From: a phage
Strand: one strand, 5' to 3'
Assembly: GCA_024975835.1 (NCBI GenBank)
Contig: GCA_024975835.1_4840.1
Length of the DNA: 64,000 nt
Shown here: piece after piece, positions 1 to 64,000 of the stretch
How the letters are laid out: the number at the start of each line of letters is the position of its first letter
Numbering within the stretch: position 1 is the first letter of the stretch
Translations under genes and position numbers: made by a program
The notes under the pieces: model-generated
The model's input: only the letters and a program-made list of their open reading frames with translations
What the model was told of the DNA's origin: nothing
Databases searched by the model: none

Positions 1-321
1 AGATTTACCGAGTTCGGTCAGGCGATAGAACGTCACCTCAGTGTTCGGCCAGTTCACGTAAGAACCGTCATGAACCATTGAGCCAGCTGGTTCGATCAAC
101 CCCTTGGCGAGCAGGGAAGCCCCAGTGCGGGGGTTGCCTTTGACGGAGGTGAAACCACCAGCGTTCGGGCATACCTGGAACGTCCAGACGGTGTTGCCCT
201 TGTCATTGGTCCAGGATTTGGGATGAAAGTACCATTCACCATAACGGTAATGACCTTTCTCAAAGTTCAACATTCCTAAAAGGACGCAGAGTTGATGTCC
301 TGTGATGCGCGGCTTTTTCAT
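1..321 (-). CDS. hypothetical protein, partial (3' end beyond window edge)
   Basis: Minus-strand ORF with ATG at 321..319 and no stop before position 1 ([18 protein letters not shown]...); start overlaps stop of upstream gene (ATGA). Confidence 0.45.
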   Translation of the reverse strand, partial: MKKPRITGHQLCVLLGMLNFEKGHYRYGEWYFHPKSWTNDKGNTVWTFQVCPNAGGFTSVKGNPRTGASLLAKGLIEPAGSMVHDGSYVNWPNTEVTFYRLTELGKS

Positions 322-635
322 GACAATACTCCTTTCAGAGCTAAAACGGAAAGCACACCAATAATCAACCATGTCGGGATAATTGGCTTGCAGTTCATGT
401 GGGTTTCTCCACCTTCGATGTTCGGGCTTCCTTGTATAAGAACGTGTTCACAGGAAGCTCTGAACGTCATTACACAGCCCATCAACACAATTGGCCTGAT
501 ATAATAACCCGTTTTAGTTTGCTTCACGATACATGGAGAGGAGAAGCGCAGATATGGATCCCCTTTCCGGTAGCCTGTGATTGTGACCTTCTGCACTTCA
601 GAAGGCACTTTTTGGCCAGGAAAATAAATTTTCAT
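318..635 (-). CDS. hypothetical protein
   Basis: 105-aa ORF; GGGGA ribosome-binding site upstream; 4-nt overlap with neighbouring genes in an operon-like array. Confidence 0.45.
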
Positions 636-1192
636 ATTTCAATCCCCAGATTGGTGTATAACAACTCAGACAGGGTTACAGGACGCTTGAATTGTTCCCA
701 GCTGCAGTTCAGGTATTCGCGCTCTTCACGCATTTCACCGTGAAGATGGCCATGGATATTATACACCCAGCGGTCTAATTGATAAGGAACGTGAGTGGTC
801 AGCACACGACCAACCGGAGTATCACGCTCATACATCGCACCAAAGGAGCTAATCCATCCCTCTTGATACAGCTGCATCAACATCTTGAATTTGTCATGGT
901 TGCCTTGCGCCACCCTGATGATAAAGTTCGGTCGCCAGTCATCAGGGACGGGGCGGCGCTTGAACTCATCAATATTCCGCTTGGCACCCTCGCGCATCAG
1001 GCGAATGAACCCCTCAGCCCCGATGAAGCAGATGTCCCCAGCCAGTTCAAGGACGTCTCGGGACTTCAGCCCCTGAAAGATACTGTCGATAACTGCAGCA
1101 TCATGTGCCTCTTGGGTATCGAACCCACGGGGCTTGAAGATCTTCTTGTGTCCGAGGTGAGTGTCGCCCAGATACTTTACAATTCCTGCCAT
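632..1192 (-). CDS. calcineurin-like metallophosphoesterase
   Basis: Motifs GDTHLG, GNHD and HGHLHGE in the expected order; start moved to internal ATG (MAGIVKY) preceded by GAGGAG. Confidence 0.6.
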
Positions 1193-1620
1193 TATGGTCT
1201 CCTCAACCATTCTAAAATCGGTACGTTCACAAACCCTTTATGCCAGCGATGGGGTTTATGGCCTCTGTTGTGTTCGAGCAAACACGTATCCGGTGGGACA
1301 CTGAAGTGGATGCCTTCGATGTCGTAGTAATGCCCATCAATCAGAGTATACACATGACCTTCGGTCTGACTGTAATGGATCTCTGCTTGGGGATACACGT
1401 GCTTCAGAAGTAGAGCAACCTGGTAACACTTCCCGTTCTTCCCCACGTACTCGACATCCACCTGTTGTGGAAACACATCTTTGATAAGGTTTATCAATCT
1501 CGTGATGTCATTTACGACAACCGAACGTTTCATATCACCTCTCCCGAGGATTCGTTGGTGAACCAATGATACTCTATCCCGGATATAGAAAAGCCCCTCA
1601 CGGGGCTTGATCGTCTTCAT
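1192..1620 (-). CDS. hypothetical protein
   Basis: 142-aa ORF; stop overlaps start of downstream phosphoesterase (TAATG); alternative start at MKRSVVV with GGAGAGG site. Confidence 0.45.
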
Positions 1621-1900
1621 CAGGGAATATACGCCATCGACCTATTCCATACCACTCACCGATAGAGTTCCATGTCCTTTCCCCAGGCCAGCCACCGACC
1701 GAGTAGTAATGCGCCACCAGCCGCCAGTAAGGAAGAGAGGCCGTGTTCACGCCGCCGTCGGCCTTTAGGCAGGCCAAGTACCAATTCGTGAGACTGAACG
1801 CCTGAAATAACGGATGAAGGAACATGAAGTACAGGTAGCCCAATATGGCTGTGAATACCCCAGCTGTTACGATCACACCGATGACAGTGAATACAATCAT
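1598..1900 (-). CDS. small membrane protein
   Basis: 100-aa ORF with hydrophobic N-terminal segment; GGAGG upstream; ATGA overlap with upstream gene. Confidence 0.5.
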   Translation of the reverse strand: MIVFTVIGVIVTAGVFTAILGYLYFMFLHPLFQAFSLTNWYLACLKADGGVNTASLPYWRLVAHYYSVGGWPGERTWNSIGEWYGIGRWRIFPDEDDQAP

Positions 1901-2529
1901 CCCACAACCTCCAGACCCATCAGATCTTCCATGGTCTTCTGAATACGCAGCCAGTCAAGCGCAGCGTCATAACGAGGGTCATGATAGACCATACCTTCCA
2001 GTTCCCACGCCTTGATACCAGCATACCGATCCTGCTGTCCAACACCCTTCAGCCAACTCACGATGTCGAAGGTGTGGTGGTAGTCCCAAGGCTCGTTGGA
2101 GTCCTGCTTACATGTCACCTCAATGATGTGCTGAGCCTTGCGCAGATCAAACAGGTTGCGATCACACCAGTCGACCGAGCGCGGGTCTACCCCAAGACGA
2201 TGACAACCCTTGCGGATTTCATCGGCCAATTGGAAGATAGAGATGTCATCTTCCTTGGGGTACAGACTGACTGCGCGAGCCGCATCACACGGGTTACGTT
2301 TACCCGCCCCCAACCACCATTCTACCGTCCCAGCGTCCTTCACGCGACCAAGTTCGAGCTGCTCTTTGACATTCAGCTTAATGAACGTCGTGCGCTCCTC
2401 AACCAGCTGCTGAAGAGTATAACGCTTGGTCAAGTCAGCGATGGTATGTGCCCAAGACAGCATGACTGCATCATCCCAGCGCCCCAGGGTTTCGCTGTCG
2501 GCCACAGCCAAAAAATTTGATTTATACAT
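1897..2529 (-). CDS. DEDDh-type 3'-5' exonuclease (DexA/oligoribonuclease-like)
   Basis: N-terminal AVADSETLG (D-x-E exo motif I) and C-terminal YHDPRYD (H-x4-D) by eye. Confidence 0.5.
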   Translation of the reverse strand: MYKSNFLAVADSETLGRWDDAVMLSWAHTIADLTKRYTLQQLVEERTTFIKLNVKEQLELGRVKDAGTVEWWLGAGKRNPCDAARAVSLYPKEDDISIFQLADEIRKGCHRLGVDPRSVDWCDRNLFDLRKAQHIIEVTCKQDSNEPWDYHHTFDIVSWLKGVGQQDRYAGIKAWELEGMVYHDPRYDAALDWLRIQKTMEDLMGLEVVG

Positions 2530-2773
2530 GTTTATTCTCCCAACACTTTATTTTGGCTTTTACTGTATAATAATTTTCATCAATGAACTTTTTGTTGACG
2601 CGCTTAATTTCTATCTCTGGGCAAAGTAACCCTATAGTTTCCCTCAAAATCTGGCTCACCCTGGCCTGTGAAATACAATAAATTTCTGATACTTCTTTCG
2701 AACTAGTTCCAGACATGACAAGTTTTAGAATATTGACCTTTTTATAAAATTCTTGATCAAACGCACATATCAT
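2522..2773 (-). CDS. small helix-turn-helix protein
   Basis: 83-aa ORF with HTH-like segment SEIYCISQARVSQILRE; strong GAGGAGGGG site inside the end of the upstream gene; AT-rich by eye. Confidence 0.5.
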   Translation of the reverse strand: MICAFDQEFYKKVNILKLVMSGTSSKEVSEIYCISQARVSQILRETIGLLCPEIEIKRVNKKFIDENYYTVKAKIKCWENKHV

Positions 2774-2776
2774 TAT

Positions 2777-3376
2777 TCACCCCTCCTCGTCGATGATTTC
2801 TTGCTCATCTTCGACAATCATGATACCTTCTGCGTCCAGATGAGAAAGTTCCATCAGATCATTATCGAATCCGTCTCCTTCCCTGATATAGAAGACTGGG
2901 ACGACACGACGGCGGGTCTCTTCATACACGCTTTCAGAGATTCGATTGATATGGCGTACTACACTGTAGAGGTTCAGGCCACCAATACCACAGCCGATAG
3001 CAGGCAGGCCGACATAGACAGTTTCGTCTTTAGTTGCTTCCACAATTTCATGCACCTGCTCAAACAGGGTCTGAACAGAACTGATGACAGACGGCATGCG
3101 AGCGTTCGGGCCTGGATAAAACTGAGTGTAGAGGTTCGCGCCCCAAACGCCCTTGCTGTGGTCAAATGCATAGGACATACCACCCAGGCGTTGCTCTGGA
3201 CCACGAGGGTCGTTCGCATCGACTTCGCGCAGCGCTGGGAAGTTGTTGCCGATGTGCAGGGCAATACCCGCGCCCATGGTAGACCAACAGTTGGCACCGT
3301 GGGCAAAGATGTCGATCAGATTGAAGCTACAGGCGGCTTTCAGTAAATCGCCGCCATTGATTACATAGGTTGTCAT
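2777..3376 (-). CDS. macro-domain protein (ADP-ribose binding/processing)
   Basis: GGDLLKAA...IDIFAHGANCWSTMGAGIALHI and VGLPAIGCGIGG resemble macro-domain glycine-rich ADP-ribose binding loops; acidic C-terminus; start moved to ATG at 3376 (GGAGACAG site, ATGA overlap). Confidence 0.55.
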   Translation of the reverse strand: MTTYVINGGDLLKAACSFNLIDIFAHGANCWSTMGAGIALHIGNNFPALREVDANDPRGPEQRLGGMSYAFDHSKGVWGANLYTQFYPGPNARMPSVISSVQTLFEQVHEIVEATKDETVYVGLPAIGCGIGGLNLYSVVRHINRISESVYEETRRRVVPVFYIREGDGFDNDLMELSHLDAEGIMIVEDEQEIIDEEG

Positions 3377-3615
3377 GCGTACTGTCTCCATTCAATAATG
3401 CTGTTGTCAACACATGACACCTGGATGATGCCTGTGCGGTGGTGATAATCAGTCATCTGCATGATAAAGTTGTTCCCATTGCGGATAATGGTGTTGACAA
3501 CGATACCCTTGGCAGCAAGGCGTATTACAATGGCAGTGCAAAGACGGTCCATGTAACCGGACACAGAACCTGGTTCGAAGCATCGCTCGAACAGGTTTTC
3601 AAATTCTGGGCTCAT
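3373..3615 (-). CDS. hypothetical protein
   Basis: 80-aa ORF whose stop overlaps the macro-domain gene start. Confidence 0.4.
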   Translation of the reverse strand: MSPEFENLFERCFEPGSVSGYMDRLCTAIVIRLAAKGIVVNTIIRNGNNFIMQMTDYHHRTGIIQVSCVDNSIIEWRQYA

Positions 3616-3665
3616 TTGATGTTACCAAACAAGAGGTCGAGGCGGTAATAATACCGCCTTTTTCT

Positions 3666-4076
3666 TCAATAGAGGTCTTCGGAAAAGAGTTCGCGGAAAG
3701 GGGTTGTCTTCAGGCGCACCTGATTGATCTGTCCAGCTTCACGGGCTACGATGCACGCCTCTTCACGAGTGAGGAAGTTGCCCTGGTTGTCGATGAATCC
3801 CTGTTCGCGGGTATGGGTGGATTTAATGACGCCTGCTTCTTTCAGGATCTTGAGCTGGCTGTTCATGAATCGGCTGTGGTGACGGTCGGCAACGACGATC
3901 ACGTCACCATATTTGTTGGCGGCAGCGACCACACGGCGCTCCCAGGCACCTTCGGCAGGAAGTTCACGAGTGTACAATGGAATCATCGTATCGCCGATGT
4001 CATCCCCTTTCACCTGTGAGAACAACTTGCCTTCAGTGCCCGTTGGGAGTTCACGAAAATATCCCAGTAATTTCAT
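3666..4076 (-). CDS. hypothetical protein
   Basis: 136-aa ORF with protein-like composition. Confidence 0.45.
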   Translation of the reverse strand: MKLLGYFRELPTGTEGKLFSQVKGDDIGDTMIPLYTRELPAEGAWERRVVAAANKYGDVIVVADRHHSRFMNSQLKILKEAGVIKSTHTREQGFIDNQGNFLTREEACIVAREAGQINQVRLKTTPFRELFSEDLY

Positions 4077-4135
4077 AATCTATTCAATCCAAATTTCAGG
4101 TTCATGGATGTCGACCATACCCACTGTCTGGTTCT

Positions 4136-4357
4136 TCAGATCGTGGAAACAGTCGCCGAGGAATTGTATTTGCCGTCGGTCAGGAACAGATGGCAACGTG
4201 ATGCTGGATCAGATGCATTCACCAGCAGGCTCGGTGTGAACGTAGGCTCAATAACATTGTTGTTCCACGACCACATCGGACCTTGGGTTTCGCCCTTAAT
4301 GTGATATAGATGAAGCATATCACACCTAGGACAATGAAAATACAAGGAATCATCCAT
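4136..4357 (-). CDS. hypothetical small Cys-containing protein
   Basis: 73-aa ORF with CPRC motif; weak support. Confidence 0.3.
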   Translation of the reverse strand: MDDSLYFHCPRCDMLHLYHIKGETQGPMWSWNNNVIEPTFTPSLLVNASDPASRCHLFLTDGKYNSSATVSTI

Positions 4358-4392
4358 AGACAGAAGTTTAGGGCTCAGAAGCTATGTTATGA

Positions 4393-4680
4393 TCAACCAT
4401 CTACAGTGGCTTCAGGATCGTAGGGGCGCAGTTCACCAACCAGTTTCGGAAAGAGTGCAAGCCCGAACAGGTTGAAAGAACGCATAGTGCCGACCATTGC
4501 AACATCTTCCCCTTCCTCGATATCTTTCATGGCGCACATTGGGTAATATTCATCGACCTCTGGGTCTTCCGTCTCACCATAGAGACCAAACGCTACCTCT
4601 TCTTTGATAAAGCGAGGAACCAAGAAATCAAATAGGATAATGATGAATACCACAGGTGCTGCAGAACGGAGATAGAACAT
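4393..4680 (-). CDS. small membrane protein
   Basis: 95-aa ORF with hydrophobic N-terminal segment. Confidence 0.4.
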   Translation of the reverse strand: MFYLRSAAPVVFIIILFDFLVPRFIKEEVAFGLYGETEDPEVDEYYPMCAMKDIEEGEDVAMVGTMRSFNLFGLALFPKLVGELRPYDPEATVDG

Positions 4681-4721
4681 AGCACAACCCTCCAGGTGAG
4701 GAGGGGCGAACCCCTCCGATG

Positions 4722-6062
4722 TTATAGGCCAAGAGCCTTTTCAAGGTCATCAAGGTCTTCAGTGTAAAGATCGATGTCCTCTTTCTTACTTAATTCCTTG
4801 TGCTGTGCTTCAAGGTTCTCAATCTGCTTGAGTAGGCGCTCACGGGCATCCAGAGTAATAGACGACAGAGGCATCTTGAACAACTCGTCAAGATCACCAC
4901 CAAAGTCCGGGTAGTCCTGCATGAACAGAGACTTCAGCACGTCAATCTTTTGGCGGAGATCAACACGCGTCGCCCATTCAATGAACACCGCCCGGTCACC
5001 CAGCTTGCGGATCCTGTCTGCCATGTCCTTCAACAGATACTGGCGACGGTCTTCATACCGTGACAGGCGATAATTGAAGAACGGCAGCAGCATATCCCGC
5101 CAACCAGAATAACGATGAATGACACCGTCTTCATCCCATGCCGTCCAAACAGGCTTGTTGGCTGAATACAACTTGAACATCTGCTCAACCTGCTCGTCAC
5201 TTAGCTTAGAGAGTTCGCCGCGCTTAAACACAACCGTGATATCCCAGCCGTCTTCGGTCGTGTCGTTGGCGTACTCGGTGAGGATACCAGCCTTGTACAG
5301 AGGCAGCAACACCTTGGTCTCATAGGTTTTGGCAAACCAACCCACTGGGACTTCGGTGATATGCAGGGTGGTGGCATTGACGCGACGGAAGATACCGCGA
5401 CTGTATGCTCTTCCTTCCTCAGTATAGCCTGTCTCTCCTTTGAAGCCGTTCCAGTACGGTTTTAAGTCTTTCGGGTCTTCGCCACGGAGAAGCGCTCTCA
5501 GGGCATTCAGCACGGACTTAACGCAATGACACGGGGTGTCGGTGGAATATCCGGTGCCGATACCATTGATCCCATTCACCAGGAACATGGGCAGGATGGG
5601 CAGAAAGAACTTCGGCTCTAGCCTTTCTTCACCAAGGTAGTTGTATTCCAAGATACCCTCATCCTCCTTGCGGAAGATCTTGCGGATAACATCAGACACA
5701 GCCACCGAAATGTAACGTGCTGACGACGCGTCGCGCCCCATGATAGAACCAAACTGGCCATCGCGGTCAAAGTACGGGATGTTGTTCGTGCCTGGGAACC
5801 CCTGAGCCATGTTCACGATAGTGCCGCTCATGTTCTCACCACCAGACTTGTAGTTGGTGCGAGCGGCGGCGAACATACCAAGGCGGTCAACAATCTCCTC
5901 CTTGTTGTACTCAAGAGCAGCGAAAAGGATCTTGCGCTGGCTTGGCTTGAGGCTGTCAATCAGCTGAGGGATTTGACGGATGCTGTTGACCACAGAAAAC
6001 TGCTTATGGTCAGTGTTGACAAAGTCCGTTACAGTAATGCTCTTAGCAACCATCTTATTCAT
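4722..6062 (-). CDS. 52: DNA topoisomerase II medium subunit (T4 gp52-like)
   Basis: Type II topoisomerase A-subunit-like sequence directly downstream of the ATPase subunit; start moved to internal ATG near the upstream stop. Confidence 0.8.
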   Translation of the reverse strand: MNKMVAKSITVTDFVNTDHKQFSVVNSIRQIPQLIDSLKPSQRKILFAALEYNKEEIVDRLGMFAAARTNYKSGGENMSGTIVNMAQGFPGTNNIPYFDRDGQFGSIMGRDASSARYISVAVSDVIRKIFRKEDEGILEYNYLGEERLEPKFFLPILPMFLVNGINGIGTGYSTDTPCHCVKSVLNALRALLRGEDPKDLKPYWNGFKGETGYTEEGRAYSRGIFRRVNATTLHITEVPVGWFAKTYETKVLLPLYKAGILTEYANDTTEDGWDITVVFKRGELSKLSDEQVEQMFKLYSANKPVWTAWDEDGVIHRYSGWRDMLLPFFNYRLSRYEDRRQYLLKDMADRIRKLGDRAVFIEWATRVDLRQKIDVLKSLFMQDYPDFGGDLDELFKMPLSSITLDARERLLKQIENLEAQHKELSKKEDIDLYTEDLDDLEKALGL

Positions 6063-7965
6063 CCTCAGTTTCAAACAGGCAAACATCGCTAAACCAGGTT
6101 TTACGGTAATCGGCAGCCTCATCACCGAAGCCATTCTTCAGTGACTGTTGGTAGCCATCGTCCAGCGTGACCGTCGTAGTATACGCATCTAGGTTGTTTA
6201 GAATACGTTTGAAGTCTTCAGTGCTGTTACCACCAAGACCTTTCAGATATTTCTTCTTCGTGATCTTCTTGGCATCAGGCGTCTTCAGGAACTCCTCATA
6301 CTCGGCGTTGTTCATGAACTCATGCATCACCTTACCACACCACACACGCATGTAAGGGGTGCGCAGGAGCTTCAGCCTGCCCTGACGGACATACTCCGGC
6401 CAGTAGGTGCAATACAGGGTGATCAACAACCCACGGATGTGGATGCCGTCATCGTCCGCATCGGTAGCCACAACAGTCTGTGGGTAACGGGTGATATCAA
6501 GGGGCTGGCCTGGCACTGCGCCGCCATGGATCGTACACAGGTTCTTGAACTCTTCATTGTTCATCACCTTTGAGCGCGGGGCGTTCAGGCAGTTGATGAA
6601 CTTACCACGAAGCGGGAACAACCCGATCTTCTTGGTGTCGCGGGCGTTCAGGATAGGATTGGAGGCACTATCACCCTCTGTCAGCAACAGGGAGCATCCG
6701 CTGCGGTCACCACGGGCGGTCGCCGGGTAATACTTCTCAATCTCACGATAATCCCGCTTGCTGATGTCCTTCTTGGCCTTTTCAAACTCAGCATCATCCT
6801 GCTCATTGCGCAGGGAAGCCAGTTCTTTGCTCAGACCAGCCGTAACGAACTCAAGCGCCTTGCGGATCAGTTTATCACTGGGCTTGTACGACGTACCGAA
6901 CTGGCTGACAGGAGTGGTCATGCGCTCCTTGGTCTGGCTGTCAAAGCGCGGGTTGTTGATGTCGGCAGCGATGAACAAGGACATGTGGTTCTTGATCATT
7001 GCTGGCTTCAGTTCGGTCTTGAACTTCTTCACCAGCTGGGGACGAATCGCTGCCACGATCTGGTCAGCAACATAATCAACGTGAGGACCACCGATGTGGG
7101 TGGCAATAGAGTTCACGTATGATGCGTGCATGAACGTACCGGATGAAGGGGCTACAGCAACAGACCAATCCCCGGTTTCGTCAACAGCCGAACCAGCATG
7201 GAAGTAATCAACGAAGTGGCCAAAGCGGTCAATCCGGATTTGCTTCCCGTTGAGAACAATCTTCAGGCGCGGGTTACACGCAGCCACTTCAAACGCGCGG
7301 CGATAGATCATCAGCAGGTTGTTCTGGTCAAGTCCTTTGACGCCCAGACGAGCATAGTCAGGGATCCAGGCGATGGATGTGCCAGGACTGTTCACGTTGC
7401 TGATGACTGGGTTAGATTTCTTGCTCATGTTGTCTTCAAACGTCTGAGTATAAGACTTCTTGCCGTCATTAGTCGTGACGCGGAACCATTTGGAGAACAC
7501 GTTGACGAGGGACGCCCCTTCGCCATTCTGACCACCGGACTTCTGGTTGTTGTACTCTTCGTCTTCGTCGTTGAAGTTCGATCCCGCATATAGAGAGCCG
7601 AACAACATTTCAGGAAGCCACTCGTTGGTGACGCCATGCTTGACCACAGGGATACCCCCGTTGTCAGCAACGATGATTTGACCGTTCATCGGGGAAACTG
7701 TGACGGTGATTTCCGTCAGGGATTTGCCCTCAGGGGTCTTGCTGTGGTCAACACAGTTGGTGATGATTTCATCAAACTGTTTGATCAGTGCGGGGGAGTA
7801 CTCAAAGTTGTCACGGAAGATGACTTTATCCTTAGTTGGGTCATACACCCACACCGTCCCCACAGACGAACGAATACTACCCAGATGACGCTCTGGGCGG
7901 AGTAGGATATGCTCAACGTGAGTGAGCTTCTTGTACTTGCGTTCAATATCAATTTTGTTGGACAT
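6055..7965 (-). CDS. 39: DNA topoisomerase II large subunit (ATPase; T4 gp39 and gp60 equivalents fused)
   Basis: 636-aa GyrB/ParE-like ORF with GHKL ATPase and TOPRIM-like regions; single ORF about the combined length of T4 gp39 plus gp60. Confidence 0.85.
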   Translation of the reverse strand: MSNKIDIERKYKKLTHVEHILLRPERHLGSIRSSVGTVWVYDPTKDKVIFRDNFEYSPALIKQFDEIITNCVDHSKTPEGKSLTEITVTVSPMNGQIIVADNGGIPVVKHGVTNEWLPEMLFGSLYAGSNFNDEDEEYNNQKSGGQNGEGASLVNVFSKWFRVTTNDGKKSYTQTFEDNMSKKSNPVISNVNSPGTSIAWIPDYARLGVKGLDQNNLLMIYRRAFEVAACNPRLKIVLNGKQIRIDRFGHFVDYFHAGSAVDETGDWSVAVAPSSGTFMHASYVNSIATHIGGPHVDYVADQIVAAIRPQLVKKFKTELKPAMIKNHMSLFIAADINNPRFDSQTKERMTTPVSQFGTSYKPSDKLIRKALEFVTAGLSKELASLRNEQDDAEFEKAKKDISKRDYREIEKYYPATARGDRSGCSLLLTEGDSASNPILNARDTKKIGLFPLRGKFINCLNAPRSKVMNNEEFKNLCTIHGGAVPGQPLDITRYPQTVVATDADDDGIHIRGLLITLYCTYWPEYVRQGRLKLLRTPYMRVWCGKVMHEFMNNAEYEEFLKTPDAKKITKKKYLKGLGGNSTEDFKRILNNLDAYTTTVTLDDGYQQSLKNGFGDEAADYRKTWFSDVCLFETEDE

Positions 7966-8014
7966 CGGCCTATCCCGTCAATGGTAAACACACAAGATTA
8001 TGTATGGGGTCGGC

Positions 8015-8596
8015 TTATAGACCAAATTTGCTACGCCACTTTTCAACCTTGTGTTCAATAGCGTGCTCCACTTTAATGCGAGTGGCCATCAAAGAGGATC
8101 CATGGATCGCCCCTTCCCCACACCCCATGCGCGCAACATGCTTGATTAGGTCATTGACGAGTTGATCCAATCTGTCTTGACTGCGATAAGGCTGGTTGCA
8201 CAACCGGATAATCCGGCCATGATAATGATGGATAAGATTCAGATGCTTTTGAGGATCACGATCAATCAGACGGAACCAGTCTTCTTCCAACAGATTAGAA
8301 GAAATATCGTTCACTGTCGCCATGTGGTTGATGACAGAGTCGATCATTTCGGCCTTGTTCATAGAGCCGCGCATTTGGACGTCGTCATAATCCATGACGT
8401 ACAGAAGGTCAATAGCAGAGATAATGACATCAGCAACTTCGCCATTCAACGGCTCAGAAGATACTATGCCATGAAACACATCAGACAGTTCACAGATCTC
8501 TTCACCTAGTTTGTTCAGAACAAACACAGGCGAGCGGTCTGGGGTATGAGCAGTGCAGTCATAAGAAGCGTCGACGATAGTGTGTAGAAATTTCAT
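8015..8596 (-). CDS. MazG-like nucleoside triphosphate pyrophosphohydrolase (putative)
   Basis: LGEEICEL...EVADVI acidic helical motif pair typical of MazG/HisE all-alpha NTP-PPases. Confidence 0.45.
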   Translation of the reverse strand: MKFLHTIVDASYDCTAHTPDRSPVFVLNKLGEEICELSDVFHGIVSSEPLNGEVADVIISAIDLLYVMDYDDVQMRGSMNKAEMIDSVINHMATVNDISSNLLEEDWFRLIDRDPQKHLNLIHHYHGRIIRLCNQPYRSQDRLDQLVNDLIKHVARMGCGEGAIHGSSLMATRIKVEHAIEHKVEKWRSKFGL

Positions 8597-9096
8597 TTCA
8601 AAGTTCCTTGTATGCGGAGACGATTAATGTGGGCAATGATATAGTCCATAGAGTTTTGAAAACTGTATTTCCCGTTCTGAACGTATGCATGGATCAGGGG
8701 TAGGCGACTGTACGCCAATCTGATCTTCAGACGTTCAGGCATTGTCTGGAGTTTCATACTAGTTGCAAATAGGATATCGCGCTTGAATTCTTCGGTAGAC
8801 GGGTCCAGGACAATGACGCGGGAAGCCGCCAATCCCTGTCCATATTGCTTGGCCTCATAACCGTCGAGCAGGCGCAGGTTGTCATCCCTATACTTCAGCC
8901 AATACCAGTACCCCTCCATGGAGTTAAACACACCATGTTCATGGGTAGTCATTGGATGATGGGTAAAATGCGAGAGGAAGCGCCCGAGTTCCGTCTGGCT
9001 CCGGCTGTAGATGTTGAAGTGATTCTTACCCTCTGTTGCAGGGGTCATCTTGTTCTGTGGAACGCTCATTAACATCATCATGATGTAGTTTCTCAA
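8593..9096 (-). CDS. hypothetical protein
   Basis: 167-aa ORF; Trp/Tyr/His-rich; no family recognised. Confidence 0.45.
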   Translation of the reverse strand: MRNYIMMMLMSVPQNKMTPATEGKNHFNIYSRSQTELGRFLSHFTHHPMTTHEHGVFNSMEGYWYWLKYRDDNLRLLDGYEAKQYGQGLAASRVIVLDPSTEEFKRDILFATSMKLQTMPERLKIRLAYSRLPLIHAYVQNGKYSFQNSMDYIIAHINRLRIQGTLK

Positions 9097-9123
9097 ATCA
9101 AAGTATTGCTGTGTGTAGCCAGT

Positions 9124-9321
9124 TTATTTCTTCACACACCCCAAATAGGAGCAGAGTAAACCGACAACAGAAAATATAATGGCAAGAAGGTAACGAGTCA
9201 CCTGCATTTGTGGTGTTGTAAGCAGGCCGATAACGCTTTCGAGCGCCAGGAACAAACACACCCCAGCGATTACACCGAATTTGAACGAATTACGTTCTCT
9301 GTTAATTCTGAACTTGTACAT
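9124..9321 (-). CDS. small membrane protein
   Basis: 65-aa ORF with two hydrophobic helices. Confidence 0.4.
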   Translation of the reverse strand: MYKFRINRERNSFKFGVIAGVCLFLALESVIGLLTTPQMQVTRYLLAIIFSVVGLLCSYLGCVKK

Positions 9322-9370
9322 TGCGCACCTCCTGTTAGGGAAATAGGGGAGTTTCCTCCCCTGTAACTAT

Positions 9371-9871
9371 CTAGCCCAGAAACACTACTAAAGTCAAATT
9401 AGTGAGGGCGCTGCGGCCTTCCCGCAGCATTTCATGCGCAGATGCAAGGCGCTTGGGGTCATGCAACGTATCAGAGAACACGATGATGTTTGCTTTATCG
9501 ATGCCCGTGCCCATGTAATGGGAGATGGTTGTCGTGTGCTGTTTCTTGTCTACATCGGGCAATGATACATCCGCGCCTGCTCGGGAGCGGAAGAAAGAAT
9601 CGCGTTCACTAACGCTATGGAAGACACCCATGATGTTGAGGTTGTTCTCTGTCTGGAAATCATAGGACAGAATCTTCTTCAGCGCGGCGGTGTGCCCAGT
9701 CTGGCGCAGCATGCGATAGTACAGTATGTTTCCAGGACAGGTGGGGTCCGTCACACCTCCCCTCGATTGGCGATCTTTCTGGATTTCATACGCATCCAGG
9801 ATAAGTTGTTGGACCATTTCAATATGGGCAGTCAGGGAGATTTCGACTTTACGTTTGACCATGGATTTCAT
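9371..9871 (-). CDS. hypothetical protein
   Basis: 166-aa ORF. Confidence 0.45.
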   Translation of the reverse strand: MKSMVKRKVEISLTAHIEMVQQLILDAYEIQKDRQSRGGVTDPTCPGNILYYRMLRQTGHTAALKKILSYDFQTENNLNIMGVFHSVSERDSFFRSRAGADVSLPDVDKKQHTTTISHYMGTGIDKANIIVFSDTLHDPKRLASAHEMLREGRSALTNLTLVVFLG

Positions 9872-9941
9872 TTGGTGTATCCTCAGTTAGGTTCCGCTCA
9901 TGGGGAACGGGTCCATTATACACCAAATGCTGGAAATGAAA

Positions 9942-9957
9942 AAGAGGCCGGAGCCTC
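9942..9957. terminator. stem-loop terminator (AGAGGCCGGAGCCTCT) with T-tracts on both sides
   Basis: Perfect hairpin followed by TTTTGTT on plus and TTTTTCATTT on minus; same stem core recurs at 12050. Confidence 0.5.
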
Positions 9958-9989
9958 TTTTGTTAACCCATGATCATCGCGTTCATGGC

Positions 9990-10223
9990 TCATTCCTCTT
10001 CATATTTGCCTGTCCTGAAGTTCCACTTTCGCGCATTCTTCAGGTCGAGGTCTTTGAAGATGTTTCCAAAGATCTTTTGGAAGGAGGTCTGCTCTTGTTC
10101 TTCCTCAAGATCCTTGGGCTTCTTGACAGGCTCTTTCACCATACCGCCTTCGGGTTTCCCCACATCGGCGGTCGTGGTTCCAGGGGCTGCTGAGTCTTCA
10201 AGGAAGTCCTGGAAGCCTTTCAT
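9990..10223 (-). CDS. hypothetical protein
   Basis: ORF trimmed to first ATG (MKGFQDF); translationally coupled to upstream Ig-like gene. Confidence 0.4.
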   Translation of the reverse strand: MKGFQDFLEDSAAPGTTTADVGKPEGGMVKEPVKKPKDLEEEQEQTSFQKIFGNIFKDLDLKNARKWNFRTGKYEEE

Positions 10224-10225
10224 GA

Positions 10226-11035
10226 TTAGACCGCAGCCATTTCGCAACGAGTAGAGGTCACAGAGTGGCCGTCAGCGTCTTCAACAACACACCAGTACTC
10301 ACCCTCGTTTTCGGCAGCAACTGCAGTGATAACCAGGCTCGCAGTTGCAGCAGTGGGGTTAGTGCCAGCATCGATCACCTCACCTTCACCACCAGGGACA
10401 TCAGAGAAGTACCAAGTATGTGTGTATGGGGTAGTGCCGCCTGTAGCAGCGATGGTGAAGGTTGCGGATTCACCTGTTGTTACATCCTGAGAAGCAGCCA
10501 GATCGGTAGACAGAGACAGAGCGCCAGCCACTGTGATGACGGTAGAGTCAGTGTGGTCACCTTCGATGGTCACGCCATAAACTGTTACCGAGCCAGGGGC
10601 CAGCAGCTTGAATTTACCACCACCGATGTGCACAGCTTTGGTCAGATCGCCAGAGTACCAGTTGACACCCTGGTAGGTCGCGTTCTCCGGAGCGACGACC
10701 GCCTTCAGTTCAACAACCTGACCGACTTCACCATTAGCAGTTTCAGGGGTGATGGTCAGGCCAGTGGTCAGCACAGCGCTTGGGTCGTGGATTTCATAAG
10801 ACAGCTGGAAGCCAACGGGCTTGGTTGGATCCACTTTGGTGACGCCATCGGCCTGCAAATTGCTCTTGGTCAGCAGTGCATCCAGACCTTTACACTCAGT
10901 CAGGATCTCGTCTGGGTCTTGGTTAAGACTGGTCTTTTCCCAACCCCGAGCAGTACCTGTTACAGTGTGAAGACGCTCAGTTTCCGGTTTGTTGCGAACA
11001 ACTTCCGGTGCTACTAATACAGTGATCGTTGGCAT
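10226..11035 (-). CDS. Ig-like domain protein (possible Hoc-like capsid decoration or adhesin)
   Basis: Thr/Val-rich beta-strand repeats and C-terminal GEYWCVVEDADG (Ig-fold Y-x-C signature); start at ATG 11035 preceded by GGAGGA. Confidence 0.5.
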   Translation of the reverse strand: MPTITVLVAPEVVRNKPETERLHTVTGTARGWEKTSLNQDPDEILTECKGLDALLTKSNLQADGVTKVDPTKPVGFQLSYEIHDPSAVLTTGLTITPETANGEVGQVVELKAVVAPENATYQGVNWYSGDLTKAVHIGGGKFKLLAPGSVTVYGVTIEGDHTDSTVITVAGALSLSTDLAASQDVTTGESATFTIAATGGTTPYTHTWYFSDVPGGEGEVIDAGTNPTAATASLVITAVAAENEGEYWCVVEDADGHSVTSTRCEMAAV

Positions 11036-11406
11036 GGTTTCCTCCACTCATCCAAATCGTTGTTCAGAGCCATCATCAGCTCATTATCTGGTTCGTATGA
11101 ACCGGAACATAAATCATCGCGCCATACGCCTAATGTCAACAAAGCAGCCTTGAGGCGTGGCAACTGGGGCTTATCCACCTTCAAAACGAGCATACGGCAA
11201 GCGGCCTCTGTTTCGAACGTATTGAAGACAGTAATCAATTGATTGAGAATCAACCGAGGACTCTTACCAGGGACAAATCTCTTCAATGATTGATTAATTA
11301 GCGAAATCCGCTGAATGTCTACCAGCAGTTCATCCCACGAGACAGAATCTACAATATAATGCCTCAGTGCATAATCCATCAAGTTGCTTTCGTCAACGAT
11401 AGGCAT
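11014..11406 (-). CDS. hypothetical protein
   Basis: 130-aa ORF. Confidence 0.45.
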   Translation of the reverse strand: MPIVDESNLMDYALRHYIVDSVSWDELLVDIQRISLINQSLKRFVPGKSPRLILNQLITVFNTFETEAACRMLVLKVDKPQLPRLKAALLTLGVWRDDLCSGSYEPDNELMMALNNDLDEWRKPCQRSLY

Positions 11407-11435
11407 ATTGAATAAGTTCAGCTGTTGTCATCGGC

Positions 11436-11861
11436 TTATTTAATCTGCAATTTTTCGATCAGCTTCGCAATCAGCTGAATGCGATCTTCTTCTGTGATAC
11501 CCAGCGGCGCAGCCAACAACTTGAGATCGTCAACCCCCAACAGGTTCAGAGTCTCGACTGTGATGTTGGTTTCAATCACAGCCCCGGTTTCAAACGGCTT
11601 GCCGAACTTGTCGCGACCATAACGCTTGAGGGTCGCAGCCAGCCCTGGAAGCTCCTGGAGGAGTTCTTTGGTGCCGTCTTGGTATTCGCACACCCAACCG
11701 TACCCGCCAGCGTAGACGACGCCTCCGTCTCCCCCTGGAGGGATGTTATCGATGGCGCGTTGTAGGTAGGTAGGCAACACACCTTCCTCCTTCGCCTGGA
11801 TGTCATCGACTGGGGCTTCGGTTTTAATTTCAACTTTCTTGACTTCAGGTTTCTTCGCCAT
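11436..11861 (-). CDS. hypothetical protein
   Basis: 141-aa ORF. Confidence 0.45.
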   Translation of the reverse strand: MAKKPEVKKVEIKTEAPVDDIQAKEEGVLPTYLQRAIDNIPPGGDGGVVYAGGYGWVCEYQDGTKELLQELPGLAATLKRYGRDKFGKPFETGAVIETNITVETLNLLGVDDLKLLAAPLGITEEDRIQLIAKLIEKLQIK

Positions 11862-12049
11862 GTTTGGTTCTCCTATAGACTGTTACGTATTTACCACAGC
11901 AATTGCAGCAGTATACGTGCATCGCGTATCCTTCGTCTGTGAAGTCGAAACCACCACAGCGACAGAACAATTTCACGAACTGTTGGTCATGAACTTCACG
12001 GGGAGGGAATTGTTTGTGGGGGTATTCCCTGGTCTCGCCTTCGAACTGA

Positions 12050-12067
12050 AAGGAGGCCGGAGCCTCC
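12050..12067 (-). terminator. stem-loop terminator downstream of the rIIB-like gene
   Basis: GGAGGCCGGAGCCTCC hairpin 20 nt after the stop codon, followed by TTTCAGTT on the minus strand. Confidence 0.45.
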
Positions 12068-12085
12068 TTGATGGATGGGGTTTAG

Positions 12086-13651
12086 TTACTTGTACAGACC
12101 TGTCACGTCAATAGACTTGTGCTGGCGGTTGTACTCAGCAGTGTAGTCATCCAACACCAGATATTCACAGCATCGGATCTTGCTGGAGCCATAGTCGTTG
12201 GTAATAGACACGATGTCTTTTGGGTTCAGCTTACAGCGAACAACGCGCTGGCCAACAGAACCGAAGCACTGTTTCAGATAGGCCAGGGAGCAAACGTGCA
12301 AACCGTATGAACACAGGTCAGAGTTGTTGTCGTTCACGAATGAGCGAGCCATCCGCACGATAGTGCCTGGGGCGTTGCTGATCGTGTTGCTGTGCTTGTC
12401 CATGTAGTTGCCGCGCACCGATTTGTAGAGGATGATGTCACCATCGTCGTCAATTTCGATGTCAGAGTACGCCATGAACTCATAGATGCGCCCAGACTGA
12501 ACCAGAGAAGCAGACGGGTTCTGGAACATTTTGTCCATAAACTTCGCCATGCGGTCCAGGTTGTGAAAGTCACCCTTCAGCATCAGCGCCAGTACACGCT
12601 TGGCGATGGATGTGCCTGTGATGTCATGGCCAGACCAGCGGACACGGTTGTCAGACACGTCTACCAGTCCAGCAGCGTACTTCGCGATCGCTTCACGAGG
12701 GCGCATCAGCGAGTATGCCAGCTTCACGTCTTTGTCTTTGATCGCCTGTACGATGCGGTCATAGGCCGGGTGTGAAGTGGTGATCGTTTCCGGCTTGCCG
12801 TCAATCGCGATAACAACGCTGTCAGGAAGAATCAGGATCTGGTGTTCGTTCAGGAACACGTCCAGGTCTTTCGCGCCGAAGTCCTGTTTGGTTTTCTTGT
12901 TATCAGCCGCTTCTTCAACTTCTTTGATAACAACAGCGAATTCCACAGAAGACAGAGCCAGGCGCAGAGTGCGGCCGAGGATGGCATCGAAGTAACCAAC
13001 ACGGCGACGGGCATCCAAGGATCCACGGATAGGATAGGTTTCCCCGTCAACCACAACGCTGATTTCAACGTTGCTCGGAACTTTGTCAGCGCCTTCTGTC
13101 AGCGCCACAGAAATTTCTGCCATCTTACCGACAGCTTCAACACCGAAAGCGCGACTATCACCTTCCACAGGAGTCAGTTCGGATTTTTCAAAGAGAGCCC
13201 CTTTGAAATTGCCGTCATTGGTGAGACACAGATACTTGTTATAGTTTGGTAAATATGCCCCAACATACCATTCTGAGCCATCTTTGTCTTTGGCCGTGCC
13301 GCCCGGTTGGACCTCGAATACTTCCTGCTCTTCCGGCTTGATAGGAGAGATCACAGTTACCTTGTTTTCCTCCTCGGTAATGCGGACCAACAGAGCGCGA
13401 GCAATGGTCTTGGCGGACACACCGTACACCTTGGCCAAGAATGCATTGCTGACATTACCTGCCGCCGAATCCCTTTGGATATTGGCGATCTGATCTGTTG
13501 TCAGGGATTTCAGCGAAGTAGGGTCAACACCAATTTCCGTGTCGGAAACACGTTGTACAGTCGAGCGGGGTATGCCCAACAGAGTAGCAATTGCGCTCTG
13601 GCTTTTGCCTTCCTTCAAATACTTCAGGATCTTTTCGTCAATCTTGTTCAT
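12086..13651 (-). CDS. rIIB: rIIB-like protein with N-terminal HTH domains
   Basis: Immediately downstream of the rIIA-like gene; two N-terminal HTH-like segments; C-terminal KHSNT...GLHVCS region recalled as rIIB-like; start moved to ATG (MNKIDEK). Confidence 0.55.
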   Translation of the reverse strand: MNKIDEKILKYLKEGKSQSAIATLLGIPRSTVQRVSDTEIGVDPTSLKSLTTDQIANIQRDSAAGNVSNAFLAKVYGVSAKTIARALLVRITEEENKVTVISPIKPEEQEVFEVQPGGTAKDKDGSEWYVGAYLPNYNKYLCLTNDGNFKGALFEKSELTPVEGDSRAFGVEAVGKMAEISVALTEGADKVPSNVEISVVVDGETYPIRGSLDARRRVGYFDAILGRTLRLALSSVEFAVVIKEVEEAADNKKTKQDFGAKDLDVFLNEHQILILPDSVVIAIDGKPETITTSHPAYDRIVQAIKDKDVKLAYSLMRPREAIAKYAAGLVDVSDNRVRWSGHDITGTSIAKRVLALMLKGDFHNLDRMAKFMDKMFQNPSASLVQSGRIYEFMAYSDIEIDDDGDIILYKSVRGNYMDKHSNTISNAPGTIVRMARSFVNDNNSDLCSYGLHVCSLAYLKQCFGSVGQRVVRCKLNPKDIVSITNDYGSSKIRCCEYLVLDDYTAEYNRQHKSIDVTGLYK

Positions 13652-13682
13652 CTTGTAGTTCCCACGTTGGTTAACAGGACTA

Positions 13683-16439
13683 TTATGCCCTGATAATGGA
13701 ATTTGAAATAACGTCCAAGTAATCCGAAGATTTTTCAATCGGGTTCAGGGCGCTTGGTTTGTAATTCTCTTTCAAGAACCGGACAACACGATGACGCTCG
13801 ATGGTCAATCGGTTTTCCCGCCTTGCTTTCAATGACGGAGTCCTCGATATATCAAACGGTGTAAATCCATGAAACCGCAACACATCCGAAGCGCATTCAA
13901 AGATCTGTAGCATCTGATGTTCTGAACGGAAGATCTTTTCGTCACGCTCGTTGGCGTACAAATTCACGTTAAGAGAATGTATTGTGTCCTGGAAATGGCT
14001 AAATCGACGCTTGTCATTGATTGAAACCGGGGCTTTCGCCAGGCTTTGGTAATGACGTACAGTCTGCTCATCCAAGATATCGTCCACAACTTTCATTAAC
14101 TTGTTGTAACGGCTGACCAATTTGCCATAACGATCGTCTTCAACATCACCAAACGCCTGATGAACCAGATGGCTCCCGTATTTTAATCGATCCGCCCCAA
14201 GGCGCATGCGGCGGTATGATTCCAGTATGCGCTTGGCGCTATCGCGCTCCATCATAGGCTTCACGTTTTCCAACATGATCTTCAGGATTTCATCGATCGG
14301 TATGAAGACCTCTGGGAACTTCTTCATCATTGGCACGGATTTACGACGAGCCAAGAAGATTCGGTTGTGAACGTTCAACATATCGCTGATGTACACTGGC
14401 TTGCCTTCATCGTCGACACTGACTGCGTGCTCATACAGAGATTTACGAATACCCCGCGCCGCCGCAGTCGTCAACGTTCTGTCCATCACCTGATGGATAC
14501 ACGCATGGCCAGACACCTCAATATAGACGATGCGCTCGCCCTTGTTGATGATATCTGAGATCTGGTCGCCCGTTAGTTCTTCATACTGGTATATGTCGAA
14601 GTTGCTGCGCGTGAACGGAAACAGGCCAGGGTCTTTGGTGACCGGGGGCGTGACATACGACAGTTCGTTCATGAACTTGACTTCAGCAGGCTCCAACACC
14701 GCACTCAGCCAATCGACGAACTTGTCGGCGAAGCACAGATAATCAACCGTCGTTTCTTCTTTACCAATCCAAGTTTCAAAGAAATCATAGAGAGCCTGAG
14801 AATTCTTGAACGCAGGGTTGTCCTTAGATTGGTTGCGCTTGGTGACATAGGATGTGTTCGGCTTGGCCACGATGACTATCGTCCCTGTATCTTTCAGCTG
14901 CTTGATCTTCAGGTTACGAGCACGAACACTATCTTCGATCACCACAGTAACATGCTGGCCGCGATCAATCCACTTCTGGATTTCTGAAATGGTCAAATTA
15001 CTGGACTCACCCCAGTCATAGAAGATCTCCATAGAGAACGGCGATGACAGCTCATTGAACGGCGCGGTATGGTCATAATCGCGATCTATCTCAACAGGCA
15101 GCGGGTAACGGTAATATGAATCATGAAAGCGCTTGTCTGCCGGGTATTCCTTTTCAACCATCTTGCGGAACCCACTGCCGAACATTTCACTCAGTTTTAC
15201 CTTCTCCATATACAGGGCAAGAGGACCACGCTTACACGCCAGCTCCAGGTCACGCATCTTTTCTGTCAAGATTGCATTGGCGGTGCCCTTAAACTCCTCA
15301 GAGAGCGTCTCACGCGTGAATTCGTCATATGAAAGGTCTTCACGCGACGGTGGTACGTTCAGCGAGCCAAGTTCGAAGAACGTATAGGACGATGGAAACT
15401 TGCTCATGATGGAAGCAGTGTCCGGGTCCAGCTGGTCCAGGTCAATCGGGTACGACACGCCACCCATTACAGCATAATGGGTGTTCCCCTGACCTTTCGG
15501 CTGGATGTACGTGTTGTTGACCTTGAAATCATAACTGATATCTTCCCAGCTGAAGCGGTATGAAGCGTTCTCAACAATTGGACGTTGTTCAGGGCGCATA
15601 ACACGACCAAGGCGAACCAGTTCATCAGAGAATGCGGAGAAGCGAGCGTTCTTCACCGGGATCTTCACCGTCATGCCGTTGAACTCATCGGTGTCTTCCG
15701 GCTTAGGATCACGGGTTTCAAGATCTTTGGTGATCAGGTCAACAGTCGGGATGCGCTTGGCATTCAGGTACATCAGGAAGCGATGGAGTTTACCGTCCAT
15801 GCGGCTTTCCACAGTGAACGAATCCGATACCGCAAATGGTGATTTGGAGCCAAGACCGAATGCCCCAATCTGATCATCATCTTCTTCCTTCGTACTGTGG
15901 AAGAGAGTGGTATACAACCCAGGCGTACGAATGATTTCACCATCTTCGCGACGGAACACTAGACCACCATTATAGAACGCAGGCACGCCGATGACCTCAG
16001 CTGAGTCAGGGATCTCATCTTCCTTGACCACCATGTTGCCTTCCAGCAACACTTCATCTTCCTGCGCTGGGATAGGCTCGCCAATGATCTTCTCAAGTGG
16101 CAGACCGATGCCGTAATCACGGATTTCCAGCCATGGCTCAAAGTCATCAGGTAGATGCACAACAACCTGCTTACCCTTCGGTGCAAGGTATTTGCTATGG
16201 CGGGCAGGAGGCGGAGTGAGAGGCGCGTAGTGGGACGCCATCACACGGTGCATACGATCACGCATGCCATGGGAGTCGATGGCGTTACAGACGGTTTCGC
16301 GCAGGGCTGCAGCCTCTTTGTAACGATACAATGATGAGAACAGAGTCTCAAACATCTTATCGTTCATCTTCACGTTGAACGCCTGCCCCTGAATGGAAGA
16401 CGACGAGCGGATAAAGTGCTCGGACTTGCGCATTTTCAT
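13683..16439 (-). CDS. rIIA: rIIA-like protein (N-terminal GHKL/Bergerat ATPase fold)
   Basis: N-terminal NAIDSH and IRDYGIGL boxes plus GAFGLGSKSPF glycine box, as in T4 rIIA; 918 aa; adjacent to rIIB-like and topoisomerase genes. Confidence 0.65.
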   Translation of the reverse strand: MKMRKSEHFIRSSSSIQGQAFNVKMNDKMFETLFSSLYRYKEAAALRETVCNAIDSHGMRDRMHRVMASHYAPLTPPPARHSKYLAPKGKQVVVHLPDDFEPWLEIRDYGIGLPLEKIIGEPIPAQEDEVLLEGNMVVKEDEIPDSAEVIGVPAFYNGGLVFRREDGEIIRTPGLYTTLFHSTKEEDDDQIGAFGLGSKSPFAVSDSFTVESRMDGKLHRFLMYLNAKRIPTVDLITKDLETRDPKPEDTDEFNGMTVKIPVKNARFSAFSDELVRLGRVMRPEQRPIVENASYRFSWEDISYDFKVNNTYIQPKGQGNTHYAVMGGVSYPIDLDQLDPDTASIMSKFPSSYTFFELGSLNVPPSREDLSYDEFTRETLSEEFKGTANAILTEKMRDLELACKRGPLALYMEKVKLSEMFGSGFRKMVEKEYPADKRFHDSYYRYPLPVEIDRDYDHTAPFNELSSPFSMEIFYDWGESSNLTISEIQKWIDRGQHVTVVIEDSVRARNLKIKQLKDTGTIVIVAKPNTSYVTKRNQSKDNPAFKNSQALYDFFETWIGKEETTVDYLCFADKFVDWLSAVLEPAEVKFMNELSYVTPPVTKDPGLFPFTRSNFDIYQYEELTGDQISDIINKGERIVYIEVSGHACIHQVMDRTLTTAAARGIRKSLYEHAVSVDDEGKPVYISDMLNVHNRIFLARRKSVPMMKKFPEVFIPIDEILKIMLENVKPMMERDSAKRILESYRRMRLGADRLKYGSHLVHQAFGDVEDDRYGKLVSRYNKLMKVVDDILDEQTVRHYQSLAKAPVSINDKRRFSHFQDTIHSLNVNLYANERDEKIFRSEHQMLQIFECASDVLRFHGFTPFDISRTPSLKARRENRLTIERHRVVRFLKENYKPSALNPIEKSSDYLDVISNSIIRA

Positions 16440-16506
16440 AGTATAGAAATCCTATCAATGTCAAAGGGGAACATATTGGTTGAGTGGGTATAATACGGTG
16501 GGCGTC

Positions 16507-16528
16507 TTCAATTGAAAAAGCCCTCAGC
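16507..16528 (-). terminator. rho-independent terminator
   Basis: AAAGCCCTCAGCTGAGGGCTTT hairpin followed by TTTTTCAATTG on the minus strand, upstream of the rIIA-like gene. Confidence 0.5.
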
Positions 16529-16545
16529 TGAGGGCTTTGTTCAGA

Positions 16546-16893
16546 TCAATCTTCAGTGGCAAATTGTGCCTGGAAGTTGAATGTCGGTCGGGTGGCACCA
16601 GGCTCAAGGGTTTCCTCAAGATAGCCCACGACCGTGCGGGTGACTGACACAGTCTCTTTGCGCGGTTTGACTGGAGTGGCCAGTGCGATGATAGATGCCT
16701 TCTCTTCTTCAGTGCGGGTATAATCCACGTTGAAATGATAACGGCTACCGAACGCTGCCACTTCCACTTTGGTGATCTGTAGATCTTTCAGTTCAGTGCT
16801 GTTCAGGGTTCCCACGTTCAACTGTGAGCGCAGATGCTCAACAATGTTGGAGTACACATACTGTGGGGTGATCAGCTGTTCAATAGAACTCAT
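16546..16893 (-). CDS. hypothetical protein
   Basis: 115-aa ORF. Confidence 0.45.
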   Translation of the reverse strand: MSSIEQLITPQYVYSNIVEHLRSQLNVGTLNSTELKDLQITKVEVAAFGSRYHFNVDYTRTEEEKASIIALATPVKPRKETVSVTRTVVGYLEETLEPGATRPTFNFQAQFATED

Positions 16894-17034
16894 AACATAT
16901 CCTCTACTTTTTGGGTTCGGTTTTACTTAATCGAGCGACCTCTGCTCGAAGGAAGATTATCTCGTCGGTCATCAAACATCACCCATGATCTGCCTAACTT
17001 AGGATTGCCAACGGACAAATCCTTCAGGCGCTCC

Positions 17035-17235
17035 TCACTTACGTTTGCGCTTGTTCTTTCCATGAGTCTTCGCCTTCTTCTTGCGGGTTACAGACGGGCG
17101 ACCATGTCCCGGTTCGCCGGGTGTGCCACCCTGAGTGTAACGACGCCCCCACATGTCATCACCACGATGCGCGGCGACGATTTCCATTTCTGACAGCGCT
17201 AGCATAGCAGCAACAGCCGCAGATGATTTCTTCAT
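17035..17235 (-). CDS. small protein with Lys/Arg-rich C-terminal tail
   Basis: 66-aa ORF, AAGGGGGA site, ATGA overlap with upstream gene. Confidence 0.4.
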   Translation of the reverse strand: MKKSSAAVAAMLALSEMEIVAAHRGDDMWGRRYTQGGTPGEPGHGRPSVTRKKKAKTHGKNKRKRK

Positions 17236-17687
17236 TTCGTTTCCCCCTTGGCAGCATAGGACAGTGCCTTGACGATCATTACAGCCAGATCGATCGGCGA
17301 GTAGGTGCTGTTCAGATCTTCTCGAACACTCTGCTCTATTTCTTCATCAGACTGGACTACAGGACAGTTCTTTCCCTGGCGACGGCGTTCTGTGTTGATC
17401 ATATCACGCAGGAGCAGATCGGTGAAGGAGTACTCATCAAAGTTTTCCAGATAATTCTGAATCCCAGTGGATACAGGGGTTGGCTCCGGTTCCTGTTCTC
17501 CAGGATCTTTCAGGGCAGCAACAGTGGCATCAATATCCCACAGAGGGTTCAGCAGTAACAGAAGATTAACTGTTTCTCCTGACTCTGAAGTCGGGTTATT
17601 TCCCAGCACCTTGTACAGATTCTTCAGGGTGCTGTCGAAGGTCAGAACGGTCTGCGCCAGTTCTTCATAAGTTGGTTTGGTAGTCAT
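17232..17687 (-). CDS. hypothetical acidic protein
   Basis: ORF-track TTG start lies inside a terminator hairpin; trimmed to in-frame ATG (MTTKPTY) preceded by GGAG. Confidence 0.45.
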   Translation of the reverse strand: MTTKPTYEELAQTVLTFDSTLKNLYKVLGNNPTSESGETVNLLLLLNPLWDIDATVAALKDPGEQEPEPTPVSTGIQNYLENFDEYSFTDLLLRDMINTERRRQGKNCPVVQSDEEIEQSVREDLNSTYSPIDLAVMIVKALSYAAKGETK

Positions 17688-17754
17688 CAGCGTTTGCTCC
17701 GGCGTTTGTTCTTCATCTTTCTTGGCTTGTCTGTCATGTTCCTGTCCACGAAAA

Positions 17755-17796
17755 AGGGGATAGAGCAATAATACCCTATCCCCTTTTATTGAAGAA
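17755..17796 (-). promoter_or_regulatory. terminator hairpin overlapping a sigma70-like promoter (TTCTTC-N17-TATTAT)
   Basis: GGGGATAG...CTATCCCC hairpin with TTTTT tract after the 17800 gene stop; minus-strand -35 TTCTTC at 17796..17791 and -10 TATTAT at 17773..17768 in the loop. Confidence 0.4.
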
Positions 17797-17799
17797 CGA

Positions 17800-18213
17800 T
17801 TAGTCTTCAGATTCTACTTTGCCGCCTCGTAGATCCCGAACTGGTTTACCGTCCGGTGCCATCACATAAATGGTGTTGATTGTCTCAAACCAAGACAGCT
17901 GGTCAACACCCTCGGTGTATGGGGTCACCGGAACAGAAGTCTTGACCTCTTTGCCTTTCGTGTTCGGATGTTCAACCACATCCAAGAACGCACATTTCCC
18001 GCTCGGAAGGATCACACCATCAGTAAACAGCACGATCTTCTTGCGAGGGTTGCTGGCCTCACCCAGGCACACCACCAGATGATGGATCATCTCGGGGCGG
18101 TCAATCAACATGTCGTCTTTGATAATCCCTTGCTTGATAGCAGAGATCACCACCTCATCCAACAGAGCCTGCTGTTGGTCCAGTGTCAGGGATTCAGTGA
18201 GTTTCACGCTCAT
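17800..18213 (-). CDS. hypothetical protein
   Basis: 137-aa ORF. Confidence 0.45.
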   Translation of the reverse strand: MSVKLTESLTLDQQQALLDEVVISAIKQGIIKDDMLIDRPEMIHHLVVCLGEASNPRKKIVLFTDGVILPSGKCAFLDVVEHPNTKGKEVKTSVPVTPYTEGVDQLSWFETINTIYVMAPDGKPVRDLRGGKVESED

Positions 18214-18217
18214 GACA

Positions 18218-18787
18218 TCAGCCTTTGAAGTTAATCGGTTTCTGAATACCAGCGTCGAACGCGGCCTGGGTACGGGTATCGCTCACCACCTGGCAGGTCT
18301 TGTCAAGGTCGATACGCGGGTAGCCGAACATGCCAGCAATCAACGAACCAGGGAACTGAGCCAGCTTGGTTTCGTATATTGTGCAGATATCCAGCTTCTT
18401 GGTCTGGCTGATGCGGAATTCATCACGCCCAGAACTGATCACCACCTGGATCTCTTTGTACAGGCTGGAATCGAACTGAATATTCTGCTCCTGGATCCAC
18501 TGCATGACGGCCTTGGAACCATCAGCACCATAACGCCCTTCGAACGTGCCTTTGATCACTTCCTTCAAGCCGTCTTTATACATGTCAGGAATCTGCGCCG
18601 TCTCCTGAACTTTGAGCGTGTAGTTGCTCAGGTAGTTCTCGGAGTCTTTGTTGAACTTCTTGACCTGCTGCTCAGTGCGGTTGAAGTCGTTGAAGTAGCT
18701 GATGACTGTACCGATGCCGAGAATCACTACACCCAGAAAAGCCAAACCAACTATCCAACCTGTTGCAATACCCTTAGATTGAGACAT
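18218..18787 (-). CDS. LemA-family membrane protein
   Basis: N-terminal transmembrane helix; C-terminal GRDEFRISQTK...FPGSLIAGMFGYP matches the LemA signature; AGAGGAAG site. Confidence 0.6.
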   Translation of the reverse strand: MSQSKGIATGWIVGLAFLGVVILGIGTVISYFNDFNRTEQQVKKFNKDSENYLSNYTLKVQETAQIPDMYKDGLKEVIKGTFEGRYGADGSKAVMQWIQEQNIQFDSSLYKEIQVVISSGRDEFRISQTKKLDICTIYETKLAQFPGSLIAGMFGYPRIDLDKTCQVVSDTRTQAAFDAGIQKPINFKG

Positions 18788-18805
18788 TCTTACTTCCTCT
18801 TTTGA

Positions 18806-19921
18806 TTAAAAATTAAACGGATAACGACGACGGCCACCATTGTACTCCATTCGCTGTAATATGAAAATTGCGGTGAATGGTAAGCAGCCCAGCAGAACAA
18901 CAACCACAACTTCCCAGGTCTTGAGTTCCCGCCACTTCAGGTACTCCATTTCCTTCATCTCAACGCGGTTGTAGCCTTTGGTGATGTTAGCGACAACATC
19001 AGCCATGACACCGACACCCATGTCGTGGCCTGTGAGAGCCATGCCATTGCGAGAATGGAGTTCACGGTTGTGCATACCATCAGCGAACGAAGTGCTCTTA
19101 CCCCAGTTGATCTTCAGGTCTTTGTTGATGTCGGTCACGACGATAACGTCGTTCTTTTTACCACCATCCCAAGCATAGACCAAGCCCTGGAAGTATTCAA
19201 CTGGCTGCCCGGAAGTCACAACCCAGACGATGTTCACCTGCTTGGCTGCGCCCAGCTTCTTCAGGGCATCATTCAGATAATCGTTCCAGTATGTGGTCGG
19301 TAACGCCAGGCCGGACACGTTCAGCACACGAGTGACGCGATAGTAGTCATAGACTTCGGGATACTTCGGAATCTTGTCTTTGAAGCGCTCAGCAAACTGC
19401 TGGTCTGAACGAGAGAACAGAGAGTCTTTGTTGCCCAGCACATAATTCATATATGAATGTTCACGTGCCGCAGGTTCCCCGATTTTAACTTGTGTCCAAC
19501 GCGGAGGCTCTGTAGTACCCTGACGATCAATACGGTCAATGCTCAGATCGCCGACGGTTGTTAATACATCCCAATCAACGTCATAAGAGTGCTCATAGCA
19601 TGTGCTGCAATGACGCGTTTGTGTACAAGATCGGTTATTTCCTGAACCTGTACAAGATGTTGTGTAATAGCACATACATTCATATGAATGCTCACAGCTC
19701 ACCTTATTGCGCTCCTTGCCAGTGACGTATCCGTTCAGGATCTCAACGTCCCCTGAACTGCCGAGGGAGAACGCAGCATAAGCCCCGACCTGAATCAGAC
19801 AGGACAGCACCACCACAATCGCCGTCGCTATCAGGGTCTCTTTCGGCTCATGGGTCTTGCGGTGGTAGGTCACAAACAGGATAGCCAGTACCAATGGCAC
19901 ACCAAACAGGAGGTAGATCAT
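18806..19921 (-). CDS. TPM-domain-like membrane protein with Cys-rich region
   Basis: Transmembrane segments at both ends; ten-Cys segment; VWVVTSGQPVEYFQGLVYAWDGGKKNDVIVVTD resembles the TPM core; paired with LemA as in bacterial LemA-TPM loci. Confidence 0.5.
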   Translation of the reverse strand: MIYLLFGVPLVLAILFVTYHRKTHEPKETLIATAIVVVLSCLIQVGAYAAFSLGSSGDVEILNGYVTGKERNKVSCEHSYECMCYYTTSCTGSGNNRSCTQTRHCSTCYEHSYDVDWDVLTTVGDLSIDRIDRQGTTEPPRWTQVKIGEPAAREHSYMNYVLGNKDSLFSRSDQQFAERFKDKIPKYPEVYDYYRVTRVLNVSGLALPTTYWNDYLNDALKKLGAAKQVNIVWVVTSGQPVEYFQGLVYAWDGGKKNDVIVVTDINKDLKINWGKSTSFADGMHNRELHSRNGMALTGHDMGVGVMADVVANITKGYNRVEMKEMEYLKWRELKTWEVVVVVLLGCLPFTAIFILQRMEYNGGRRRYPFNF

Positions 19922-20304
19922 TTGGATTCACCGACGAGCTGTGCCTTGGTCATCCCAAGGAGTTGATCTTTATGCTCAGGATTGGCACCGTTCTTTAACA
20001 ACAAATCCCAACGCTCTTCATGGTACTGTGGAGTTATTGCATCGTCAAAAGAAACATGGTGGCGATGCATAATTGTTGCAACGGTGTGAAGAACGATTGC
20101 TGTTGCTCTTTTTAAAGCACGTGTATCCGTGATGTGGTCTTCGTATTCGATTCCCAACAAATCGAGTTCTTTTCGGATATATGCTATAGACAAATTACCT
20201 TCAGAATGCAACGCGACGATAGTGGCTTTCTTAGGGTGGAGTGTACCATCCGTTTCTTTCATGAACAGATCGTACAGGTACTGTTTGTATTCGGACTGTG
20301 TCAT
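19918..20304 (-). CDS. hypothetical protein
   Basis: 128-aa ORF overlapping neighbours by 4 nt. Confidence 0.45.
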   Translation of the reverse strand: MTQSEYKQYLYDLFMKETDGTLHPKKATIVALHSEGNLSIAYIRKELDLLGIEYEDHITDTRALKRATAIVLHTVATIMHRHHVSFDDAITPQYHEERWDLLLKNGANPEHKDQLLGMTKAQLVGESK

Positions 20305-20513
20305 TTAGATTCTCCCATGACGATAACAGGAGCGCCATTACGGAAACAACTATATTCTGCAGGAAGACCTTCGCGAACCTTCTGGGCGAACGCTTCAGAA
20401 ACAACCAAACGACCAACCAGAGGTTCTTTTTGTTTTGGGGTGGACTCAAAGTAATCACCAAAAGTCGCTTCCATATCGAGCGCAGACATGTCTTCAATTC
20501 GTTGCATTGCCAT
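20301..20513 (-). CDS. hypothetical protein
   Basis: 70-aa ORF. Confidence 0.4.
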   Translation of the reverse strand: MAMQRIEDMSALDMEATFGDYFESTPKQKEPLVGRLVVSEAFAQKVREGLPAEYSCFRNGAPVIVMGESK

Positions 20514-20524
20514 GATATAGGACC

Positions 20525-20716
20525 TCAGTATAATTTCGTATAAACTTGTTTAACGCCAATATCGGCAGGAGCTGTGCTCTGCTGCATATTATAGAATGCC
20601 AAATCTGCTTGTTCTTTGTTTTCAAAATCAACTACAACTGTGTGTACTGATATTGCTTCACCCTGTCCATAAGCATAACAACGGCTGGTGACCAATATTT
20701 TGTATTGAGGTGTCAT
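20525..20716 (-). CDS. hypothetical protein
   Basis: 63-aa ORF with AAGGA site. Confidence 0.4.
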   Translation of the reverse strand: MTPQYKILVTSRCYAYGQGEAISVHTVVVDFENKEQADLAFYNMQQSTAPADIGVKQVYTKLY

Positions 20717-20738
20717 AAATCAATCCTTGCAAAAAGAA

Positions 20739-20780
20739 AGGGGAACGGGCTAATATTAACCCATTCCCCTTTATTGAAGA
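20739..20780 (-). promoter_or_regulatory. terminator hairpin overlapping a sigma70-like promoter (TTCTTC-N16-TAATAT)
   Basis: AGGGGAACGGG...CCCATTCCCCT hairpin followed by TTTCTTTTTGC on minus; -35 TTCTTC at 20780..20775, -10 TAATAT at 20758..20753 in the loop; same layout as 17755. Confidence 0.4.
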
Positions 20781-20797
20781 ACGCAATCCGCAGTCAG

Positions 20798-20965
20798 ATT
20801 ACTTTTTCTTCAGCTCTTCCAGCTTGGCTTCGATTTGTTCCAGGATGTCCTTACCCTTCTGAACAATCACTTCACCGTCTTGCGCGTGTTTACGGAAGAC
20901 CAGAGCACCAGCTACGAAACCGACAACAACGCCAGGAAGCGCGTACACCAACAGATCTTGTAACA
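20798..20965 (-). CDS. small single-pass membrane protein (55 aa; below ORF-track cutoff)
   Basis: ATG at 20965 preceded by GTGAGGA; MLQDLLVYALPGVVVGFVAGALVF transmembrane segment then charged tail. Confidence 0.4.
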
Positions 20966-21002
20966 TGATAATATCCTCACTTTATAGGCGAGGATATTTA
21001 TA

Positions 21003-22241
21003 TCAGCGTTTCAAGAGTGTCATGAGGTTGACGCTATGTTTGCGCGGCTGCTTGTCCTCAACCTTGCGCACAGGCATCTTCAGGTTCGTACATACCTCGG
21101 ATGGTTCCCAGCGCGTACCCTTTTGCAGGTGCCAGATGTGCAGAGGAACGCCAGTCTCAAAGAACACAGGCATCTTCCACTTCTGGACGCCTGGAACGTG
21201 CCCTGCAGGAGCCTTTTCACACAACAGGGTATCTGGCAGCCAGAGCGAACGGGCTTCCCAGAGCGCTGCGCAGGAGTATTCAGGCCAGACGCGTTCCATG
21301 TAGTCTATCTCATCCCAGGTACGCTCTGCGTCCCACCCGATGTAACGGGTATTCTTCAGTCGGAAGAACTTCTTCAGCCAGCATGCACCGGAGGTTTCAA
21401 AGTTCAGACGGTTGATGAACGTCAGGTGCCCGAACTCAGCCACACAATCCTGGAACGCCTGCTCAAGGTCGGCCTCAAGGATGTCACACTCTTCATCCGT
21501 GATAGGACAACCGTTGATCTTTTTCTTCCCGTGTTTAGTCACCCAATCGTCACGGTTGGACAAGAACGCCGCGCCATTACGGTTGGACTCGCTTCCATCA
21601 CGATCACGCAGCATGAAGCCAGGGACGTCAATGGTGTATTCGTTCCCGAAGACCATGTTCAGGGCTTCCAGGAAGTTCCAGGCGCTCAGGCGACCGAAGT
21701 ATTTCCAGGACATCGCCGTGTCCCACAGCTGGGTGAATTGTTCTGTCTTATCGATGCACACCAACATCCCACGGAAAGCGTCATATTGAGTACGGCCAGC
21801 CAGCCAGTCAATATAGGACTGAACACACGGAATCATCTTGGACTTGCGGTAGCGACAGTCGGTATCGAATCGCATGCGTTCAAAGTTCAGGTTATACCAA
21901 TCAGAGAAGCGCTGCATCTCTTCCTTAGACTGAGGCGGCACAGGGAACTCACTGTAGATTGTCCACGGTCCGACAGCGTTATAGCAACAACCCCACAGGA
22001 ATGCCATCCAGATCTTGCGCTCGACTTTCTGTTCGAGGCTGATGCCTTCAGTGACTTCGATCGCATAGTCCATCAGACGCATCTGCTGGTTGTGCTCTTC
22101 TGTGTAGGACAGCGCCTCCACCCAAGCCTTGAGCAGGTACATGCGATTCTCAGGCTTGCGATAATCAACAGCCAGGTCAATCGGGTACTTCCATTCAGCC
22201 GGAGGCGTATAGCCCGTCGGCATTTTAGATAAATGATGCAT
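21003..22241 (-). CDS. conserved hypothetical protein (412 aa; candidate DNA-modification enzyme)
   Basis: Trp/Cys/Tyr-rich composition; the opposite-strand ORF is Arg/Leu/His-rich; sits with the P-loop kinase and HAD genes. Confidence 0.5.
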   Translation of the reverse strand: MHHLSKMPTGYTPPAEWKYPIDLAVDYRKPENRMYLLKAWVEALSYTEEHNQQMRLMDYAIEVTEGISLEQKVERKIWMAFLWGCCYNAVGPWTIYSEFPVPPQSKEEMQRFSDWYNLNFERMRFDTDCRYRKSKMIPCVQSYIDWLAGRTQYDAFRGMLVCIDKTEQFTQLWDTAMSWKYFGRLSAWNFLEALNMVFGNEYTIDVPGFMLRDRDGSESNRNGAAFLSNRDDWVTKHGKKKINGCPITDEECDILEADLEQAFQDCVAEFGHLTFINRLNFETSGACWLKKFFRLKNTRYIGWDAERTWDEIDYMERVWPEYSCAALWEARSLWLPDTLLCEKAPAGHVPGVQKWKMPVFFETGVPLHIWHLQKGTRWEPSEVCTNLKMPVRKVEDKQPRKHSVNLMTLLKR

Positions 22242-22581
22242 CTTTCGCTTCCTCTTCAGGAGCCAACTGAATGTCTTCTGGTTTCACAAACCCCATCGGA
22301 CGTTCCCACATATCGATGAAGCGGCGGTCGGCGGTCACAAACCAAAGACGGGCTGCAGTGTGGGTCTTACCCGAGATGAACATCTGGGCATTCGTCTGGG
22401 TACGGAACGGAGCCGCCTGCAACCACTTACCGAAGTCTTTGGACGACGGATTGGCATTCAACTGGAACTGAGGGATGACGCAGTTCTTTTCAGGAATCAG
22501 GCGCACGGCAGTAATGTGCTTGGCGTTTCCGGTGTAGTCGATCGCAACAGCCACAGCATCGCGAGGGATTTGAATTTTCAT
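22225..22581 (-). CDS. hypothetical protein
   Basis: 118-aa ORF overlapping neighbours. Confidence 0.45.
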   Translation of the reverse strand: MKIQIPRDAVAVAIDYTGNAKHITAVRLIPEKNCVIPQFQLNANPSSKDFGKWLQAAPFRTQTNAQMFISGKTHTAARLWFVTADRRFIDMWERPMGFVKPEDIQLAPEEEAKDASFI

Positions 22582-22781
22582 TTTGGTTCCTTGAATATTT
22601 TATAGCCAGCAGCGCCGATAGCCATAATCGCGCCGATACAATACAACATGGTCAGGTTCATCTTTTCTGAGGTTGTTAAGTCCAGAGGGGTGAAATGATA
22701 GGCTAGGGCAGTACACATTGAAACGGCTGCCATAACCAGACCAATGAACAACAGATAATTAGACAACCGTTTCATGATCAC
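22578..22781 (-). CDS. small two-helix membrane protein
   Basis: 67-aa ORF with two hydrophobic segments; ATGA overlap with kinase stop. Confidence 0.4.
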   Translation of the reverse strand: MIMKRLSNYLLFIGLVMAAVSMCTALAYHFTPLDLTTSEKMNLTMLYCIGAIMAIGAAGYKIFKEPK

Positions 22782-23695
22782 CCCTTCTTCATCAGGTCAA
22801 GGAGAGAGCGCGACGCTGCCTTCGTTGCTTCTGGCTGGGCGCTCGCCTTGGTTTTAGTTTTGGATGCCTTCTGCGGCTTCTCAGGGACTCTGTGCGCCAA
22901 AGGATCCTGGCCGCCGATTTCACGAGTCATCGGATTGGTTTCACAGTAGGCGTAGAAGTCTTTGGTGTCCATGTTAACTTCACGCAGTTCGGACCGTATC
23001 TGATGACAAATCGCATTACCCACAACCCACAGCGGGGCGTCGAACGGTAGTACCGCCAACTCGGACTGCTGTTTGGTCGTGAACTCCTGGGTGTTGGCGT
23101 CCGGTGATTTATACAGGATATCCTGTCCGCTGTAATCATCAACAGCCACAGTGAAGCCCAGCGCCAGCATTTCGGCCTTCGACTTCTCAAACTCCTTGTA
23201 GTAAGATTCGTTGCGCGACCAGCCGGAGTTCCCTGCTTCTTTACCAGATCGACCACGGATACGAGCATCGTACTGATAGCGGTCGGGGTACGCAAAGTAC
23301 AGCAGCGCCAATGATTCAATCGGATAGTTCTTGAACATCCATTCAGGACGCCATTTGTCCGATAGCATGAGGGGTTCACCCTCGCACACCAGAGTGTATC
23401 CCTGAACCAACCAGCACTTGATTAGATCACGAGCAATATCGCCTGAGCCTGTAGCAGCATGGATTGCATCCATTGAAGTCCAGGAAGCCAGGCCGGATTT
23501 GTTAGACACGGTGTACTGTCCAACGAAGATTAACTTCAGCTCTCCGAACTTCAAGCCAAACGGGCGAGTCTTGTCACCAACGGTGTAGGTCAGTTCGGTA
23601 GGCTCCAGCTTAGTGCGCAGCCATTCGATGAACTGGACCACTCTCGTACCCTTGCCCGTGGCCGAGGTGCCTTTCACTACGATAATTTTTGCCAT
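22778..23695 (-). CDS. P-loop kinase (candidate 5-hydroxymethyl-dU DNA kinase type)
   Basis: N-terminal Walker A IIVVKGTSATGKGTR; 305 aa; Lys-rich C-terminal tail; identity beyond P-loop kinase not established. Confidence 0.55.
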   Translation of the reverse strand: MAKIIVVKGTSATGKGTRVVQFIEWLRTKLEPTELTYTVGDKTRPFGLKFGELKLIFVGQYTVSNKSGLASWTSMDAIHAATGSGDIARDLIKCWLVQGYTLVCEGEPLMLSDKWRPEWMFKNYPIESLALLYFAYPDRYQYDARIRGRSGKEAGNSGWSRNESYYKEFEKSKAEMLALGFTVAVDDYSGQDILYKSPDANTQEFTTKQQSELAVLPFDAPLWVVGNAICHQIRSELREVNMDTKDFYAYCETNPMTREIGGQDPLAHRVPEKPQKASKTKTKASAQPEATKAASRSLLDLMKKG

Positions 23696-24000
23696 TACAC
23701 AGCATCCTCAATACGCCAGCTCACGCCGCCCAGCCAAGGTGCCCAGAACACAGCAACCTGTGGGCGGCCATTCTCTTCAAACTTCACTTTATACTGGTCG
23801 TCGAAGTTATAGAAGATTTCATCCGCTTCAGAGCGCTGGCCGATCTTCACCAGTACATCATGAAGAGCCTTGGCTGCACCGATAGGAGTCGGAGTCTCCT
23901 GCTGACGAATGAAGTTGTTCACATGGTTAATCACGCCATCCATGTCGCTATCACCGAAACGCTCGTCGGGGATTTCCCCGAACTTGGATTGTTCTTGCAC
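23695..24000 (-). CDS. hypothetical protein
   Basis: 101-aa ORF, TAATG overlap with kinase start. Confidence 0.45.
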   Translation of the reverse strand: MQEQSKFGEIPDERFGDSDMDGVINHVNNFIRQQETPTPIGAAKALHDVLVKIGQRSEADEIFYNFDDQYKVKFEENGRPQVAVFWAPWLGGVSWRIEDAV

Positions 24001-24009
24001 GATGTCCTC

Positions 24010-24789
24010 CTATCGGACGTATTGATAATGACTAATCAGGCGGTTCACCACTTCGACAATATTGCGGTTCAGGAAGTCGAAGTGATTCTGGCCTTCTACT
24101 GGTTTAATATAAAGCATGTCTTCCGAATTCGAAAGATCCAGTTTTTCATAATTGCCCTGAGGAACAAAGATGACAAAGATGTTGTTCAGGCCACACGGCT
24201 CGACATACTTCGGATTGTCATCAATCAGGACATCGCCAGCCAGCAGATGCTTTTCGTCGGTGCTGACAAACCCGTTGAAGATACCAGGGAACTTGTCATA
24301 GACAAACTGACGCTTGCTGCGCTCGTGTTCCGGCTCGCACTTCGACACCGCGATGAATTCCACATTGTCGAAATCTTCAAGCAAGATATCCTTCAGATTT
24401 ACCAGGAACTCGTAAGCGCCGGGGAGCGGGTTCATCTTGGCGTACAGGTCAGGGCGACGCCACCAATCCATAGGATCGTTACCGCTTGGCACACGTTGTT
24501 TGTGCATCCCCAATTGGACTTCATGGTATAGCCACGCCGGATGCGCACGTTCACGCATCAGAATAGCCAGGTCGCCAGCATGGGACATATAACACTCTTT
24601 GGTGATCGGCTGGAACTGGTATGACTTATGTTCCCCCGTAGCGATAGCAGCGGCGGCGATGTTCTCTTCGTTGAACCACTGCACCCAAGGGGAGAGGCTG
24701 TCGACCAACGTCAGGTCAACATCCACGAGGACGCGATACAGGCCACCGACCTTTGATTTCATATCATAGATACAAACCAGGTTGTTCAT
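24010..24789 (-). CDS. HAD-superfamily hydrolase (5'(3')-deoxyribonucleotidase-like)
   Basis: N-terminal LVDVDLTLVDS (DxDxT HAD motif I); 259 aa. Confidence 0.5.
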   Translation of the reverse strand: MNNLVCIYDMKSKVGGLYRVLVDVDLTLVDSLSPWVQWFNEENIAAAAIATGEHKSYQFQPITKECYMSHAGDLAILMRERAHPAWLYHEVQLGMHKQRVPSGNDPMDWWRRPDLYAKMNPLPGAYEFLVNLKDILLEDFDNVEFIAVSKCEPEHERSKRQFVYDKFPGIFNGFVSTDEKHLLAGDVLIDDNPKYVEPCGLNNIFVIFVPQGNYEKLDLSNSEDMLYIKPVEGQNHFDFLNRNIVEVVNRLISHYQYVR

Positions 24790-25127
24790 TTGTCTTCCTC
24801 AACTTTATCGTAGCCTGTAGCAACACACTGTTCTTCGGTACAATCTGCATACAGAACGACGGAGGCCTGCTTCACGTAGGTGATGCAGTGGTAAGTTTCG
24901 TCTTCCTGGATGGAATCGTCATAGTTGCAGACAGTTTGGAGCGGACCCGGAGTAGTGTTGTCCAGTGCTGCATGTGCCTTAATGGTGTCTTCCATCTTGG
25001 ACACGGCCTGCTCATTGGTGAACGTCGGCGCGTCAAGGTCTACAGTAGACGCAACGTCCAGAAGGGTGGAACACGCAGTGGTAGAGAAAGCCAGAGCACA
25101 CACCAGAAGAATCTTATTGAGTTTCAT
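24786..25127 (-). CDS. secreted protein or lipoprotein (4 Cys)
   Basis: Signal-peptide-like N-terminus KILLVCALAFSTTAC; start moved to ATG with AGGTGA site; strong promoter upstream. Confidence 0.5.
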   Translation of the reverse strand: MKLNKILLVCALAFSTTACSTLLDVASTVDLDAPTFTNEQAVSKMEDTIKAHAALDNTTPGPLQTVCNYDDSIQEDETYHCITYVKQASVVLYADCTEEQCVATGYDKVEEDK

Positions 25128-25157
25128 TTCAATCACCTGTTTGTCAAAGGGTTAACA

Positions 25158-25193
25158 GGGGGAATTATATCCCCCTTTGGTTTATTGAATCAA
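25158..25193 (-). promoter_or_regulatory. sigma70-like promoter (TTGATT-N18-TATAAT) overlapping a GGGGG/CCCCC hairpin
   Basis: Minus-strand -35 TTGATT at 25193..25188 and consensus -10 TATAAT at 25169..25164 in the hairpin loop; follows the DNA polymerase stop. Confidence 0.45.
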
Positions 25194-28189
25194 CCTTTCT
25201 TCTTTTGCATCATGGCAAGAAGGTTCACACGGCGCTTGTGTGACCAGCCGACCACGTCGAGGATAGACTGAATCGGATCAATGAAGGACTTCTCAAAGGC
25301 CGCCTGATAATCCACCCATTTGCCCAGACCAAGCTCCTCAGGGAAGAACTCAGGATATGCGAAGTAATTCTGGCCGAATGGGTTGCCTGGCTTCAACAAC
25401 ACCATCTGTACCTTATCACCCGACTCGATCATCGGCAGGCCGAGATCTTCGTTCTTCTCAACCAGACGGTTGTAACCCACACAAGCCTTTGCAGCAAAAT
25501 GAGCACCAGAGATGAACGATCCGTCAGCAGCCACACACTTCTCTATGTCGGACACGCCTGACGCCTTGGCGATATCGTCTACAGAGAGTTTCATGTACTC
25601 CTCTTTGTACTGGGAGATGAGCGCCTGTACTTCCTCTTCGGTGCCGAGTAGGATCTTCTCATAGCACTTGACAAGGCGCTCACGACACCATTCCGGCGTG
25701 GTGGACTTGCGGGCTTCCAGACCTTTGAACTTGATCTTCGGCTTCTCGTACTTGATACCCTCACTGTCGTACACGGCCATGGCATACATCTTCTTGGCTC
25801 GCCAGACAGCGGCTGACGCAATGACCTCACGCTCCCACACCATGCGCTGTTCAAATCCGTTCATGGTGTTACATAGAAGCTGTGCCCACTCATTGGTCTT
25901 CGGCTGGTAGTTGTCTTTGATCCATTGGTCGATATTATCAACCATAGCATGATGGTCAGTAACATCAGGCCACAACTGCTTGACAAGACGCTCAATGCAG
26001 ATGTAGTTGGAGTCGGTATCCCCTGCGATGACGAAGTCCTGACCTGTTGTACCACACAGCTTGTTCAGATAGTCATCAGTGTAACGCTTGTTCCACTTGT
26101 TGATCAGCTGACCGGATGTGGTGATGGCTTCGGCAATGTTGAGGTTGAAGTACTCTTTGAACCAGACGTTTGAGATCGCGCCATAACCTGCGTTCATCAA
26201 GATCTTCAGACCTTGCTGAAGGGTATCTTGAGCAACGCCCAGATCTTCCCACTTCTTCATCACTTCGGTCAGTGCATCAAGATCAACGTTCTTGTGCTCT
26301 TCATACCACTCTGGGTCATAGTAGCGAGACTTCATGGCAGACTCAAGATGGAAGTCGCCCTTCGACATCTCTTTACACCAGCCAGCCCACTGCTCATACT
26401 TCAGACCCTTGGCCTTCTCTACTTTACGGTCGCTGTAGATACCACGCATGATTTCAGACAGGAACGACATCTTCTCGTTGCTGAAGAACTGAACGTTCGG
26501 CGTGAAGGACACGTTGTAGAGGCGCAGGGTTTCAAAGTGGAACTCACCCAGGGCAACCAACTCATCAACAACCTGCAGGCGTTCGTCAACCGCACGCAAC
26601 AGCTTGTCGTGAAGGGCTTTCATCAACCGACGTTTGTGCATCGGCGTTGCCATGTTATTCATCTGAGCAGCCAGCTCTTCACACATAGCCTCAATAATCT
26701 CGCGGCGCTGGTGTTTGTCGCCAACGATAGTCTCTGGACCGAGGTTGTACTGCTGAATGATGTGAGGATACAGGGAGTTCAAATCTTCCGAGAAGACCCA
26801 GAAGTAGATTCCTGGTGTCACATCCATGACGTATGCACCCTCAAAGTCGGTCGGACCATCGTATACACGCTGGATCTTAGGCACTATCCCCTTCTCGTAC
26901 AGGCGATAGTAGCACATGGCCAGCCACGGAGCCACAGTGCCCAGACCGTCTTCATAGTTGGACTTGGTGCGGTAGGCCAGGACGAACATCAGCTGGAGCA
27001 GGCGCAGCTTCTGTTCAAGTCGCCATACCAGCTTAACGTCTTTGATACCATATCGGGTGTGTTTGCAGTAGTCGTTGAAGTACAGATCAAAGAGCGACTT
27101 GCTCTCACTGTAGTCCATCTTCTTCTCACCCAGCTCACAATACGCAATCCAGTCAAGAGAGTAGCGTTCACGGGTGGTGTACGTGTGTTTCTTGTAGATC
27201 TGCATATAATCGAGCATAGGGCAACCCACGAACTGATACGTCGTGATATCGCCCTTCTTATCGCGAATGATACGCTTCTTAATGATACCCCAAGGACTGA
27301 GGCGCGACGTTTCAGCCTCTCCCAGAACCTGATTCATGCGCTCAACAAGATAAGGGCTATCAAACGTCTCAATGTTCCAGCCAGTCCATCCGTCGAACTG
27401 ACGCTCCGACCAGAAGTCCAGGAAAGAGCGCAGCAGGTCTTGTTCGGTGGTGAACTCCTGATAAACAACCTCCAGGCCGCCGATCTCTTTGTCTTCTGCG
27501 TCATAGGTGAATTTGTTACGATCTTTGGCGCACGGCATACCCCAGACCATGAACTTGTTGGTCGCCATATCCTGAAGCTGGATCAGGGTAATGGGGAACG
27601 CCGCATTCATGTCTTGGGTGATCTTGCCGTTGCTGTCAATGATAGGGAACTGATCAGTGACGTTGTTGCTGATGAAAGAACCAGGGAAGTGCTCACGGAC
27701 AAAATCATGGTTGGCCAGCACTTGTTTATGGAAGCGGCGAATGCGCGCCTCATTCCCTTTGAACGTCTGCTGCTCAATGGTTGGGTGAGGGAATGGACCT
27801 TTGGTCATCTTTCCGTCTTTCCACCCGGCGGAGAACACTTCGATATCGAGGTTAGCAATATGGATGTTGGAATAATCCGGCTCAATCTTTCCAGGAAAGC
27901 TATGGGCGATGAACTGGTATGCATAATCGGTCTGCCCGTAAATGGCAGCACCCTGGACTTCCTTGTACTCTTCAAGATAGTTGTCAGCGTCACGCATGGA
28001 AGGGAACTGCTTGGCTACCAGGGGTTCATTGAGAAGGCCAACCTTTTCAACATTTGAATAGTCAGCCGTGGGTAAATAGAGAGTGGGTTCGAATTTCTTT
28101 TTCAACAGACGGCGATTACCCATGTCATCTGCAATTCGAATCAACAGGTCATTGCCCCTGCGGGCAACGTTCGTATAGAAAACGGTCAT
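25190..28189 (-). CDS. 43: family B DNA polymerase (T4 gp43-like)
   Basis: 999-aa ORF with DLNSLYP (motif A), KILMNAGYG (motif B) and IAGDTDS (motif C); N-terminal exonuclease-region length. Confidence 0.9.
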   Translation of the reverse strand: MTVFYTNVARRGNDLLIRIADDMGNRRLLKKKFEPTLYLPTADYSNVEKVGLLNEPLVAKQFPSMRDADNYLEEYKEVQGAAIYGQTDYAYQFIAHSFPGKIEPDYSNIHIANLDIEVFSAGWKDGKMTKGPFPHPTIEQQTFKGNEARIRRFHKQVLANHDFVREHFPGSFISNNVTDQFPIIDSNGKITQDMNAAFPITLIQLQDMATNKFMVWGMPCAKDRNKFTYDAEDKEIGGLEVVYQEFTTEQDLLRSFLDFWSERQFDGWTGWNIETFDSPYLVERMNQVLGEAETSRLSPWGIIKKRIIRDKKGDITTYQFVGCPMLDYMQIYKKHTYTTRERYSLDWIAYCELGEKKMDYSESKSLFDLYFNDYCKHTRYGIKDVKLVWRLEQKLRLLQLMFVLAYRTKSNYEDGLGTVAPWLAMCYYRLYEKGIVPKIQRVYDGPTDFEGAYVMDVTPGIYFWVFSEDLNSLYPHIIQQYNLGPETIVGDKHQRREIIEAMCEELAAQMNNMATPMHKRRLMKALHDKLLRAVDERLQVVDELVALGEFHFETLRLYNVSFTPNVQFFSNEKMSFLSEIMRGIYSDRKVEKAKGLKYEQWAGWCKEMSKGDFHLESAMKSRYYDPEWYEEHKNVDLDALTEVMKKWEDLGVAQDTLQQGLKILMNAGYGAISNVWFKEYFNLNIAEAITTSGQLINKWNKRYTDDYLNKLCGTTGQDFVIAGDTDSNYICIERLVKQLWPDVTDHHAMVDNIDQWIKDNYQPKTNEWAQLLCNTMNGFEQRMVWEREVIASAAVWRAKKMYAMAVYDSEGIKYEKPKIKFKGLEARKSTTPEWCRERLVKCYEKILLGTEEEVQALISQYKEEYMKLSVDDIAKASGVSDIEKCVAADGSFISGAHFAAKACVGYNRLVEKNEDLGLPMIESGDKVQMVLLKPGNPFGQNYFAYPEFFPEELGLGKWVDYQAAFEKSFIDPIQSILDVVGWSHKRRVNLLAMMQKKKG

Positions 28190-28268
28190 GTAATTCTCCA
28201 GGTTATCCGTGCCGTTAGCACGTGGGCATATTTAACCATAGAGCCATTCATTGACCAAGGAGTTTAAT

Positions 28269-28841
28269 ATGGCAATCCCCCTCGTTGGTATGATCCCAGG
28301 GGCGCTCAAGCAACTCTGGAACCTCGGGACTGATTTGATCCAATATAAGCGGGAAGTTGTACAGGCCAAACACGACGTCAAGCTGGAGGCCATCAAGTCC
28401 TCCTCAGATTGGGAGCTGTCTAAGATCACCGAAGTCGGCGGATCTTGGAAAGATGAATTCTGGACTATCGTGTTGGCCATACCCGCCATCCTCGTCATGA
28501 CTGCTCCGGTTGTGGAACTGATTCTGTTCCCTGGTGAGTATCATAAAGGGGATTTCATCAAAGCAGTAATCGGTGGCCTTCAGGCACTAGATACCGCACC
28601 TGAATGGTATACCTATTCGTTATTGACAGCAATTAGTGCATCATTCGGTATCAAAGGCTACAACCACTACAAAAGCAACAGGCGAAAAGCCCAAGCTATG
28701 GATGCTCTCAAGCAATTTGGGGTTCGGGTCGTACAGAAAGATCCCACTGTTGTTACTCAGTCGGGTGCTCCCGATCTTGAGTCTGCTCCCCCAGCTGGGT
28801 CTACTGCGACCTCTGGTGCGTGGCCTGATCTGAAGAAATAA
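28269..28841 (+). CDS. membrane protein (holin-like topology?)
   Basis: Start at ATG 28269 with AAGGAG site; central hydrophobic segments; divergent from DNA polymerase gene. Confidence 0.5.
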   Translation: MAIPLVGMIPGALKQLWNLGTDLIQYKREVVQAKHDVKLEAIKSSSDWELSKITEVGGSWKDEFWTIVLAIPAILVMTAPVVELILFPGEYHKGDFIKAVIGGLQALDTAPEWYTYSLLTAISASFGIKGYNHYKSNRRKAQAMDALKQFGVRVVQKDPTVVTQSGAPDLESAPPAGSTATSGAWPDLKK

Positions 28842-28845
28842 GTTC

Positions 28846-28865
28846 AAGGGGAGGAAACTCCCCTT
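28846..28865 (+). terminator. rho-independent terminator
   Basis: AAGGGGAGGAAACTCCCCTT hairpin followed by TCTTTTGG. Confidence 0.5.
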
Positions 28866-28883
28866 TCTTTTGGTGTTTAGGGA

Positions 28884-29096
28884 ATGAATGTGGTAAACAA
28901 GAGATTGCTCGTCACCCAAGGCGGGGCGACGATAGTGCGCGGAAGGATCTATGAACAAACACAGCTGGGTGATCACAAGACGCGCCTGACTGTTAAGGCT
29001 CCAGATGGTGGTTGGCCGACAAAGGTAATTGTCCCTGACGGTCTCATAGAACGAGGGTCGGCGGTGTATAAAGGAGCAGAGTTCAAAATTTATTAA
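28884..29096 (+). CDS. hypothetical protein
   Basis: 70-aa ORF after a GGGAATGAATG start context. Confidence 0.4.
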   Translation: MNVVNKRLLVTQGGATIVRGRIYEQTQLGDHKTRLTVKAPDGGWPTKVIVPDGLIERGSAVYKGAEFKIY

Positions 29097-29191
29097 AATA
29101 TTTATTGAATAAAGTTTACTTCTTCAATAACTGGCGTATACTTCTAATTGTAGTACGAACAAACAACAATCTGAAGAGAAGGAAATACATC

Positions 29192-29749
29192 ATGGCAATC
29201 GAAATTATCGCTCAATCCAAATCTGGTAAAACTGTAATGTACGGCACTGAAGAAGGCCGCGCAATCACCACTCTGGGCACAATTGACGGTTCCAACCCAG
29301 TGAAAGGCGGTCGCTACCTGGTTGAATACGGTTCACACCTGCTGATGGTAAGCAAAGTCGATGGTCGTGAAATCATGATTCCCCGCAAAGAGTACTTCGA
29401 CTCGCGCATTGAAGCCATGAACTTCTTCCTTTTCCAGGAACGTCACGAACTGTTCGTTGAAGCGAAAGACGCAGGCCTGGACGATGCGACTGCCGAACTG
29501 ATTGCCGAAGGTAAAATGTCCCTCGAAGAAGCTCTGGGTGACATGGATTGCGATGCTGAAGCCCATTACATCGAATATTCCGCTTATCAGAATGAATGCG
29601 AAGACGATCCTGAAGATGACGGCTTCGACCCTGACCTTCACGGTGGCGAGGATGACAATACTCCTTCCCTGGAAGTGATCATGGCAGGCGGCCAGGCCGC
29701 TTGGGAGTGGCAGAACGAAAAGAACGCCTGGCTGGATTCCCACCTTTAA
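29192..29749 (+). CDS. acidic hypothetical protein
   Basis: Start at ATG 29192 with AAGGAAAT site; strongly acidic C-terminal half. Confidence 0.5.
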   Translation: MAIEIIAQSKSGKTVMYGTEEGRAITTLGTIDGSNPVKGGRYLVEYGSHLLMVSKVDGREIMIPRKEYFDSRIEAMNFFLFQERHELFVEAKDAGLDDATAELIAEGKMSLEEALGDMDCDAEAHYIEYSAYQNECEDDPEDDGFDPDLHGGEDDNTPSLEVIMAGGQAAWEWQNEKNAWLDSHL

Positions 29750-29765
29750 TGTGAAGAAATAAAGA

Positions 29766-29784
29766 AAGGGGCTTAACGCCCCTT
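29766..29784. terminator. bidirectional terminator between convergent genes
   Basis: GGGGCTTAACGCCCC hairpin with T-tracts on both strands between the 29749 and 29788 gene ends. Confidence 0.55.
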
Positions 29785-29787
29785 TTC

Positions 29788-30246
29788 TTATTCTTCCCAG
29801 AAGTCTTCGTCGTCCCCGACAGCAGCCAGTTCCGTGTCCAGTTCTTCATCGGTAAACGGTGGCAGCACCCCGTTCTGAATCAGATAATCCATCTCATCAT
29901 CTTCCAGCTGCAGGTCGGTGGCAATATACAGCGCTCCGCTGCCCTCTTCGTCCGTCTCGATACTGTACGAAGTGTATGGCACCCCATTCACTGTAATGAT
30001 GATAGACGTTGGATCCTTGGGATCTACGTGCGCCTCGAACGGCACGCCATCAATCGGTGCGTCTTCCAGGAAGGTGGCAAGTGCTACGGCGGCGCGGACA
30101 ACATCAGTGCCTTCAACGCCTGCATAGATCTCTTCCGCGCCTGTCTCTTCACGATCAAACAGCTCAATCGTGATACCGTCTTGAACACCAGTCCATACAG
30201 GGATGTCATTAGTGTATTCTGATTCAAACAATTTGGAGGTTGGCAT
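29788..30246 (-). CDS. highly acidic hypothetical protein
   Basis: 152-aa ORF, Asp/Glu-rich throughout. Confidence 0.5.
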   Translation of the reverse strand: MPTSKLFESEYTNDIPVWTGVQDGITIELFDREETGAEEIYAGVEGTDVVRAAVALATFLEDAPIDGVPFEAHVDPKDPTSIIITVNGVPYTSYSIETDEEGSGALYIATDLQLEDDEMDYLIQNGVLPPFTDEELDTELAAVGDDEDFWEE

Positions 30247-30390
30247 GTTAGGTTCCTCAGTGGGTTAGCCATATGGGGTATTTAGGCTTCCCGCTTGGCG
30301 ATGCCTGGTTTGTACAGGACGCCTCTCGGAATATTGGAGGAAGGTTTTCATAGATACCCCACACTGGTTGTATGGGGTATTTAGGATGGA

Positions 30391-31584
30391 TCAGGAAGGG
30401 GTGAAGTCGTTCACAGGAACTGTTTCAGGGATAGCCAGCTCAGGGCATGCTGCCTTCATTGGCTCAATGTACGGCTTACTACCCACAATCCAGAACAGAG
30501 TGTTCTCATTGAGCAACTCTGGCTTGTTCTGCTGGATCCAGGTCATGACCTTGCCTTCATAGCGAGGATGCAACTCAATATCGCCCCACTGATATTCCAT
30601 CAGGTCATTATAACGAACCCAATTAGTGGTATGAAGATCCCAATGGTGTACCTCAAAGCGAGGAAGCACGACCTCTGGCTCTTCCTTCTGCCTGATACCA
30701 CTTAGGAGGCCAGCCAGCGAAACGCTCTTAGAGGCATGCTGAAGCTCCTTCTTGCCGTGTACATAGTCTGGGTTGTCGTGATAGCGACGGGTAAAGTCGA
30801 CAATGTGCGGCAGATTGGCATGTTTGCCGATGATGCGCAGGCGGCTCTCGATAAAGTCAAGGCGGTTAGGACCGATGCCGATTAGATACACACGCTTCAG
30901 ATTAGGCTTCGGATGCATTGCCAGCCCGGTCAGGATGCTTGTGCAAGAGTTGCACGATCCGGCTGGGATGATCAGGTCAGTAATGTGATCAGGAATGTTG
31001 GCAACCTGCTCGCCACCCAACATATGGAACCCAGCAATGCGCTCAGGGGAGTGGGCTGTATGGTCGAGGGTGATACCATACTCCAGATAATACGCCTTTG
31101 GATTCTGTTGTTCGATCAACTTCTTACAGCGCGGCTGGATGGTGCTGTTGTAACCCGAGCCGACGAAGTTGAACTCACTACCAAACCAGGCTGACATTGC
31201 CACCATTTCATGGTTCATACAGGTGGTGGGTTTGGTCGCGCCGAGCACAGTAGTTGTCTTGCCGCCGAAGTGCCGAGAGACTGCTGTCGCCATAGGGGAC
31301 TGCGGACTACCAACGACAGTACCATGGATGATGTCAGGGGAGCCTCCGGCCTTGAGGTGCTCAACCATCAACCAGATGGCCTGGCGGAGTTTGCTGCCAT
31401 TGATGCCCTGCTTGGCGTTGGCATAGTTAGACAGCGGCGCAAAATAATCTTCACGCTTGAACCAGACCTGCTGGTTGGTTTCGGGATTGACGACAAGTTC
31501 GCACGGGGTGTGCTTGTAGAGATAGTCTTCCCAGTGAACCAGATTGCGGTCGAGGGAAAGGGTATCGAAAATGGTCTTGTTCAT
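30391..31584 (-). CDS. PLP-dependent enzyme (fold-type II-like; candidate base-modification enzyme)
   Basis: About 400 aa with Gly-rich loops (IIPAGSCNSCTSILTGL) resembling tryptophan-synthase-beta/ACC-deaminase-type PLP enzymes; start moved to ATG with AGGAGAAA site. Confidence 0.5.
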   Translation of the reverse strand: MNKTIFDTLSLDRNLVHWEDYLYKHTPCELVVNPETNQQVWFKREDYFAPLSNYANAKQGINGSKLRQAIWLMVEHLKAGGSPDIIHGTVVGSPQSPMATAVSRHFGGKTTTVLGATKPTTCMNHEMVAMSAWFGSEFNFVGSGYNSTIQPRCKKLIEQQNPKAYYLEYGITLDHTAHSPERIAGFHMLGGEQVANIPDHITDLIIPAGSCNSCTSILTGLAMHPKPNLKRVYLIGIGPNRLDFIESRLRIIGKHANLPHIVDFTRRYHDNPDYVHGKKELQHASKSVSLAGLLSGIRQKEEPEVVLPRFEVHHWDLHTTNWVRYNDLMEYQWGDIELHPRYEGKVMTWIQQNKPELLNENTLFWIVGSKPYIEPMKAACPELAIPETVPVNDFTPS

Positions 31585-31654
31585 TCTATTTTCTCCTGTA
31601 GACATTGGTTTATCATAGTGTATCTACAGGAGTATAGAAAAGGAGAATCTCGGC

Positions 31655-32314
31655 TTATTTCTTGAATAAACGAAGGAACTTCATCATGTTTTCCATGAAA
31701 GTCGGCTTCTTGACCTTTTGTTTTACCGGAGCGCCCTGATCATTCAGAACACGACTGGCCGGAGGAGTAGGTGGTGTCGGTGCTTTCGTTTCACAGGCCG
31801 GAACGATGTTCACGTCATGATGAGAAGACTCAGCTGTAGTGTTAACAACATTGTTCTCCTGGACGACAGGCTTAACGAGATTCTTTTCATACTCGCGAGC
31901 AATCGCCTGGTACTTCCGATTCTCCGCGTCAAAGTCCATAGAAACGACTTTACGACGGCGGCGCGTCGCGCTCTCATCACCATAGAAATCGTATCCGTTC
32001 TTGACCAGCCAGTGTACAGCTTGGACAAATGAATGGAAGATCATGAACGGCTGGCCATTACCCTCTTCAGCAGCGGTGATGCCGGAGTAGCCCATGAGCA
32101 CAACCTGACCCTTTACGTCGAGGTCAAAAGATGTACATTCACCGTGCTGGTTCAGATCACGCGGAGCCAGCTGGGAATCACGATGGATATAATTCGGCGA
32201 CAAAAACTCATTCAGAGTTCGTTTGTTGCCTTTGTATTCAAACAGGCGAATACAGATGGGAGTCGTCAGTTCATGCCATTCGGCATCGTTGACCCAGATA
32301 GAAACATTACGCAT
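31655..32314 (-). CDS. hypothetical protein
   Basis: 219-aa ORF with GAGGA site; Pro/Thr-rich linker; promoter-like element upstream. Confidence 0.5.
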   Translation of the reverse strand: MRNVSIWVNDAEWHELTTPICIRLFEYKGNKRTLNEFLSPNYIHRDSQLAPRDLNQHGECTSFDLDVKGQVVLMGYSGITAAEEGNGQPFMIFHSFVQAVHWLVKNGYDFYGDESATRRRRKVVSMDFDAENRKYQAIAREYEKNLVKPVVQENNVVNTTAESSHHDVNIVPACETKAPTPPTPPASRVLNDQGAPVKQKVKKPTFMENMMKFLRLFKK

Positions 32315-32354
32315 CGGTGTATCCTCAAATCAATGGATAGGGGTTTAACGGTTA

Positions 32355-32383
32355 AATTTTAAACCATTCTATCTCATTGAACA
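32355..32383 (-). promoter_or_regulatory. sigma70-like promoter (TTGTTC-N17-TAAAAT)
   Basis: Minus-strand -35 TTGTTC (32383..32378) and -10 TAAAAT (32360..32355) upstream of the 32314 gene start. Confidence 0.4.
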
Positions 32384-32413
32384 AATACAGAATGGGAAGG
32401 ATGGACAAAAGAA

Positions 32414-32435
32414 AGCCGGATAAGGATATCCGGCT
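32414..32435 (-). terminator. rho-independent terminator closing the tRNA cluster
   Basis: Perfect 9-bp stem AGCCGGATA/TATCCGGCT followed by TTCTTTTGTCC on the minus strand. Confidence 0.55.
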
Positions 32436-32653
32436 ATACCACATCGATGGGATGGGTTGAAAAGACTACACGCTTGCACTGGTACTGCCTTATGGGAGAG
32501 CGCGTCAGGAGTCGAACCTGAAGTCGTCGACGTAGAGAAAGCTATTTGCATTTCACTATCCTCGCCGCGATTTTCTTAACTTCCTAAACACCCCGATTAC
32601 GAGAGAGTCGACATGCACATCTTCTAACTCTTCAGGAAGTCACGCCCGTAATT

Positions 32654-32742
32654 TGGCGGAAGGTGAAGGATTCGAACCTTCGGGGGCTAAAAGCCCCACT
32701 CGATTAGCAATCGAGTCCCTTAAACCTCTCGGGCAACCTTCC
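32654..32742 (-). tRNA. tRNA-Ser (anticodon GCT)
   Basis: Hand-folded: acceptor GGAAGGT/ACCTTCC, anticodon arm CTCGA-TTGCTAA-TCGAG, long variable arm GGGGC/GCCCC, T-arm GAAGG-TTCGAAT-CCTTC, encoded CCA; 89 nt. Confidence 0.85.
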
Positions 32743-32962
32743 AATTTGGACGGGCTTCGCACCCGATTGAGCATTTGATCTACCGTAGCCCAACTCCCCG
32801 CGCTTCTCAGCGCCGATTGGTTAACTGGCGACCAGTGCCTTCTGGTTCGATCTCCTGGAACTTTACAGGCTTTGCGCCAGACCATTTCTGGAAGTTGGGG
32901 CATCGTTTCCGATGTGGAGTCACCCCATTTTATACACAGCTGGCTGCAACGCTTACTGTGTT

Positions 32963-33046
32963 TGGTGTGAGTGGATGGATTCGAACCACCGCGCTGTTAC
33001 GGGGAGATTTACAGTCTCCTGCATTCGACCGCTCTGCCACACTCAC
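32963..33046 (-). tRNA. tRNA-Tyr (anticodon GTA)
   Basis: Hand-folded: acceptor GTGAGTG/CACTCAC, anticodon arm GGAGA-CTGTAAA-TCTCC, extended variable region, T-loop TTCGAAT, encoded CCA; 84 nt. Confidence 0.75.
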
Positions 33047-33303
33047 ATTTGGTCTGCCGCTGCGTGCTGGGCCACGCTCGAGGACATCGGCCATCCTTCC
33101 TCAGCTAATCCACGCAGCGGTAGATTTGTATCAGAGTGTCCGGTGTAGCAACCCGTGAGGTGCGCACTACTGTAGCCTCTACACTCTGAATTTGGTGGGT
33201 GTTACTATCGTCGTCTTCGGATTCCGTTCGGCTATTGGACAGAGGCTTGGAGCTTGTCGGTCGCGTACTTTATGCCTATTCACTTTCGTTCACACCCATT
33301 GTC

Positions 33304-33379
33304 TGGCGACGATGGCAGGACTTGAACCTGCGACATATGGATTAACAGTCCACCGTTCTACCGACTGAACTACATCGTC
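33304..33379 (-). tRNA. tRNA-Asn (anticodon GTT)
   Basis: Hand-folded canonical cloverleaf: acceptor GACGATG/CATCGTC, D-arm GTTC-AGTCGGTA-GAAC, anticodon loop CTGTTAA, T-arm GCAGG-TTCAAGT-CCTGC, CCA; 76 nt. Confidence 0.85.
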
Positions 33380-33388
33380 TTGCAAATC

Positions 33389-33416
33389 ACTATACCATAT
33401 AAAGTTTATTGAACAA
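33389..33416 (-). promoter_or_regulatory. sigma70-like promoter (TTGTTC-N16-TATAGT, TG-extended) upstream of tRNA-Asn
   Basis: Minus-strand -35 TTGTTC (33416..33411) and TGgTATAGT -10 (33394..33389); predicted start falls within a few nt of the tRNA-Asn 5' end. Confidence 0.45.
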
Positions 33417-33550
33417 ACATTTATTTTACAACAAACTGTATTGGCGGGGTCTGAGGCTTTTCACCTCACCTGCTGGGTTTGGCCGCCCAGCCGTTCTCTA
33501 TGAGGATTCACTGTCCGGACAGCTATCCATTAAACTATCGCCCCTCAATA

Positions 33551-33627
33551 TGGTGATCCTGATTGGGTTTGAACCAATGACCAATGAATTATGAGTTCAC
33601 TGCTCTAACCGACTGAGCTACAGGACC
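33551..33627 (-). tRNA. tRNA-Met or tRNA-Ile2 (anticodon CAT)
   Basis: Hand-folded: acceptor GGTCCTG/CAGGATC, D-arm GCTC-AGTCGGTTA-GAGC, anticodon loop CTCATAA, T-arm ATTGG-TTCAAAC-CCAAT, CCA; Met versus lysidine-Ile not resolvable by eye. Confidence 0.8.
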
Positions 33628-35011
33628 AAATTATTGTGTGACCAACCAAGGACTGTCAACCCTTTATCCCGTTTGTGCATGATCAGTTCATACAGGCCTC
33701 TTTGTGCTGCCTCACGGCATGCGCTTCTGTTGGTCATTGGCTTACACTGTGGCCTCACAACAGGCGTTTATTTTTCCAGGGCTTTCCACTTACAAGTCTT
33801 AACCAGACCGGGATACGGGCTTGTAAGATCGGGTTGGACACAACTTTGAGGACACTGACGACGTATACGAGTCACCCATAACAGATATTCGGATGCCAGT
33901 GTCCTCAAAGTTGCAACCAATGTCGCAACTCGCAGCTTCCATACAGAAGCAACTTGTCCTCTAACGCTCGGACCAAACGAGGCTGGCTGGTTGATTCAGA
34001 GCCGCTGGTTGCTCCAGCAAGCATGGGTTGATAGCCCGGCAACATAGAATCACCCAAAGATGAAGAACATTCATGACTCACATCACACCACGAATGGCCT
34101 GAAAGAGAATCGAACTCTTTAAATGCTCTTCATTTTGTGAACTTGAGAATACTACGCCTGTCTCGGGTTTCCCCTTAGTTCGGCCTCCCAGTCCTCGCCG
34201 CGCCGGGTAGCTAACCCTGATGGCTCGTCTGCTACTGAGTTCTTCTTGGTGCCCACCAGTGTCCGGAATGTGTAGGCATCGCAATCTGCAAGGCATGGTC
34301 TATTTCACCCAATGCTCTCTCAAGTTCACAAATCGAAGTGCCCTGACTCAACAGTATGGCCCAATATGCTGTTATCGTCCACCGGATTGGCCGCCCAATT
34401 TGTAGATCAACCTTTGGGTTTAAGATAAATTGTCAAGGCACTTCGATTTGTGTGCCCTTCACCTGCCAGGGATCAGGGCTGATGGCAAGACTTCGCTCAC
34501 ATCTTTCAAGATACTCGTGAGAATATCCTCAAAGATGTGGAGCCGTTTTAGGGAGTCGAACCCAAATGCTTGGCCAGCGCTGACCTTACATCCCATCTGA
34601 CTTAGGCAACCCACCTCTGCTTACTCAGGAGCTTATCCCCTTTGGACAGTCAGATATAACGGCATTGTCGACGGGAGCTTATTAATCACACCCTCCCGTC
34701 TATTTTAGTGCGCCGAATTTGGTGATGAGGAATCGGAAGACCTCACTGACTTATAGGCTGTTACGCCGCCATCAGAACTTCGGAATCATTAGCAGTTATT
34801 TGCTTGGTCAGTTTCTAAAAACCCGCAAAGTCACTCACAACGAAAACGAAAACCTGTTTGAGCACAAGACGCCATGTCCTGGGTTCACATCGAAGTGTTT
34901 GTCTAATGCCCAAACAGCTTTTCGTTCAGTGGGTTAACTATACTTTGTAACCCGTTATTGACAAAACCTTAAATTAAGTTGCGGTGTACTCAAGACCACC
35001 GCACTATTAAT

Positions 35012-35326
35012 CTACTTCAGCCAGCCCATGACTGCTTTGATGGTGTTGTCTGAATTAACTTCCACAGACTCAACCCAAACAGCCTGACACGAGGCCGAGA
35101 AATTATACAGGGCATCGTAGTTCTCAAACTTCTTGTCCACCAGAGCGATGGCACGCTTCCGTCCTGAGATTTCTACCTTGGTTGAGTCTTCAGATTTCAC
35201 CAGAGTGCATGAAACCCCATCCCAACCCAGTTGCTTCTGTAAATTCTCTAAATTGATCATAACTACCTCTTTGTCGATATTTGTTGGACATTTCCATTCG
35301 CGGACTATGTCAACACCCACCAACAT
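35012..35326 (-). CDS. hypothetical protein
   Basis: 104-aa ORF. Confidence 0.4.
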   Translation of the reverse strand: MLVGVDIVREWKCPTNIDKEVVMINLENLQKQLGWDGVSCTLVKSEDSTKVEISGRKRAIALVDKKFENYDALYNFSASCQAVWVESVEVNSDNTIKAVMGWLK

Positions 35327-35772
35327 TTTGCCGGAACTTACGCATCCGGCCTCGCCTGTTGGTGCTCCTTCGAATCCGGGAAGATCAGTAGGAACTATGA
35401 ATCAAGTTAATTCGACCAACAGGAACCTTGTTGCCCTTTGACGCAACATTATGAACCCTCTATGGAAGACTCATAATGTTGTCGGCGTGATGGAGATTAG
35501 CGCCCCCGACCTCCCCTTGTGTTGGTGTCGACTTGCCAACGGGGTGCTCTCTATTTCTGAGCTAATCACGCTGCAACAGGGAGTTTCGTTCTCCGACGGT
35601 CAAGTGCGTCCACTGACACCATGCAAGGTGGATATTGACTTATGAAGCCGGAGTCCTCGTCCTAGGACTGTGCTTGGCCTCAGCCTTTACACCGCTGGTC
35701 GCCCGACTCTTTACACCATAAAATTTACTATACTACAGCCAAGCTAATTTGAAAAGTCCTCTCCTCTTTGTG

Positions 35773-35919
35773 CTACACTGCCCACAGCAGTGCGGACGAA
35801 CCTTCACACAAAACCGGATGCGCCGAAGTGGGCGACTGTTTACCGGACTGATCGGGTAGACCCAGGAGAGAGCAGGTAATCCCGATCAGGAGGATGAGGA
35901 GTAACATCATGTAAAACAT
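35773..35919 (-). CDS. small membrane protein (48 aa; below ORF-track cutoff)
   Basis: ATG at 35919 preceded by GGAAGGGAGGG; MFYMMLLLILLIGITCSLLGL hydrophobic segment. Confidence 0.35.
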   Translation of the reverse strand: MFYMMLLLILLIGITCSLLGLPDQSGKQSPTSAHPVLCEGSSALLWAV

Positions 35920-35976
35920 AGTGTTCCCTCCCTTCCATGCAACTAACTTTACTGCAATTATTTATTGAATAAAGCG

Positions 35977-36546
35977 TTATTTTAACACTTCTAACTTCAC
36001 AATACGACGCAGAAGGTAAACATATTCGCCAGCAGCTTCATGCGTCATATAATGGGTAGAAGGTGTGGAATGAGTGTTCTGGGTTTCTTTTAATCCAACG
36101 CGTTCAGCCCAACCATTAATAGAGTTCCCATAGAAACCGATAATCGCGCCAAAATAAATACGCCCGCTTTCTGGCTCTAAAACGTAGTTGACAGTGAAGC
36201 AAATGTCAGAACGAATAGACTCCAGTTTCATACCAACACGACCTTCAGAGAATTCGTTACGAACATATAAATGACGGAAGCGATCGCGCCGTGCTTGTGA
36301 TGATTCTTCCAATTCTTGTCGAAGTGAAGAAGTTATGTCAATATTAAATGAAAATGTTGGATTTCGTAAATCAGAACGGGCCAACTCTAACGCAGATTCA
36401 ATAACGCGACGGAAATTGATACTTTTACCTGTCAGGCGTTTCACTTCATCGGTGATTTTTTCAAAAGGGATTTTCGTGGCGCGTTCCCCTTCGTATTTTG
36501 CTAACAAAGGAACAATGTGTTTCATGATTGCTGTGTTAATGTGCAT
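35977..36546 (-). CDS. hypothetical protein (AT-rich orphan)
   Basis: 189-aa ORF in an AT-rich patch between the tRNA region and baseplate genes; no family recognised. Confidence 0.45.
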   Translation of the reverse strand: MHINTAIMKHIVPLLAKYEGERATKIPFEKITDEVKRLTGKSINFRRVIESALELARSDLRNPTFSFNIDITSSLRQELEESSQARRDRFRHLYVRNEFSEGRVGMKLESIRSDICFTVNYVLEPESGRIYFGAIIGFYGNSINGWAERVGLKETQNTHSTPSTHYMTHEAAGEYVYLLRRIVKLEVLK

Positions 36547-36861
36547 TCCGGAGCCTCACTGGATTGATTAAATGTCTCCGTTATTATATTGGGAGTATGT
36601 TTATTGAATATAAACACAGGAATGACCAATAAAATAATGACAGTGATTATTAATAGGTAAAAACTACTTTTCTACAACATCAAGAAACTGTATCCTAACG
36701 CAGTGCCCTTCGAGTTGTGAGTGTTAACGAACAACGAGAAGCAGCCTCCATGGCTGTGGAATGGTGCTGCCCGCATAGGGCGGTGTTACGAGCGAGGGCG
36801 TTAGCCCCCTCGCGAGTTATATTCGAATAAATTAAACGCGCGCGAGCGTTTTGATTCCCGT

Positions 36862-36875
36862 TGGCTAAATATCTT
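36862..36875 (+). promoter_or_regulatory. late-promoter-like motif CTAAATA (T4 TATAAATA analogue)
   Basis: GGCTAAATATC about 40 nt upstream of the gp6-like start; motif recurs upstream of six other plus-strand structural genes. Confidence 0.45.
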
Positions 36876-36911
36876 CAACACCATATTCAAACTCAGGTGA
36901 TGGAGATTATC

Positions 36912-38690
36912 ATGGCCACGCAAACAGTCCCTTCACTCGATGTCAGGGCTTTCGAGTATCTTATCAAGAAGCGTATGAAAGCTGATCCAACTTTCAAGGA
37001 TTATGACTTTGAAGGTTCTGGTCTCAGTGCAATCGTGCGTATCTTGGCCTCGGATGCCAACTCTATCGGGTTCATGCAGAACATGCTGAATGGCGAAAGC
37101 CATCTTCACTCTGCTCAACAGCGTTCTAATGTCGGTCTTGCGGCCGGGTTCTTGTCGTACACCCCTCATAACTACCAGGCGGCGTACCTGTATGCAAACG
37201 TCACAGTCACTCCATATGACGCCAGCACGGCTCCGGACACGATTATAATGGATCGCCGCGCGATGTTCATTGGGGCGAAGGATGGCAAATCCTACAACTT
37301 CACGGTTGAACAACCTGTGAGTGCCTCTCTTGTAGACGGCTCTTACAAGTTCGAGAACATCAAACTCATACAGGGTAACTGGCTGTACAAGTCCTATGAC
37401 GTGGAAGGCAGCGCGATTTCTACCTATGTGATCCCATCTTCTTCCGTGGACATCGACCATATGGTAGTGCAGGTACAGGAATCTGAGACATCTGACGTGC
37501 GGTCTACCTTCTCACGGTATGTCAGCCCGTTCGATTTGAGCCAGTATGCGCAACTCTACTTCGTTGAGCTGGGGTTGGACGGAATGTACACGTTCGAATT
37601 CGGTGATGGGTACATCTGCAAGCGAGTAGAAGACGGCAATGTTGTGTACCTCCAGTATCTGGAGACAGCTGGTGCGGACGGCAATGACATCACTGCCTTG
37701 TCCTCCGCGTCTTCCATCGGGGGATTCAACCTTGTAGATGTTGAGCTGGTGTCAGAACGTTCTTCCGGCGGTGCGGACCCAGAGAGCATTGAGGACATCA
37801 AGCGCCTTGCTCCGCTGGCTTATCAGGCAGAGGGTGCGGCGGTAGCCGAAGTCGATTATGCTGTGTTGACCGAGCGTCTGTTCTCCAACGTCTCCCGCGC
37901 CAAAGCATATGGCGGAGACACGCTCTCTCCGCCCGACTCCGGATACGTTTACATTGCTGTGGTGCCTTCTGTTGGTGAGACGCTCTCGGACGCCGAGAAG
38001 GCAGATATCGTGGCGACGTTGGACAAGTACAATGTGGGTACGATCACACCCAAGATTGTCGACGCTGAACTGACTTATGTTGATGTCACCACCCGCGTGT
38101 TCTGGGATCCGACTTCCACGTCCTATACCGAAGAGCAGTTGAAGACAGTCGTGAAGAACGGTGTTGTCAACTGGGGCTTGGGGAACCTAGAAGGATTCGA
38201 CGAACTGTTCGATAAAGAGCAGTTACAGTCGGCCATCACCGACATGGACAGATCGATAGTGTCAAACATCACTTCTGTGAAGTATAAGCGCCATTTCAAG
38301 CCAGACTATGGGGTACTGGACAGCTTCACATTCGATTTTGGGCGCTCGATTGCGTCTGGTTCTGTGCGTATCAGTGGGTTTAAGCCGCTTCCGGCCGAGG
38401 TCGAATTCACTTACTACATACGCGACGTCAGTGGTGTCCTGAATATGTACAAGGTGAGTACAACAGACACGACCAAGGAATATCTGGTACAAGCTGTTGG
38501 AACGGTTGATTATGTGAATGGCGTTGTTGAACTCCAGCGTATCATAGTATCCAACTACAACACTGAGGGTGTGACAATAATTGTGTCTCCAGACGGTCTT
38601 GACCAGAACATTCAGGCCACACAGAATCAGGTGCTCCGCATCGGTGCTGTAACTGTGGAGCCGGAGGTGCGTTATGTCCAAAGATCTTAA
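36912..38690 (+). CDS. 6: baseplate wedge protein (T4 gp6-like)
   Basis: KDYDFEGSGLSAIVRILAS resembles the N-terminal region of T4 gp6 as recalled; about 590 aa; start at ATG 36912 with GGTGATGGAG site. Confidence 0.65.
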   Translation: MATQTVPSLDVRAFEYLIKKRMKADPTFKDYDFEGSGLSAIVRILASDANSIGFMQNMLNGESHLHSAQQRSNVGLAAGFLSYTPHNYQAAYLYANVTVTPYDASTAPDTIIMDRRAMFIGAKDGKSYNFTVEQPVSASLVDGSYKFENIKLIQGNWLYKSYDVEGSAISTYVIPSSSVDIDHMVVQVQESETSDVRSTFSRYVSPFDLSQYAQLYFVELGLDGMYTFEFGDGYICKRVEDGNVVYLQYLETAGADGNDITALSSASSIGGFNLVDVELVSERSSGGADPESIEDIKRLAPLAYQAEGAAVAEVDYAVLTERLFSNVSRAKAYGGDTLSPPDSGYVYIAVVPSVGETLSDAEKADIVATLDKYNVGTITPKIVDAELTYVDVTTRVFWDPTSTSYTEEQLKTVVKNGVVNWGLGNLEGFDELFDKEQLQSAITDMDRSIVSNITSVKYKRHFKPDYGVLDSFTFDFGRSIASGSVRISGFKPLPAEVEFTYYIRDVSGVLNMYKVSTTDTTKEYLVQAVGTVDYVNGVVELQRIIVSNYNTEGVTIIVSPDGLDQNIQATQNQVLRIGAVTVEPEVRYVQRS

Positions 38691-39528
38691 TAACGGACAC
38701 AATGGGGTGAAATATGAAACCCCATTGTTTTACCAGAATGAATTCCCAGTATTCATCGAGTTTATGGATACGTTCTTCAACTGGTTGTATCGACAGCAGG
38801 GATTCACCGAAGAGGAGATCTTGGCGTATCTGGCAGACACTGGTGGCTGGGTGAACCCAAATACGGATCAGTCTCCTATTGAGCAGTTGATTGACATCAA
38901 GAAGCGCAAGACGCCAGGTACTGAGGCCAAAGACTTCTTGGAAGACAAGTTCCTGACGCGCACGTTTGAGAACATGATGGCGCTAGACTTCGAAGATTTG
39001 CTGGACGTGGACGGTCGGCCATTAATCTCAATGGAAGACAAGAACGAACGCATCGACGATTGGTATGCTGATTTTGGATTCCAGAGAACGGTTGATAAGT
39101 CCTTCCTGGAGTTCGGGAAGTTTGTGCCAGTTGGTTCGGACAGTTTGGTGACTTCAGACGGAGACACTCTCTCTGTATATGTCGAGGGAACTGAACGCCG
39201 GACACTGGACCATGTACGCTGGTTGAAGTTACTTAAACACATTTATCGCATTCGCGGGACGAAGAAAGCGATTGAATTGTTCTTCTGGATTTACTTTGGT
39301 TGCCCAGTGAGTGTGTATTATCCCAAGGAAGCAATTGGTGGCCTGGATGACAACTTTGAATGTGACGGCGCGACAGGAATGCGTGACGATTACTACTATG
39401 ATGAATTCACGTATGTGATAAGAGTTCCTGGCAACGTATCTGATTTTGAAGGTGTGTTTGATCGCGTCTTCCGTCAGCATTTCCATCCTGCTGGGTTTAC
39501 TGTATTCCTAGAAAGTTCAAGGAGTTAA
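38674..39528 (+). CDS. baseplate-associated structural protein (putative)
   Basis: 284-aa ORF coupled to gp6-like gene (GGAGG site, 17-nt overlap); assignment by position only. Confidence 0.4.
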   Translation: MSKDLNNGHNGVKYETPLFYQNEFPVFIEFMDTFFNWLYRQQGFTEEEILAYLADTGGWVNPNTDQSPIEQLIDIKKRKTPGTEAKDFLEDKFLTRTFENMMALDFEDLLDVDGRPLISMEDKNERIDDWYADFGFQRTVDKSFLEFGKFVPVGSDSLVTSDGDTLSVYVEGTERRTLDHVRWLKLLKHIYRIRGTKKAIELFFWIYFGCPVSVYYPKEAIGGLDDNFECDGATGMRDDYYYDEFTYVIRVPGNVSDFEGVFDRVFRQHFHPAGFTVFLESSRS

Positions 39529-39530
39529 AA

Positions 39531-40721
39531 ATGGCCGATTTTCTGAGTCAATACACAGGTCAGCAGATTGATGCAATCCTTTCTTCTGTTGACGATAAAA
39601 TAAGCAAGACTGATGTTGTCAACGATTTCGCTGTTGATGATCCGTTGTTCCCTCCTTCAGCTCATTTGACATACGAGCTGAAGCGTTCTGTGGATAATAT
39701 CTACGACACACTGGAAAACAAAGTGATCCGCACCGACGGTGGTGAACAAACGATCAACGGGAGAAAGACTTTTGTTGCGTTGTTGACCGCCAACGGCGGC
39801 CTGACTGTTCCGGCTGGAAAGAAACTTTCTATCGCGGATGAGCCTACGATAGCGACAGATGGTGTTAACCTGAGCATGTTGAGAAAGCATGGTGTCAGTG
39901 AAGACACTACCCCACCTGGTTCTGGTTTGGCTGGGGAGTTGTTGGCATCCGGATATTACAAATTCAATTTGGATTTCACCAAATTGTCTGCGTATATCGG
40001 ATCAACGTTGCCGACTTCAATCCCAGTACAAACAGATTCTGGAGCGCGTTATTGGACAATGACTGCATTTTTTGATGCGTTGTTTGCAGATAACCGATTT
40101 AATGGATATGTGACAACGACAGCGTATGATGCAGATATGCTGAGTTTAGAGTCCCAGATTAATAACATCAACACATCGTTGAACGGGAAAGTCAACACAT
40201 CGACTTACAACACTAAGATGGCGTCATTGGATTTGAGTATCTCCAATATCAATACGTCTCTGGGTAATAAAGTCGAGGTCAGCACGTACAACACGAAGAT
40301 GACATCTCTGGATAACAGCATCAGTTCTCTTTCCAGTGATAAAGTTAATGTATCAACGTATAATGCCAAGATGACCTCTGTCGACAATAGTTTAGGGAAC
40401 GCCGTTTATCGTACCAAAACGAATTTGTCTTCTTACACGGTTTCGGCTTCTGGGACGACGGCTCTTCCAGATTTTGATTTGGTGAACCTTTGTCAAATAC
40501 TGGTGACCGCGCAATGGGGAACAGGTAACGTTGTTGATACATATCGAGTAACCATAACTCGCGACGGAACTATCAAATCGGAGTTGTTGGTTCAGAAAAG
40601 TACGAGCGGTACAGTGACGTTCACAGGTTCTGTGGTGGGTGGTAAATTGAGAATTTCCGTTGTTAATGCGAACACGACGACTGCGTGCTACGTTGACTAC
40701 AATCTAGTCGCTTCTTTCTAA
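39531..40721 (+). CDS. tail fibre/fibritin-like protein with internal 27-aa tandem repeats
   Basis: AAGGAG site; three repeats of the KVNTSTYNTKM-SLD-SIS type; Ser/Thr/Asn-rich. Confidence 0.5.
   Translation: MADFLSQYTGQQIDAILSSVDDKISKTDVVNDFAVDDPLFPPSAHLTYELKRSVDNIYDTLENKVIRTDGGEQTINGRKTFVALLTANGGLTVPAGKKLSIADEPTIATDGVNLSMLRKHGVSEDTTPPGSGLAGELLASGYYKFNLDFTKLSAYIGSTLPTSIPVQTDSGARYWTMTAFFDALFADNRFNGYVTTTAYDADMLSLESQINNINTSLNGKVNTSTYNTKMASLDLSISNINTSLGNKVEVSTYNTKMTSLDNSISSLSSDKVNVSTYNAKMTSVDNSLGNAVYRTKTNLSSYTVSASGTTALPDFDLVNLCQILVTAQWGTGNVVDTYRVTITRDGTIKSELLVQKSTSGTVTFTGSVVGGKLRISVVNANTTTACYVDYNLVASF
40164..40400 (+). repeat. in-frame tandem repeat (about 81 nt x 3) within the fibre-like gene
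   Basis: Repeated nucleotide and peptide units visible by eye. Confidence 0.5.
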
Positions 40722-40726
40722 AGTGA

Positions 40727-40740
40727 AAACTAAATACCCC
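40727..40740 (+). promoter_or_regulatory. late-promoter-like motif CTAAATACCCC
   Basis: 34 nt upstream of the first tailspike ATG (40774); part of an 11-bp inverted repeat with the GGGGTATTT ribosome-binding region. Confidence 0.45.
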
Positions 40741-40773
40741 TAGATGAAACGAACACATTTAGGGGTATTTGAA

Positions 40774-43700
40774 ATGGCTAATAAACCAACACAGCCTGTT
40801 TTCCCTCTCGGTCTGGTGGCTGAAGAGCAGTCTACTTTGGCTGGTGTCGTCAACACGGGTACGATTGAGCATGGACCAGATGCTGTCCTGACTTTACCCG
40901 AGGGTAATGCCAGCGCAGGACTCCCGTCTTCCGTTCGCTACAATGCCGACTCCGACGAATTTGAGGGCTTCTATGAAAATGGTGGATGGTTGCCGCTGGG
41001 TGGCGGTGGTATCCGCTGGGAAGTCCTTCCGCATGCCTCTACGGCAACGCTCACTGAAGGGCGAGGCTATCTCATTAATAATACCACAGGGGCATCTACA
41101 GTGGTTCTCCCTTCCCCTACGCGTGTTGGGGATTCTGTTACTATTTGCGACGCTTATGGGAAATTTGCCACTTACCCATTGACTGTGTCTCCTTCTGGAA
41201 ATAATTTGTATGGCTCCACTGAAGACATGGCTATAACAACTGATAACGTATCAGCAACGTTCACTTGGTCTGGACCTGAACAAGGTTGGATTATTACATC
41301 CGGCGTCGGTCTTGGCCAAGGTCGTGTCTACAGTCGTGAAATCTTTACAAAAATTTTGGCGTCTGAGACAAGTTCTGTCACTCTCAATACTCCACCAACA
41401 ATCGTGGACGTGTATGCTGATGGAAAACGTCTTGCGGAATCCAAATATTCACTAGATGGGAATGTAATCACTTTCAGTCCTTCTTTGCCAGCCAGCACAG
41501 AACTTCAGGTGATTGAATATACTCCTATTCAATTGGGTATTGGGGATGGTTCTGGCTCTTCCACGATTACCTGGGTCTATAATGGGGGTTCAGCGATTGG
41601 TGGTGAAACCGAAATCACGTTGGACGTCGTTGTTGATGATGTTCCGGCCATTGATATAAACGGAAGTCGCCAGTATAAAAATCTGGGGTTCACATTCGAT
41701 CCATTAACCAGTAAAATCACTCTTGCGCAAGAACTGGAACCAGAGGATGAAGTTGTTGTAATTATCAATGGAACACCAAACATCTATAATCAAATTGATC
41801 ATACTTTGCGGGAAGTTGCTCGCGCAACCAATGTTAAAGATACAGAGGTCGTTTATTTTAGTGTTGGTGCTGCGTTAAGTGGGTATAAAGTTATTTATGA
41901 CAAGGAGACGCAAAGGGCTTATCCCTTGCCTGCTGATATTGCCCCTGGTACTACTGCTGTCAGTCTTAGTTCTTCCGCTGTACTTGTGCATTCAGCGGGT
42001 TCTGTAGACCTCGGGGAATTGGCTGTTACTCGTGAAGAGTACGTCACATTGTCCGGAACATTTGATACTGGTGTAACAGTTAATACCAAGAATGAACTGG
42101 TTGTTTTTACTGATGGTAAGTACCGTTGGGATGGGGTGTTGCCTAAAGAAGTTTCTGCTGGCTCAACTCCAGAGACTGCTGGTGGTGTAGGTGCGGGAAA
42201 ATGGTTGAGTGTTGGTGATGTATCATTGAGAGCCGACTTACTGTCAGGTGGCATGACTGATTTAATTGGATTTCCTGGGTACAACAATCTTACAGCATTC
42301 TTGCATACCACTGTTCGTACAGTAGAAGAGTTCAGAAGTGACGGACTAACTGACGCACAGGTATTCCAAGCGGCAATCAATGCAGGTAACGTGCGTGTGC
42401 CAGCAGGTAGCGTTATTAACATCACAGGGAATATTGATATCACTATCCCAGCCAATCGTTTAATTGTTGTAGATGACGGAGGTATATTACGCTCTAACGG
42501 TCGTTTTACAGCTTACGGCGTAAACGATGTTCATTGGGTAATTAACGGACTAGTTGAAAGCACTGGCATGGTTGCGGCCCCGGCAAAATCTGGATGGCCC
42601 AATACAGCAGAAGGCACTCAAGCGGGAGATGAGCGTGGGTTTATTGAGTTTGGTGGTGTTGTATTCGCCGGTAACGATGGGAAGAATTATTCTGTAACTG
42701 GTTCAGGGCACATTCAGGGTCCATGGTCTGGAACTCCTAACGTTTCAGATTTAGCCAATCAGTTAAATAAAAAGGGTATTGCTGCGTGGAACTGCTCAGG
42801 ATTCACTGTTGAAGGCGTTAGTATCGACGGCTTTGAAGGTGAGCAAGTGTATTGGTTTGCTCGCAACGCAGACAACAGAGACGCAATTTTCAATAGAGTA
42901 AAAAGTACCAATGCACGTTTTAACGCCCTGAACATGAACGTGTACAGCGCAACAAAAAATATTCGTGTGATCGATTGTTACACCAATAATTCGTACAACG
43001 GAATTGAATCATCTGCTGGTGATATCATTAACACAATCCATGACAATCCGGTTAACACAGGTATTCTGTTTGGTTCAGGTACTGGTGGTGGCAACCGATT
43101 AATTGAAGGCAATCAGGTGAACGAATGCCTCGGAACACCTTATTCACTACTTTATAATAAGGACTATGAAAGTCGTGGGTATGTACCTAACGTTACAGTG
43201 GTAAACAACACCGCAACAAACCCCGGCGTTCACTTCATCGCCATCTCAGGCATCACTGGATTCAAAGTCGCCAACAATACATGTTACGGGCTTAAAACAG
43301 GTAGATTTATTCAGGCCACCGTTTTACAAGGCGGTATTATAGAAAATAATACTAACTACAAACCATCACCAGGGACAGAGCACGTCTATCGTGGCGAATG
43401 TTATAGCGTAGAAGAGCATAATAACGCGCGTGTACTTTTAGGCGGTTCGTATGTTACTGCCGCCGCGTCAGACCACGCCATAACCGGGGGGAATTCAAGC
43501 GCTATAACGACATTCGGCAATCGTGAAAACTTCAAGGATTTACGTGCTGACAGTCCAGCAATCGGAACTGGCGCAGAACTTAGATACTCTGTTGATATAG
43601 GCGCCGCATTTACTCCTGTATCGTTAAGTATGCAACTGACCACATATGGGGGTTCAGGCGCTCAAGCTGACTGGTCTATCAATAACCTAAAGATAAATCC

Positions 43701-44253
43701 TAATGATGTACTTGGGCAGTCATGGGTGTCTCGACATACAGGACATTGGGAACCTGGGACTGATGGTATACAAAATTTCGGGTCACCAACGCGCCGTGTT
43801 AACAACAGCTATTTCACGGTAGCGCCTACTGTAACGTCTAATGAAATGGCTAAAACTGCGCTGTTAGATCTATCTGAAGCAGAACGTAACGCGGCATTAG
43901 AAATTAAAGATAACATTCGCAAGTATAAGCTATTAGATGCTATCGCTATTAAAGGGGAGGATGGTGCCCGTTGGCACTTCGGTGTGGGTGCACAAACGGT
44001 AGGCGATATAATGAGAAAACATGGACTTAATCCTGCTGACTATGGGTTTTGGTGTCACGATACATGGGAAGACCAATACACGGATGTAATGAAAAAAATT
44101 TATACCGGAAATACCGTTGTAAATGAGGAAGGACTTTCAGTTCCTGAATACACATTAGAACCAACAGGTGAAAGGATGCTTGTTAGGACCGCCGGAGAAA
44201 ACTACGGCATTCGTTATGATGAATTGTCTATGTTTATATTAAGTGCAATATAA
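40774..44253 (+). CDS. tailspike protein with N-terminal anchor region, beta-helix and C-terminal chaperone-like domain
   Basis: 1159 aa; conserved about 130-aa module (VKDTEVVYFSVGA...KYRWDG) shared with the next tailspikes; Gly/Asn/Thr-rich beta-helix composition; start at 40774 because the promoter motif precludes the 40744 ATG. Confidence 0.7.
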   Translation: MANKPTQPVFPLGLVAEEQSTLAGVVNTGTIEHGPDAVLTLPEGNASAGLPSSVRYNADSDEFEGFYENGGWLPLGGGGIRWEVLPHASTATLTEGRGYLINNTTGASTVVLPSPTRVGDSVTICDAYGKFATYPLTVSPSGNNLYGSTEDMAITTDNVSATFTWSGPEQGWIITSGVGLGQGRVYSREIFTKILASETSSVTLNTPPTIVDVYADGKRLAESKYSLDGNVITFSPSLPASTELQVIEYTPIQLGIGDGSGSSTITWVYNGGSAIGGETEITLDVVVDDVPAIDINGSRQYKNLGFTFDPLTSKITLAQELEPEDEVVVIINGTPNIYNQIDHTLREVARATNVKDTEVVYFSVGAALSGYKVIYDKETQRAYPLPADIAPGTTAVSLSSSAVLVHSAGSVDLGELAVTREEYVTLSGTFDTGVTVNTKNELVVFTDGKYRWDGVLPKEVSAGSTPETAGGVGAGKWLSVGDVSLRADLLSGGMTDLIGFPGYNNLTAFLHTTVRTVEEFRSDGLTDAQVFQAAINAGNVRVPAGSVINITGNIDITIPANRLIVVDDGGILRSNGRFTAYGVNDVHWVINGLVESTGMVAAPAKSGWPNTAEGTQAGDERGFIEFGGVVFAGNDGKNYSVTGSGHIQGPWSGTPNVSDLANQLNKKGIAAWNCSGFTVEGVSIDGFEGEQVYWFARNADNRDAIFNRVKSTNARFNALNMNVYSATKNIRVIDCYTNNSYNGIESSAGDIINTIHDNPVNTGILFGSGTGGGNRLIEGNQVNECLGTPYSLLYNKDYESRGYVPNVTVVNNTATNPGVHFIAISGITGFKVANNTCYGLKTGRFIQATVLQGGIIENNTNYKPSPGTEHVYRGECYSVEEHNNARVLLGGSYVTAAASDHAITGGNSSAITTFGNRENFKDLRADSPAIGTGAELRYSVDIGAAFTPVSLSMQLTTYGGSGAQADWSINNLKINPNDVLGQSWVSRHTGHWEPGTDGIQNFGSPTRRVNNSYFTVAPTVTSNEMAKTALLDLSEAERNAALEIKDNIRKYKLLDAIAIKGEDGARWHFGVGAQTVGDIMRKHGLNPADYGFWCHDTWEDQYTDVMKKIYTGNTVVNEEGLSVPEYTLEPTGERMLVRTAGENYGIRYDELSMFILSAI

Positions 44254-44257
44254 CAAA

Positions 44258-44277
44258 AACCCCGCTTTGGCGGGGTT
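44258..44277 (+). terminator. rho-independent terminator
   Basis: AACCCCGCTTTGGCGGGGTT hairpin then CTTATTATAC. Confidence 0.5.
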
Positions 44278-44288
44278 CTTATTATACC

Positions 44289-44352
44289 TTTGTTCATAAA
44301 TTTATTAGTTCAGACTAAATACCCTATATTGGCAAATCCTTTATGGGGTATT
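44289..44352 (+). repeat. direct repeat copy 1 (intergenic promoter/leader cassette)
   Basis: About 64 nt nearly identical to 46949..47012 (one mismatch by eye), containing TTGTTCATAAATTTATTAG and CTAAATACCC. Confidence 0.6.
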
Positions 44353-44355
44353 ATC

Positions 44356-46674
44356 ATGATTTCTCAATTCAATCAACCACGCGGCTCCGCTTCCATAGAA
44401 GTTAACAAACAATCTATCGCTCGAAATTTCGGTGTCAAAGAAGACGAAGTCGTTTATTTCACTGCTGGTATTGATCTCAGTGGATTTAAAGTAATTTATG
44501 ATGAGACCACCCAACGGGCTTATTCTCTCCCTTCCGGTATTGTTTCAGGGACAACTGCAATTAGTCTGGACGAACGAGCTATCCTCACTCATTCCGCTGG
44601 TTCTGTTGATCTAGGGGAACTTGCCGTAGCCAGAGAAGAATATGTAACCTTACCTGGTTCATTTGATACCGGTGTAACCGTCAATGCTAAGAATGAATTG
44701 GTTGTCTTTACCGACGGCAAGTACCGTTGGGATGGGGAGATTCCCAAAATAGTACCTGTCAACACAACCCCTAAAGATACTGGGGGTGTTGGTCTAGGGG
44801 CATGGTTAAGAGTCGGCGATGCATCTTTGCGTTCTGAAGTTTACTCAAATATGGCTTGGGTTTCTCCTGAAATGTACGGTGCACTTGAAACGGAATCTGA
44901 TGCGGATACTCAAGCTGTTATAGATGCGTTTATTACCGCGAAGACAATGGGGCTGGCTGTGAAGCTGTCCAGAATATATAAGTGTGATCAAAACATATCA
45001 GTAGCTAATTTTTACGGAGATATTTTTGGCGTAAGTATGGCCACATGCGGAATAAAATTTGCTGCTGGATATGGTCTTATCATTGATAACTCTGGGACCA
45101 CAGTAGTACGCAAACCTGTAGGTCTTTGTAATTTCACCATTAAAGCCACTGGTAAACGACAAGGCACTGCTCTAGAGTTTCTAGGTACTGGTGGAATAGC
45201 TTATGCACGACAACTTATTGTAAGAGATTTAGATGTATCAAATGATGCTGGAACCCCTACCTCTTTTGATGTAGTATTCAAGTTAAACCGTGCAGGTCAA
45301 TGTGTATTTGATGGGGTGAATGTCGCTGGCGGTGGCACAAGCGACCCCAACGCTCGCATGGGCAAAATATTCGACCTGTACTCAACAAAGAATATCAATG
45401 TTGTCAACGGTTCTTATCAGAACTTCGACACCTTCATGTACGCGCATGACGATACCGAAGGTGTTGTGGTTTTCGGTAACCACATCATCGCAGGTCGTCG
45501 TGGTGTTGTCTCAGAAAACAATGTTGGCAACTTGTTCCAGGTAACGAACAACCACTTCAACACATCGTTGAGTGCTGTAGAGTTGGGCGATCTGTCTAAC
45601 AACGGTGGGAACCATAGCATAATCACCGACAACTTCTGTATGGTATGGAATGGGATTCCTGAAGATGATACTACGCCATATATCGGGTTCAAGTCCTGTG
45701 CCATGTACGGAACCTATAGTGATAATGAGGTGCTTCTGTCTGGTTTCACTAAAGACGTTACTCACACCTTGTTTACTTCTAATGCCACAGGGACCAGAAC
45801 GGCACAATACAATATAGTAAGCAACCCAAGAGTTAATAATTGTACCAGAGGCATTCATATGCTGGCTGGCACCCAATCGAACCATGTGAGCAACGTCCAG
45901 CGCGTAGGCGTAACACTGGCAAATGCCATCATAGATGAAGGGGCAAACAACAGGTCATGGATGTTTGATGTAGATAATAATGCATTTATGACCAGAAACA
46001 TAAAATTGTGCACTCCAGGTTCAGCCGTTGCGCAGCAAATTCGTTTTTACTCCGCTACTGATGCAAATACACCAAGCGCCATTCTCCGAGTATCTGGAGG
46101 CGTTGCCGGTGTTGGCGGGGATGGGACGGCAGAGCTTACTGCTGGTACTACCGTCTTTAAAAACATTAGACCGTCAGCTGCAAACACTTATAGCTGCGGA
46201 TCTAGCGGTGCACCGTGGTCTGGCGGGTTCACACAAACTGCATTCACCGTGACATCTGATGCTGATTACAAATCAGATCCACTGCTGATGACTGATGATA
46301 TTCTTGATGCAGCAGAAGAGGTACAACTTGTCCAGTATCAATATCTCGACAGGATTGAAGAAAAAGGAGCTGACGGTGCCCGCTGGCACTTCGGAGCCAT
46401 TGCACAACGGTATGTAGAGGCATTTGAAAGACACGGGCTTGATGCTCATCGCTTTGGGTTCATCTGTTATGATGAATGGGGTGATGCTCCTGCTGTCATA
46501 GATGAAGATACTGGCGAAGTGATCACGCCAGCTATTGAGGCAGGATCAAGATACGGCATTCGTTATGAAGAAATGCTGGTAATGGAAGCAGCGCTGCAAC
46601 GCAGAAACTATGCGCGGCTACTTGATAAATACGAAACACTTGAGGCTCGTATTAGCTCATTAGAGAATAAATAA
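44356..46674 (+). CDS. tailspike protein with C-terminal chaperone-like domain
   Basis: 772 aa from ATG 44356 (GGGG site); N-terminal module shared with the other tailspikes; C-terminal GARWHFG...YGIRYEE region shared with the first tailspike. Confidence 0.7.
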   Translation: MISQFNQPRGSASIEVNKQSIARNFGVKEDEVVYFTAGIDLSGFKVIYDETTQRAYSLPSGIVSGTTAISLDERAILTHSAGSVDLGELAVAREEYVTLPGSFDTGVTVNAKNELVVFTDGKYRWDGEIPKIVPVNTTPKDTGGVGLGAWLRVGDASLRSEVYSNMAWVSPEMYGALETESDADTQAVIDAFITAKTMGLAVKLSRIYKCDQNISVANFYGDIFGVSMATCGIKFAAGYGLIIDNSGTTVVRKPVGLCNFTIKATGKRQGTALEFLGTGGIAYARQLIVRDLDVSNDAGTPTSFDVVFKLNRAGQCVFDGVNVAGGGTSDPNARMGKIFDLYSTKNINVVNGSYQNFDTFMYAHDDTEGVVVFGNHIIAGRRGVVSENNVGNLFQVTNNHFNTSLSAVELGDLSNNGGNHSIITDNFCMVWNGIPEDDTTPYIGFKSCAMYGTYSDNEVLLSGFTKDVTHTLFTSNATGTRTAQYNIVSNPRVNNCTRGIHMLAGTQSNHVSNVQRVGVTLANAIIDEGANNRSWMFDVDNNAFMTRNIKLCTPGSAVAQQIRFYSATDANTPSAILRVSGGVAGVGGDGTAELTAGTTVFKNIRPSAANTYSCGSSGAPWSGGFTQTAFTVTSDADYKSDPLLMTDDILDAAEEVQLVQYQYLDRIEEKGADGARWHFGAIAQRYVEAFERHGLDAHRFGFICYDEWGDAPAVIDEDTGEVITPAIEAGSRYGIRYEEMLVMEAALQRRNYARLLDKYETLEARISSLENK

Positions 46675-46762
46675 AAATCCTACTCTCCTGAGAGTACTAT
46701 GTATATGCATTCGTTATTTACGGTTGTAAACTATAGTAATTACATTAACAATCCAATAGGTA

Positions 46763-46780
46763 AGCCCCAGCATATGGGCT
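46763..46780 (+). terminator. rho-independent terminator
   Basis: AGCCCCAGCATATGGGCT hairpin followed by TTTTTGTTG. Confidence 0.5.
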
Positions 46781-46914
46781 TTTTGTTGTACCCCAAACAA
46801 TCCTTTATGTAGACTGTTTTAGTCAATTACGACTTAACTAACCTGAGAAAGTCCCTATGGGAAATGAACCAGATAACGTAACTCTAGCGAGAGACTGAGA
46901 AACATTTCGAAAAC

Positions 46915-46937
46915 CAAAACCCCGCTTCGGTGGGGTT
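46915..46937 (+). terminator. rho-independent terminator (second, tandem)
   Basis: AACCCCGCTTCGGTGGGGTT hairpin then TCTCTTATAC; homologous to the 44258 terminator. Confidence 0.45.
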
Positions 46938-46948
46938 TCTCTTATACA

Positions 46949-47012
46949 TTTGTTCATAAATTTATTAGTTCAGACTAAATACCCCATATTGGCAAATCCT
47001 TTATGGGGTATT
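46949..47012 (+). repeat. direct repeat copy 2 (intergenic promoter/leader cassette)
   Basis: Near-identical to 44289..44352; includes the late-promoter-like CTAAATACCCC and GGGGTATTT leader. Confidence 0.6.
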
Positions 47013-47017
47013 TTCAA

Positions 47018-49081
47018 ATGACCAGAAACGTCGAGAGCATCTTTGGAGCGGTCGTAACAGCTCCACACCAGATTCCATACACTTACACAGCAACTGGCGG
47101 AGAGAAGTTTATCTCCCTCCCTTTCTACCCTGTCACTGGAGTAGTCACAGTCAACGGTAGTATGCAAGTTCCGTTAGACAACTTCGAGATAGACGGGAAT
47201 ACGTTAAACCTTGGGCGCGCATTATCCAAAGGCGATGTTGTGTTCTGTCTGTTTGATAAGATTCTTTCGCCAGAAGATTATAAAACCGGGATTCGAATCT
47301 ATAAGTTTCAGGCTGTAGGAGGTGAAACTGAGTTCACTCCTGATTTCACATCTTATGGAGTCCAATCTCTTTATATCGGTGGTGAGTACAAAACACCCGA
47401 AATTGAATATTCCTATAACAGCACGACAGGGAAAGTGTCTTTGCAAACTGCACTGACTGCAGGCGTTTGGGTTGTGGCTGAAATGTCTGCTAAACAACCG
47501 AATATCGGTCCGTTGTTTGACCGAAGTATTCAAGAAATCGCTCGTGCAGCTAACGTAAAAGACTCTGAAGTAATCCTTAGTACAGATAGTACCCAGTTCC
47601 TGAATGACAAGAAGATTGTTTATTCTGTTAGTGAACAGAAGGCTTATGGGTTACCAGTATTACCTACTAACGTATTCATTCAGTCTGTGGATAATGGCAA
47701 GTTAACTTACTCCCCAGGTAACATTGCTGTAGACCTGGTTCCTGTTCCTGGCTCTGCTGAGTCACTTACTGCTTCGGATGTTCCAACTACTTCTGGGGAT
47801 TCCGTACAGGATGGGTTAGATAGTATTGATGTATTTATTGATACTGACTCATATAAGAGAGTTGGGGATATTCGCGGTTATACAACCACGCAGGATGTAA
47901 CTCCTGTTAACGCAATTATTGCAGCAAATCAAGATGTTGGTATTATTCGGCTACCTAAGGGTAACTGGACTGGTAACTTTGCTCTGCTAAATAAAACTAG
48001 TTTAGATGGCACTTCACTTGCTACTACAACGTTAACTGTTCCAATTAATACAGCAGGTATTAAACCCTCCGGTACTGATGTACGTGGTATTAACATTAGT
48101 AACATTGCTATGCAGGTGGTGGGTGCTGTGTCTGGTGGGGCACCAATTGGTACAGGTATTGGTCTGGATATGACTGGCTGTACTAAGATGGTTAACTGTA
48201 CTATTTCTAATATCTATAGTGATTTCTTTGATATTGGTTTCAAAGCTGGCCCTGCTGATTTCTCTAACGTTTACAATAACATTCGCTGTAATAACAACCG
48301 TATTGGTTTTGATATTTCTAGTAACGGGCAGATTATTGAGAATACCTGGAACAGCCCATATGCTGCTAACTGGACCCAGATTGGTATGAAGATTAGTGGT
48401 GTTGGTGGTCAGGTAATCAATGCACCAAACTTTGGGCATAATGGCACCGCTGGCGCTTACTTCATGCACATTGACACCAACTCCCGTGGAGTGATTATTA
48501 ATGGTGCTAACTTCGAAATGGATGCTGTAGGTGGTAAACTTTCTGCTGGTAGCCAAGCAGTAATTGTAGCTTCTGACTCAGCAGTTACTTTTAATGCCCC
48601 TGTATTCAATAAGGTTGGTGCTGCTGGCCCTAATACCTATCTTTTTCGTATCCGTGGTACATGTGTAGTACATATTAACAATCCGCAGATTTACAATGAT
48701 GATGGGATTGTTGGACACTTACGTATTGAAGATACTGCTACTGTATATCTGAATGACCCTAAAGGCGTTATTACGGTAATTTCTGTGGCAGCAGGTGCTA
48801 AGTTGATTCGTGTACATGAAAAACTGGCTAATGCACCTAGTTATACGGCTGTTCAATCAGTTCAGTCTGGTACAGTTGTAAACGTTGGTTTCTATCCTAC
48901 GTATGCTATAGGTGTACCGGATTTCCATGCCAGCGCACTACCAGCTACATTTAAGTATGCCGTTACCTTTGATACGTATAACTCTACCCATGGAACTATG
49001 GTAGCTAGGGTTTACGATACTACTACCGGGTTGTATGTTACTTCAGTATCTGTTCCCACATTCATTCAAGCATGGCGTTAG
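47018..49081 (+). CDS. tailspike protein (divergent N-terminal module, beta-helix)
   Basis: 687 aa; Gly/Asn/Thr-rich repeats; VKDSEV remnant of the shared module; start at 47018 after the promoter cassette. Confidence 0.65.
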   Translation: MTRNVESIFGAVVTAPHQIPYTYTATGGEKFISLPFYPVTGVVTVNGSMQVPLDNFEIDGNTLNLGRALSKGDVVFCLFDKILSPEDYKTGIRIYKFQAVGGETEFTPDFTSYGVQSLYIGGEYKTPEIEYSYNSTTGKVSLQTALTAGVWVVAEMSAKQPNIGPLFDRSIQEIARAANVKDSEVILSTDSTQFLNDKKIVYSVSEQKAYGLPVLPTNVFIQSVDNGKLTYSPGNIAVDLVPVPGSAESLTASDVPTTSGDSVQDGLDSIDVFIDTDSYKRVGDIRGYTTTQDVTPVNAIIAANQDVGIIRLPKGNWTGNFALLNKTSLDGTSLATTTLTVPINTAGIKPSGTDVRGINISNIAMQVVGAVSGGAPIGTGIGLDMTGCTKMVNCTISNIYSDFFDIGFKAGPADFSNVYNNIRCNNNRIGFDISSNGQIIENTWNSPYAANWTQIGMKISGVGGQVINAPNFGHNGTAGAYFMHIDTNSRGVIINGANFEMDAVGGKLSAGSQAVIVASDSAVTFNAPVFNKVGAAGPNTYLFRIRGTCVVHINNPQIYNDDGIVGHLRIEDTATVYLNDPKGVITVISVAAGAKLIRVHEKLANAPSYTAVQSVQSGTVVNVGFYPTYAIGVPDFHASALPATFKYAVTFDTYNSTHGTMVARVYDTTTGLYVTSVSVPTFIQAWR

Positions 49082-49085
49082 TAAC

Positions 49086-49112
49086 TGCCCCCCCCTTCTC
49101 TCCTGGGAGGGG
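49086..49112 (+). terminator. stem-loop (weak terminator) between tailspike genes
   Basis: CCCCCCT...AGGGGGG hairpin followed by TTTCC. Confidence 0.35.
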
Positions 49113-49140
49113 GGTTTCCTAGAAAAACAAAGAGGTTTAT

Positions 49141-51219
49141 ATGAACGAAATGTTCTCACAAGGTGGTAAGGGTTCAACTGGAATCTTAACCAACAAACAA
49201 GCAGTAGCTCGTCACTTTGGGGTTAAACAATCTGAGGTTGTTTACTTCTCAGTGGGTGCTGTACTAAGCGGTTATAAAGTTATCTATGACAAAGTGTCAC
49301 AGCGTGCTTATTCCTTACCTGCCGACATTGGTTCAGGGGTTACTGCTGTAAGCCTTAGTCCTGCTGGGGTATTAGTTCACTCTGACGGTAATGTTGACTT
49401 GGGTGCACTAGCCGTTACCCGCGAAGAGTATGTAACCCTACCTGGCTCATTTACTACAGGCGTTACTGTTAATAGTAAAAATGAACTTGTTGTGAGTGTT
49501 GGTGTTAAATACCGTTGGGATGGTTCTCTACCTAAAGTAGTTCCTCCTGATTCTACTCCATTAAGCACTGGGGGAGTTGGCCCAGGGGCATGGATAGTAG
49601 AAGGTGTTGCTGGGTTGGAGCAACGTTTGGCTTCCTGGGAAGGTTCATCCATTATTGACTCTGGTAATCTGTCCCTTTACAAAAAGAGTGGTGTATTTGG
49701 TGATGGTGGGGAAGTAACTGATAAGCAACAGGTTATTAAGCATACAGATGGATTTTGGTACAAGTATACTGGAACCCTGCCCGTTAGCTATGGCTCTGCC
49801 CCAGACTCTTCCTGGACTAATGTTGGTAAGTTAACCGGGTTTAATGAACACTCACCTGAGAACTTTGGGGCAATCCCGAACGATGCCAGCTTTGACTGTC
49901 TACCTGCTATAAAATTAGCTATAGCTACAGGCACATTAAACCTGGATGGTAATTCTACCTACCACGTAACTGATGAGGTTATCATACCCTCACATCTACG
50001 TGGGAATTTGAATGGGGCAACAATCAAAGCAATCGGTCCTACCTGGCCTGTATTAAAATCTGTTGTTCGTGTTAGTAAATTTCCTATTGGAACCCCAACC
50101 GTTGATGTAGCTAATACTGAGAACCAGGTACGAGGGCTACGTTTAATTGGTAGTTTGAACATAGACTGTGCAGATATTGCATCGTATGGTTTTTACGCAC
50201 GACTAATGTGTGCAGAATCCGAGATGGGTAGTATCTATTCTTACAATGCTAATAAGTATGGCATTGTAATGTTCGCTTGCTGGTATTTTCAGATGGGCGT
50301 GCTTCATGCAAACAATTGTGCAAGGGGGATGGCTTTAGGTTACTCAACAGAAGGGGAGCAGGGCGATACTTACGTAAACGCAACATACTTCCCACACATT
50401 AGTGCATGGGGTACTGATAAGTCTACGGGGCTAGGCTATGACCCAATCACCGACGATGCAAGTAAGTACACAATAGGTGCTGGTATTATTCTAGGCCGTG
50501 GTTTGTCCACTAGTGTTGGTGTGCTGTGCTCTGAGAATACATCCGGTGCTGGTGTGGTAACAATGGACCCTGCTGCGTGGGATATTGGAGTTATGTACTG
50601 TGAGGGCAACAGTAAAGACTTCACTCAGGAGGGTGAGCCGAAGGTATCATTGTTGTCATCTAAGGCTAACAGCGAGAGTCATACACTTACCATCTCTACA
50701 CTTCACCTATCTGCTGGTTGTGGCATTTTAACCAGAAGTAAACAAGAACGGGTGTTGATCAGAAGTCTTTACCGTTTTGATAATTCAAAAACCTTCCACT
50801 CTTACTGCACAGAAGATACAATAGAGATTGGTAGTAGCAACTACTATGTACTTAATGGTCATAATTACAATGCACCTGCTGCACTTATTAAAGAACCTCT
50901 CAATGTGGATTTTGTGCGATCAGGGCTGACCTTGAGTGAGTGGACACCTACCGTTATTGGTTACTTTCCTGGCAGCACGTCAGAACAACAGCTTTATGTT
51001 AAGCTGCCTGTAAGCCCTAGTGGGCTAGATCTACAGATTGCTAGTGAAGATGGTACAGAATACATCACTGTAACTGGCACAGATTTTAAAGCCTCTTTAA
51101 CCAAGAAAAGGCTGCCCAGTAAGGTGTATGAGATAAAGATTGGGTCTGTCTCAACAGTAGCTGTTACTGATTGCTCCATTTTAATCAGAAGTAAAAAAGG
51201 AGATTGGTACTACTGGTAA
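49141..51219 (+). CDS. tailspike protein
   Basis: 692 aa; AAAGAGG site; N-terminal module VKQSEVVYFSVGAVLSGYKVIYDK...KYRWDG closely matches the first two tailspikes. Confidence 0.65.
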   Translation: MNEMFSQGGKGSTGILTNKQAVARHFGVKQSEVVYFSVGAVLSGYKVIYDKVSQRAYSLPADIGSGVTAVSLSPAGVLVHSDGNVDLGALAVTREEYVTLPGSFTTGVTVNSKNELVVSVGVKYRWDGSLPKVVPPDSTPLSTGGVGPGAWIVEGVAGLEQRLASWEGSSIIDSGNLSLYKKSGVFGDGGEVTDKQQVIKHTDGFWYKYTGTLPVSYGSAPDSSWTNVGKLTGFNEHSPENFGAIPNDASFDCLPAIKLAIATGTLNLDGNSTYHVTDEVIIPSHLRGNLNGATIKAIGPTWPVLKSVVRVSKFPIGTPTVDVANTENQVRGLRLIGSLNIDCADIASYGFYARLMCAESEMGSIYSYNANKYGIVMFACWYFQMGVLHANNCARGMALGYSTEGEQGDTYVNATYFPHISAWGTDKSTGLGYDPITDDASKYTIGAGIILGRGLSTSVGVLCSENTSGAGVVTMDPAAWDIGVMYCEGNSKDFTQEGEPKVSLLSSKANSESHTLTISTLHLSAGCGILTRSKQERVLIRSLYRFDNSKTFHSYCTEDTIEIGSSNYYVLNGHNYNAPAALIKEPLNVDFVRSGLTLSEWTPTVIGYFPGSTSEQQLYVKLPVSPSGLDLQIASEDGTEYITVTGTDFKASLTKKRLPSKVYEIKIGSVSTVAVTDCSILIRSKKGDWYYW

Positions 51220-51278
51220 TAGATAGGAAAAGCCCCCAGAATTGGGGGCTTATTTCTTTCTATTCCTCGGTTGGTTGT

Positions 51279-51292
51279 ATACTAAATATCTC
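51279..51292 (+). promoter_or_regulatory. late-promoter-like motif CTAAATATC
   Basis: TACTAAATATCTC about 35 nt upstream of ATG 51323. Confidence 0.4.
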
Positions 51293-51322
51293 TATAATGG
51301 CACCTATCGATGGAGCATCAAA

Positions 51323-54300
51323 ATGCAAGAAATGAACCTCAACCGCCGCCCATATTGGGATGACTGGAATCCAGAGAAGCGTTTTTCGCGCATCCTATTC
51401 CGTCCGGCACCTATCAAAGTTCAGACGCGTGAACTGAACCAGATGCAGACCATCTTCCAGGATCAACTGGAGAAACTTGGCAACCATCTGTTCAAAGACG
51501 GTTCAATGGTTATCCCCGGCGGCCTAACGATCACCAACACTGCTGTGTCCATGAAGTTCACTCTGGCTGGTGGTAGTGAGTTCACTGATCTGGAAGGTAT
51601 CTCCGAACTCTATGTTCTGGGCAAGGACAACAATGCGAAAGCACGCGTCCTGTCCTTGGAACGTTATCCGGCTGAGCCAGATACAATGTATGCCATCTTA
51701 GAGATGACTGAGAGTGGTAGTTCAGACGGTTTCGAAGCTGGCGACAATCTATACTTCAACACCTATGACGTGAACGATAACTTCATCCGTGTCGGCTATG
51801 GTGTGGCCGATACTGTTGGTGGTTCGATTGTCGCTCGCATGACAAAGGGTGTTTATTTCGTTCGTGGTATGTTCCTGGATGTTGAACCAACCACTTTGAT
51901 CGTAGACAACGCATCGAACTCTACATCTCACCGCATTGGCTTCAAAGTTACAGAAACAATCGTGACTGAAGCAGAAGATGAAAGTCTGTTCTCCAATGCT
52001 CAGGGTACTCCGAACTCTAAAGCCCCTGGTGCGCATCGCCTGCGCGTCGACCTCGTGTTGTCTCGCTACGGTTATGATGAAGAAGTGGCCGACTTCGTTG
52101 AACTGGCGAAGGTGAAAGACGGTCGCATTCAGTCCATGGTCACCCAGTCAACGTACAACATCCTCGAAGACGCCATGGCTCAGCGTACCTATGAGACTAA
52201 TGGTGACTACAACGTCTCTACTCACCAGATCGACCTGCGCGAACATCTGAAACAGAACAACAACGGCGGCGTTTACACTCCGGCTGAAGGTGGTGATGAA
52301 AGCAAATTCGTGGCGGTTATGAAGCCAGGGATATCCTACGTTCGTGGTCGTCGTATCGAAAACCTCGGCGAAGAGCTGGTCATAATTGAAAAAGCCCGTG
52401 ACACTGATATCCTGAACAACAACCCTGTGGCTGTTTCGACTGGCAACTATCTGGTGTCCAAGAACTCCAAAGGGGTTCCGGTTGTCTCCCGCACAATCCG
52501 CTACAAGTTCCTGAACGCATCTAGCGATGTGCAGGCCACCGCCCTGCTGATTTCGGCAGAGCGCTCCGGTACTGAATTCCGTCTGTATATGCGCGACCTG
52601 GTTGTGACTGGAGACATGGGTACGGTGACCAAAGTCGCTTATGAAGAAAGCGGTACAACGATGTTCTCTTGCGAACTGGAGTCCAATCAGTTCAGTCAGA
52701 GTTCGGCGATTGACCTGATCTTCCCTCTTCCTGTATTTGGTGTGAAGACCCTAGCACCTACAGGCACCATCGACATCAACTACACTGTCCTGCGGTCAAA
52801 CAAGATCACGTTGAACGCCGCTGGTGCAGGCTCAATCTCTGCTCCTCTGGGTTACAGCTTCAGCCCTGAGTTTTCACTGTACTCCGCAGCGAAAGCAGAT
52901 GGCACTGCAGCTCAGTTTGATATCTCTTCGGGACTGTCCCTGGCTGGTACTCCGGTTGGTTCAGCACTGCAGATTTCCCTGGGCGCGGGGTACGCCAACC
53001 AGTCTATCAACCTGTTGGCATTGATGGTCCGCACCACAGCGACGATCAAGACCAAGACTGTTACCGAAGTCACCGAGACTGTGACGTTTACTACGGCAGC
53101 CAGCGTACAACTTGGGAACCACGACGGATACAAGCTGGTCAGCGTGAAGAACGCAAATGGTGCTGACGTCACCTCGAACTTCACTCTGGACGGCGGTCAG
53201 CGTGATGCTGCATACTACCTTTCTAACCTCGTATCGTCTACTGGATCCATCTCAGGCGTGTTCACAGTGGTGTACCAGTACTTCGCTCACAGTTCTGGTG
53301 ATTTCTTCACAGCGGACTCCTATTCGTCCATCAACTACCCAGACATCCCGAACTATGTTTCATCCAGTTCTGGTACTGTGTATGGGTTGGCCGACAGCCT
53401 GGACTTCCGTCCTAAGATCACCAACGGAACGTCTGACACGGACATGGTTCGCCCGAACACCGCGATCATCCTAGATGCAGAGTACTATCTGCCTCGTATT
53501 GATGCCGTGTATCTGGCAGACAACGGCGTGTTCAACGTTGCTCGCGGTGTGAGTTCCAACAGCCTGGCTTCCCCTGCGATCCCAGACAACGGCATGCGTC
53601 TGTACGAATTGATGATCCCACCATACACGGCCAACATTGACGACATCCAGATTCGCACTATCGACAACCGCCGCTACACGATGCGCGATATCGGTAAACT
53701 GGAGACCCGTATCTCCAATGTCGAATATTACACCTCACTGTCTCAGCTGGAATCCTCGGCGATGGCGCAACAGGTGTTCGATCCAATTACTGGCAACCCG
53801 CGCTTCAAGAACGGTATCGCAGCAGACCCGTTCAAAGACTTCCGTCTGATCGACGATTTGTCTGCAGACTGGGTGGGTTCAATCGACACTGACAATGGTC
53901 GCCTGCGTCCGTTTGTTCAGCAGAACGCGATTGACCTGACGCCAGTCGGTTGGAACAACGTTCAGGATGGCATGGTTGTATGCAACTACACCCGTGAGAT
54001 CTCTGTCCGCCAGGACTATGCAACCACGACCATCAACGTGAACCCGTATGCGGTGTTCAACTGGGAAGGTTTCCTGAAACTGAACCCAACTACTGATTAC
54101 TGGTTTGAGAACTACTATGTTACCCCACGTGTGATCAACGAAACGATCAACACCCGTGGTGCGATCAAAGAAGGTTCTGTGTATGGCACATGGCGTACTG
54201 TGTCCGTGTCTGAGCGTGTGTGGGAACCGCATGGTGCGGGTGGTGTATGGTGGGGCTACCGCTACCGCACGACTGTGTCTACCCGTGACATTACCACGTA

Positions 54301-56161
54301 CACGTACACCGACAGGACGACTACCACCATGACTGGTGAGCAGATCGTTGAAACGCAGGTAATCCCATACATGCGCAAAACGAACATCAACTTCGAAGCC
54401 ACAGGCCTGCGTCCGTTCACTCGTGTGTATCCGTTCTTCTCCGGGCGTGATGTGAGCGCGTACTGTACCCCAAACGGTGGCGCTCTGGGTGGTGCGTTGA
54501 ATACTGATGCCAACGGCAACATCAAAGGTGTGTTTGCGGTTCCTCAGAACGAGACTATCAAGTTTAACACGGGTGACAACGTCTTCCGTCTGACTGACAG
54601 TCCTGTGGACAGCAAGTCTGCTGATGATACCCTGACCAATGCTGAGGCTGTTCATAAGTCCTTCGGTAAGAAACAGGGTATCCAGAAGACTTATGTCAAC
54701 ACTCGCGTCCTGGGATACACTGCGACCAAGTCTACGGAAAACAAAACAGAGACGGTTGAAGTCGCGAAGTGGAAAGATCCTATCGCCCAGTCCTTCATGG
54801 TTGCCACCAATATCGGCGGCGAATACATCGAAGGCATCGAAGTGTTCTTCTCTACCAAGTCTCGCGATATTCCAATCACTTTGGAAATCCGTGAGATGAG
54901 CAATGGTCTGCCAGCGACGACTGTCGTCACTCGTAAGACTCTGAATCCATCAGAAGTTTCCATCTCCACAGACTCTTCTGTGCCGACGATGTTCAAGTTT
55001 GATTATCCTGTGTATCTGCAGGCGCAGACTGAGTTCGCGATTGTTCTCTTGGCCAACACTCAGGACTACAACGCATACATCGCAGAGATGGGTAAGAAGA
55101 ACTTGCTGACCAACGAGTTCATTGCCAAACAGCCGTATACTGGCGTGTTCTTCACATCTTCAAATGGTACGACCTGGACTCCAAACCAGACTGCTGATAT
55201 GAAGTTCCGTGTGTATCGCTGTAACTTCTCCGCTGGTTCAAACATCGTGACCTTCGATGCTAAAGTCGGTCCGAAGATCCGCCCTCTGGGTCTGAACACC
55301 GTGAAATGTGTCAACGGTTCTTCAACTGTTACTGTGTACGCTCCGGGGCATGGCCTGACTGCGGGTGAAAGTGTTACTCTGTCTGGGTTGACGGGTGGTT
55401 GTGGTTTCACTCCTGAGCAACTGAACGCTCGACACACTGTGACTGATGCGACGTTCACGACGTTCAAATTCGTTCTGAGTTCCAACGCCGACTCCGACGG
55501 TCAGATTGGTGGTGAAGCGGCTTCTTTCCTAGGCAACTACTTGGTAGACATGTTCTATGCAAGCGTCACCAATTCAGCCCTAGAAGGATCTGTATTGAAA
55601 CTGGAATACCGCTATCGCGATGCGACCTCCAACTCATTCTCTGATTGGGTTGAGTTCGAATCCGATACGGACGTGTCTCTGCCGACGGAAGGTATCTATC
55701 GTCAGGTGGGCGACTTCCAGGTTCGTGCAACTATGACTCGCAACGAGAGTAATGTCTACACGGCTCCAATGATCGACGGTGATGATTTCACTATCATCTT
55801 CAACACCTACGGTGTGGATCCGTTTGAAGACGTGTTCAGCTACGTGACCAAGGATATCGGATTCGATAACCCTTGCACCACTCTGAAACAATACTTCGGC
55901 GCGATGCTACCTTCTCAGTCTTCAATGACTGTACAGGTTAAACTGCTGCGCGCAGGTCAGGAGATGGATGACGTGGAATGGGAAACTGTGACACCGACAT
56001 CCCCTCTGGTCAATGACGGTTCTACATTCTTCGAATATGAGTATGACAAGACTGTAGCCAGTACCAATCCTTTCGTTGGCCTGAAGATCCGCCTGCTGGT
56101 CAGAGGCAACCGCACAGCACCGCCGTCATTCAAAGATTTCCGTTTGATTGCTCTGGCATAA
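51323..56161 (+). CDS. large virion structural protein (1612 aa; baseplate/tail-associated)
   Basis: Very long ORF with structural-protein composition between tailspike and neck genes; start at ATG 51323 with GGAG site. Confidence 0.5.
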   Translation: MQEMNLNRRPYWDDWNPEKRFSRILFRPAPIKVQTRELNQMQTIFQDQLEKLGNHLFKDGSMVIPGGLTITNTAVSMKFTLAGGSEFTDLEGISELYVLGKDNNAKARVLSLERYPAEPDTMYAILEMTESGSSDGFEAGDNLYFNTYDVNDNFIRVGYGVADTVGGSIVARMTKGVYFVRGMFLDVEPTTLIVDNASNSTSHRIGFKVTETIVTEAEDESLFSNAQGTPNSKAPGAHRLRVDLVLSRYGYDEEVADFVELAKVKDGRIQSMVTQSTYNILEDAMAQRTYETNGDYNVSTHQIDLREHLKQNNNGGVYTPAEGGDESKFVAVMKPGISYVRGRRIENLGEELVIIEKARDTDILNNNPVAVSTGNYLVSKNSKGVPVVSRTIRYKFLNASSDVQATALLISAERSGTEFRLYMRDLVVTGDMGTVTKVAYEESGTTMFSCELESNQFSQSSAIDLIFPLPVFGVKTLAPTGTIDINYTVLRSNKITLNAAGAGSISAPLGYSFSPEFSLYSAAKADGTAAQFDISSGLSLAGTPVGSALQISLGAGYANQSINLLALMVRTTATIKTKTVTEVTETVTFTTAASVQLGNHDGYKLVSVKNANGADVTSNFTLDGGQRDAAYYLSNLVSSTGSISGVFTVVYQYFAHSSGDFFTADSYSSINYPDIPNYVSSSSGTVYGLADSLDFRPKITNGTSDTDMVRPNTAIILDAEYYLPRIDAVYLADNGVFNVARGVSSNSLASPAIPDNGMRLYELMIPPYTANIDDIQIRTIDNRRYTMRDIGKLETRISNVEYYTSLSQLESSAMAQQVFDPITGNPRFKNGIAADPFKDFRLIDDLSADWVGSIDTDNGRLRPFVQQNAIDLTPVGWNNVQDGMVVCNYTREISVRQDYATTTINVNPYAVFNWEGFLKLNPTTDYWFENYYVTPRVINETINTRGAIKEGSVYGTWRTVSVSERVWEPHGAGGVWWGYRYRTTVSTRDITTYTYTDRTTTTMTGEQIVETQVIPYMRKTNINFEATGLRPFTRVYPFFSGRDVSAYCTPNGGALGGALNTDANGNIKGVFAVPQNETIKFNTGDNVFRLTDSPVDSKSADDTLTNAEAVHKSFGKKQGIQKTYVNTRVLGYTATKSTENKTETVEVAKWKDPIAQSFMVATNIGGEYIEGIEVFFSTKSRDIPITLEIREMSNGLPATTVVTRKTLNPSEVSISTDSSVPTMFKFDYPVYLQAQTEFAIVLLANTQDYNAYIAEMGKKNLLTNEFIAKQPYTGVFFTSSNGTTWTPNQTADMKFRVYRCNFSAGSNIVTFDAKVGPKIRPLGLNTVKCVNGSSTVTVYAPGHGLTAGESVTLSGLTGGCGFTPEQLNARHTVTDATFTTFKFVLSSNADSDGQIGGEAASFLGNYLVDMFYASVTNSALEGSVLKLEYRYRDATSNSFSDWVEFESDTDVSLPTEGIYRQVGDFQVRATMTRNESNVYTAPMIDGDDFTIIFNTYGVDPFEDVFSYVTKDIGFDNPCTTLKQYFGAMLPSQSSMTVQVKLLRAGQEMDDVEWETVTPTSPLVNDGSTFFEYEYDKTVASTNPFVGLKIRLLVRGNRTAPPSFKDFRLIALA

Positions 56162-56174
56162 GTAGTATTAACAA

Positions 56175-56191
56175 GGCGGGGTTGCCCCGCC
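56175..56191 (+). terminator. stem-loop after the large structural gene
   Basis: GGCGGGGTTGCCCCGCC hairpin; no strong T-tract. Confidence 0.3.
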
Positions 56192-56210
56192 ATTAACAGA
56201 GGATATTATC

Positions 56211-56459
56211 ATGCGTGGTGTAAAAGTACAAGGGCATGCATCGATGATGAGAAGTAGCTCTTGCCCTGGGGCTATCATCTGCACAGACAATGCTGCCGGT
56301 TTGGCAGCACTGAACGCTCGTCGAAATCAGGAAGAAAAGGACAGAACTATTGCAGCGCAGGCAGCGCAAATAGATCAACTGACAGCGATGGTACAACTCA
56401 TGGCGGAACACCTCGGGATTGAACTCCCGTCAGGAGGCCAAGATGGCAACCCAAACTGA
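56211..56459 (+). CDS. hypothetical protein
   Basis: 82-aa ORF with GAGGA site; overlaps the next gene by 17 nt in another frame. Confidence 0.35.
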   Translation: MRGVKVQGHASMMRSSSCPGAIICTDNAAGLAALNARRNQEEKDRTIAAQAAQIDQLTAMVQLMAEHLGIELPSGGQDGNPN

Positions 56460-56781
56460 CACTGTGATCGATGTGAAAGCGATCCTCACCGGGGTGCTGA
56501 CGGCGACGATAGTCTCTGTTGGCTCGGTTGTTTGGATGATGGGTAAATTTGAGAATCGCCTTGATGTGGTTGAGCGTGACTCCAACAAGGTCGACCTAAT
56601 CCTCACCAAGGTGAACGATATGAATGAGAAGATTGCTGTGTTAAACACAGACGTTAACTACGTCAAGCAGAACGTTGCTGAGTTGAAACTCAATAGCAAC
56701 AGTCTATCCGACGACGTTCGCACTTTACGTATCACCGTCGCTGATATCCAGAGCAACAAGGGGAATGGCAATGGCCGTTAA
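56443..56781 (+). CDS. small membrane/coiled-coil protein
   Basis: Start at ATG with GGAGG site; one hydrophobic helix then heptad-like region. Confidence 0.45.
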   Translation: MATQTDTVIDVKAILTGVLTATIVSVGSVVWMMGKFENRLDVVERDSNKVDLILTKVNDMNEKIAVLNTDVNYVKQNVAELKLNSNSLSDDVRTLRITVADIQSNKGNGNGR

Positions 56782-57523
56782 TTCTATTGTTGATCGTAAA
56801 GGATTTATGAATTACATTCTCAAGAAATTGGGGGCACCTGTAATTCAGATCAACCTTGACCCAACGCAAGTTTCGGATGCTGTAGACGATGCTCTACAGA
56901 AGTTTTGGGAGTATCATCGTGATGGCAGTCAGGACGCATTCTTTGTTCACCAGGTGACTGAAGAAACTATCACCAACGGTTACATCGAATTCCCCAAAGA
57001 CATCGACGACGTGGTGGAAGTCATCGTTGGCCCTCCGATTGAATCGATCGGTAACTGGGCAACCCCTCAATGGCAGATGGCCCAAGCCATGTTGGTACCA
57101 AAGGCCGCCCTCGTTTCCATCCGCTTGGTCGACTATGTTTCAATGCAACAGCGTTTGTCTGACATCACCAGTGTGCTGAACGTGAAGCGCACCTTCGTTT
57201 ACAAGAAATTCCAGCGCAAACTCTACCCACAATTCGCCCTGATAAAGGACGAGGTGTTGGCGTTCAAATGCTTCCAGAACATCGACCCAGAGGTTGAGGG
57301 TAATGAAGAAGCATGGAATGATATGTGGCTGAAGGCATATGCAACTGCGTTGGTCAAGCGCCGCTGGGCAGAAGTGCTCAAGAAGGCAAGAGGCATCCGT
57401 CTCCCTGGCGGTATCGAGCTGGATGGCGATAGTATGTTCAGTGAGGCTGAAGCGGAGATCGAGCGTTTAGAGGAAGAATTGCGTACTGGTCAGCAGTACC
57501 CTATCGACTTCTACATGGGATAA
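56765..57523 (+). CDS. neck protein (gp13-like, by position)
   Basis: 252-aa ORF ahead of neck/terminase genes; alternative start at 56771. Confidence 0.4.
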   Translation: MAMAVNSIVDRKGFMNYILKKLGAPVIQINLDPTQVSDAVDDALQKFWEYHRDGSQDAFFVHQVTEETITNGYIEFPKDIDDVVEVIVGPPIESIGNWATPQWQMAQAMLVPKAALVSIRLVDYVSMQQRLSDITSVLNVKRTFVYKKFQRKLYPQFALIKDEVLAFKCFQNIDPEVEGNEEAWNDMWLKAYATALVKRRWAEVLKKARGIRLPGGIELDGDSMFSEAEAEIERLEEELRTGQQYPIDFYMG

Positions 57524-57526
57524 GGA

Positions 57527-57547
57527 AAGGCGGGATTACCCGCCCTT
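57527..57547. terminator. bidirectional terminator
   Basis: AAGGCGGGATTACCCGCCCTT hairpin between the plus gene end (57523) and the minus gene end (57551), T-tracts on both sides. Confidence 0.45.
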
Positions 57548-57550
57548 CTT

Positions 57551-57763
57551 TTAGATTTTCAAATCCAGGTTTCCGTTACCACTACCACGCAGCAGACCGT
57601 CTTCTGTCTTGTCTTTGGAGTTCCACCACTCAATGAAGTCTGTGCCGTCTACTTCTTTCACCAGACCGACGATGTCGTAATCACCACCTCCAATCTTGGC
57701 GTCTACACAGATGATTCGGACGCGACGACCGCTGCGAACTTCTTTGATGTCTTCCACTTGCAT
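57551..57763 (-). CDS. small hypothetical protein encoded antisense within the late gene block
   Basis: 70-aa ORF with ATG start and GAGGAA site; only minus-strand gene in the structural module. Confidence 0.4.
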   Translation of the reverse strand: MQVEDIKEVRSGRRVRIICVDAKIGGGDYDIVGLVKEVDGTDFIEWWNSKDKTEDGLLRGSGNGNLDLKI

Positions 57764-57789
57764 GAGCTATTCCTCAAAAGAATAAACTT

Positions 57790-57802
57790 CGACTAAATAC
57801 CT
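57790..57802 (+). promoter_or_regulatory. late-promoter-like motif CTAAATACC
   Basis: GACTAAATACC 24 nt upstream of ATG 57823; near-inverted repeat with the TTGAGGGTAT ribosome-binding region. Confidence 0.45.
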
Positions 57803-57822
57803 TCAAAATTGAGGGTATCGAT

Positions 57823-58473
57823 ATGGCCACTTCTAAATATTTCAACGCCACCAATCACCAAGGCACACAGAAGCTGATTGAAGATTTGGTACAGGAAATG
57901 ATTGAGTTGCGCGGGATAGACATCAAGTATATACCCCGTTCCATCGTTGAAAAATTTCCTATCACCAACGATGCCAACCACAGGTTCGACCAGGCGTTCG
58001 ACATCGAAGCGTACATGCAGGATTATCAGGGCTTCAACACCCAGATGTGGGAGAAGTTTGGGGGTATCCAATTGCAAGACGAAGTGACGTTCTCTATCTC
58101 GCGCCGCCGATTTGCCGAGGTGATAGGCAACGGTGTTGGGTTTGAACAACAACCTCAGGAAGGCGACCTGATCTATCTGCCACTGGCGAACAAGATCTTC
58201 AAGGTCAACAACCCGAACAACGATGAAGACTTCATGCAATTTGGCAAATGGTATACGTTCTCTCTGCCGTGCACGTTGTTCCAGTACGGCAACGAAAACT
58301 TCGATACAGGCGTTCCGGAAATCGACGATATCGACAAACGTCTGTCCATCTTAGACGAAGAGAACGAACCGGACGTGTACAAGGATTCTTCTCTACAGAC
58401 CGACAATGCTTTAGCAGATGTTCTTGAGAAGGGGCTTGCAACAGACAAGATGAAGATCGACTTTGGAGAATAA
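57823..58473 (+). CDS. neck protein (gp14-like, by position)
   Basis: 216-aa ORF following a late-promoter motif. Confidence 0.4.
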   Translation: MATSKYFNATNHQGTQKLIEDLVQEMIELRGIDIKYIPRSIVEKFPITNDANHRFDQAFDIEAYMQDYQGFNTQMWEKFGGIQLQDEVTFSISRRRFAEVIGNGVGFEQQPQEGDLIYLPLANKIFKVNNPNNDEDFMQFGKWYTFSLPCTLFQYGNENFDTGVPEIDDIDKRLSILDEENEPDVYKDSSLQTDNALADVLEKGLATDKMKIDFGE

Positions 58474-58475
58474 TC

Positions 58476-59171
58476 ATGGCCAGACCATTTGAAAATTACT
58501 TCTACCATGATTCATTGATGAAATACATCAATCTGTTTGCCACCATTATGTCTGACCTGAAGGTGAACACAGAGCGTGGACTTATGGAAGTCCCATTACA
58601 CATGGCCATCGGGAGACGCAATGACCTCAACAGGAACGTGCCGTCCAACATGCTTCCATTTGCGACCTTCTCTTTTGGTCAGTTTGAGATCAACAAACAG
58701 GTGACGAAGACGTACCACAATCGACAATCGACACCAACAGCAGGGGCGAAGCAGCGAATCCCCCTGATTATCGATTTTGAGTACAATATCCGAACCAAGA
58801 AATTGGTTGAGATGTTACAGGTGCTAGAGCAGGTTTATTCGGTATTCACTCCCTCTCTAGACTGTGGTATCAAAGACAACGATACACTACAGCAAGACCA
58901 GAAGATCAAGATCCAACTGATCAGCCACCAGATGTCCGATAACTGGGAAGGGGATGCTTCTGATTCACCACACGTCGACTGCTCCTTCATGTTCCAGCTG
59001 AGCGGCTTCATCTACGGGTATGACTATTGGGTGGACAACGGTGGAGGCGGGGATCCTAACGGGATCAAAGAGATAATTATCGAAATGTCTAATGATTTGA
59101 AAACACCGTGGACGGAACTGCCGGAGTGGTTCCGTGTTGACAAAGACGGTGTACATCATCCTGGAGATTGA
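58476..59171 (+). CDS. tail completion/terminator protein (gp15-like, by position)
   Basis: 231-aa ORF coupled to neighbours (GGAGA site). Confidence 0.4.
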   Translation: MARPFENYFYHDSLMKYINLFATIMSDLKVNTERGLMEVPLHMAIGRRNDLNRNVPSNMLPFATFSFGQFEINKQVTKTYHNRQSTPTAGAKQRIPLIIDFEYNIRTKKLVEMLQVLEQVYSVFTPSLDCGIKDNDTLQQDQKIKIQLISHQMSDNWEGDASDSPHVDCSFMFQLSGFIYGYDYWVDNGGGGDPNGIKEIIIEMSNDLKTPWTELPEWFRVDKDGVHHPGD

Positions 59172-59173
59172 TT

Positions 59174-59881
59174 ATGAGTGCTATGTCAGAACGCCTATTA
59201 TCCACCCTCAGCGCTATCCAAGCGCGAGATGAGGTCGCTCAAGAAGTCATGGAGAAGACCTCGCCTGTGGCTGGAAAGGATTACGATCCGGATACAGGTG
59301 TATGGTTGGGTGAAAAGCCTGCGGGGTATGAGCCTGTGGTGTTTCCTCCTTCATTGGACCCAGAAGAGCTGAAGCCCAAGGAGTCTAAGGTTCCAGACTT
59401 CGAAGACACTGATGCCACCACCGACTACAAACGCATCCGTGACACGACTTATGCCATGCAGGAAGCCACGATGTTCATGATGGGGCAGGCAGCCAAACTT
59501 GCGACGACGACTGAAGCACCCCGTGCCTTCACAGTCTTCAAAGAGTTGGGTGAACTCATGCGCGGTCTGAACAAAGACCTGATGGAGAACCAGAAAACCA
59601 TCAAGGCGGTCACGGGCGACAGAGAGCCACCTCCTGGAGACGAAACAACCGTCGAGGTCACCACTTCCCCTGATGGGACAACAACAGTCAACGTCGGTAA
59701 ACAGGCCAGGTCTTCCCGTGATCTACTGAAGACCATCGAAGACGCCCGTAAACGTGCTGAAGAACGTGCTGCAGCGAAATCTGCGCCCAAAGGACCTGAT
59801 CCCGAAGAAGATGTAATCGACGTTCAGGCGGAGCCGCAGCCGAAGGAAGAAGGTGAAGACAATGGCGTATCAGAAGCGTGA
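59174..59881 (+). CDS. terminase small subunit (putative)
   Basis: Immediately upstream of and overlapping the large terminase gene; acidic/Lys-rich C-terminal tail; GGAG site. Confidence 0.45.
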   Translation: MSAMSERLLSTLSAIQARDEVAQEVMEKTSPVAGKDYDPDTGVWLGEKPAGYEPVVFPPSLDPEELKPKESKVPDFEDTDATTDYKRIRDTTYAMQEATMFMMGQAAKLATTTEAPRAFTVFKELGELMRGLNKDLMENQKTIKAVTGDREPPPGDETTVEVTTSPDGTTTVNVGKQARSSRDLLKTIEDARKRAEERAAAKSAPKGPDPEEDVIDVQAEPQPKEEGEDNGVSEA

Positions 59882-62072
59882 TGTAGAATACGCCCCACTC
59901 AAGACGGGGTTTAAAACAGAAGACGTCAGACTGCGTATGGACCAAACGTTCATGCGCAAGCCGTCTGTGCGCGCTCCTCGCGTGGAGTTGATGCTAACAG
60001 ATGAGCAGGAATCGGAGTTCGTCGAGTGCGCGATGGACGCCCATTACTTCGCCGCCAACTACTACAAGATCACGACCATCGATAAAGGCTTCATCCTCTT
60101 TGACATGCACGATTATCAGAAGCAGTTGTTCCATGACTTCCAGGACTATCGATTCAATGTGGTCGTCCAGGCTCGTCAGTCTGGGAAATGTGTAAAAGGT
60201 GACACGCTTGTCACAGTTTACGATACTCTCAGCCAAGAGGAGTTGATCCTGACCATAGGGGAGCTTCACAGCCGCTTCGAGGACGTCAACCACGCTGTGC
60301 CGCTGAATACCATTGGCAACCATGACAAGTTCGTGGACAGCCGCTTCGGTAAACGTTACTTTGTACAATCCGATAGTGGCTGGGTTCCGGTTATCGCGGC
60401 GCATAAGACGAAGAAATATGCGGAATTCGTTATTGTCACCGTTACCGGGCGACGAATTAACGTGGCCGATGAACATATGTTCTTCACTCCGGAAATGAAG
60501 GAGATATTTGCCAAAGACCTGAATGCTGGGTCATACATCATGACGTCAGAAGGTCCAGAAGAAATCCGTGAGATTTGGCAGACTGGTGAAATGCATCACA
60601 TGTATGACCTACAGGTGAAATCTGGTGATCAGCGCTACTACACCAACGGCTTCCTCAGCCACAACACGACAGTCGTGGCAGCATTCCTTCTCTGGTATGC
60701 GATGTTCCACTCCGACAAAGAGATCGCAGTACTGGCGAACAAAGAGAAGCAGGCGATTGAAATCCTGGATCGTATTCGAAAAGCATATCAAGATTTGCCA
60801 TTCTTCCTCCAACAGGGTTGTGAGAAGTTCGGTTCCACGCTGATAGAGTTCGAAAACGGATCAAAGATCTACGCCTATGCGACATCTTCCGACTCCATCC
60901 GTGGTCGATCTGTATCGCTCCTGTATGTGGACGAAGTGGCGTTCATTGAAAACGACTTTGAATTCTGGGAGTCTACATTCCCGGCGATTGCATCTGCAGA
61001 GACTTCACGTTGTATTCTGACCAGTACGCCGAAAGGTCAGCGCGGGTTATTCTACGACATCGTCACCAAGGCGAACCCAGAACACCCACAATACAACGAC
61101 TTCAAACTCACAGAGGTCCCATGGTATCGTGTTCCAACGTACACCAAAGATCCAGACTGGGAATCCAAACAAAGGGCGAAGCTGGGTGATGCACGTTTCG
61201 ATCAAGAATTTGGCATTAAGTTCCGTGGTTCTGTGGGATCACTGATACCTGCCAAGTGTCTGGACAAGATGACCTCGAAGCTGTATCAGGAGCCGAACGA
61301 GTTCACCAAGATTTACCACGACTACGATCCTAAGCGCATCTATATGGGTATCGCAGATACAGGCAAGGGTGTCGAAGGGGATTATTCTGTGCTGACCATT
61401 ATCGACATCACAGACTATCCTCACAAGATCGCAGCCAAGTATCGGAACAACACGATACCTCCAATGATGTATGCGTACACAATCGCCGATATGGGCGAGA
61501 AGTATGGAACGTGCCCGATGCTAGTCGAGACCAACAACGACGTGGGTGGTCAGGTAATCACTATCCTCTACCAGGAAATTGAATATCCCGAGATCATCTT
61601 CACCACAACAGATACCAAGGGCACAGGCAAGAGAATCGGTGGTCGCCGCCCTGAACCTGGTATCAATACCAACAAGAAGGTGCGCACAAACGGCTGTGCC
61701 AACCTGAAAGCCCTGATTGAACGTGAAATGCTGGTGATAGATGACCAGGACACGATAGATGAACTCAGTACATTCGTATGGACTGGGACAAGGTATGAAG
61801 CCGATGATGGTTGTCATGATGACTGTGTAATGCCTCTTGTGCTGTATGCATGGGCGGTGAAACAAGAATGGTTTAGTGACCTCACCAACTCCAGTATCTC
61901 AGTCGACATGAGAGGACGGTTGTCTGCGATGGAAGAATCACAGATGCTACCATTTGGAGGTATGATGTCGACGCCAGATCCTCACTCTGTGGAGAACATC
62001 CCAGGGTTCGGTGGAATTCAGGTTTATGACGACCGCTCTGGTATGTCTATGGAAGAATGGCTGAGACGGTGA
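59862..62072 (+). CDS. 17: terminase large subunit (T4 gp17-like) interrupted by a mini-intein
   Basis: Walker A split as QARQSGK / intein / TTVVAAF; removing 159 aa leaves about 577 aa; start at ATG 59862 (ORF track used GTG 59853). Confidence 0.85.
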   Translation: MAYQKRDVEYAPLKTGFKTEDVRLRMDQTFMRKPSVRAPRVELMLTDEQESEFVECAMDAHYFAANYYKITTIDKGFILFDMHDYQKQLFHDFQDYRFNVVVQARQSGKCVKGDTLVTVYDTLSQEELILTIGELHSRFEDVNHAVPLNTIGNHDKFVDSRFGKRYFVQSDSGWVPVIAAHKTKKYAEFVIVTVTGRRINVADEHMFFTPEMKEIFAKDLNAGSYIMTSEGPEEIREIWQTGEMHHMYDLQVKSGDQRYYTNGFLSHNTTVVAAFLLWYAMFHSDKEIAVLANKEKQAIEILDRIRKAYQDLPFFLQQGCEKFGSTLIEFENGSKIYAYATSSDSIRGRSVSLLYVDEVAFIENDFEFWESTFPAIASAETSRCILTSTPKGQRGLFYDIVTKANPEHPQYNDFKLTEVPWYRVPTYTKDPDWESKQRAKLGDARFDQEFGIKFRGSVGSLIPAKCLDKMTSKLYQEPNEFTKIYHDYDPKRIYMGIADTGKGVEGDYSVLTIIDITDYPHKIAAKYRNNTIPPMMYAYTIADMGEKYGTCPMLVETNNDVGGQVITILYQEIEYPEIIFTTTDTKGTGKRIGGRRPEPGINTNKKVRTNGCANLKALIEREMLVIDDQDTIDELSTFVWTGTRYEADDGCHDDCVMPLVLYAWAVKQEWFSDLTNSSISVDMRGRLSAMEESQMLPFGGMMSTPDPHSVENIPGFGGIQVYDDRSGMSMEEWLRR
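60189..60665 (+). mobile_element. mini-intein (159 aa) in the terminase Walker A motif
   Basis: Begins with Cys (CVKGDTLV), ends with His-Asn (GFLSHN) followed by Thr; splicing reconstitutes GKT; too short for a homing-endonuclease domain. Confidence 0.7.
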
Positions 62073-62084
62073 TCACTAAATATC
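62072..62084 (+). promoter_or_regulatory. late-promoter-like motif CTAAATATC
   Basis: CACTAAATATC about 45 nt upstream of the sheath start. Confidence 0.4.
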
Positions 62085-62124
62085 TTTCAAATTGAGCGAA
62101 ACTCTACAGAGAAGGAATAAGATT

Positions 62125-64000
62125 ATGGCAACTCAAAGCTTCAGCGTTGCGCCGTCCGTACAGTGGACTGAGCGTGATGCCACGCTTCAGACGTCCCCAT
62201 CCGTTGTTGTTCAGGGTGCGGCTGTCGGCAAATTCCAATGGGGTGAAGCAGAACTCCCTGTGTTGGTCACTGGTGGCGAAACTGGTCTGGTGAAGAAATT
62301 CTTCAAGCCAAACGATGCAACTGCCACCGACTTCTTGGTGATTGCTGACTTCCTGTCTTACAGCTCTGTTGCATGGGTGACCCGTGTGGTCGGTCCGGCG
62401 GCACGCAACGCTGTAACCAAAGGTCAGAGTGCAATCCTTATCCGCAACAAACTGGACTTCGAAACTGCGTCCCCATCTGCGTCTATTACCTGGACAGGCC
62501 GCTATGCTGGCTCTCTGGGTAACGACATTGCTGTGAACATCTGTGACGCTGCGCTGTTCCCGACCTGGGAATTCCGTAACAACTTCGCATATGCTCCGCA
62601 GGATGGCGAGTACCATATCGCCATCGTTGACAAAGTAGGTCGCATCACCGACTCTTCTGGCGCTGTTAGTCAGGTTGATCGTATCTCTGTATCCGGTACT
62701 GCCACCGCTGCTGGTTCCATCTCTGTTGCTGGTGAAGCCGTGGCGTACACTGACGCTGACACCCCGGCGACTCTGGCGACAAAGATCGGAACTGCGCTGA
62801 CGGAGCTGTCTGACGTGTATTCTTCTGTTGTCGTGAAGTCCAACACCGTCACCGTCACTCACAAAGCAATCGGTCCTCAGGCTGCGACTGCGATTGTTCC
62901 AGACGCGAATGGTCTGACTGCTACCGCTGCCGTCACCACTGTTGGTGCTTCCGGTACGATCATCGAGAAGTATGAACTGGTTCAGACCGCTCAGGGTTCT
63001 AAGAAATCTGATGGATCCAATGCGTACTTCAAAGACGTGATCAACGGCACCTCAAATTGGGTGTACACCTTCGCCACTACCCTGGCTGCTGGTGTCATTG
63101 AACTCGAAGGTGGTGTAGACGATTACACTGGGAACCGTGTTGCGGCTATCCAGGCACTGAACAACGCCGAAGCGTATGATGCCAAGCCAGTGTTCGGTTT
63201 CTGTGAAGAACTGATTGAGCAGCAGGCACTGATCGACCTGTCCACCGAGCGTAAAGACACAGTGTCCTTCGTGTCTCCTCTTCGCGATACGGTCGTCGGA
63301 AACCGTGGCCGTGAGATGGATGATGTTGTGGCCTGGCGTGAAAGTCTTGTTCGCGACTCCTCCTACTTCTTCATGGATGACAACTGGGCGTATGTGTACG
63401 ACAAGTACAACGACAAAATGCGTTGGATTCCGGCTTGTGGCGGCACCGCAGGTGTTTGGGCGCGCAGCATTGAAATCGCGGGTATCTACAAATCTCCGGC
63501 GTTCCACAACCGTGGTAAATACAACAACTATAATCGAATGGCGTGGTCTGCGTCTTCTGATGAGCGTGCTGTGCTGTATCGCAACCAGATCAACAGCATT
63601 GTCACCTTCTCCAACGAAGGCATCGTGTTGTACGGCGACAAGACTGGCCTGACCCGCCCATCTGCGTTCGACCGCATCAACGTTCGTGGTCTGTTCATTA
63701 TGGCAGAACAGAACATCGCAGCCATCGCCAAATACTACCTTGGTGAGAACAACGATGCATTCACTCGTGGATTGTTCAGCAACGCTGTCCGCCCATATAT
63801 CCGCCAGTTGGCCAACATGGGCGCGATCTATGACGGGATGGTGAAGTGTGATGAGGACAACAACACTGCGGAAGTTATCGCTGCCAACCAGATGGTTGCT
63901 GGTATCTGGCTGAAGCCCGAGTACAGCATAAATTGGGTGTATCTCGACTTCGCCGCCGTTCGCCCGGACATGGAATTCAGTGAGATCGAATCCGGTGGTG
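62125..64000 (+). CDS. 18: tail sheath protein (gp18-like), partial (3' end beyond window edge)
   Basis: Open frame from ATG 62125 (GAAGGA site) to the window end, not in the ORF track because no stop is reached; directly follows terminase as in T4. Confidence 0.65.
   Translation, partial: MATQSFSVAPSVQWTERDATLQTSPSVVVQGAAVGKFQWGEAELPVLVTGGETGLVKKFFKPNDATATDFLVIADFLSYSSVAWVTRVVGPAARNAVTKGQSAILIRNKLDFETASPSASITWTGRYAGSLGNDIAVNICDAALFPTWEFRNNFAYAPQDGEYHIAIVDKVGRITDSSGAVSQVDRISVSGTATAAGSISVAGEAVAYTDADTPATLATKIGTALTELSDVYSSVVVKSNTVTVTHKAIGPQAATAIVPDANGLTATAAVTTVGASGTIIEKYELVQTAQGSKKSDGSNAYFKDVINGTSNWVYTFATTLAAGVIELEGGVDDYTGNRVAAIQALNNAEAYDAKPVFGFCEELIEQQALIDLSTERKDTVSFVSPLRDTVVGNRGREMDDVVAWRESLVRDSSYFFMDDNWAYVYDKYNDKMRWIPACGGTAGVWARSIEIAGIYKSPAFHNRGKYNNYNRMAWSASSDERAVLYRNQINSIVTFSNEGIVLYGDKTGLTRPSAFDRINVRGLFIMAEQNIAAIAKYYLGENNDAFTRGLFSNAVRPYIRQLANMGAIYDGMVKCDEDNNTAEVIAANQMVAGIWLKPEYSINWVYLDFAAVRPDMEFSEIESGG

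Follow-up and report, generated by a model that had tools for sequence, protein, structure and literature searches.

The window analyzed here is a 64,000-nt stretch of DNA from an Agtrevirus-like phage of the Ackermannviridae (subfamily Aglimvirinae), in which a gene for a T4-type large terminase, terL, overlaps the 3′ end of the small-subunit gene, terS, by 20 nt. The terL product shares 99.6% amino acid identity with TerL of Salmonella phage vB_CECAV_050. We placed the terL start at the ATG at 59862, following the annotation of the relatives vB_CECAV_050 and AV101; a mechanical list of ORFs gives the GTG at 59853 (ORF 59853 to 62072). The original prediction, made from the sequence, was that a 159-amino-acid (aa) Cys-to-Asn block in this ORF is a mini-intein inserted in the terminase P-loop, and the coordinates, frame, and sequence of the block were confirmed directly. 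The features of the locus are as follows.

59174 to 59881, plus strand: terS, small terminase subunit gene (Pfam DNA_Packaging, PF11053, 29.5 bits; "terminase small subunit" is the label of the homologous coding sequence in vB_CECAV_050 and AV101)
59862 to 62072, plus strand: terL, gene for the TerL precursor, 736 aa plus stop (Pfam Terminase_6N and Terminase_6C)
59862 to 60188, plus strand: N-extein, 109 aa, whose C terminus, ...QARQSGK, contributes the first half of Walker A (sequence; alignments with intein-free alleles and T4 gp17)
60189 to 60665, plus strand: predicted class 1 mini-intein, 159 aa, Cys1 to Asn159 (family models, fold prediction, and conservation; homologous to the "intein" mat_peptide of phage Mooltan)
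60189 to 60212, plus strand: block A (CVKGDTLV) with the nucleophile Cys1 (C1 invariant in 17 homologues)
60447 to 60485, plus strand: block B (GRRINVADEHMFF) with His96 (columns A93, D94, and H96 invariant)
60594 to 60626, plus strand: block F (HHMYDLQVKSG) with Asp140 (M138 and D140 invariant; aligns with the VidaL, gp41-1, and CatC inteins)
60633 to 60665, plus strand: block G (RYYTNGFLSHN) with the penultimate His158 and terminal Asn159 (Y150, T152, G154, L156, S157, H158, and N159 invariant; TIGR01443 intein_Cterm)
60666 to 62072 (to 62069 without the stop), plus strand: C-extein, 468 aa plus stop, starting with Thr+1 (TTVVAAF; sequence, Pfam, and alignments)
60146 to 60590, no strand assigned: Kuttervirus (CBA120)-type recombinant tract of 445 nt in an otherwise Agtrevirus-type terL (site matching and sliding-window identities)

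The C-extein completes Walker A and holds the remaining part of the ATPase together with the nuclease domain. An antisense ORF of 160 aa (59994 to 60476) had no match in a Pfam search, and promoter-like and terminator-like sites between 59000 and 62300 were no more frequent than in shuffled sequence; we therefore see no evidence of a second function on either strand.

The insertion of 159 codons (477 nt) keeps the frame and lies in a single uninterrupted reading frame, and the precursor protein reads ...VVQARQSGK-[CVKGDTLV...NGFLSHN]-TTVVAAF.... At the upstream junction, the codons tct ggg aaa are followed by TGT (60189 to 60191, Cys1), while at the downstream junction cac is followed by AAC (60663 to 60665, Asn159), ACG (60666 to 60668, Thr+1), and ACA (Thr+2). 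The insertion site lies between the Lys and Thr of Walker A (RQSGK-TTVVA). Removal of the block leaves a TerL of 577 aa that aligns from end to end with T4 gp17 (PDB 3ezk/3cpe; E = 1e-72; QARQSGKTTVVAAFL over LSRQLGKTTVVAIFL), with RQSGKTT at the spliced junction opposite SRQLGKTTVVA of gp17. The P-loop location, the restoration of Walker A, and the T4-like length of the remaining protein, all parts of the original prediction, are borne out by this alignment.

The identity of the block as an intein is supported by family models, predicted structure, and conservation. Blocks A, B, F, and G are all present. Pfam Intein_splicing matched with a slim margin over its threshold (36.0 bits versus a gathering score of 35.8; E = 7.6e-9), and two NCBIfam models scored above their cut-offs: TIGR01445 intein_Nterm (26.7 versus 24.5) and, with the whole protein, TIGR01443 intein_Cterm (16.6 versus 15.6). 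AlphaFold2 predicted a HINT fold for the intein (pLDDT 95.1, pTM 0.88). All 50 matches listed by Foldseek against the PDB were inteins or intein-like BIL domains at probability 1.00; the best was VidaL (6vgv; E = 8.3e-11, TM 0.76/0.83), with BIL domains ranking lower. A search of the PDB with the single sequence gave weak matches (E of about 0.01), and a profile of 17 homologues recovered VidaL (5e-10), gp41-1 (9e-10), and CatC (2e-8). Used by itself to search a collection of 5.8 billion proteins, the intein gave only 2 matches, the word index of that collection being built on whole proteins; intein homologues were therefore excised from its TerL matches. Across 17 inteins spanning 33 to 100% identity, C1, A93, D94, H96, D140, H158, and N159 are invariant, and 21 of 21 extracted intein-bearing proteins read RQ[S/A]GK-C...SHN-TT[V/I]V. 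Besides the slim Pfam margin and the weak single-sequence matches, two features of the residues count against a canonical splicing reading. Block B keeps the invariant His96 but has an invariant Ala at the Thr position of the canonical TxxH (A93-D94-x-H96), giving Ala-Asp-x-His rather than the usual Thr-x-x-His, and Thr at +1 is less nucleophilic than a Cys or Ser would be.

Taking these points together, we conclude that the element is very probably a canonical (class 1) mini-intein without a homing endonuclease, for which we propose self-splicing. It combines the HINT fold with Cys1, a C-terminal His-Asn, the block F Asp, and Thr+1, and it is inserted in frame at a conserved site that homologues without the intein carry unbroken. 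The gap of about 36 residues between blocks B and F corresponds to beta strands of the HINT fold, and a Pfam search found no endonuclease domain. The whole length is accounted for by the splicing fold and a short helical excursion (residues 23 to 43), in agreement with the earlier claim that there is no room for a homing endonuclease. Class 3 inteins lack a nucleophile at position 1 and have a Trp in block B, a Cys at F:4, and a Thr in block G (PMC2807308); this WCT class was rejected, the window intein having Cys1 and, at F:4, Asp140 instead of a Cys. A naturally split intein was likewise rejected for the window, where one uninterrupted reading frame spans the element.

A degenerate HINT insertion or BIL domain, either tolerated in place or cleaving without ligating, would be consistent with the missing Thr in block B, the BIL domains among the lower-ranked fold matches, and the label "pretoxin HINT domain protein" given to TerL in a few related GenBank records, including some from Dickeya phages. 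A PT-HINT match in Pfam points the same way, but it is weak (16.6 bits, E = 0.0097) and falls below the cut-off of 27.7. BIL and pretoxin-HINT domains occur in variable, non-essential protein contexts, where as a rule neither the +1 nucleophile nor the insertion site is conserved, and we rejected this class for an element in Walker A of an essential ATPase that is followed by an invariant Thr+1. Furthermore, as the T4 gp17 alignment makes clear, the insertion splits the Lys-Thr pair of Walker A, and the ATPase of a P-loop NTPase cannot tolerate such a split. The residues for both splice junctions, Thr+1 included, are all invariant, and cleavage without ligation would ruin an essential protein of about 300 viable phages. 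A degenerate, non-splicing element is thus very unlikely. The class 1 mini-intein is instead predicted to be almost certainly functional, and we infer that it is actually excised and the exteins ligated, because the P-loop is essential and these isolates are viable.

Intein-free alleles provide a direct comparison. In 12 intein-free TerL homologues (40 to 85% identity), exactly these 159 residues are absent and RQ[S/A]GK-TT is contiguous. The segment is not kept as a conserved domain in intein-free relatives, which agrees with the original prediction. The intein-free alleles lie in the same gene order, gp13-gp14-gp15-terS-terL-sheath, and those within the Ackermannviridae include cultured Erwinia phage Bue1 and Vibrio phage YC. 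As a separate observation on this region, terS and terL are separated by an HNH/NUMOD3 ORF in Limestonevirus and Klebsiella phage TTM-TASP117, and Ds25CZ has an endonuclease-gene insertion.

An assembly or annotation artifact, or a chance Cys...His-Asn bracket within a lineage-specific terminase domain, could a priori also produce such a block, and the region in Klebsiella phage TTM-TASP117 does hold an artifact: about 200 extra nt inside its intein were rejected as a run of N from a partial assembly. However, the 477-nt insertion recurs in about 300 isolated, viable, independently sequenced phages, in a host gene that is essential. Family models and fold prediction agree with the finding that homologues lack exactly this segment, and together they already refute such a reading, to which we assign a negligible probability.

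Under the proposed class 1 mechanism, His96 of block B would assist an initial N-S acyl shift at Lys(−1)/Cys1, followed by trans-esterification to the Thr+1 hydroxyl. Asn159 would then cyclize with the assistance of His158 and coordination by Asp140 of block F, and an O-N shift would form the Lys-Thr peptide bond. Splicing would yield a TerL of 577 aa, its RQSGKTT P-loop intact, and release the 159-aa intein. Since the ATP-binding loop would be broken before splicing, DNA packaging would depend on splicing; the position of the intein between the invariant Lys and Thr similarly suggests that ATPase activity does, as had been proposed at the outset.

The intein is under purifying selection, with a dN/dS of 0.04 to 0.18 (in pairs with unsaturated dS) versus 0.01 to 0.03 for the C-extein. 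It is present in seven Ackermannviridae genera at one site and without an endonuclease. In a tree of exteins, intein-free and intein-bearing alleles are interleaved, and two Ackermannviridae genera lack the intein. The intermixing of both kinds of allele inside one phage family is of modest added value. In the absence of an endonuclease, active homing is not possible for this intein; it would persist because the essential motif tolerates only precise deletion, and it would spread between phages through ordinary homologous recombination in co-infection.

Sequence variation within terL is consistent with such exchange. In a nucleotide alignment of terL alone, the CBA120-type tract starts 43 nt 5′ of the intein and stops 75 nt short of its 3′ end, covering most of the intein. 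Among sites that discriminate between CBA120 and Ag3, 106 of 112 match CBA120 in the tract versus 73 of 373 outside it (Fisher P = 8e-50), a pattern indicating that the CBA120-type intein allele of the window phage was acquired by recombination. The window intein has 97% amino acid identity to that of CBA120 and 77% to the Mooltan and Maynard type, and diverged intein alleles (75 to 77% amino acid identity) can sit alongside near-identical exteins. Again of modest added value, intein alleles cross subfamilies by recombination with no need for an endonuclease. "Collaborative homing" by a free-standing endonuclease was considered and rejected for this locus, as no such ORF occurs in the window and terS overlaps terL.

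Retention of the intein could also reflect a regulatory role. A domesticated conditional-splicing switch, in which temperature, redox state, nucleotide or DNA binding, or TerS or portal binding times the late activation of the packaging ATPase and nuclease, would fit the single endonuclease-free site kept across seven genera and the purifying selection on the intein, and the possibility that P-loop inteins at large act in such regulation has been raised (Kelley et al. 2016; PMC5050341). However, the interleaving of intein-free alleles in the extein tree and the two genera without the intein argue against it, as does non-synonymous evolution that is 5 to 10 times faster in the intein than in the extein. 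Furthermore, Cys1 is the sole cysteine, leaving no partner for a disulfide redox trap, and the need for precise deletion explains retention at an essential motif equally well. We consider such a switch highly unlikely. A related possibility is that the intein is no mere stranded parasite but is retained as a post-translational gate on terminase activation, with its alleles exchanged among genera and subfamilies, the 60146 to 60590 tract being an example, because it makes a difference which allele is present, e.g., through splicing kinetics in different hosts; we regard this as unlikely.

The preferred reading, a class 1 mini-intein in the P-loop of TerL, places the element among known ones. 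That inteins favor P-loops in ATPases, both phage and cellular, is well documented, and the window intein is a further example that leaves current understanding unchanged. Close relatives have had the intein annotated and described in print since 2013, which makes it ordinary: a large terminase interrupted by an intein was described for Salmonella phage Marshall in 2013 (PMC3853055) and for Salmonella phage Mooltan (PMC6486243) and Klebsiella phage Magnus (PMC6763660) in 2019. In GenBank, the homologous 477 nt of Mooltan carry the mat_peptide label "intein," and nr entries for Marshall and Maynard, both annotated in 2013, are labeled similarly, e.g., "intein [Salmonella phage Maynard]." The intein of Marshall, Maynard, Mooltan, and Magnus is the window element in gene, Lys-Thr P-loop site, and 159-aa length, but the window phage differs in its genus, being Agtrevirus-like (Aglimvirinae), and in having an intein allele of CBA120 type. 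The Marshall, Mooltan, and Magnus publications give neither splice-site detail nor structure nor experiment, and the literature searched reported no experimental splicing of an Ackermannviridae TerL intein. The CBA120 (Kuttervirus) record labels the gene as terminase large subunit only. Most of the roughly 300 GenBank records omit the intein, and the terL product is better described as a precursor with N-extein, intein, and C-extein.

By insertion site, a close parallel is offered by the mycobacteriophage TerL1-a inteins, which also separate the invariant Lys of Walker A from its nucleophilic Thr in a large terminase of phages. They are "classic" P-loop inteins of the Lys-Thr class in the account of Kelley et al. 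(2016, mBio; PMC5050341), who likewise inferred that neither the active site nor the pentamer can form unless splicing occurs; in their MIG reporter, splicing was seen for five other TerL inteins (sites b, c, e, f, and g). The host protein of TerL1-a is a Terminase_1, whereas the window TerL is a Terminase_6, and the Terminase_6 inteins of that study (PMC5050341) lie in the C-motif. Mycobacteriophage inteins TerL1-b and TerL1-c (at least two) carry active endonucleases, unlike the window intein, and the likeness is one of insertion site.

By profile, the nearest solved relatives of the window intein are VidaL, gp41-1, and Cat, with VidaL also the top match by fold, and the block G motif YYTNG(I/F)(L/V)SHN is common to the window intein and this group. 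AceL-TerL and GOS-TerL inteins are also found in TerL genes (PMC11766414). These inteins come from environmental phage genes, are split (trans-splicing) or engineered, and have Cys or Ser at +1, whereas the window intein is contiguous (predicted to splice in cis), has Thr+1, and shares 19 to 26% identity with the VidaL/gp41-1/Cat group. A distant homologue, the TerL intein of the cultured Delftia phage PhiW-14, is apparently naturally and atypically split (43 + 121 aa); the region lies at 42.8 to 43.5 kb of NC_013697.1, with apparent TGA-TAA stops and an N-terminal ORF that is not annotated there. A further point of modest added value is that the window intein, contiguous and with Thr+1, is a relative of the VidaL, gp41-1, and Cat split inteins used in biotechnology, so that both it and the apparently split form in PhiW-14 may have some appeal for protein engineering.

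The large terminase (TerL) gene of the window overlaps the small terminase gene (terS) and is interrupted in frame by an intein, as laid out below.

59174..59881, plus strand: terS (PF11053), overlapping terL by 20 nt
59853..62072, plus strand: long open reading frame (ORF) of TerL, from the ORF list and the raw sequence
59862, plus strand: ATG annotated as the TerL start in close relatives, product of 736 aa
60189..60665, plus strand: intein of 159 aa

The ORF list begins terL at GTG 59853, and all annotated relatives begin it at ATG 59862. The Pfam domains Terminase_6N (T4-type ATPase) and Terminase_6C (RNase-H-like nuclease) flank or follow the block, and terL is followed by the tail sheath gene in all relatives. 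In tblastn searches of 50,697 phage records, the window TerL was 99.6% identical to that of Salmonella phage vB_CECAV_050 (Ackermannviridae, Agtrevirus) and 98.8% identical to that of Escherichia phage AV101; the window therefore derives from an Agtrevirus-like Ackermannviridae phage. An antisense ORF of 160 aa (59994..60476, minus strand) overlaps the N-extein, the part of TerL upstream of the intein, and the intein itself; it matches nothing in Pfam and is likely spurious.

The original prediction had read a mini-intein in the terminase P-loop, and its coordinates and reading proved exact. The Cys1 codon TGT (60189-60191) directly follows tct ggg aaa (Ser-Gly-Lys), and the Asn codon AAC (60663-60665) directly precedes acg aca (Thr-Thr). 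The block is 477 nt, or 159 in-frame codons, within the protein context VVQARQSGK-[CVKGDTLV...YYTNGFLSHN]-TTVVAAF, and its removal leaves a TerL of 577 aa. Family models exceeded their cut-offs for Pfam Intein_splicing (36.0 bits versus a gathering score of 35.8, E value of 7.6e-9) and for NCBIfam intein_Nterm (26.7 versus 24.5) and intein_Cterm (16.6 versus 15.6, whole protein). We aligned 17 intein homologues (33 to 100% identity to that of the window), cut from TerL proteins that a search with the spliced extein had retrieved. Cys1, Ala93-Asp94-x-His96 of block B, Met138 and Asp140 of block F, and Tyr150, Thr152, Gly154, Leu156, Ser157, His158, and Asn159 of block G were invariant, with Ala in place of Thr in block B as the sole deviation from the textbook intein pattern. 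The junctions RQ[S/A]GK|C...SHN|TT were identical in all 21 intein-bearing proteins extracted. A profile built from the 17 homologues matched VidaL (5e-10), gp41-1 (9e-10), and CatC (2e-8). The observation is confirmed and its interpretation as an intein supported.

The predicted structure agrees with this assignment. An AlphaFold2 model made from the alignment (pLDDT 95.1, pTM 0.88) is all-beta and HINT-like, with two short helices at residues 23 to 43. Among the 50 PDB matches listed by Foldseek, all were inteins or intein-like BIL domains, the best being VidaL (6vgv; E value of 8.3e-11, TM 0.76/0.83), with PhoCDC21-1, NpuDnaB, TFIIB mini-inteins, Mxe GyrA, and gp41-1 also among the top matches. 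Since the gap between blocks B and F is only ~36 residues, all of them strands of the HINT fold, the intein has no endonuclease domain, as had been expected from its size. Where dS was unsaturated, dN/dS (Nei-Gojobori) was 0.04 to 0.18 for the intein versus 0.01 to 0.03 for the C-extein; the intein is constrained, though 5 to 10 times more weakly than the terminase.

A conserved terminase domain would be expected to persist in relatives without an intein. When the spliced sequence (the TerL precursor minus the intein) was searched against 5.8 billion proteins, the matches included both intein-bearing TerLs of 735 to 756 aa and intein-free TerLs of 575 to 583 aa, at up to 85% identity. In 12 of 12 intein-free homologues aligned with the window precursor, exactly the 159 residues were missing and RQ[S/A]GK-TT was uninterrupted, so the segment is not a domain that intein-free relatives retain. 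Two such alleles lie on contigs that keep the same gene order, gp13-gp14-gp15-terS-terL-sheath-tube-portal. A 30-aa junction peptide used in tblastn found contiguous matches in two cultured Ackermannviridae, Erwinia phage vB_EamM-Bue1 (Nezavisimistyvirus; TerL of 580 aa, locus L018 2201..3943) and Vibrio phage YC (Campanilevirus; TerL of 583 aa, locus L019 2198..3949), and intein-free terL was also present in syntenic uncultured relatives (metagenomic contigs L015-L017; up to 85% extein identity). Removal of the intein restores a Walker A motif, as anticipated: spliced TerL aligns with T4 gp17 (PDB 3ezk/3cpe; E value of about 1e-72), placing QARQSGKTTVVAAFL over T4 LSRQLGKTTVVAIFL, the Walker A motif of gp17. 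In the P-loop, the intein separates Lys from Thr.

With Cys1 as nucleophile, a block B His, a block F Asp, a His-Asn terminus, and Thr+1, the intein has the anatomy of class 1. By the established route of protein splicing, Lys-Cys1 would first undergo an N-S acyl shift, followed by trans-esterification onto Thr+1, cyclization of Asn159, and an O-N shift, with a TerL of 577 aa and a free 18-kDa intein as predicted products. The precursor has an interrupted P-loop, so splicing should be needed for ATPase and packaging activity. Kelley et al., who showed splicing for other TerL inteins, drew the same inference about activity (PMC5050341). We found no direct experiment on splicing of the present TerL intein in the literature searched. 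The presence of the insertion in an essential gene of ~300 viable phage isolates argues indirectly that splicing is efficient.

The intein occupies the same site in Kuttervirus, Agtrevirus, Limestonevirus, Taipeivirus, Miltonvirus, Vapseptimavirus, and Kujavirus and is absent from Nezavisimistyvirus and Campanilevirus. It is 159 aa long in enterobacterial genera and 170 to 179 aa in Vibrio phages, where the extra residues fall in the loop at residues 31 to 45. Intein-free and intein-bearing alleles are interleaved in a neighbor-joining tree of exteins (no bootstrap, hence only indicative), pointing to several gains or precise losses; such a sporadic pattern is typical of inteins. The window and Ag3, members of one genus, share 96.7% extein identity and only 75.5% intein identity; for the window and CBA120, of another subfamily, the values are 87.3% and 96.9%. 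Intein alleles thus do not track phage phylogeny. A mosaic tract lies within terL:

60146..60590 (445 nt): CBA120-type tract, 106 of 112 informative sites matching CBA120

Outside the tract, only 73 of 373 informative sites match CBA120 (Fisher P value of 8e-50 versus the tract). The tract spans 43 nt of N-extein and 402 nt from the start of the intein, stopping 75 nt short of the intein 3' end, and is 95 to 100% identical to Kuttervirus CBA120; the remaining terL is of Agtrevirus type (~90% identical to Ag3, 76 to 85% to CBA120). Its presence implies an exchange of intein alleles between Cvivirinae and Aglimvirinae without an endonuclease. Kuttervirus itself holds two strongly diverged alleles, the CBA120 type (L001) and the Mooltan/SFP10 type (L002), at 77% protein identity. 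Over the extein stretches compared, 60 aa before and 200 aa after the intein, CBA120 and Mooltan have no amino acid differences, and ~15% of non-synonymous sites differ between their inteins. In Salmonella phage LPST94, the intein is chimeric (L011 3001..3477), with a CBA120-type N-terminal half, a Mooltan-type C-terminal half, and a breakpoint near window-equivalent 60430. The allele/extein discordance, the mosaic tract, the LPST94 chimera, and the CBA120/Mooltan contrast together indicate that alleles have moved by homologous recombination between intein-bearing genes and that no endonuclease drove them into empty sites by homing.

In Limestonevirus and one Klebsiella phage, terS and terL are separated by a free-standing HNH/NUMOD3 homing-endonuclease ORF of ~292 aa, which lies ~330 nt ahead of the intein site:

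L004 1809..2687: HNH/NUMOD3 ORF in Dickeya phage Ds25CZ
L012 1806..2687: HNH/NUMOD3 ORF in Klebsiella phage TTM-TASP117

The window, in which terS and terL overlap, lacks this ORF. An apparent ~200-nt enlargement of the intein in TTM-TASP117 (L012 about 3180..3280) is an artifact: in this partial assembly, duplicated sequence borders a run of N on either side, and the terL annotation of the record is broken there as well.

Delftia phage PhiW-14 (NC_013697.1; L010 2425..3303) has an intein homolog likewise placed at Lys|Thr, whose frame stops after 43 residues at TGA TAA. Beyond the stops come, in order, a GC-rich hairpin with a T-run (-28 kcal/mol, z -2.8), a GGAG Shine-Dalgarno sequence, and the ATG annotated as the start of the "terminase large subunit." The record leaves the N-terminal ORF, which encodes the N-extein and a 43-aa IntN, unannotated, and the annotated terL consists of a 121-aa IntC plus C-extein. 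A sequencing error might account for the interruption. All catalytic residues are intact, and the intein looks like a natural, atypically split one (43 plus 121 aa) in a cultured phage, an arrangement of the AceL-TerL/GOS-TerL kind. Campylobacter phages (Eucampyvirinae) have a related intein of ~145 aa, roughly 28 to 34% identical, which is inserted in the same P-loop at a point 3 residues farther upstream (RQ|C...SHN|SSKST); in vB_CjeM_WX1 (L009 2494..4722) it reads PRQ|CIEANT...GVLSHN|SSKSTT, with Ser+1. This is a second, shifted insertion point within one motif. P0117, an 838-aa metagenomic TerL from the protein search, carries an intein of 150 aa at the P-loop site of the window intein, and ~110 further residues separate its P-loop from the remainder of Terminase_6N; these might be a second insertion.

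The element has been described before, by Luna et al. among others, and likewise in Klebsiella phage Magnus (PMC6763660). The Salmonella phage Mooltan GenBank record marks precisely the homologous 477 nt as a mat_peptide "intein," and an nr entry, "intein [Salmonella phage Maynard]," is 159 aa long and 77% identical to the window intein. Most of the ~300 related GenBank records call the precursor simply "terminase large subunit," several use "hypothetical protein," and three Dickeya phage records (phiD3, phiDP23.1, and RC-2014) use "pretoxin HINT domain protein"; the intein is under-annotated across the phage family. The window intein is an ordinary, already annotated member of a well-known class; what is mildly new is confined to the recombination mosaic and the split arrangement in PhiW-14. 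It belongs neither to class 3 nor to the BIL domains, nor, being contiguous, to the split inteins. Its nearest solved relatives, VidaL, gp41-1, and Cat, are phage-derived and split or engineered, whereas the window intein is contiguous and followed by Thr+1.
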